NCBI GenBank assembly: GCA_963722385.1 | Contig: CAVRKK010000001.1 | Span: 186,813-250,812 of the forward strand | Length of the DNA stretch: 64,000 nucleotides | DNA from: an uncultured bacterium | Lineage (GTDB): Bacteria > Babelota > Babeliae > Babelales > Babelaceae | Direction: 5' to 3' | Part shown: positions 1-64,000 of the stretch, piece after piece | How the letters are laid out: every line of letters starts with the position of its first letter | Numbering within the stretch: position 1 is the first letter of the stretch | Made by a program: the position numbers and the translations under genes | The notes under the pieces: generated by a model | What the model was told of the DNA's origin: nothing | Database searches by the model: none | What the model saw: only the letters and a program-made list of their open reading frames with translations

Positions 1-36235: not shown

Positions 36236-37054
36236 TTATGCTACGCCATCTAATCGTACGTTATTATCAACAATATACACATTTTTTATACCCAGCGATT
36301 TTCCTGAGGCTCCATCAATATCTATTAATGCGCCATTGAGTATATAAGGGCCTTCTGTTTCCACGTCGAAGCGGACGGGCATTTGCGTCAGCGTATTATG
36401 GATGATAGCTTCTTTTTTCACACCAATTATGGAGTCCAGCGGCCCGCACATACCGAGATCGGTTATGAAAGCCGTCCCTCCTGGAAGAATTCTGGCATCT
36501 GCTGTTTGGACGTGGGTATGGGTACCGACGACGGCGCTTACTTGACCGTCAAAGTAGCAGGCTATTACGGTCTTTTCTGAGGTTGCTTCAGCGTGTACGT
36601 CGATAAGAATGATCTTGGTCTTTGTTTTCAAAAAAGTTAACGCTGATTCTACGGCGCGCAGTGGGCAGGCGACCTGCTCCCTCATAAATATACGTCCTTG
36701 AACATTGATCACGCCTATGGTGAGCCCTTTGCAAATAAAGGTGCCAACGCCGGTGCCCGGGCATGCGTTGGGAAAGTTGAGTGGGCGTAGCAAATCTTTA
36801 TGTTCCGCAAGATACGGATAAATATCTTTTTTTTGCCAAATATGATTACCGGTTGTGACCATATCAACGCCGAGGTGCTTAAAGAATTTCATAATTTTCG
36901 GCGTGATGCCGCGGCCGTCGGCGCTGTTTTCGCCATTTACGATAACAGCATCGATGGCGTGTTCTTTTCTTAATGTTGGCAAGTGCTTTTGCAGGATGGC
37001 CTGTCCTGGTGCGCCAACGACGTCGCCGATGAAGAGTATTCGTAGTTTTTCCAT
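36236..37054 (-). CDS. ymdB: YmdB-family metallophosphoesterase (2',3'-cyclic-nucleotide phosphodiesterase-like)
   Basis: It has RILFIGDVVGAPG, VIVNGENSADGRGIT, TTGNHIW and GTHTHVQTAD. It lies downstream of rny on the same strand, as in many genomes. Confidence 0.85.
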   Translation of the reverse strand: MEKLRILFIGDVVGAPGQAILQKHLPTLRKEHAIDAVIVNGENSADGRGITPKIMKFFKHLGVDMVTTGNHIWQKKDIYPYLAEHKDLLRPLNFPNACPGTGVGTFICKGLTIGVINVQGRIFMREQVACPLRAVESALTFLKTKTKIILIDVHAEATSEKTVIACYFDGQVSAVVGTHTHVQTADARILPGGTAFITDLGMCGPLDSIIGVKKEAIIHNTLTQMPVRFDVETEGPYILNGALIDIDGASGKSLGIKNVYIVDNNVRLDGVA

Positions 37055-37084
37055 GTTGTTTCCCTATTGCTGCTGGGGTTGGTG

Positions 37085-37530
37085 CGTGCGCTTACGCAGC
37101 CGACTTCGCCGAGGCGGTGGGAACGCTTACGCAGCGGGCGCGACTCCGCGTCGAGCGGCAGGGCGGCGGCCCTGCACCCGTCGATTTGTTTTTGTTACTT
37201 ACGTGCCTCATCTTCTTTACGTCTATGATGCTCTAACCATGCGAGGCGCATGCTTAGAGCTACCGCAATTTTCCTGACGGAAAATAGATTTTTATCATGA
37301 AGCGTAGCGCACATGATAATGGCGTAAGTTATCGTGCGCTTTGGCGAACGATAACTACACACACCAAGCCTGTAAGCATAACGCTTTGGGGATTGCTAAG
37401 GGACGATGTCCCTTAGCCCCCAGCCGGGCAGGCGATTCGATTCAATTCAATTCGCTCTGTTCCGTCAGCCGTACGCGACTTCGCCTAGGCTACACCCACC
37501 AAGCAGGCGATTCAGTTCAATTTCAATTCA
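37085..37530 (-). repeat. Structured palindromic repeat element, copy B (inverted relative to copy A), inserted between rny and ymdB
   Basis: The reverse complement of 37259-37478 matches 29847-30068 with two 1-nt indels and one substitution (manual alignment). 37141-37260 is a diverged match to 30067-30182. The terminus motif caggcgattc(a/g)(g/a)ttcaatt is duplicated at 37427-37455 and 37503-37530. Confidence 0.85.
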
Positions 37531-37532
37531 AT

Positions 37533-39092
37533 TTACCGCGCATACTCGATCGCACGCTTTTCGCGTATAACATTTACCTTGATCTGGCCCGGGAAGCTCA
37601 TCTCCTGAGAAATCCTCTCAGCAAGATTTCTTGCAAGCGTCGAAGCCTTATCATCGTCGAGCAAATCCTCTTCTACAATAACACGAATTTCACGCCCCGC
37701 CTGCAAGGCATACGCCTTCTTGACGCCACCAAAGGCCTGCGCTATATCCTCCAACTTCTCCAAGCGCTTGAGATACGCGGTTAGCGTCTCACGCCGTGCT
37801 CCGGGACGCGAGGCAGATATCGTATCAGCAACCATAACTAAAGGGCTGTAAATCGAAGCAAACGCCAGCTCCTCATGATGCGCAGCAATCGCGTTCACCA
37901 CCAACGGATCCTCGCCGCACCGCTTGGCAACTTCAGCACCAATAAGTGCATGCGGTCCCTCATGCTCAGCCGACAAAGCCTTACCAATGTCATGCAATAG
38001 CCCGCCGCGCAGAGCAATCTCCGGACGCGGCAACCCAAGCTCCTCAGCAAGCGTACGCGCAAAAATACCAACCTCTATACTATGCGTCAGTACATTCTGG
38101 GAAAAACTTGTCCTAAAATGTAATCGACCGAGAAGCATAATAATCTCTTGCTTAACACCCTGCAAATTAAACTGGAGAATGGTCTTCTTGCCATACTCCT
38201 CAATCATCTCCTCAATATCCTTTTCACACTGCGAAACCGTCTCTTCAATACGAGTCGGATTTATGCGCCCATCGGCAATTAACTTTTCTAAAGTCCGCCG
38301 TGCAACCTCACGGCGTATAGGGTTAAATCCAGAAATCGTGATAACTTCGGGTGTATCACCGATGACAAACTCCATGCCCGTCGACATCTCAAGCGCCTTA
38401 ATATTACGCCCTTCCTTGCCAATAACACGCCCTTTCATCTCTTCATTAGGCAGATGCACGACGCTTGATGAATGCAAGGTAACCTGCTCTGCTACGTACC
38501 GCTGCATGGCCGTAACCAAAATTTCAATGGTACGCTCTTTAGCGCCCTGACGTGCCTCTTCTTCTACCTTCTGTACCCACTTCTCCTGAGTATGCCGAAC
38601 CTCAGCCTCAAGCGTCTGAAAAAGCGTCTGACGCGCCTCCTCGCGGGTCATGCTCGCCACATGCTCTAACTTGGTAATCAGTTCATCATAAAGCTGCTTA
38701 AGCTTCTGCTCATTAATACGTAACTGATCCGCTAAGCGGGAAAGCGCGCGCTCTTTCTGCTGCAGCTCTCGCTGCGTCTCCTCAAGTCGCTGCTCTTTCT
38801 TTTCGATCGCATCGTATTTTACGTTAAGTTTCGTCTGAAAGCGCTCAAGCTCAACACGCTCGCGTTTGATCTCAAGCTCAAACTCACTCCGTTTCTTATA
38901 AAGCTCGTCCTTAAGCTTGAGCGAAGCCTCGCGCCGCTCCGTCTCAATCTCTTTCTTAATATCCTCACACTTCTGCTGCGTCTCAAGTGAAACATGCCGC
39001 GCTTTATCATGCCGTCTCTTTGCAAGAACGAGGAGCATGCCCCCCACAACCGTTATCAAAATACCAAACGCAGGCATAAACGCCGCGATCAT
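37533..39092 (-). CDS. rny: Ribonuclease Y
   Basis: It has an N-terminal TM helix, a long coiled coil, a KH domain (GKEGRNIKALE) and an HD domain (GLLHDIGKA). Confidence 0.95.
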   Translation of the reverse strand: MIAAFMPAFGILITVVGGMLLVLAKRRHDKARHVSLETQQKCEDIKKEIETERREASLKLKDELYKKRSEFELEIKRERVELERFQTKLNVKYDAIEKKEQRLEETQRELQQKERALSRLADQLRINEQKLKQLYDELITKLEHVASMTREEARQTLFQTLEAEVRHTQEKWVQKVEEEARQGAKERTIEILVTAMQRYVAEQVTLHSSSVVHLPNEEMKGRVIGKEGRNIKALEMSTGMEFVIGDTPEVITISGFNPIRREVARRTLEKLIADGRINPTRIEETVSQCEKDIEEMIEEYGKKTILQFNLQGVKQEIIMLLGRLHFRTSFSQNVLTHSIEVGIFARTLAEELGLPRPEIALRGGLLHDIGKALSAEHEGPHALIGAEVAKRCGEDPLVVNAIAAHHEELAFASIYSPLVMVADTISASRPGARRETLTAYLKRLEKLEDIAQAFGGVKKAYALQAGREIRVIVEEDLLDDDKASTLARNLAERISQEMSFPGQIKVNVIREKRAIEYAR

Positions 39093-39199
39093 ACAGCATC
39101 TCCTTTATATAATAGTGCAATTCCTGGCGCCGTGCCGAGCCACTAAAAACGTGGCACTCTAAAGATGCCATAATCTACGACAAACGTCCACGCTAACAA

Positions 39200-39496
39200 T
39201 CAAAAAACTTCCATCCCCAAAGAAGAAAGCTCCTGATCAAGGCGAGCAATAAGCTCAAGCCCCCTGCGCTCAGACTCCTCAAGAAGAGCATATGTATTCT
39301 TAAACTCGCACGCAACCTGAAGTGCAGCGAGAACTGCTATCCGTTTGGTATCGGCAAGCCCTGTTTTCTCTGCCAGATCGCGCATAAGACAGTCAATCTG
39401 CTGAGCCGAAAGCAAAACATGCTCCTCACGCTCATCGCTGACCAGCGTGTAAGACTCGCCAAAAATAGAAACTTTGTACTTTTTGAGCGTTTCCAT
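39200..39496 (-). CDS. zapA: Cell-division protein ZapA-like
   Basis: It is 98 aa, and the pattern VSIFGESYTLVSDEREEHVLLSAQQID is typical of ZapA. Its position next to rny agrees. Confidence 0.65.
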   Translation of the reverse strand: METLKKYKVSIFGESYTLVSDEREEHVLLSAQQIDCLMRDLAEKTGLADTKRIAVLAALQVACEFKNTYALLEESERRGLELIARLDQELSSLGMEVF

Positions 39497-39499
39497 GGG

Positions 39500-39871
39500 C
39501 TACCGCTCTGGCTCTATCAGAACATCAATACTCTTAATAAGATCATCAACAGCCATTTTGGTAAGCTCGCGCTCCTGACTTAACCCCTCAAGACTCTGGT
39601 GACGAGCAAGCAGCGCTTCCTCAAGCTTTTCTGCCTGTAATCGCAACTGCTGGTTCTCTTCCTTAAGCAGGCCAACCTCGCCACGCAAATCATCGCCCGC
39701 ATGCTCCAATTGCTCCTGCATTTTAAAGCATTCTTCCTTGACCAAGACAAGCTCCTGGTCAAGCTCAGCAATGCGAAGCATATCGCTTCTTTTACTTTCA
39801 ATCAGCAACGATAATTTTTTTTCAAGAATACCAAACTGCTCCATCAGTATCTCCTTGTGGGCATATCTCAT
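39500..39871 (-). CDS. Coiled-coil protein (ZapB-like?)
   Basis: It is 123 aa with heptad-rich, Leu/Glu/Gln-rich sequence. It lies 3 nt upstream of zapA on the same strand. Confidence 0.5.
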   Translation of the reverse strand: MRYAHKEILMEQFGILEKKLSLLIESKRSDMLRIAELDQELVLVKEECFKMQEQLEHAGDDLRGEVGLLKEENQQLRLQAEKLEEALLARHQSLEGLSQERELTKMAVDDLIKSIDVLIEPER

Positions 39872-39926
39872 TCAATATCAATCTGCCCTAGATTCTAATG
39901 GCCGAAGCTGAAGCTTGTCAAGATAA

Positions 39927-40274
39927 TTATCGCGAAACCTGCTCAACAATCTGCCCAAATACCGCTGGATCATAGACCGCGATCTGACTTAGCATTTTTC
40001 TGTTCAGCCCAATATGCGCCTTCTTAAGCCCGTGCATAAAAGTACTATAGCTCCACCCATGCGTCTTGACCGCCGCATTAATACGCACAATAAATAACGA
40101 GCGCACATCACGCTTACGTAATTTACGGCCTGTAAATGCAAAAGCCAAAGCACGCATTAATGTCTGCTTCGCTCTCTTAAAAATGTTTTTACGCTGGCCC
40201 CAAAAACCCTTGGTCTGCTTTAATAGCCGCTTATGCCTGCGCTTGGTAACAACACCACGTTTAACTCGACTCAT
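39927..40274 (-). CDS. rplT: 50S ribosomal protein L20
   Basis: It starts MSRVKRGVVTKRRHKRLLKQTKGFWG. Confidence 0.95.
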   Translation of the reverse strand: MSRVKRGVVTKRRHKRLLKQTKGFWGQRKNIFKRAKQTLMRALAFAFTGRKLRKRDVRSLFIVRINAAVKTHGWSYSTFMHGLKKAHIGLNRKMLSQIAVYDPAVFGQIVEQVSR

Positions 40275-40304
40275 AATACTATTTCCATGGTTATTATATA
40301 ATCA

Positions 40305-40499
40305 CTAATACGGTAATGCAAAAAGAATACGGGCAGCGTCCGCAGGACTGACCATAAGCTTTGTACGCAAAAAGCGCTTGCGCTTCGCCGTCTTATGAGC
40401 AAGCTTCTTGCGTCGACCTGCATGGGCCGCCTTGATACGGCCGCTTTTTGACTTCTTAAATCTCTTTTTAACCCCAGAGTGGGTCTTCATCTTTGGCAT
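40305..40499 (-). CDS. rpmI: 50S ribosomal protein L35
   Basis: It starts MPKMKTHSGVKKRFKKSKSGRIKAAHAGRRKKL. Confidence 0.95.
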   Translation of the reverse strand: MPKMKTHSGVKKRFKKSKSGRIKAAHAGRRKKLAHKTAKRKRFLRTKLMVSPADAARILFALPY

Positions 40500-40505
40500 G
40501 ATTCC

Positions 40506-41069
40506 CTACTTCTTTAAATAATAAACACGATACAAAGTATTATCAGTCAGCATGTCTTTTTCCTGCTTTTCCTGAATAATATGCTGACCAATCTCCGATG
40601 CCTTAAAGGCATCATTAATTTTATCAAAAAGAGCACCACCACGCTCGCTCTTCATTGCTATCTCTCTTCCGCGGAAAACAAGCGTAAATTTCACCCGTTT
40701 GCCCTCAGTCAAAAACGCGAGCGCCTGGTTCATCTTTGTCTGAAAATCGTGCTCGCCAATCTTCGGCCGCAACTTAAGCTCTTTCACCTGTATAATATGC
40801 TGCTTCTTCTTAGCATCAGCTAACTGCTTCTTCTTGGCATAAAGTGCCTTGCCATAGTCCATAACTTTAGCAACCGGCATTCCATCCTTGCCCTGCTCAG
40901 CAATAATAACCAGATCAAGCCCCGCCTCACGAGCAGCGCGCAGCGCTGCCTCCCGCGTCACAACACCCTCATTCTTCCCATCATGGGTAATAAGCTGCAT
41001 TTTGTCGTAGCGTATCTTCTCGTTGATTAATGGACCCGAATCGCCCTTGGTCGTCTTAGTTACCACCAT
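40506..41069 (-). CDS. infC: Translation initiation factor IF-3
   Basis: It has INEKIRYDKMQLI, AREAGLDLVII, PVAKVMDYGK and FRGREI. The exact start is uncertain. Confidence 0.9.
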   Translation of the reverse strand: MVVTKTTKGDSGPLINEKIRYDKMQLITHDGKNEGVVTREAALRAAREAGLDLVIIAEQGKDGMPVAKVMDYGKALYAKKKQLADAKKKQHIIQVKELKLRPKIGEHDFQTKMNQALAFLTEGKRVKFTLVFRGREIAMKSERGGALFDKINDAFKASEIGQHIIQEKQEKDMLTDNTLYRVYYLKK

Positions 41070-41072
41070 ATC

Positions 41073-42152
41073 CTACTCTTCGTCTGAAAGATGATCAATA
41101 TTTTGGCCAGACGCCGCCTGCAGAGCATCAGCACCAAACACCGCCCTTACGCGCTCAGTCAATCCTTGCATCAAAGAGGCATCACCCTTAAGCGCGTGCA
41201 CAACCTGGTCTCGCCCCTGCGCAAGCTTCTCACCATTAAATGAGAACCAAGAACCCGACTGCGTCACCACGCCAACCTTTAACGCCGCATCAAGAACATC
41301 ATATTCTTTGCTCACACCCTCACCAAAAATTAAATCAACTTCAACTGACTTAAAAGGGGGCGCCATCTTGTTCTTAGCAACCTTAACTCTCACCCGATTA
41401 CCCCGATGCGAACCGTCTTTGTCCTTCAGGCTCTCGATACGACGCACATCAATACGAAGTGATGCATAAAATTTGAGCGCGTTGCCGCCCGTCGTAACCT
41501 CGTTGTTAGCAAAGGCCATAGCGTTAATTTTTTGACGAATCTGATTGATAAAAATAAGCGCCGTACGCGACTTGTGCACCACCGGCGTCAGCTTACGTAA
41601 AGCCTGAGACATCAACCGCGCTTGTAAACCCATATGGGGATCACCCATGTCGCCGTCAACTTCAGCCTTAGGAACCAGTGCAGCAACAGAATCTATAACA
41701 ATAAGGTCAACCGCTCCTGATCTAATAAGCATTTCCGCTATGTCAAGTGCCTGCTCGCCAAAGTCTGGTTGAGAAATAACCAAATCATTGATATTGATAC
41801 CAAGCTTGGTAGCATAAACAGGGTCCAAGGCATGCTCAGCGTCAATAAACGCGCAAATACCCCCGCCCTTCTGAGATTGCGCAATCGCCTGCAATGCAAG
41901 TGTCGTCTTGCCTGATGCCTCCGGTCCATAAATCTCCGTAACGCGGCCCCGCGGAAACCCACCAACACCAAGAGCGCTATCTATTAAAAACGAGCCAGTC
42001 GAGATAACGTCAATCTGTGCAGCAGCAGACTGCCCAAGAAGCATTACCGACCCCTTGCCATACGCTTTATCTATTTGGGAGAATACAACCTCAAGCACCT
42101 TATGCTTGGCATTGATATCCGAATCCCTTACAACTTTTTCTTTTTCACTCAC
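41073..42152 (-). CDS. recA: Recombinase RecA
   Basis: It has Walker [23 protein letters not shown] and [12 protein letters not shown]. It uses a GTG start. Confidence 0.95.
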
Positions 42153-42169
42153 GCTTTTTGCTCACTCAA

Positions 42170-43708
42170 TTAACGACGACCAATAAAAGATTTGTTAGTC
42201 TTAATTTTAGCATTTTTCTCTAAAGAAGCAATAAACCCTTGCGCAACCTGCTCCCCTTCTTTTCTCATAAGAGTATTAAAGAGCTCGGGCTTCTTCTGAT
42301 TAAATTTTTCAATGTCAAGTTCGGCAAGCTCTTTAACCCCGATTACATAGCCAGCTTGGGGCGTAAGCACCGTTTTTGACTGGCCTACGGGCAGGCTGAG
42401 CAATTGCGATACCTGCTGTCTTTGCAAGCCCTCCTTCTCAAGGCTTGCCCAAACTGGCGAATCCTTTTTATCAGGCTCGATAAAGTCCGTATCAAAGGAC
42501 GTAGCACCCAGCGCTTTATGCTCATTAATCCATGCCTGCCGCCCCGATGCGTCCAATCCTTTTATCGTGGTCAAGTCGTTGGCCAATGCCTGGGCTGCCT
42601 GTGCTAAGTAATAATCTTGCTCAACCGGCCCCCGGATCGTCGACAACGGCTGTTCTGCGCGCGGGTCAACCTTCGTCAATTCAACAACAAAGCCGCGACG
42701 CTCTTTGCCTTCACCAGTAACAAAAATAGCTCGCTCACCAATGTCCTTAAGCGAGAAGAGCTTGCGCGTTAACACATTATCAGGAGCTCCTTGGCTCTCT
42801 TCAGGCAAAGCAACCGGGCCAAGCGGGCTGGCCGCCCCCTGATACTTTTTAACAAACTCATCAAAGCCAGACACAAGAACCTGTTCGCCTTCAGCCAAAA
42901 AATCATCAGGAATATGGTCAAACGTCCAGACCGAGCCGCTTCGCTTTTCCAGACTCCAGTAATGATGATTACGCTGGTTTGCCTCCTGAAAGAACTTTTC
43001 AAGCGCAGCGGTATCAAGCGAAACTTTTTTAGCCTGTGCAAGATAATCAGCAATAGGCACCTTAATAAGAGAAAGCTTTTTTGCCCGATAAGCCCGATCA
43101 AACTCATCACGAACCCGAGCTATTGGCACATAAGCAGCACCTTGAGCAAACTGAAGAACAAGCTGCCCCTTGATGCGCTCTTCAACAACCTCTTCAAGAC
43201 AGCGAGCCGAGACCCCTTGACGCTGCAGCAATTTAAGCAAGTCGCGATAATTAACACCCTGAGGACTTACCGCGCCAGCAGGGATCATGTCCCCCATAAT
43301 TTGTAGCGCAAAATAGGGATTTTCAAGCTGATTCGAGACGTAGTCAGGCGATAACCGTAAGCCGAGCTTGTCGGCGCAGGCAAGTAAAAGTTTCTGCTCC
43401 GTTAAGGCTTTAAGAGCGCGATCCTCAGGCTTGCCACCAAAGCCAAGCGCTTCAAGAAACGCCGAAGCATTGGCACCAAACTGCTGCCTCATATAACTCT
43501 CTCGGCGCTGCTCCTGGCCAACCTTGCGCTGAAATTCACGAATACTAATTTCGTAGCCATCAACAAAGGAAACGCCCGTATCGCCAGTTCTCATAAAGCG
43601 GCGAAACAGCCCACCAATAAAAATGCCTCCCCCCAAAGATAAAATAGTAATCCATATAACGATATTAAATGCTTGCTTACTGAAATTCTTGCGTATCGTT
43701 GAAATCAT
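42170..43708 (-). CDS. PpiD/SurA-N-like periplasmic chaperone, membrane-anchored
   Basis: The N-terminus MISTIRKNFSKQAFNIVIWITILSLGGGIF has the PpiD-style anchor, and the overall length fits. I could not recognise a parvulin signature by eye. Confidence 0.6.
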   Translation of the reverse strand: MISTIRKNFSKQAFNIVIWITILSLGGGIFIGGLFRRFMRTGDTGVSFVDGYEISIREFQRKVGQEQRRESYMRQQFGANASAFLEALGFGGKPEDRALKALTEQKLLLACADKLGLRLSPDYVSNQLENPYFALQIMGDMIPAGAVSPQGVNYRDLLKLLQRQGVSARCLEEVVEERIKGQLVLQFAQGAAYVPIARVRDEFDRAYRAKKLSLIKVPIADYLAQAKKVSLDTAALEKFFQEANQRNHHYWSLEKRSGSVWTFDHIPDDFLAEGEQVLVSGFDEFVKKYQGAASPLGPVALPEESQGAPDNVLTRKLFSLKDIGERAIFVTGEGKERRGFVVELTKVDPRAEQPLSTIRGPVEQDYYLAQAAQALANDLTTIKGLDASGRQAWINEHKALGATSFDTDFIEPDKKDSPVWASLEKEGLQRQQVSQLLSLPVGQSKTVLTPQAGYVIGVKELAELDIEKFNQKKPELFNTLMRKEGEQVAQGFIASLEKNAKIKTNKSFIGRR

Positions 43709-43755
43709 GAACTCTTTCCTTGCTATCTTTGCTATCTTTGTCGTCTTTTACTAAA

Positions 43756-44028
43756 TTACGTATCTTCTACCGAATATGATGTACAGAGAGATGAGTGAAC
43801 GCGGTCCGCGAATGCGCCTTGCTTTACGCAGGCAGCGATCTCCTCGCTCTGGTTTTTTTTCCCTAAGTAGTAGCCAGCAATAAATACAAAAAGCATCCCT
43901 ATAATACCAGCCGCAATTATTCTGCTAATCTGGGCATCTGACAACACAAGGTGGTGGCGGTACGCCTTGTGGTCTAAAGATGGCTCTTTGAGCTCCGACG
44001 TCCCTTTGTCATCGTGCTTATCACTCAT
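43756..44028 (-). CDS. Small single-TM hypothetical protein
   Basis: It is 90 aa with one hydrophobic helix (IIAAGIIGMLFVFIAGYYL). It overlaps the miaA stop by 8 nt. Confidence 0.45.
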   Translation of the reverse strand: MSDKHDDKGTSELKEPSLDHKAYRHHLVLSDAQISRIIAAGIIGMLFVFIAGYYLGKKNQSEEIAACVKQGAFADRVHSSLCTSYSVEDT

Positions 44029-44968
44029 GCAAACCTTCTTTCACATTTTCAATTTTATTAATATACGCCTCAAAGGGCGTATGGGTCAAATTTATCTCAG
44101 CAATCGTAATACCAGGGATAACAGGAAGCGCCTTTTTAAAGCCGCGCCAAAAAATTCTTTGCCGGCGAGCATAAGCGCGGGTTTGGCGCTTAATGCGCTC
44201 ATGGAGCTCGCGCTCGGAGCAGCCACCCCGAACAAATTCAATAACGTCGCGGTATCCCAAAAGCCCCTTAGCCGATAAAAAAGTATGCCATGACGTCGGC
44301 AAAGCTGCAACCTCGTCAATCCAACCCAATGACATCATCTCTTCAACCCGATCGTCAATTCTTCCATATAAATCGTCAGTATCACGGTCAAGAAATAGTA
44401 TATGACAACGCCCTGGCAATGCAAACGATGGCTTGAGCTGCGAAGGCAAAATACCGTGCTCGCGCCATATATGTAATGCACGGCCAATCCGATAGGTATC
44501 ATGTGGGTGGATCTCGCGAGCACGTACCGGATCAACCGCGTGCAAAAGGTCCCAATAAATGTCACGCATCGGCGCAGCGACAGGTTGAGCACCCCGATCA
44601 GCCGGAGGGAAAAAGAGCGATTTCAGATAGAAACCGGTACCTCCTACGATCACCGGCGTATGCGCCGATGATCCACCTCGACCTCCTATCATCGCAAGCA
44701 ATGGTAAACAGTCCCGCCGATATTGATATGCTGAGTAGTGTACCGGGTCTTTCACGATATCAAAAAGGTGATGCGCGATAGGATCATTTTTCCAGTCAGG
44801 CTTGGCAGTACCAATGGATAATCGCTTATATACTTGACCCATATCGCCATTAATTATCTCAATCGACTGCGCTTGCCCCAAGGCAAGCGAGCATGCAGTT
44901 TTACCAACACCCGTCGGTCCAAAAAGAATGATAAAAAATGGCGATGTGCCCATCAAGTCAACATCCAT
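44021..44968 (-). CDS. miaA: tRNA dimethylallyltransferase
   Basis: It has the P-loop GPTGVGKTACSLAL, IINGDMGQVYKRLSIGTAKP and VGGTGFYLK. Confidence 0.9.
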   Translation of the reverse strand: MDVDLMGTSPFFIILFGPTGVGKTACSLALGQAQSIEIINGDMGQVYKRLSIGTAKPDWKNDPIAHHLFDIVKDPVHYSAYQYRRDCLPLLAMIGGRGGSSAHTPVIVGGTGFYLKSLFFPPADRGAQPVAAPMRDIYWDLLHAVDPVRAREIHPHDTYRIGRALHIWREHGILPSQLKPSFALPGRCHILFLDRDTDDLYGRIDDRVEEMMSLGWIDEVAALPTSWHTFLSAKGLLGYRDVIEFVRGGCSERELHERIKRQTRAYARRQRIFWRGFKKALPVIPGITIAEINLTHTPFEAYINKIENVKEGLHE

Positions 44969-44984
44969 GATAATAATTCACCCT

Positions 44985-45497
44985 TTAGCCATCCTTGCTC
45001 TGCGCGGTGAAGAGAGACCTGAGCCGCTCCAAGGCACTGTGCTGCGGCAATTTCTCAACAAGTGAAATTTCCTCAGCAAGCAAGCTTTCAGTCTGGCATA
45101 ATAAGCTCTTTTCACCAAAAGAGAGCTCCTTCTGCATCTCTATAAACCGCAAATCTCGATAAATCTCCGACAGTTCGCGCAGGCCGCCAGCACGCAGTTT
45201 CATCTGGTATTCTTTGTTCCTTTTGTTCCAACTACTCGCCGTAAACTCATAAGCATTTAATCGTCGCGCAGGCTGCGTCAAAATCTTCAAGGCATCATCA
45301 ACGCTCTCACGAGAACTCAGCGGGCGGATAGGCACGGTGTGCATATTTTGCACCGGCACAAGCACTGTCATATCCTTGTTCAAAAATTTCAACTCATAGT
45401 AGCTCGTCTTCTGCCCAGCAACAATCTTCTCAATAACCCGCGTAATTTGCGCAACACCATGCCCTGGATAGACAACCTTATCATAGAGCAAAAACAT
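44985..45497 (-). CDS. carD: CarD/CdnL-family transcriptional regulator
   Basis: It has VVYPGHGVAQI and YYELKF, and it is about 170 aa. Confidence 0.85.
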   Translation of the reverse strand: MFLLYDKVVYPGHGVAQITRVIEKIVAGQKTSYYELKFLNKDMTVLVPVQNMHTVPIRPLSSRESVDDALKILTQPARRLNAYEFTASSWNKRNKEYQMKLRAGGLRELSEIYRDLRFIEMQKELSFGEKSLLCQTESLLAEEISLVEKLPQHSALERLRSLFTAQSKDG

Positions 45498-45806
45498 GGG
45501 CTAACCCCTTTAAAGATTTTTACTCTTTAAAAGCTTTAAACCCACTGTTTATTATATCATCACACGCACGCCAGGGCAATCTTCTCGCCCGATGCTCGCC
45601 GTTTCATCACCACATTCTTCACCACACCCCCTCCACACCGATCCCTCAACAAAGCCCCTTCCTCTTACCTCGGACAAAGGGGCCCCAGCACACAACCACC
45701 TCCCCCCAAAAGGTGGTGGGGAACCGCTCCGATAAGGCTGGCGGCGGGGGCGCAGGGATCGCTCCAAAGTTGAGCGAACAACACTAAGAAAATATGAGCA
45801 TATCAC

Positions 45807-45835
45807 TTGACCTCATATAAACAAGATGCTAAAGT
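45807..45835 (+). promoter_or_regulatory. Candidate sigma70-type promoter of dnaK
   Basis: TTGACC (45807-45812), a 17-nt spacer, then TAAAGT (45830-45835), about 55 nt upstream of the dnaK ATG. I found no CIRCE element. Confidence 0.35.
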
Positions 45836-45889
45836 GTAACTAGCTTAAATAGAAGGGAAAATTGCAATAAATAAAGAAGGAATATAAGC

Positions 45890-47779
45890 ATGGCAGGTAA
45901 AATAATCGGCATAGACCTAGGAACCACCAACTCGGTAGTTGCCATCATGGAAGGCGGAACGCCAAAAGTTATCACCAACCAAGAAGGCCAAAATACAACG
46001 CCATCAGTCGTTGCATTCACCAAAGACGGCAAGCGCCTCGTGGGTGTGCTTGCAAAGCGCCAAGCAGTAACAAATCCAGAAAATACTATTTATTCAATAA
46101 AACGATTCATGGGCAAAACCTATGATGAGATAAAGAATGAGACGCAGCTCGTACCGTATAAAGTTGTTCGCCGTAGTAATGGCGACTGCGCGGTCCTCAT
46201 CCAAGGATCTGAATATACTCCCCAAGAAATTTCCGCTGCGATCCTAACAAAGCTTAAACAAGCAGCAGAAAGCTACCTCGGTCAAACCGTCACCGAAGCC
46301 GTCATCACCGTCCCAGCCTATTTCAATGATGCCCAACGTCAAGCTACCAAAGACGCTGGCAAGATCGCCGGTCTAGAAGTACGCCGCATCATCAATGAGC
46401 CAACAGCTGCAGCGCTAGCCTACGGGATTGATAAAAAGAAAAATGGCATCATCGCGGTATTTGACTTCGGAGGCGGAACTTTCGACATCTCGATATTAGA
46501 AATTCACGATGGTGTCATCGAAGTAAAAGCAACAAGCGGTGATACGCACCTCGGCGGCGATGACATAGATGAACGCATTGTTAAGTATATAATAGACGAG
46601 TTTAAAAAAGAGCATGGCATCGATCTCCGCAATGACAAAATGGCTCTCCAACGGCTCAAAGAAACAGCTGAAAAAGCAAAAATAGAGCTCTCAACACTCC
46701 ATGAAACAGAAATTAATTTACCTTATATAACTGCTGACGCATCAGGCCCTAAACACCTCGTCATGAAGCTTACAAGAGCAAAACTAGAGTCACTCTGCAG
46801 CGATATATTCGAGCGCCTTCTAAAACCAACACAACAAGCAATGAAAGATGCACAATTATCAAAAAATCAAATTGATGAAGTTATATTGGTAGGTGGCTCA
46901 ACCAGAATGCCTAAAGTACAGGAACTCGTTAAAGATTTTTTTGGCAAGGAACCTAACAAATCAGTCAATCCTGATGAAGTAGTAGCGCTCGGCGCAGCCG
47001 TCCAAGGTGCCGTATTAACAGGCGAAGTGCGCGAAGTCCTCCTCTTAGACGTTACACCGTTATCACTCGGCATCGAAACTCTGGGCAGCATAACAGCGCG
47101 CCTCATAGAACGCAATACGACTATTCCAACGCGGAAGTCTCAAATTTTTACGACAGCAGAAGATAACCAAACAGCTGTTGATATAAAAATTGTCCAAGGA
47201 GAACGCGAGTTAGCACGAGACAATAAGCTGCTCGGTCAATTCAGGCTCGAGGGAATACCGCCCGCACCACGCAGCGTTCCTCAAATAGAAGTCACTTTCG
47301 ATATCGACGCGAATGGCATACTCCATGTGTCCGCACGCGACAAAGCAACTAATAAAGAACAACGCATAACCATCACCTCAATCAGCGGATTGAGCAAAGA
47401 AGAAGTTGAAACGCTTGTCAGAGAAGCAAAAGAGCATGAAGCGGAAGATAAAAATATAAGAGAAACCGTCGAAAAGCGAAACCGACTCGATGGGCTCATT
47501 TTTGAAATAGAAAAAGCAATCAACACTAATAAAGAAAAACTAGCTGCAACCGACCTCGAAACATCTCAAGCAGCACTCGATAAAGCAAAAACAGCTCTTA
47601 AAGAGCACGAAAATAACCCAGAAGAGCTCCAAAAAGCAACCGACGAACTTACGCAAACCTGGCACAAAATTGCCGCACAACTCTATCAAGCAGAAAACCA
47701 GCAACCATCTGGCAATAATAACGACGATACCTCCAATAAACCAGGAGGCCAAGGTCCTATCGACGCAGATTTTTCTTAA
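45890..47779 (+). CDS. dnaK: Molecular chaperone DnaK (Hsp70)
   Basis: It has [18 protein letters not shown] and [13 protein letters not shown]. Confidence 0.97.
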
Positions 47780-47789
47780 GTATCAGCAG

Positions 47790-47820
47790 GCAGGCAGTTG
47801 GACATGTTCCAACTGCCTGC
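47790..47820 (+). terminator. Hairpin downstream of dnaK (putative terminator, no U-tract)
   Basis: GCAGGCAGTTGGA-catgt-TCCAACTGCCTGC forms a perfect 13-bp stem. Confidence 0.4.
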
Positions 47821-48002
47821 ACCTCCCAGAGCCTCTTCTCGCCTGCCCACCAGTGATAAAGCTTACTCTTGTATTGCTCAATAAGTCCCAAAACCGATCC
47901 ATTTTTATATTTAAAAATAAAGGCCTTGCTTTTGCCATTTTATTTATATTAGTATTGATGATGTGATGAAAATAAGACATTGATCATCAAAGGAGCAATA
48001 AA

Positions 48003-48692
48003 ATGCTTAATAAAATCCGTTACCTTATACTTGACATCTTTTTTACCATCGTTGTCCTATCGGCAGGTCCACTTTTCGCCCAAGATCAGGTAGACATAAA
48101 GCAAGTATTAGCCGATAAATACGAAGAAAGAGCAGGCTATATGATCGACAGCAGCGAGCAACAAAGCATTCATAACAAGGGCTGGTCGCCTACGTACGGC
48201 GAAATTACTCCTGAAGGTGCTTCGATACTTATCAAAGAGCTCAAATTAACCAACAAAGACCGTTTTTACGATCTTGGCTGTGGCGTTGGCAAGCTTGTAT
48301 TTCAGATTTTTTTGGAGGGCGGCGTACAAAAAAGCGTAGGCATCGAGCTCTCTCCGTCACGATTACAGTATGCCAAAAAAGTGCACGCCGATATCAAACA
48401 TACCATACCTGCCGACAATCGAATATTAGCGTTTATCGAACAAAACATGCTCGAAGCTGATTTGAGCGATGCCACGGCACTCTACGTAGCCTCTACCTGT
48501 TTTTCAAACGACGTTATGACCAAACTAGCTCAAAAATTATCATCATTGCCTGCAGGAACACGCTTAGTAACGTTAACCGAGCTACCTAACCTTTACAACT
48601 TCCGCTTGGACAAAAAGGTTACCATTCCCATGACATGGTCGCCAAATACCACAGCGTATTTTTACGTCCTTGATCCAAAAAAGCGCAGCTGA
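48003..48692 (+). CDS. DOT1-like SAM-dependent (histone-lysine-type) methyltransferase with N-terminal leader
   Basis: SPTYGEITPEGASILIKELKLTNKDRFYDLGCGVGKLVFQ...VGIE parallels the human DOT1L core [41 protein letters not shown]...YGVE (recalled from memory). ALYVASTCFSNDVMTKLAQKL...GTRLVT parallels [21 protein letters not shown]...GGRIVS. The leader is MLNKIRYLILDIFFTIVVLSAGPLFA. Confidence 0.75.
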   Translation: MLNKIRYLILDIFFTIVVLSAGPLFAQDQVDIKQVLADKYEERAGYMIDSSEQQSIHNKGWSPTYGEITPEGASILIKELKLTNKDRFYDLGCGVGKLVFQIFLEGGVQKSVGIELSPSRLQYAKKVHADIKHTIPADNRILAFIEQNMLEADLSDATALYVASTCFSNDVMTKLAQKLSSLPAGTRLVTLTELPNLYNFRLDKKVTIPMTWSPNTTAYFYVLDPKKRS

Positions 48693-48735
48693 TAAACCAT
48701 AATGCTTCCTATCTTCCGTTAGGAAGATTGCGTTT

Positions 48736-48845
48736 GCCTAATCATGCGCCCCGCATGGTTATGGCATTGAACGAACGAGTTACAAAGATGAGCACTTAGA
48801 GCAGGAGGTCCCAAATCAACGGGTGCAGGGCCGCCGCCATGCCGC
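48736..48845 (+). repeat. Structured palindromic repeat element, partial copy C (hairpin module plus GC module)
   Basis: 48739-48770 (taatcatgcgccccgcatggttatggcattga) matches 30071-30102. 48812-48845 (caaatcaacgggtgcagggccgccgccatgccgc) matches the GC module of copies A and B. Confidence 0.75.
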
Positions 48846-48924
48846 CCACCGCGTAGGTGTGCTCGCCGCACAGGCGCCCCACGCCGCTTGATATAGTCGC
48901 ACCCAGCTACGATATCCATCAAGC

Positions 48925-51900
48925 TCAGCCAACCCACTCCTGAGCAGGTGCGATGATATTCTGCTCCTCAGTCTTCATAGCATCAATAAGACTGCTATAC
49001 TGATCAACAATGCACTGGCTCGTTACGCCCTCAGCACAGACAGAAGCAAGGTAGGTATGGATAAAGCACGCTGAAATTGCCTGAAAAATATAATCAGCCC
49101 ACTCCTTGGTTGTTGAAAGCGCACCAGCTAGGGCCGCTTTTGCCCCAGCCAAATGGCCAACCTGCTCAGGCGTGATAGCGCCACCAAAGAGAAAGTCCCT
49201 AAGAATACTCCGCACCTTCTCAGCAGACAATGACCCCGTAATGAAAACCGTCGCTAAATCCTGAGCCTTCTTGGTTGCCGGATCAATCGGTAAACGCTTG
49301 GCAAGATAAGCTTGAACAACCGAATCCTGTTGAACTTTTGCTTGAGCATTTTGAGCACCTGTCGACAATGCGCCCATAGCACTCGCGCTCGGGTTCACAA
49401 GAACAACCCCGCCACGCTGCGCTTGCTCAGCTATAGTTGTATCAACCGACGTTAAATAAACAAGCGCATCCAAAATAGACTCTCTTAATTTCTTACACTC
49501 ATCTTTTTCATCTTCCCTAAAGCCAAAAACAATCGAGCAATCCGCCATCAGCTGATCGAATGACGAAACGCTGCCACCAGAGGATAAAATAAGCGGTGTT
49601 GACCAACGCGACTTATACCAGCCTACAAAATACTCAATAGCACCGTAAAACAAAGCCTCCAATCCCTCAAGCCCCATCCTCGTAGCCTTCTGCTCATAGA
49701 GAGCAGCCTGCTCAGCATCAACCTGCTGATAATCAGAGCCTAACGACTGGTACAGACCCTGCGCAGTATTAAAATAAGATAATGAAGCAATATAGTGTTG
49801 TTTGCTGTAGTAAGCACGCGCAACATTCTCAAACATTTGCCCTCTCTTTGTTCGCACCGCAAGCCCGCTGACGTGCGCCTGCTGATAGGCACCTTCGGCA
49901 AAGACATACAACTTGGAAGCAAGAGTAAGATAGTTCTGGTATTGCACTGCCCTAGGATCTCCCATTAAAAACGAAGCTACAAAATCAGCATGCTGCTCAT
50001 AACAAAAACCAAGTAATCCTTGTGCTTCAGGCAAACCTAGCCCCGTTAGAGCACTCGGCGAAGCAGCAGTAGCCACATACGTAGCAGCCAAAGCAAAATA
50101 ATCTTGTACCCACGAAACAGCGCTCACCAGTTGCTTTGCCTGTGCATGGTCAAGATTGTCAATGTCAGGTACATGCTGAAAAAATGCACGTTGTGCTACC
50201 AGCTGAGCCCGCTCTTGCTCATCAACGGTAATAAGCTTGAGCAGATCTTTAGAAACTACCCCACCACGCATATATGCTATTTTCTCAAAAAAAGCATACA
50301 CTTGCGACAAATAAGCCTGCTGTATATTACGCTGCAAAGCATTTACCCGCTCCTGGGCGTACTTCTGCTGGCTCGAAGAAGCCGTCTTAAAGCTCTGGTA
50401 CTGATTAAGCGCAAAAGCATAAGCCAGAACCGCCGTAGGATCTACCTGCTCACTTTTTTGCCCCATAGGCACAGGGAAAACGGGAATATTACAGTAAACA
50501 AGCGCTGGCAACCGTCCCGCTGGCGCTAAAAAAGTCAGCGTTGTTTTAATCGCAAGACCATCTAATTTAGTCCCATGCGCCATCAGGTCGGCCAAATGCG
50601 TACGATAGCTCTGCGCAGCTTGGACATAAGGCACAAAGGCTGGATCGGCAACAGCTTCAGATCCTACGACGCTCGCCACATAGTCGTGGGTAAAGCTCCC
50701 TACAAGCCCCGCTGCCATGAGATGCTGATATAAGTATGCTGCAGCAGCTACGATACGTAAATCCTCCTCGAGCGACACTCTTAAGCTCGCGTCATTCTTG
50801 TTTTTACTATAAGCCGCATAGTCGCTAAAAAGAGCTGCTGGCGTCAAAGCGGGCTTTTGCGGCAATTGAACGAGCCATGGTGATAAGAAATATTGGCCGT
50901 ACACGGGAAGGCCTCCGAGAAAAGAGCTAAACCTGGTGGTATTAGGCAGCCCAACCTTAGCGGCATCAGCTACCATATCAGCCAAGGCAAGCGCACCCTC
51001 TATCTGACTTAAAAGCGCCATCTCGTGACCAAGCTGCACATTGCCAATATTGTTATAAGCTGTACCGGCTTGCGCATAGGCGCCAGCCGCAATGCCACGA
51101 TAGCCCGTAGACAAGGTACATTCAGCTGCTTGCAGCGGAACCTGCGCTGCTCCAACAAGAGCAGTAGCCCGCTCCACCGCCCAATCACCTTGCTTTTGAG
51201 AAAGCTGGGCTAATTGCAGCATAAGCGACCCAAGTGGCAAAGCACGTATGTTAGAAAAAAGTGGCGAACTATATATAACATTCCCACTGCCCTGAGCTTT
51301 AACAAACAATGCCTTTAAATCAGGAACAGCCTGCATAAGCGCATCTTTTTGATCACTCAACGCTAATGAAACGCGAGCGACCAATGAATCAGCTCGCTCT
51401 TGCCATAACTGCAAAGAACGTACGGCTTGCAAGACCTCAGCATAGCCCTGCTTGGGGTCGAGGTGCAATGCAGCAGCCTGACCCGCCAAAATTCTGGCCT
51501 GCTCAACAAATTTTTCCAGCCAATGTTGCATTTTTAATAAGAGCTCCGAAACATGCGGTACCGATACGCCGCCAACTGCATCTAGGAGATAAAGACGATA
51601 CTGCGCAACAACACGTAACCATGCATCAGCCTCGGGGCCCATAGCATATGACTGGACATAACCAAGCAGACAATCCCGATAAAGAGTAGGCCCATCTTTA
51701 AATAATACCGATTGCCCCCCTGCATGCCAAATCGTGTAGACAGCAAGTGTCGCACTCAGCGCGGATTCCCAAAGGGCAACCAATGATGCATTGACGTCAG
51801 ACTTATTGCTTTTTGCTTGCTCATCAGCACTTTGAGCAGCAGCCAAGGCCTGACGAGCAGACTGCACAATCGCCGTAACGCGCCGTAATGAGCGCATGAT

Positions 51901-53835
51901 ATCTTGACGCACATCAGCAGATAAATACTGCTGATAAGAAAAGGCCGCGAGGTAATAATCAGCAAGCAATACCTGGTGCGCATCTCCCGTACCAGCAGCC
52001 ACAACAACCGAAGCAGCAAGCACCCGGTACCGATGGGCAAGAAAGCCACCAATAAACGTAGCAAACGAACTCGACGGCAAAAATGTATAAAATGGTACAA
52101 AAACATGCACTCTTTTTGCACCAGCTATTCGAATCAAACTTTGATACGATGAGTCTGACGTAGCCAATAACGACAGAGCCGAGGCAGCGAGCTTCTGCAC
52201 CTGAGCAACCACAAGAGCATTACGCTCCCCGCCCAAAAGCTTCATCGCCTGTGCTAAAAGTGAGCCAGCCGAACCGCAATTATCAAAGATAGTTTTGCCT
52301 GTCATCAGCGTAAGCTGATTACCGATGTACTGCGTCTGCATACTGGTCAATAATGGCCCATTAGAGTACAGCGTACTTCCCGTCTGGGAAGCAATTTGGT
52401 ACTGAACATTGGCCCGATCATACAAAGCCCCTGCCGCCCGGCAGGCATCTGCCAGCGAACCAAAAACATCCTGAAAGGTATCTTTGTTTTTGAGATCAGT
52501 CGTTTGGATAAAAGAGGCAGCTTGAGCAAAACGCTTCTGATAAGCCCCGACGAAATTTTTAAGCTTGGTACCAGCCTGAGCAAAATATGAATCAGCCAGA
52601 AGTAAAGCACTTGCCTGCTGTATATGCTGAGCCAGCCAGGATGCACCACCTGCTTGTAACGGCGCGATAGCCTGCCCGAGAGCAGCAACCTGAGCATCAA
52701 GGCCGCCACTGGCCAACGCAGCATCAAGAAGCTTAATCGCCTCGTCCAGACTCCGGTAAAATCCCTGAAAGCGAGCTTGAAGCGCCTCAAAGTCCCCACC
52801 AGTCATTCCCTTATAGGCATCAGCAGCCAGCTTAACATACGTGCACGCTTTTTCCAGAAAAAGCCGGTTATGCGACCGTGATCCTACCATATCAGCAAGA
52901 GCAATAAGCAAATCTTCGGGCCTCATAGCAGCGAGCTGGTTCTGATAGGCATTATACGCTATCTGCGCCATTGACAGATGAAAGGACTGCAACGCTTGCT
53001 GAGCATTGGCAAAGCCAGAAATTACAAGATCTTCGCGCCAAGCACTCTGCGCCTGCTGAAAATAGAGCTGTGCCTGCGCCACAACCGATGCTGACGCGGC
53101 GGATTGCGGACGCTCAGCTAGGTCGCTCAGTGCCAAAGTATAGGTTGCCACCAAGAGGCCCTTCGTTGATGAGCCATAGGGCTGATACAGCGCATCCCAA
53201 TTTTTTGCCACGTAAGGTTTTGCCCGTAGCACCGCAGTATCGTAGCGCTTTGCTTGCACCGATAGCTGATTCGCTAGACCCGTATAATCTTTGCCAACAG
53301 ATTTGAAATAAATTATGGTATTTTTTAACGCTTGAAGATTATGCAAAAACAAGGACATCGTACGCTTAATTACCGAAATGACATAATTGTTGCTTACCGT
53401 GCCATCAATGACAAAATGAGGAACTGAGCCATTCATCGTGATAGCAGGATCGGTATAAGCCTTGGCAAAAGCACTAATGGCGCTTTGATAAGCACTAATA
53501 GCAGCTTGATCAATTGGTCGATACGTGATCTTAACCCCGCCAATTTGCGCAAACCCTTCACCCGTTAAGCGTATGGCTGAGTTATATGCTTTCTCCGCTT
53601 GCTGAAAATAACGACTCCGCCATAAAAAGATAATCGGTGAAACAACAGGCTTCACCTTAGACTTACCGCCAATGGTTGCACCACCAGCCCCATGTTGAAT
53701 AGGTGCCTGTCCACCAATACCAGCAGGTTGCCGTGAGGCAATGCTGCCTCCCGGCGCTCCAATACTCGGGCCGATCATGGCGTGCACATCGCCATAAATA
53801 ACCAAACAAATAAGTGAAAAGTAGATATAACGCAT
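48925..53835 (-). CDS. Giant secreted hypothetical protein (1636 aa), Ala/Gln/Tyr-rich, predicted helical
   Basis: This is an uninterrupted 4.9-kb ORF with the leader MRYIYFSLICLVIYGDVHA. I recognised no catalytic motif. Confidence 0.75.
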   Translation of the reverse strand: MRYIYFSLICLVIYGDVHAMIGPSIGAPGGSIASRQPAGIGGQAPIQHGAGGATIGGKSKVKPVVSPIIFLWRSRYFQQAEKAYNSAIRLTGEGFAQIGGVKITYRPIDQAAISAYQSAISAFAKAYTDPAITMNGSVPHFVIDGTVSNNYVISVIKRTMSLFLHNLQALKNTIIYFKSVGKDYTGLANQLSVQAKRYDTAVLRAKPYVAKNWDALYQPYGSSTKGLLVATYTLALSDLAERPQSAASASVVAQAQLYFQQAQSAWREDLVISGFANAQQALQSFHLSMAQIAYNAYQNQLAAMRPEDLLIALADMVGSRSHNRLFLEKACTYVKLAADAYKGMTGGDFEALQARFQGFYRSLDEAIKLLDAALASGGLDAQVAALGQAIAPLQAGGASWLAQHIQQASALLLADSYFAQAGTKLKNFVGAYQKRFAQAASFIQTTDLKNKDTFQDVFGSLADACRAAGALYDRANVQYQIASQTGSTLYSNGPLLTSMQTQYIGNQLTLMTGKTIFDNCGSAGSLLAQAMKLLGGERNALVVAQVQKLAASALSLLATSDSSYQSLIRIAGAKRVHVFVPFYTFLPSSSFATFIGGFLAHRYRVLAASVVVAAGTGDAHQVLLADYYLAAFSYQQYLSADVRQDIMRSLRRVTAIVQSARQALAAAQSADEQAKSNKSDVNASLVALWESALSATLAVYTIWHAGGQSVLFKDGPTLYRDCLLGYVQSYAMGPEADAWLRVVAQYRLYLLDAVGGVSVPHVSELLLKMQHWLEKFVEQARILAGQAAALHLDPKQGYAEVLQAVRSLQLWQERADSLVARVSLALSDQKDALMQAVPDLKALFVKAQGSGNVIYSSPLFSNIRALPLGSLMLQLAQLSQKQGDWAVERATALVGAAQVPLQAAECTLSTGYRGIAAGAYAQAGTAYNNIGNVQLGHEMALLSQIEGALALADMVADAAKVGLPNTTRFSSFLGGLPVYGQYFLSPWLVQLPQKPALTPAALFSDYAAYSKNKNDASLRVSLEEDLRIVAAAAYLYQHLMAAGLVGSFTHDYVASVVGSEAVADPAFVPYVQAAQSYRTHLADLMAHGTKLDGLAIKTTLTFLAPAGRLPALVYCNIPVFPVPMGQKSEQVDPTAVLAYAFALNQYQSFKTASSSQQKYAQERVNALQRNIQQAYLSQVYAFFEKIAYMRGGVVSKDLLKLITVDEQERAQLVAQRAFFQHVPDIDNLDHAQAKQLVSAVSWVQDYFALAATYVATAASPSALTGLGLPEAQGLLGFCYEQHADFVASFLMGDPRAVQYQNYLTLASKLYVFAEGAYQQAHVSGLAVRTKRGQMFENVARAYYSKQHYIASLSYFNTAQGLYQSLGSDYQQVDAEQAALYEQKATRMGLEGLEALFYGAIEYFVGWYKSRWSTPLILSSGGSVSSFDQLMADCSIVFGFREDEKDECKKLRESILDALVYLTSVDTTIAEQAQRGGVVLVNPSASAMGALSTGAQNAQAKVQQDSVVQAYLAKRLPIDPATKKAQDLATVFITGSLSAEKVRSILRDFLFGGAITPEQVGHLAGAKAALAGALSTTKEWADYIFQAISACFIHTYLASVCAEGVTSQCIVDQYSSLIDAMKTEEQNIIAPAQEWVG

Positions 53836-53905
53836 AAGCTAGCTCCTACGACGCACGTAACAAGCTCTAGCCTAGCATGATCAGATAACTTCTAAGAATA
53901 GTTTT

Positions 53906-53940
53906 AAAAAAAGCGGCGATCTCTTTGATAGAGATCGCCG
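53906..53940 (-). terminator. Rho-independent terminator of the 53958-55130 gene
   Basis: On the minus strand, CGGCGATCTCT-atcaa-AGAGATCGCCG forms an 11-bp stem followed by a T7 run. Confidence 0.75.
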
Positions 53941-53957
53941 TGCTTCTGAGAAAATAC

Positions 53958-55130
53958 TTACAGAATTCTAAAATTTGAGACTAATTTTATAGCGTTTTCG
54001 AGGACTAGCCTTGCAGCACCATCAGAATGGCGTCGTAGCATAGCGTCATGCAAAAGCTGCCTAATTTTGAGACGCCCCTCACCAGCAGTGTAGCCTATCT
54101 GCTCACGCGTCTGTTGCCATGGAACATGCGGAAGCGAACTAAATACGGTCATCAGATCAAGATTAAGCGAATTGCGGTGATCATAGTCAATCAAGTACTC
54201 TGCTATTTCAACATTACCTCCAGCAGCGGCCTCATGCAAAGCCTTTTCCAAGGCCGATTTAACGCCTTTTCTCGAAGCATCCAACTTTTCAAGCAGAACT
54301 TTGAAATAATCTATCTTGCCCAACTGAGCAGAAAGAATAACGAGCTGTTGTAAAAATCCTTGAGTACATTCCATCATACCCATAAGTTCAGCAAGCAAAT
54401 CGGCTTGAACAACTTCATTATCATTAAGAAGCTCTAAAACACCACCTGCTAGCTGTTCTTCGCTCGTCGGTTCTTTATCTTCAGCAAGAAGTCTTTTAGC
54501 AATACGTATGGTATTGGGGCTATTTGACAATAATAGCTCTAAGTGCAACCCGGCATCGGACACCGTCAAAACTTCAGGATGAGCTAATTCTCTTATGACC
54601 TGGTCAAGCACCTGATAAAATTGAGGCTCACTTGGATCTAATGCAATCAACGTGAAGAAAGCGCTTGCGTCTGCAATACTTAACATATTGCGCTCAGAAA
54701 GACGTATGCCCGGTCCTCTATGAACCAATCTCTTAAACATCTCTTTATGGCCCCAACGAGCAACCAGAATAACTAATCTCTGCCAAAATCCCTCCGACAA
54801 CTTCACTTTGCTCAACATCGTCTCGAGCAAATCAACCTGACCATTCTCAACAGCGCCAATAATCGCGAGGGATAGCTCCCGTTTACGCGAATACCCTGTG
54901 TCTGCTTCTTCGGCAGCCCGCATTAACGCCCGTTCCAAGCGAGGATCCCGGAGTGTTAGTTCAAAGGCACCGCCCGCATCGGCTATCGTAAGCACGTCCT
55001 CACTTCGAGTTTCAACGCTACGAGTTTCAACGCCTTGGCTTCTCTCTTCCTGAGGCGCCTCCATAGCCATCATGCCAGCGCCACCAAGCGCTATCAAGGA
55101 AAGGCTAACTGCTTGCAATAATTTTGACAT
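53958..55130 (-). CDS. Secreted protein with degenerate ankyrin-like repeats
   Basis: It has the leader MSKLLQAVSLSLIALGGAGMMA and ANK-like units (AIIGAVENGQVDLLETML; ALHEAAAGGNVEIAEYLIDY). It also has a VETRS-VETRS tandem duplication. Confidence 0.5.
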   Translation of the reverse strand: MSKLLQAVSLSLIALGGAGMMAMEAPQEERSQGVETRSVETRSEDVLTIADAGGAFELTLRDPRLERALMRAAEEADTGYSRKRELSLAIIGAVENGQVDLLETMLSKVKLSEGFWQRLVILVARWGHKEMFKRLVHRGPGIRLSERNMLSIADASAFFTLIALDPSEPQFYQVLDQVIRELAHPEVLTVSDAGLHLELLLSNSPNTIRIAKRLLAEDKEPTSEEQLAGGVLELLNDNEVVQADLLAELMGMMECTQGFLQQLVILSAQLGKIDYFKVLLEKLDASRKGVKSALEKALHEAAAGGNVEIAEYLIDYDHRNSLNLDLMTVFSSLPHVPWQQTREQIGYTAGEGRLKIRQLLHDAMLRRHSDGAARLVLENAIKLVSNFRIL

Positions 55131-55242
55131 ACACGATCCCTTCTTAAAGTAAACTTTATTAATTTAGTCTAAAATCCAGTCTAACAAATATTACAAATAG
55201 CGCAATAATAATTTATTGCCGTAAATACTATTTTCAAGAATC

Positions 55243-55860
55243 TCAGACTACAACAATTTCCGCAAACTCCTTTTTATGAAGCTTACCTGTGCTAACCTCT
55301 TTATAAACAATCTTCTCTTTGGGGCTTTCCGCCAATTTTTCTAAGAGCTCACGTTGCCTTCGCTCTTCATCCAAGCGGTCAGCCTCAATTCTCCTCATCT
55401 CAAGAAAGCGCGACTCTTCACGATAGTCAGCATCAGTTTTTATTATTTTCAGCACCGACATAAGCCCGTCGCGCATCGATTCGAGTCGGCGATACAGTGG
55501 TATATTAACCAACAAACGCCCTCCCAAACCTCCTAGATGCCCATTAACAGAATCAATGTCATCCTCAATAAATCGCGCCACCGCATGAAGCGGTGTAGCT
55601 TCGCGTGAAAAACTGTTTGATCGAAACATCCAATCAAACCAACCCTTCTTTTCAGCATAACTTGTCGTTCCTAAGTCTCGCGCCAGCGCTATGATCTTTT
55701 CATCGTCAGGCGTATCAAGAAGCTCCTCGTAACGAAGGGAGACTTGCTGGTAACAATGCTGTGCATTTTCTAAAATTTGATCATCAGATTGGTAAAGGCA
55801 ACCGGGCAGAGCAAGTATGCCAAGACATAGTAAAGCCAAACGAAATAAATAACAAATCAC
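55243..55860 (-). CDS. Putative lipoprotein
   Basis: I moved the start to GTG 55860, which has GGAG 5 nt upstream. The leader VICYLFRLALLCLGILALPGC ends in a lipobox-like L-P-G-C. This start removes the overlap with the upstream gene. Confidence 0.5.
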   Translation of the reverse strand: MICYLFRLALLCLGILALPGCLYQSDDQILENAQHCYQQVSLRYEELLDTPDDEKIIALARDLGTTSYAEKKGWFDWMFRSNSFSREATPLHAVARFIEDDIDSVNGHLGGLGGRLLVNIPLYRRLESMRDGLMSVLKIIKTDADYREESRFLEMRRIEADRLDEERRQRELLEKLAESPKEKIVYKEVSTGKLHKKEFAEIVVV

Positions 55861-55954
55861 AAAAACTCCATCATGCACAATTAAAATAAAAAACAATCTA
55901 ATTATAAAGAAACGGAAAATATTTGCAAGAACATGGTAAACCGATATCACCGAT

Positions 55955-56986
55955 TTAAGATAAACCGCTTTCTGAAACAATGATCTGCATAACGAACAAA
56001 AATAAAACAGCAAAGAGAACCGCCGAGTTTATATTTTTTTCTATCTCAGACTTGATACGCTCCGCATAATGCCTAGCGAGTTGCCTCGTATCAGCGGTCA
56101 GATTGCTGATTGTTTTTTTGCATAGGGTAAGTAAAAGAGAATAAGAACCATAATGCCAAGCAATGCTATATGCCTTCTCAAAAGCCACAAGGTGACTTAG
56201 ATTATCACCAGGAACGTGCTCATGGAGTGAAATAAATGCTTCAGTATTGCTGCGTAACGCACTTACCCATAAAGCGCTCGATATTGTTATGGGCGACAAA
56301 TACTTGCCAGCTTGCTCAAAAATGAGCTCGATTATTGAGACACGATTATAAGCAGCTGCTATAACCAAAAAGTCATCAAGCGTAATTGCCGGCCGAGGAA
56401 ACTCGTGCTCTTTCACGCGCTCTTCGGCATGGAGCAAACCATGCAAAAAATTATACATCAACTCATCATAATCCGTTCCCTCAATAATCGCATAGATAAG
56501 CGAATTTTCACCAAAAATAGCCTTAATTTTTCTTCTTAGCGTCACATCAAGAGGAACACCAACCCTGAGCAATGCGCGAACTGCCAGGCCATTTGAGTCA
56601 TCAAGTGCTCTGGCCATAAGCAAAGGGCCCCAAAACACGATATCAATTTCTTTTTGATATACCAACCATTCGAAAGATTTATGGTCCCACCATCTAGAAT
56701 CTTTAAAATAGACGCCCAGAAACTGCGCCGATAAACGCACATCCCTATCGTACAGCACTTCAAGCGCATCTCTATTATCTACCAGACATGCAATATCAAG
56801 AAGCGTCAAGCCCGTATGATTTCTAAACTTATAACGCCGATCCAAATCGATAGAACTCTTCTTTAACTGCTCAGTAGCTGCTGGCAAACGAGAAGTAATA
56901 AGTTCCAACAACATGCCGCCAGGATTCTTCATAGCCAAAGCATGTTCGCAAATTAATAGCAGCAATACAAATAAAGCAATACGCAT
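55955..56986 (-). CDS. Secreted protein with ankyrin-like repeats and a C-terminal hydrophobic tail
   Basis: It has the leader MRIALFVLLLLICEHALA, ANK-like units (TGLTLLDIACLVDNRDALEVLYDRDVRL; AVRALLRVGVPLD) and a C-terminal AVLFAVLFLFVMQIIV. Confidence 0.45.
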   Translation of the reverse strand: MRIALFVLLLLICEHALAMKNPGGMLLELITSRLPAATEQLKKSSIDLDRRYKFRNHTGLTLLDIACLVDNRDALEVLYDRDVRLSAQFLGVYFKDSRWWDHKSFEWLVYQKEIDIVFWGPLLMARALDDSNGLAVRALLRVGVPLDVTLRRKIKAIFGENSLIYAIIEGTDYDELMYNFLHGLLHAEERVKEHEFPRPAITLDDFLVIAAAYNRVSIIELIFEQAGKYLSPITISSALWVSALRSNTEAFISLHEHVPGDNLSHLVAFEKAYSIAWHYGSYSLLLTLCKKTISNLTADTRQLARHYAERIKSEIEKNINSAVLFAVLFLFVMQIIVSESGLS

Positions 56987-57068
56987 AAAAAACCTGCTCC
57001 AAATATATAATATTAGATTATCAGATTATCCGCAACGTCTTCAAAAAGCAATCAAACAGCCTAAAGCA

Positions 57069-58709
57069 CTACATGCTCTTTGGCATGCTAATTTTCAAAA
57101 GCTTAAAGCAGAGCTCAAGAGTCAAGCGAAGCTGGGCGATCAACAAAAGACGCGCCCTGCTTTTAACGGGATTTGCCGCATCTATAACACGACATTGGCC
57201 GTAATATTGATGGAAAAAATGAGCAAGTTCAAGAATATAATAAGTCACTAAATGAATCTGATAATTGGTGCTAATATTGGCGAGCAGCTCCTTAAGCGAA
57301 ACAATTTTCTTAAGAAGCAACTTTTCCTCAGAACCAAGGCCCACTATATCCGCATTAGTCAGCCCTTCAAGCTCAGGCAGTTGGGCAGCCTTTTCGAGAA
57401 TACTACCCATACGCACGTAGGCATATTGCGCATAATAAACTGGATTTTCATCCGTATGCTTAAGCGCAAGATCAATATCAAACTCTAAATGGGCATCTGC
57501 CTTGCGATGCAAATAAAAAAATCGCGCAACATCGGTGCCAACAGCCTCAATAACATCCTCAAGCGACACGATACGTCCTGACCTTTTTGACATCCTGATC
57601 TGCTGGCCCGTTTCCTTAAGAGTAACGAGCTGGTACAAAATAACATCCAAGCAAGCTGGTTCATAACCAAGCGCCTCCAATATAGCCTTAAGGCGAATAA
57701 CGTAACTGTGATGATCCTGACCAAGCACCATAATAAGCCGATTGGACCCTCGCGTAAGCTTGTTATGAAGATATGCAACATCTGATGCAGCATACGTAAA
57801 TTCGCCATCGCTCTTGCGCAACACCCTGTCTTTATCATCCCCAAATTTTGTTGAGGCGAACCATACGGCACCATCAGCTTCGTAGAGATACCCGCGCTGG
57901 GCCAATAACTCAACCGCAGCCTCAACGGAGAGGCTTTTTTCAGAGAACCATACGTCAAATTCAATACCATATTTTTTCAGTGTCTCTTTTATATTCTCTA
58001 AAAGAGCATTTTTTGCATACTCTTCAAAAAACGTATCGGGCTTATTAAGCGCCCCCACGCCTTCACGCTTGATAAGTAAGGCTGCTAAGTCATGAAGATA
58101 CTGCCCCTGATATCCATCCACCGGCAAAGCTGCTTCTTGGCCAGCAACTTGTTGACAACGAGCCTTAAAAGAGGCCCCCAGCTTCTTAATTTGCACACCT
58201 GCATCATTTATATAGTATTCTTTGGTTACGTTATTGCCCAAAAAGCGCAAGATGTTACCGAGAACGTCACCAATAATTCCGCCCCGGCCGTGACCCAAAT
58301 GCAGCGGCCCGGTTGGGTTAGCGCTTACAAATTCGATCGAATATGCAAACCGCGACTGGCACGGGTCAGGCTTAAAGAACTGATCCCCCAACTCCATCAA
58401 CTCTTCTAAAATGCTTCTAAAAGCATCAAGAGCAAGAACTATGTTGATAAAGCCAGGACCGGCTACAGAACAACGCTCTATAAGAGGATCCTCAATACGA
58501 GCAACAAGCTCTTCAGCAAGAACTCGCGGCTGCTTCCCCAGAACCTTGGCCAAAACAAGAGCAGCATTCGTGCTCATATCGCCAAAGCCACCCTTGGCAG
58601 GATCCGCCATTAATGATAAAGTAACCTGAGCTAGAATATCAGGTGTAAGCCCGTAAGCCTGCTGAATTGTGGTAAGAAGGCGCTGCTGAATAAGCTCAAT
58701 TGTGTTCAT
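57069..58709 (-). CDS. argS: Arginine--tRNA ligase
   Basis: It has ANPTGPLHLGHGRG (HIGH region) and RMSKRSG (KMSKS region), and the length is typical. Confidence 0.93.
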   Translation of the reverse strand: MNTIELIQQRLLTTIQQAYGLTPDILAQVTLSLMADPAKGGFGDMSTNAALVLAKVLGKQPRVLAEELVARIEDPLIERCSVAGPGFINIVLALDAFRSILEELMELGDQFFKPDPCQSRFAYSIEFVSANPTGPLHLGHGRGGIIGDVLGNILRFLGNNVTKEYYINDAGVQIKKLGASFKARCQQVAGQEAALPVDGYQGQYLHDLAALLIKREGVGALNKPDTFFEEYAKNALLENIKETLKKYGIEFDVWFSEKSLSVEAAVELLAQRGYLYEADGAVWFASTKFGDDKDRVLRKSDGEFTYAASDVAYLHNKLTRGSNRLIMVLGQDHHSYVIRLKAILEALGYEPACLDVILYQLVTLKETGQQIRMSKRSGRIVSLEDVIEAVGTDVARFFYLHRKADAHLEFDIDLALKHTDENPVYYAQYAYVRMGSILEKAAQLPELEGLTNADIVGLGSEEKLLLKKIVSLKELLANISTNYQIHLVTYYILELAHFFHQYYGQCRVIDAANPVKSRARLLLIAQLRLTLELCFKLLKISMPKSM

Positions 58710-58941
58710 AGGTGAAAAATCTCAGATGATGATAAACACACCAAGTATACCAAAGAGTATAAAGAAGAAAAAGATCCCCGCCGCGCGCATATCGGTTTTT
58801 ACTACATGTAGGGAGTACTGTGTAAAATTTATACCGCGGCGAGGAAACCTACAATATCGCCTAGTATAGCAAAATAATCCTTATTGTACTATAATTTATT
58901 TGATATATATAAACAAACTATAAAATAATTAAGGAATAATC

Positions 58942-60039
58942 ATGCGAATTGCCGCTCTTGTATCTGGCGGCGTCGACAGCTCGGTAGCCTTGCGCCTTCT
59001 GCAACAACAAGGGCATGACGTCACTGCCTTCTATTTAAAAATTTGGCTTGAAGACGAGCTATCATATCTTGGTTCGTGCCCGTGGCAAGAAGACTTAGAT
59101 TACGTTCATGCTGTTTGCAAGCAGGCAGGGGTTCCTCTTGAAGTAGTATCTTTTCAACGGGAATACTGGGATGCCGTCGTCTCCTATATGATCTCAGAAA
59201 TAAAAAGCGGTAGAACTCCGAACCCCGACATAATGTGTAACCAGCGTGTCAAGTTCGGTGCTTTTAGCCAAGTCCTTGGTGCTGAATTTGATAAAATTGC
59301 AACAGGCCATTATGCTGCGGTCAAGCAGCACCATAACGATTACCATATGTACTGCTCGCCTGACCCGGTAAAAGATCAAACGTACTTTTTGTCATATATG
59401 AATCAGGCTCAACTTGCACGAGCATTATTTCCGCTGGGCAACCTGAGCAAAAATGACGTTCGCATATTGGCGAATGATATGAACTTACCCACAAAGGCAA
59501 GAAAAGACAGCCAAGGGATCTGCTTTTTGGGCAAGATTAAATTTAGCGAATTTATACGATTCCATATGGGCGATCAACCAGGGCTATTACAAGAATATGA
59601 AACACGAAAAACACTGGGCCAGCACCAAGGCTTTTGGTATTATACCATTGGACAACGTCAAAGAATCGGCCTAAGTGGCGGCCCGTGGTATGTTGTCGCC
59701 AAGGATCCAGCAGCAAATATCGTTTACGTGTCTCGCTCGTATTACGACGTGGATAAAAAACGGAGAGAACTGATCGTTCAAGCGGTTAACTGGATACCAG
59801 AACCGCCCAAACTGCCAGCCCGCTTGTACGTAAAGTTGCGCCATGGCCCCCATCGTCATCAAGCAACCGTGCTTTCCCATGATCAAAGCGAATACAGTAT
59901 TATACTCGATGAACACGACCAAGGCATTGCCCCAGGCCAATTTGCTGTCTTCTATGACAATGACCGCTGCTTGGGCGGCGGCGTCATTGCTGAACTATGC
60001 CCAAAAAGAGAGCTGGGCAACGCAATCATTCTTTGCTAG
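58942..60039 (+). CDS. mnmA: tRNA 2-thiouridine(34) synthase MnmA
   Basis: It has the PP-loop VSGGVDSSVA, NPDIMCN, ATGHYA and KDQTYFL. Confidence 0.93.
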   Translation: MRIAALVSGGVDSSVALRLLQQQGHDVTAFYLKIWLEDELSYLGSCPWQEDLDYVHAVCKQAGVPLEVVSFQREYWDAVVSYMISEIKSGRTPNPDIMCNQRVKFGAFSQVLGAEFDKIATGHYAAVKQHHNDYHMYCSPDPVKDQTYFLSYMNQAQLARALFPLGNLSKNDVRILANDMNLPTKARKDSQGICFLGKIKFSEFIRFHMGDQPGLLQEYETRKTLGQHQGFWYYTIGQRQRIGLSGGPWYVVAKDPAANIVYVSRSYYDVDKKRRELIVQAVNWIPEPPKLPARLYVKLRHGPHRHQATVLSHDQSEYSIILDEHDQGIAPGQFAVFYDNDRCLGGGVIAELCPKRELGNAIILC

Positions 60040-60049
60040 TATAAACAAT

Positions 60050-60691
60050 ATGGCATTCACAACAAGGGTGGGTATGATACGGGATAGAGTAAAACGGGAA
60101 CTGGCCAACAGGTTAACACTGGCGATATTATTAACGCTTTCACGCATCTGCTTAATCCCATTTGTTATACTTTCTATTATGCTGCACGCATGGAACGCCG
60201 CTTTATGCCTATTTGTCATCGCTGCCATTACTGATATTTTAGATGGGGCATGTGCGCGCCTTTTTGATGAACAAACGATTACCGGTGCACTTCTTGACCC
60301 TATAGCAGATAAATTACTTATCCTTTCGTGTTACGGGGCACTCGCATGCAGCAATTTACCCGCTTATATAGCACCATCATGGCTCGTATTTGTTATTTTT
60401 TTAAAAGAAATTGCACTTATGGTGGGTGCGATCTGGCTTGCTAAAACGCAATCATCTTATGCCGTGCGCCCGAGTTTGCTTGGCAAAGCAGCTATGCTCG
60501 CACAAACAATAAGCGTTTTTTGGCTCTTGTTAATACTATTTACCGGAAATATTTCACCAACCACGTTACTTTTTTTGCATCAATGCGTTTTATTTCTTAT
60601 ACTTGCATCTTTTGTACATTATGTTTATAAAGCCCTTAAAGGAACTCGCCTATGGTACTCTCTCAAAAAGTCGCTCTATTCTTACTTCTAA
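60050..60691 (+). CDS. pgsA: CDP-alcohol phosphatidyltransferase (PgsA-like)
   Basis: DILDGACARLFDEQTITGALLDPIADKLL matches DGxxARx8Gx3Dx3D. I moved the start to ATG 60050. Confidence 0.85.
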   Translation: MAFTTRVGMIRDRVKRELANRLTLAILLTLSRICLIPFVILSIMLHAWNAALCLFVIAAITDILDGACARLFDEQTITGALLDPIADKLLILSCYGALACSNLPAYIAPSWLVFVIFLKEIALMVGAIWLAKTQSSYAVRPSLLGKAAMLAQTISVFWLLLILFTGNISPTTLLFLHQCVLFLILASFVHYVYKALKGTRLWYSLKKSLYSYF

Positions 60692-61074
60692 TAGGCAGCG
60701 TATACCACTGCTCATCTGAGCCAGCACCATCTGAGACAAGCTTTTTGATCGAAAAGCCTACCTCGAAAAATATGCGCCTTTCGCCCTCACAAGCAAGACG
60801 TGAAGCGATCGGACTTTGCGAATCCCTTGGCCATACGCTGACCAAAGAAATAAAAGCGTTAACCGAACTTTTAGACGATGTCATGCTTGCGGTCCGCGAC
60901 CTTGTTGAAGGAAATGCAGAAACAGCAAGCATGAAACTCCTGCGCAAGGACAAGCAGGGTGTGCTCAATACGCTGCAAATACAACATAAATCTGCAAAAA
61001 AGCGCATCGATGAAATCCAGGAGTGCAGACACTGGCTAACGCAGATACCAAATCAGGAAAAATCAAAGCCGTAA
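60652..61074 (+). CDS. Hypothetical secreted protein
   Basis: It has the leader MVLSQKVALFLLLIGSVYHCSS. It overlaps the pgsA 3' end by 40 nt. Confidence 0.45.
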   Translation: MVLSQKVALFLLLIGSVYHCSSEPAPSETSFLIEKPTSKNMRLSPSQARREAIGLCESLGHTLTKEIKALTELLDDVMLAVRDLVEGNAETASMKLLRKDKQGVLNTLQIQHKSAKKRIDEIQECRHWLTQIPNQEKSKP

Positions 61075-61119
61075 TAATTTTCAATCTTTTACTTATAGCT
61101 TTTTAAGAAAGGGGCACCT

Positions 61120-61611
61120 GTGGCCAATTATAATCGTATTATCATGGTCGGCAATTTAACGCGAGACCCTGAGCTCAAGCAACTCCAAACAGGACAATCT
61201 GTTTGCAAGCTCAACCTCGCCTCTAACAGAAAATACAAATCAAAAACAGGCGCTATAACCCAAGAGGTCTGCTTTATTGAGGTTGATGTATGGGGACCGG
61301 TTGCTGAAAGCTGTAACCAGCATTTGCGCAAAGGAAAGCCCGTTCTGGTTGAGGGACGACTAAAGCAAGATACTTGGAAAGAAACTGATGGGCAAACCCG
61401 CAGTAAGCATGTGATTGTGGCCGATAGCGTCGTATTTCTCGGCTCATCACCAGCAGCGGAAACAGGCAGTGAAATAAGCGAAGAAACTACCGAATTTCCG
61501 CCTGCAGCACCATCACGTCGCACCGCCCAACCAAAAGCAGACTCCCCCGTCGTCGGCGGCTCAGCTCTCTTTAAAGACGAGCCACCTTTTGAAGACGAAT
61601 TGCCTTTCTAA
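61120..61611 (+). CDS. ssb: Single-stranded DNA-binding protein
   Basis: It has the OB-fold N-terminus MANYNRIIMVGNLTRDPELK, a Pro/Ala-rich linker and the acidic tip FEDELPF. It uses a GTG start. Confidence 0.93.
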   Translation: MANYNRIIMVGNLTRDPELKQLQTGQSVCKLNLASNRKYKSKTGAITQEVCFIEVDVWGPVAESCNQHLRKGKPVLVEGRLKQDTWKETDGQTRSKHVIVADSVVFLGSSPAAETGSEISEETTEFPPAAPSRRTAQPKADSPVVGGSALFKDEPPFEDELPF

Positions 61612-61618
61612 AATATCT

Positions 61619-61644
61619 AAGGGAGAGGTTGAATCCTCTCCCTT
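61619..61644. terminator. Hairpin between convergent ssb and the antitoxin gene (possible bidirectional terminator)
   Basis: AAGGGAGAGG-ttgaat-CCTCTCCCTT forms a perfect 10-bp stem. Confidence 0.45.
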
Positions 61645-61654
61645 GCAGCGCACT

Positions 61655-62041
61655 CTATCGAGACAGTTTACTTCTCTCCATTTCGGTTTTAGGAAGAGCA
61701 ACGTAAAGTCTTGCTTTCCGCCTTAAGGACTTCCTCGGCTTTACACTAATGGTAATATCTTGCCCAAGGTCATTCAAAAAGCGAAAGAGCCTTTCCAGGG
61801 AAAAGCCTGTTAATTTCCCATTCATAAGGGCCGAGATTTTTGGTTGGTCGATATTAAGAAGCTTAGCAGCGCTTCTTTGGGTGAGCTTTTTTCGCGCTAT
61901 AATGTCGTTAATTTGTAGAGCTAGCTGAGATTTGGCAAGTGCTTCTTCAGGCTGAGCAATACCAAGGTCAGCAAAAACATTTCCGCTACTGATCTCATAT
62001 TCTAAAGTTAAGGAGTCTTTCTTTTGAACTTTATTTTTCAT
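61655..62041 (-). CDS. XRE-family HTH antitoxin (HigA-like partner of a Gp49/HigB-type toxin)
   Basis: GNVFADLGIAQPEEALAKSQLALQINDIIARKKLTQRSAAKLLNIDQPKISALMNGKLTGFSLERLFRFLNDLGQDITISV is the typical antitoxin architecture. Confidence 0.85.
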   Translation of the reverse strand: MKNKVQKKDSLTLEYEISSGNVFADLGIAQPEEALAKSQLALQINDIIARKKLTQRSAAKLLNIDQPKISALMNGKLTGFSLERLFRFLNDLGQDITISVKPRKSLRRKARLYVALPKTEMERSKLSR

Positions 62042-62050
62042 AATGGTTCC

Positions 62051-62408
62051 TTATCTGCTATTTAGCTGAGATATGGCGTAAGCAGTTTTCAATCGAGCCT
62101 TTATCAAGCTCATATCTTCTTTTGGCGTTTTAATGCCATGCTTCGATTTCTTTTGAAATGCATGAAGCACGTAAAGCGCGTCATCATACCGAACCGTATA
62201 CACGGTTCGGTAGGTTCCTGAATCATCCATCTCGATTATTTCCATCATATGGGCTCCACCAAAATTTTTAAGCACCTTTATGTTGCTCTTCGTTTTTCCC
62301 GTGTTGTGCTGCATGCAAGGCGTGACCCATAGATCTTTGAATCTCATCAGGAAATTCTTTTAGATCTTTTTTACTCGAACCGATCCACACTAACTTTTTC
62401 AATGCCAT
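62051..62408 (-). pseudogene. Gp49/HigB-like RelE-superfamily toxin, frameshifted in an A5 run
   Basis: The N-terminal 46 aa from ATG 62408 (MALKKLVWIGSSKKDLKEFPDEIQRSMGHALHAAQHGK...) are in one frame and stop at 62268. The conserved C-terminal part (KVLKNFGGAHMMEIIEMDDSGTYRTVYTVRYDDALYVLHAFQKKSKHGIKTPKEDMSLIKARL) is in the +1 frame. The junction is the A5 run at 62294-62298. Confidence 0.8.
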
Positions 62409-62423
62409 TTTACCCTCTTAGTT

Positions 62424-62452
62424 AATATGCCAGATCTGGTATCGCTCGTCAA
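62424..62452 (-). promoter_or_regulatory. Candidate promoter/operator of the toxin-antitoxin locus
   Basis: On the minus strand: TTGACG (62452-62447), a 17-nt spacer containing the perfect palindrome CCAGATCTGG (62430-62439), then CATATT (62429-62424). A GAGGG SD precedes ATG 62408. Confidence 0.4.
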
Positions 62453-62644
62453 CATTTGTCAACGCTGGACATATTTAGGTAGCTATTTAAGCTATTCATA
62501 GCTAGTAAACTATGAGCAAGCAAGGCATAAAGTGACGCAGAATTTGCGCTCTTTTAAGCCCATGTTATGCTTAATATATGAAATTTTAGATCTTTTTCTG
62601 GGCTTACCAGCACGAAGATTTCATCAAGCTACCGGGAGCAAGCC

Positions 62645-63883
62645 ATGATTGACCTTAACCTGTTACGTGATAGGCCAGAACAAACTATTAAAGAGATCAA
62701 AAGAAAAGACCCTCATTTTGATGCTGAAAATCTTTTAGAACTTGACAAACGCCTCCGGGCGCTTAGGCAACAAGTTGAATCCCTGCGTGCCGAAAAAAAT
62801 GAGCTCGCGCGGCACGCACAAAAAGGCGTCACGGAAGATATTCGCTCTCGCTCGCGATCACTTGATACTATTTTAAAAGATGCTGAAGTCGAGCTTAAAG
62901 TTGTTGAGATTCAATTTAACTCACTCTACCTTTTTTGTCCCAATATTCCGGCAGCTGACCTACCAGATGGTGGCAAAGAAGCAAACCGCACCATAAGGGT
63001 CCATGGCAAGCGCCCCACCTTTGACTTTATACCAAAAAACCACGTCGAGCTTGGCACTGCTGCGGGGTGGCTCGATTTTGAAACAGCCGCACGCATGACC
63101 GGTTCCCATTTTGCTCTCTATAAAGGGCAAGGAGTCCAGCTCCTTTATGCACTCGCGCTGATGATGCTTAACCATAATCGGGCACATGGGTACCACTTTG
63201 TGTTGCCGCCGGCGCTGATTAATGAGCACGCAATCGAAGGAGCAAGCAACTTTCCGCGCTTTAGGCAAGATGTCTACGCAATTGAAGCTGACGGGCTCTA
63301 CCTCACCCCCACATCTGAAGTAAACCTGGCAAACATGTACCGCGATCAGATTCTCTCAGAACAAGAGCTACCACTACGCATGACGTCCTGGACAAGCTGC
63401 TTCAGGCGTGAAGCAGGAGGGTACGGCTCGACAGAACGCGGGCTCATACGGATACACCAGTTTGAAAAAGTCGAACTCTACACCCTTTGCTTGCCAGAAG
63501 AAGCAGAGCATGAACAAGAACGGATGCTGGCCTGCGCCGAAGAATTGCTCCAAAAACTTGGCTTACATTACCGCGTCGTCCTGCTAGCCGCCCAAGATTG
63601 CTCATTCGCGTCGGCAAAAACCTATGACATCGAAGTCTGGATGCCCGGCCAAGGAGAGTATAAAGAAGTTTCTTCAATCAGCAACTGTACCGATTTCCAA
63701 GCACGACGCTGCTCAATACGCTATCGCCAAGAGGGTCAACAGAAACCACATCTCGTTTACACCCTCAATGCTTCGTCGCTCGCTTTGCCACGGGTCATGG
63801 TCGCTCTGCTAGAAACGTATCAAACAAGCGAAGGCTCTATTGTACTGCCAGATATACTGAGATCATTAACGTGGGCATTTTGA
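62645..63883 (+). CDS. serS: Serine--tRNA ligase
   Basis: It has an N-terminal coiled-coil arm and the class II motifs CFRREAG, RIHQFEKVE and TLNASSLALPRVMVALLE. Confidence 0.93.
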   Translation: MIDLNLLRDRPEQTIKEIKRKDPHFDAENLLELDKRLRALRQQVESLRAEKNELARHAQKGVTEDIRSRSRSLDTILKDAEVELKVVEIQFNSLYLFCPNIPAADLPDGGKEANRTIRVHGKRPTFDFIPKNHVELGTAAGWLDFETAARMTGSHFALYKGQGVQLLYALALMMLNHNRAHGYHFVLPPALINEHAIEGASNFPRFRQDVYAIEADGLYLTPTSEVNLANMYRDQILSEQELPLRMTSWTSCFRREAGGYGSTERGLIRIHQFEKVELYTLCLPEEAEHEQERMLACAEELLQKLGLHYRVVLLAAQDCSFASAKTYDIEVWMPGQGEYKEVSSISNCTDFQARRCSIRYRQEGQQKPHLVYTLNASSLALPRVMVALLETYQTSEGSIVLPDILRSLTWAF

Positions 63884-64000
63884 TTAACAGAAGCACCTTT
63901 TACTAAAATAAAAACTCGCTTGCCCCGCATGGAGGCCCTTATAAGCAATTTATCAACCGCCCCTCTTGACACGTTTGGTAAACTTATAATATACCCTTTT

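Follow-up and report, generated by a model that had tools for sequence, protein, structure and literature searches.

A DOT1-like methyltransferase core with a predicted signal peptide, and no nucleosome-docking elements, in a bacterium of the Babelaceae

The gene described here lies in a 64-kb window, the whole stretch of DNA that was analysed. It encodes a DOT1-like methyltransferase and stands between dnaK, on its 5' side, and part of a GC-rich repeat (Table 1). A stem-loop that begins 11 nt past the dnaK stop codon likely parts dnaK from the DOT1-like transcription unit; having no T-run, it was absent from the output of the terminator scan. Promoter and terminator consensus sites around the DOT1-like gene were no more numerous than in shuffled sequences, and tblastn of the 64-kb window gave no paralogue of the gene. 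On the 3' side, a hairpin (CTTCC-N-GGAAG, 48705-48726) lies shortly past the stop codon and opens the partial repeat, which sits in the 232-nt gap between the DOT1-like gene and the convergent gene for a 1636-aa orphan protein. Full copies of the repeat are found at about 29845-30200 (+) and 37124-37481 (-), and a GC-rich stretch at 45552-45806 that was considered as another proved not to be a copy. At gathering score, Rfam gave nothing in the 64-kb window. A relaxed search with the full copy of the repeat yielded matches below threshold alone, to the SAM-V riboswitch (21.7 bits against 41, E 0.39) and to a miRNA model; both were treated as chance. The short-read contigs L002-L004 all end about 76 nt past the stop codon.

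Table 1. The DOT1-like gene, its motifs and the flanking features, in window coordinates
Feature	Coordinates	Strand	Basis or remark
Perfect 13-bp stem with 5-nt loop, GCAGGCAGTTGGA-CATGT-TCCAACTGCCTGC	47790..47820	+	Read from sequence
Shine-Dalgarno AAGGAG	47990..47995	+	7 nt 5' of the DOT1-like ATG
DOT1-like methyltransferase ORF	48003..48692	+	ATG 48003, TGA 48690-48692; 229 aa + stop
Predicted Sec signal peptide, residues 1-26, MLNKIRYLILDIFFTIVVLSAGPLFA	48003..48080	+	Sequence reading; putative cleavage site
Catalytic domain of the mature protein, residues 27-229, DOT1-type class I Rossmann fold	48081..48689	+	AF2, Foldseek
Motif X, TYGE, residues 64-67 (VYGE in DOT1L)	48192..48203	+	Definition from PMC10951340
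Motif I, DLGCGVG, residues 90-96, SAM-binding loop (consensus DLGSGxG)	48270..48290	+	Alignment
Motif II, GIE, residues 113-115 (GxE)	48339..48347	+	E115 = DOT1L E186, SAM ribose contact
R120, clade signature	48360..48362	+	Alignment
Motif III region, N148-M149-L150 (DOT1L D222-F223-L224, adenine contact)	48444..48452	+	Alignment
Motif IV, ASTCF, residues 163-167 (NNFAF in DOT1L)	48489..48503	+	Alignment
Motif VI, GTRLVTLT, residues 185-192 (Gx6K)	48555..48578	+	Alignment
Motif VIII, MTWS, residues 210-213 (VSWT)	48630..48641	+	Alignment
GC-rich repeat, partial copy (3' about 190 nt)	48705..48880	+	Sequence comparison

The closeness of the gene to the partial repeat and to the 1636-aa orphan, to which the first-pass annotation had drawn attention, is seen in the window. 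In relatives, where 4-6 genes lie between, this arrangement is not conserved and so carries no functional weight; an operon or functional link with the orphan was rejected on the same ground and because the two genes are convergent. The position next to dnaK is a different matter. The DnaK of the window has 73-77% identity with proteins of named Babeliales and Dependentiae, which places the genome in the Dependentiae (Babeliales), and in relatives at 46-63% identity, too, the DOT1-like gene lies downstream of dnaK. The order carD-dnaK...DOT1-like is kept in the relatives' contigs L087, L085/L086 and L005, the order miaA-carD-dnaK in L085, and the housekeeping genes near the DOT1-like gene in relatives include dnaK, dnaJ and those for phosphoglucomutase and an NTP-transferase. 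The GC3 of the DOT1-like gene, 0.46, is inside the range of its neighbours. Since the gene is syntenic in relatives and resembles its neighbours in composition, we judge it to be an old resident of the lineage and not a recent transfer. The closest relatives of the protein are bacterial, at 46-65% amino-acid identity, a distance at which synonymous sites are too saturated for dN/dS, and the best named eukaryotic match is from Balamuthia, with 36% identity over 59% of the query. Deep nodes of an NJ tree had bootstrap values of 2-18%, shallow clades alone being resolved, and with such support for the deep nodes no conclusion was drawn on the direction of inter-domain transfer.

The first-pass annotation had taken the protein for a true member of the DOT1 family and not a generic class I methyltransferase, and had staked this on a comparison of Pfam scores and on the predicted structure. 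Pfam DOT1 (PF08123) scored 68.9 bits (E 5.6e-19), its cut-off being 23; of the generic methyltransferase models, Methyltransf_31 came closest, at 30.5 bits. Precomputed annotation has PF08123 in all clade members. Alignment of the family profile to human DOT1L by hhalign gave a probability of 98.8% and an E of 9e-17, beginning at DOT1L residue 132, a profile match far beyond chance. In a phmmer search of the PDB, the matches included 9ne1 (LpDot1, 8e-14), Trypanosoma brucei DOT1A (1e-9), aKMT4 (7e-9) and DOT1L (4e-7). An AF2 model built from a 40-sequence alignment (pLDDT 90.8, pTM 0.83) superposes on DOT1 and aKMT structures: the best 50 Foldseek matches in the PDB comprise only DOT1L, Dot1p, TbDOT1A, LpDot1 and aKMT (E 1e-15 to 8e-10), with Legionella LpDot1, 9NE1, at the top (TM 0.71/0.80). 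The best viral match is a giant-virus DOT1-domain protein. Rickettsia PKMT2 (5doo) was a weak PDB match (E 0.24) that reflects the common class I fold and nothing more. Pfam, Foldseek and hhalign thus agree on DOT1-family membership, as had been proposed.

Two other aspects of the first-pass description need adjustment. It had the protein track DOT1L across about 170 residues; the match is real and its sequence-level extent smaller, about 135-146 residues (Pfam DOT1 covers residues 62-196, phmmer against DOT1L residues 59-204), whilst structural alignments to DOT1 structures run to about 205-230 columns. The novelty that it implied was overstated, since bacterial DOT1-like proteins, Dependentiae explicitly included, have been published (PMC10117894) and a crystal structure, 9NE1, exists. 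The protein is a new, uncharacterised member of this already known group, and the finding is not a new enzyme class. The best NCBIfam match, the archaeal protein-lysine methyltransferase NF041081, was scored at 39.5 bits, and by the equivalog cut-off of 200 the window protein falls outside this aKMT4 family.

The catalytic motifs were compared with those of the family, and the coordinates first assigned to DLGCGVGK (nt 48270-48293), TYGE (residues 64-67) and VGIE (ending at E115) proved exact. Six residues (G66, E67, D90, G92, G94 and W212) never vary among 40 homologues and as far as human DOT1L; Y65, G96, K97 and E115 hardly do. The Y65, G66 and E67 of motif X, invariant or nearly invariant in the family, are conserved up to human DOT1L, and W212, found in 40/40 homologues, is the equivalent of W305 in the lysine channel of DOT1L. 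Y219 probably corresponds to DOT1L Y312. Motif III retains its Asp/Asn, and its Phe is replaced by Met here and is I, M or F across the family. The Arg at position 120 is invariant in the window clade and occurs also in aKMT4 and Balamuthia; LpDot1 and the CPR clade have Leu there, and DOT1L has Pro191. As the SAM-binding motifs are all intact (TYGE, DLGCGVG, E115 and N148), the enzyme is probably active.

Motifs IV and VI depart from the canonical DOT1 consensus, which is a point against the proposed lysine methyltransferase activity. Of the motif IV consensus NNF(L/A)F, the last Phe alone is retained; the S-T-C stretch is a clade signature, and Ala163 stands at the position of N241. The 'F/YV(N/A)' motif noted in the first pass can accordingly be placed, with Ala163 as its variable residue and the Asn of DOT1 motif IV lost. 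This Asn is not strictly required for activity, because the equivalent residue is Ser in T. brucei DOT1A and Ala in DOT1B, both of which are active, and the human DOT1L N241A mutant remains active (PMC10951340). Its absence as a sign of inactivity was rejected for that reason. In motif VI, the window sub-clade has Thr where the consensus has Lys; Lys or Arg is found in many other members of the family, and Asp or Glu in kinetoplastids. The motifs also bear on the possibility that the likeness to DOT1 is superficial and that the enzyme methylates small molecules, RNA or DNA, as weak matches to Hen1, UbiE, CmoA and RlmD (E 2e-4 to 0.01) could suggest. These matches, however, cover the generic motif I region alone (residues about 70-130) and are far below cut-off, the DOT1-specific motifs X and VIII (TYGE, MTW) are present, and the best 50 structural matches are all protein-lysine methyltransferases, so that such a substrate appears improbable to the point of being nearly negligible.

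At 229 aa, the protein is a bare catalytic core without the eukaryotic extensions, as the first pass had it. Five elements serve nucleosome recognition in DOT1L/Dot1p, namely the N-terminal helical domain, the Arg-anchor loop, the ubiquitin-binding helix, the basic DNA-binding region and Phe131 (PMC10951340), and none of the five is kept in the window protein. The N-terminal helical domain (H4-tail cleft) is absent, just 37 residues separating the predicted cleavage site from motif X, and the position of the activation-loop F131 is occupied by G60. Absent too is the Arg-anchor loop, which in DOT1L comprises residues 273-286 and presents R278/R282 to the acidic patch: from G185 in motif VI to W212 in motif VIII there are 27 residues against 42 in DOT1L, residues 200-208 form a beta-strand in the AF2 model, and the F200-W212 spacing of 12 residues is that of LpDot1, whose structure has no loop 273-286. 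The chain ends 17 residues past W212, without the ubiquitin-binding helix (319-331) and the basic DNA-binding region (about 390-407). The mature domain has a net charge of 0 and closes with a basic tail, PKKRS.

These absences weigh on the central proposal of the first-pass annotation, that the protein is a secreted nucleomodulin methylating host histones, whether at H3K79/K76 or as free histone. Such a role would suit the DOT1 fold and motifs together with the predicted export signal. The mature protein, at about 23 kDa, could diffuse through nuclear pores; the PKKRS tail is basic, and Lys-rich, NLS-like linkers or tails occur in the family members P0024, P0036, P0038, P0039, P0022 and P0055. 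The short T. brucei enzymes DOT1A and DOT1B, moreover, methylate nucleosomes (PMC10951340). Against this, the missing Arg-anchor loop is reported to be what all DOT1 enzymes bind the acidic patch with (PMC10951340), the domain is charge-neutral, and LpDot1, a Legionella enzyme with the same deletions, was inactive in vitro on calf-thymus histones and methylates SFPQ (bioRxiv 10.64898/2026.01.11.698932). With all five nucleosome elements missing and with this behaviour of LpDot1, the claim of host-histone methylation is not upheld; the reading is weak, and we regard it as very unlikely. More generally, the nucleosome-docking elements are missing from the window clade, from the Legionella clade, from the CPR and Myxococcota forms and from aKMT4, a distribution that favours the idea that eukaryotes added nucleosome specificity to a general-purpose lysine methyltransferase. 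The clade also adds comparative data to a question posed by LpDot1: did the ancestral short DOT1 of protists or bacteria ever target histones?

The N-terminal leader described in the first pass is present, appears to be of Sec type by its charge asymmetry, and is conserved in homologues. Its n-region has K4 and R6, its h-region comprises about residues 12-21 (IFFTIVVLSA), and its c-region has G22-P23 and puts L24 at the -3 and A26 at the -1 position, just before QDQVD; the charge is +3 on the N-flank and -2 on the C-flank. In the AF2 model, the helix of residues 2-20 stands apart from the domain, and the pLDDT is 67 over residues 21-30. N-terminal leaders are found in the window clade, the Dependentiae-like group and the Finniella/Alpha groups alike, many with classical AxA cleavage sites. 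Homologues from the window clade, the Dependentiae-like group and Finniella all have a positively charged N-flank (+1 to +6), and roughly two in three of them have a C-flank that is neutral or acidic. By a hydrophobicity heuristic, 114/160 family members have an N-terminal hydrophobic segment; since this heuristic also passes 36/72 raw window ORFs of at least 100 aa, many of them spurious frames, and so has a poor negative control, the leader call is based on the asymmetric charge of the flanks and on the c-region as inspected.

The hydrophobic N-terminal segment could also be an uncleaved anchor. If the domain faced inward, the protein would be a cytoplasmic or inner-membrane-tethered methyltransferase with targets in the bacterial cytoplasm, for example proteins of the nucleoid or the ribosome, in the manner of aKMT4 in Crenarchaeota. 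Myxococcota, CPR and Gammaproteobacteria have family members without a leader, aKMT4 matches closely in structure (TMt 0.79-0.84) and the best NCBIfam match is an archaeal lysine methyltransferase. Some Legionella homologues are leaderless, and in the others a charge of +3 to +6 follows the hydrophobic segment, the opposite predicted topology, with a cytoplasm-facing domain. In the window protein, however, the charges are reversed, K4/R6 preceding the hydrophobic core and QDQVD following; the G-P break and the small residue at -1 resemble a cleavage region, many clade members have textbook AxA sites, and the NCBIfam score is far under its cut-off. We thus consider a cytoplasmic role decidedly unlikely.

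Data from a cultured member of the Dependentiae also speak for export. In this bacterium, C. destructans, signal peptides were reported on 44% of CDS and on 78% of ankyrin-repeat proteins, and Sec was proposed as the effector route (PMC6561590). Leader-like starts are likewise present in flanking genes of the window, those for the 1636-aa orphan and two ankyrin-like proteins. Because signal peptides are so common in Dependentiae, the leader is weak evidence for effector status. No secretion machinery was found in the 64-kb window.

Dependentiae (Babeliales) are a phylum of obligate intracellular protist parasites. The explanation that we prefer, with confidence slightly better than even, is that the protein is a Sec-exported minimal DOT1-fold lysine methyltransferase acting on non-nucleosomal, most probably host, proteins. 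It would be made with a cleavable Sec-type signal peptide and exported through Sec. The mature enzyme would then reach a compartment containing SAM, be it the cytoplasm or nucleus of the host or the periplasm of a bacterium that is itself bathed in host cytosol, and would there mono-, di- or tri-methylate lysines on at least one non-nucleosomal protein, most probably of the host. By analogy, this would parallel Legionella LpDot1, by which SFPQ is methylated and histones are not. The ancestral substrates of the family may nevertheless have been bacterial proteins, as with the archaeal aKMT4, because leaderless members occur in the free-living Myxococcota and in CPR.

Sec by itself delivers proteins to the periplasm of a diderm and no further. 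Export ending there would fit a periplasmic or surface methyltransferase of the bacterium's own envelope proteins, fed by SAM from the host cytosol; SAM, at about 400 Da, should cross the porins of a cytosol-dwelling bacterium. An analogue is the lysine methylation of Rickettsia OmpB by PKMT1 and PKMT2, and the conservation of the gene in synteny with housekeeping genes in relatives would also agree with a role of this kind. However, no protein methyltransferase that works with SAM in the periplasm is known as a precedent, the rickettsial PKMTs are not known to have a signal peptide, and the nearest characterised relative targets a host protein. A periplasmic enzyme acting on the bacterium itself is therefore unlikely in our view.

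The preferred reading of an exported lysine methyltransferase can be extended, more tentatively and with the balance somewhat against it, to a large clade of Sec-exported DOT1-fold methyltransferases. These would be marked by Arg120 and a motif IV of the form [A/S/C]-S-T-C-F, and would either methylate host proteins independently of a T4SS or methylate the bacterium's own periplasmic surface lysines with host SAM. If this were true, the clade would be found mainly in bacteria that associate with protists and have reduced genomes (Dependentiae/Babeliales, Finniella, small-genome Bacteroidota and Alphaproteobacteria), and the type of leader would mark three deployments of one fold: a Sec peptide, the reverse-topology anchor of Legionella, and none in Myxococcota/CPR. 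The periplasmic version would be the more unusual, the bacterium masking its own surface lysines with host-derived SAM. Dependentiae are widespread and nearly uncultured, their effectors are essentially unknown, and cultured representatives have no known type III, IV or VI secretion system. A conserved, syntenic DOT1-fold enzyme with predicted export is a clonable candidate for the modification of host or self proteins in Dependentiae.

The sole characterised bacterial relative is LpDot1 (lpp3025) of Legionella pneumophila (PDB 9NE1), presented as a Legionella effector with K518 of SFPQ as its substrate (bioRxiv 10.64898/2026.01.11.698932). It is the best match to the window protein in both sequence and structure, has the same core-only DOT1 fold of about 230 aa, and comes, too, from a protist-associated intracellular bacterium. 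Loop 273-286 and the C-terminal helix of DOT1L are deleted in both proteins, and the activation-loop Phe is replaced in both, by Ala in LpDot1 and by Gly in the window protein. Identity by structural alignment is about 24%, however, and in the NJ tree Legionella and 9ne1 form a clade (97% bootstrap) that excludes the window clade (93%). The active sites also differ: motif IV is N-S-S-T-L in LpDot1 and A-S-T-C-F in the window protein, which has Arg rather than Leu at residue 120 and Ala rather than Asn at residue 163. The Legionella homologues are leaderless or have the reverse-topology segment, whereas the window protein has a predicted Sec-type signal peptide. Since the window protein belongs to a separate, well-supported clade with its own active-site signature, the LpDot1 substrate (SFPQ K518) is not transferable to it.

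The window protein and DOT1L/Dot1p (PDB 1NW3, 1U2Z and 6NQA) have the class I fold in common, together with motifs X, I, II and VIII, at a structure-based identity of 17-20%. The DOT1L SAM contacts D161, E186 and D222 are matched by D90, E115 and N148, and W305 of the lysine channel by W212. Unlike these enzymes, the window protein has a predicted secretion signal, a divergent motif IV and a Thr in motif VI, and has no docking elements. T. brucei DOT1A and DOT1B (PDB 8FJM and 8FJN) are likewise short, and act without ubiquitin or DNA dependence (PMC10951340). Their motif X is CAKS, whereas the window protein retains TYGE; they keep the Arg anchors R254 and R260 for nucleosome binding, on a loop that the window protein does not have. 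That enzymes so short methylate nucleosomes counts against a non-nucleosomal reading, though with the Arg anchor retained.

The core-only architecture and similar size recur in protists and giant viruses, in Balamuthia P0225, an Acanthamoeba short isoform and a Hyperionvirus DOT1-domain protein (TM 0.69/0.72 to the window protein). These short proteins have no signal peptide, Balamuthia having a Lys-rich N-terminal stretch instead. The crenarchaeal aKMT4 (PDB 5FA8, 5FAD and 5JWJ) is without the N-terminal helix, the motif X segment and the leader of the window protein, but is, like it, a minimal DOT1-like core, a lysine methyltransferase of DOT1 type with broad specificity for non-histone proteins. 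It shares with the window protein both the Arg at the R120 position and the missing Asn of motif IV.

The first-pass annotation had taken the 229-residue product of the DOT1-like gene (the window protein) for a bacterial homologue of DOT1. The motifs it quoted, DLGCGVG(K), TYGE and VGIE (ending at E115), are in place, and the Pfam DOT1 model (PF08123) scores 68.9 bits (E 5.6e-19, cut-off 23), well above the best generic model, Methyltransf_31 (30.5 bits); the rest fall under their own cut-offs. The observation therefore stands. No NCBIfam model exceeded its cut-off, the top one being an archaeal DOT1-like protein-lysine methyltransferase family (39.5 bits vs 200). A phmmer search of PDB sequences gave 9ne1_A, a 227-residue 'H3K79-specific' chain, as the best match (E 8e-14), followed by Trypanosoma brucei DOT1A (1e-9) and Sulfolobus aKMT4 (7e-9), with human DOT1L (~4e-7) and yeast Dot1p (~3e-6) lower. 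Judged by sequence, 9ne1 is LpDot1 of Legionella pneumophila, since it contains the loops RDAIEYVYGE and INSSTL given in the preprint (bioRxiv 10.64898/2026.01.11.698932) and nests in the Legionella clade of our tree; residue numbers in that text are those of the 9NE1 chain +11. Alignment of the family profile with human DOT1L (residues 1-416, 100% identical to 1nw3_A) by hhalign gave a probability of 98.8% (E 9e-17) over DOT1L residues 132-274.

An AlphaFold model built with a 40-sequence alignment of homologues reached pLDDT 90.8 and pTM 0.83 (single-sequence input gave pLDDT 35). With this predicted model as query, the top 50 Foldseek matches in the PDB were DOT1L, Dot1p, TbDOT1A, LpDot1 and aKMT only, 9ne1 being the best (E 1e-15, TM 0.71/0.80). 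Among viral models the best match was a DOT1-domain protein of the giant virus Hyperionvirus (TM 0.69/0.72).

DOT1 motifs and their counterparts in the window protein
Motif	DOT1 consensus	Window protein	Residues
X	VYGE	TYGE	64-67
I	DLGSGxG	DLGCGVG	90-96
II	GxE	GIE	113-115
III	F(V/L)	NML (vs DFL)	148-150
IV	NNF(L/A)F	ASTCF	163-167
VI	Gx6K	GTRLVTLT	185-192
VIII	VSWT	MTWS	210-213

The residues that contact SAM and the Trp of the lysine channel have all been kept, and are invariant or nearly so in the 40 homologues, which supports the prediction of an active enzyme. Both Asn of motif IV are gone and the motif VI Lys is replaced by Thr. These changes do not imply inactivity, because the N241 position is Ser in T. 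brucei DOT1A and Ala in DOT1B, and human DOT1L N241A still makes me2 (PMC10951340). The tree clade holding the window protein has a signature of its own, consisting of invariant Arg120, motif IV [A/S/C]-S-T-C-F and Met210, which is common to the Myxococcota forms and partly to aKMT4 and Balamuthia. DOT1L lacks this signature; so do LpDot1 and the CPR forms, where residue 120 is Leu and residue 163 is Asn or His.

DOT1L and Dot1p contact the nucleosome through a basic region binding DNA, a cleft formed with the N-terminal helical domain that holds the H4 tail, aided by Phe131, an Arg anchor (R278/R282) that sits on the acidic patch and is reported for every DOT1 enzyme, the short kinetoplastid ones included, and a C-terminal ubiquitin-binding helix (PMC10951340). 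Counting Phe131 apart, none of these five docking elements is present in the window protein. Motif X follows the predicted cleavage site after only 37 residues, Gly60 takes the place of F131, the motif VI Gly lies 27 residues from the motif VIII Trp (42 in DOT1L), the chain ends 17 residues past Trp212, and the mature domain has a net charge of 0. LpDot1 has the same deletions; the F200-W212 spacing of 12 residues equals its own, and its crystal structure lacks loop 273-286. According to the preprint, LpDot1 showed no activity on calf-thymus histones, its substrate being SFPQ K518. Of the DOT1-specific elements, the SAM pocket and channel Trp are present but the substrate-docking apparatus is absent. 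The former would be compatible with the methylation of host histones proposed at first pass; the latter, with the inactivity of LpDot1 on histones, makes nucleosomal H3K79 an unlikely substrate and histone methylation in general very doubtful.

The Sec-like leader noted at first pass is present and looks like a signal peptide. Residues 1-26 comprise a positive n-region (K4, R6), the hydrophobic core IFFTIVVLSA, a Gly-Pro break and a c-region with L24 at -3 and A26 at -1; we infer cleavage here, giving an acidic mature start, QDQVD. In the AlphaFold model residues 2-20 form a helix detached from the domain. An N-terminal hydrophobic segment recurs in 114 of the 160 closest family sequences, many with textbook AxA sites (e.g. 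...SLPAWA/EPADP and ...GSLQALA/KVSS, the slash marking the site). Throughout the window clade and the Dependentiae-like and Finniella/Alphaproteobacteria forms the N-flank is positive, and the C-flank is neutral or acidic in about two-thirds, a predicted signal-peptide topology. The Myxococcota and CPR forms are leaderless. Most members of two Legionella clades, one with LpDot1, carry a hydrophobic segment of 15-22 residues followed by a basic stretch (+3 to +6), the reverse charge pattern, which predicts a domain on the cytoplasmic side. This segment is apparently not discussed in the text of the preprint, in which 'hydrophobic' does not occur and 'transmembrane' occurs once. An inward-facing, anchored window protein acting on bacterial proteins would match the Legionella arrangement; given the opposite charge pattern of its own leader, we consider this quite improbable.

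The window protein would be a SAM-dependent lysine N-methyltransferase, made as a precursor, exported by Sec and acting where SAM is available. Motif I, E115, N148 and the TYGE loop would hold SAM; motifs X and IV, together with Trp212, would line the channel that admits the substrate lysine. In Chromulinavorax destructans, for which export through Sec has been proposed, 44% of CDS carry signal peptides, as do 78% of the ankyrin proteins (PMC6561590). Host proteins are the most likely substrates, because of the LpDot1 precedent, because leader-bearing forms concentrate in reduced-genome, protist-associated bacteria, and because several homologues carry Lys-rich, NLS-like linkers. Sec export would also suit an enzyme that works in the periplasm, with SAM supplied by the host, and methylates envelope proteins of the bacterium itself; set against the points favouring host proteins, we give this a small but real chance.

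An exhaustive HMMER search found 3,492 cluster representatives at E ≤ 1e-3 (947 at E ≤ 1e-10), mostly of 200-260 residues. Some are tandem proteins of two to four domains, so the DOT1-like core is used modularly: P0012-P0015, P0019 and P0046 (metagenomic and Myxococcota; 454-681 residues) bear leaders. P0017 and P0026 (782 and 929 residues) are leaderless and eukaryotic-looking. Genome matches came from Dependentiae/Babeliales (42-46% identity), Finniella, small-genome Bacteroidota and Alphaproteobacteria, Myxococcota, Gammaproteobacteria, Legionella (27-33%), CPR phyla and a few archaea; named eukaryotic members were more distant (Balamuthia, 36% identity over 59% of the query; Aphanomyces; an MMETSP transcript). 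In a bootstrapped NJ tree, support is 93% for the window clade and 97% for that of Legionella and LpDot1; the deep nodes (2-18%) give no direction of inter-domain transfer. A published phylogeny groups Dependentiae, Amoebophilus, Berkiella, Megaviridae and protist sequences with Legionella DOT1, and repeated HGT among amoeba-associated organisms was argued (PMC10117894).

Features of the window, with two Legionella loci for comparison
Feature	Position	Strand	Remark
Three tandem paralogous ~2-kb genes	47-5281	+	434, 586, 654 aa
1098-aa repeat protein	12926-16222	+	~20 tandem 48-aa (144-nt) repeats, 'FSPDGSYLATAN...'
GC-rich repeat, full copy	29845-30200	+
Ankyrin-repeat protein	31706-33724	+
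GC-rich repeat, full copy	37124-37481	-
carD-dnaK intergenic region	45498-45889		390 nt, GC ~0.53
Perfect 13-bp hairpin	47790-47820		after dnaK stop codon; read in sequence
Shine-Dalgarno AAGGAG	7 nt 5' of DOT1-like ATG	+	read in sequence
DOT1-like ORF	48003-48692	+	229 aa
DLGCGVG(K) codons	48270-48293	+
GC-rich repeat, 3'-partial copy	48705-48880	+	between DOT1-like and 1636-aa genes
1636-aa protein gene	48925-53835	-	leader-bearing; no Pfam domain
Ankyrin-repeat protein	53958-55130	-	signal-peptide-like N-terminus
Ankyrin-repeat protein	55955-56986	-	signal-peptide-like N-terminus
Legionella/Legionellaceae DOT1-like (of loci L053-L084)	L054 5983-6726
Legionella/Legionellaceae DOT1-like (of loci L053-L084)	L059 5899-6603

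The DOT1-like gene has GC 0.436 and GC3 0.461, both inside its neighbours' range, and carD and dnaK lie upstream of it in three relatives (in L085 miaA also precedes carD); the gene has therefore long resided in the lineage, evolving fast, and is not a recent import. Orthologues are 63% (L085/L086), 52% (L087) and 46% (L005) identical to the window protein. Variable interveners (rhodanese, dnaJ) separate dnaK from the gene in relatives, with phosphoglucomutase and NTP-transferase then downstream. The window DnaK is 85% identical to that of L005, a 1.52-Mb MAG chromosome, and 73-77% to proteins named Candidatus Babeliaceae, Babeliales or Dependentiae. The gene's position beside the 1636-aa gene and the repeat is real here but, among the relatives compared, specific to this genome. 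The 1636-aa protein, called an orphan at first pass, is not truly one: homologues of 1604-1638 residues occur in the same neighbourhood in L085 and L087, and a 36%-identical fragment in L005.

The ankyrin-repeat proteins, large beta-propeller repeat protein and many leader-bearing orphans of the window are typical for Dependentiae. The two leader-like ankyrin proteins immediately past the 1636-aa gene are consistent with the Dependentiae habit of exporting such proteins. The 1098-aa protein scores as multiple beta-propellers (Lactonase/WD40-like, 288 bits), its DNA repeats being 60-92% identical to a reference copy. The tandem trio (DNA identity 63-92% in blocks) looks like a lineage-specific expanded family; a Pfam scan, of its middle member alone, gave no domain.

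The full copies of the GC-rich repeat (~350 nt; genome background ~45% GC) form an inverted pair, 93-98% complementary and enclosing ~7 kb, and the predicted fold of the partial copy is better than that of shuffled sequences (z = -2.2). Short-read assemblies break at the repeat. No Rfam family reached its gathering score, and a sub-threshold SAM-V-like match (21.7 bits vs 41) is probably chance; the repeat could be a MITE-like element or an unknown RNA. The carD-dnaK intergenic region, with raised GC and strong C/G skew, is unrelated to it; an 84-aa ORF there is called in assembly L001 and not in L002 or L003.

Bacterial DOT1-like methyltransferases were already known, and their presence in Dependentiae had been noted (PMC10117894). 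The window gene is not categorically new, nor surprising to a specialist; it is a new, uncharacterised bacterial DOT1-like gene whose clade is separate and whose leader and active-site signature are distinct. Its product is a candidate Dependentiae effector and bears on what ancestral short DOT1 enzymes methylate, a question for which one bacterial member, LpDot1, offers a crystal structure and a defined non-histone substrate.
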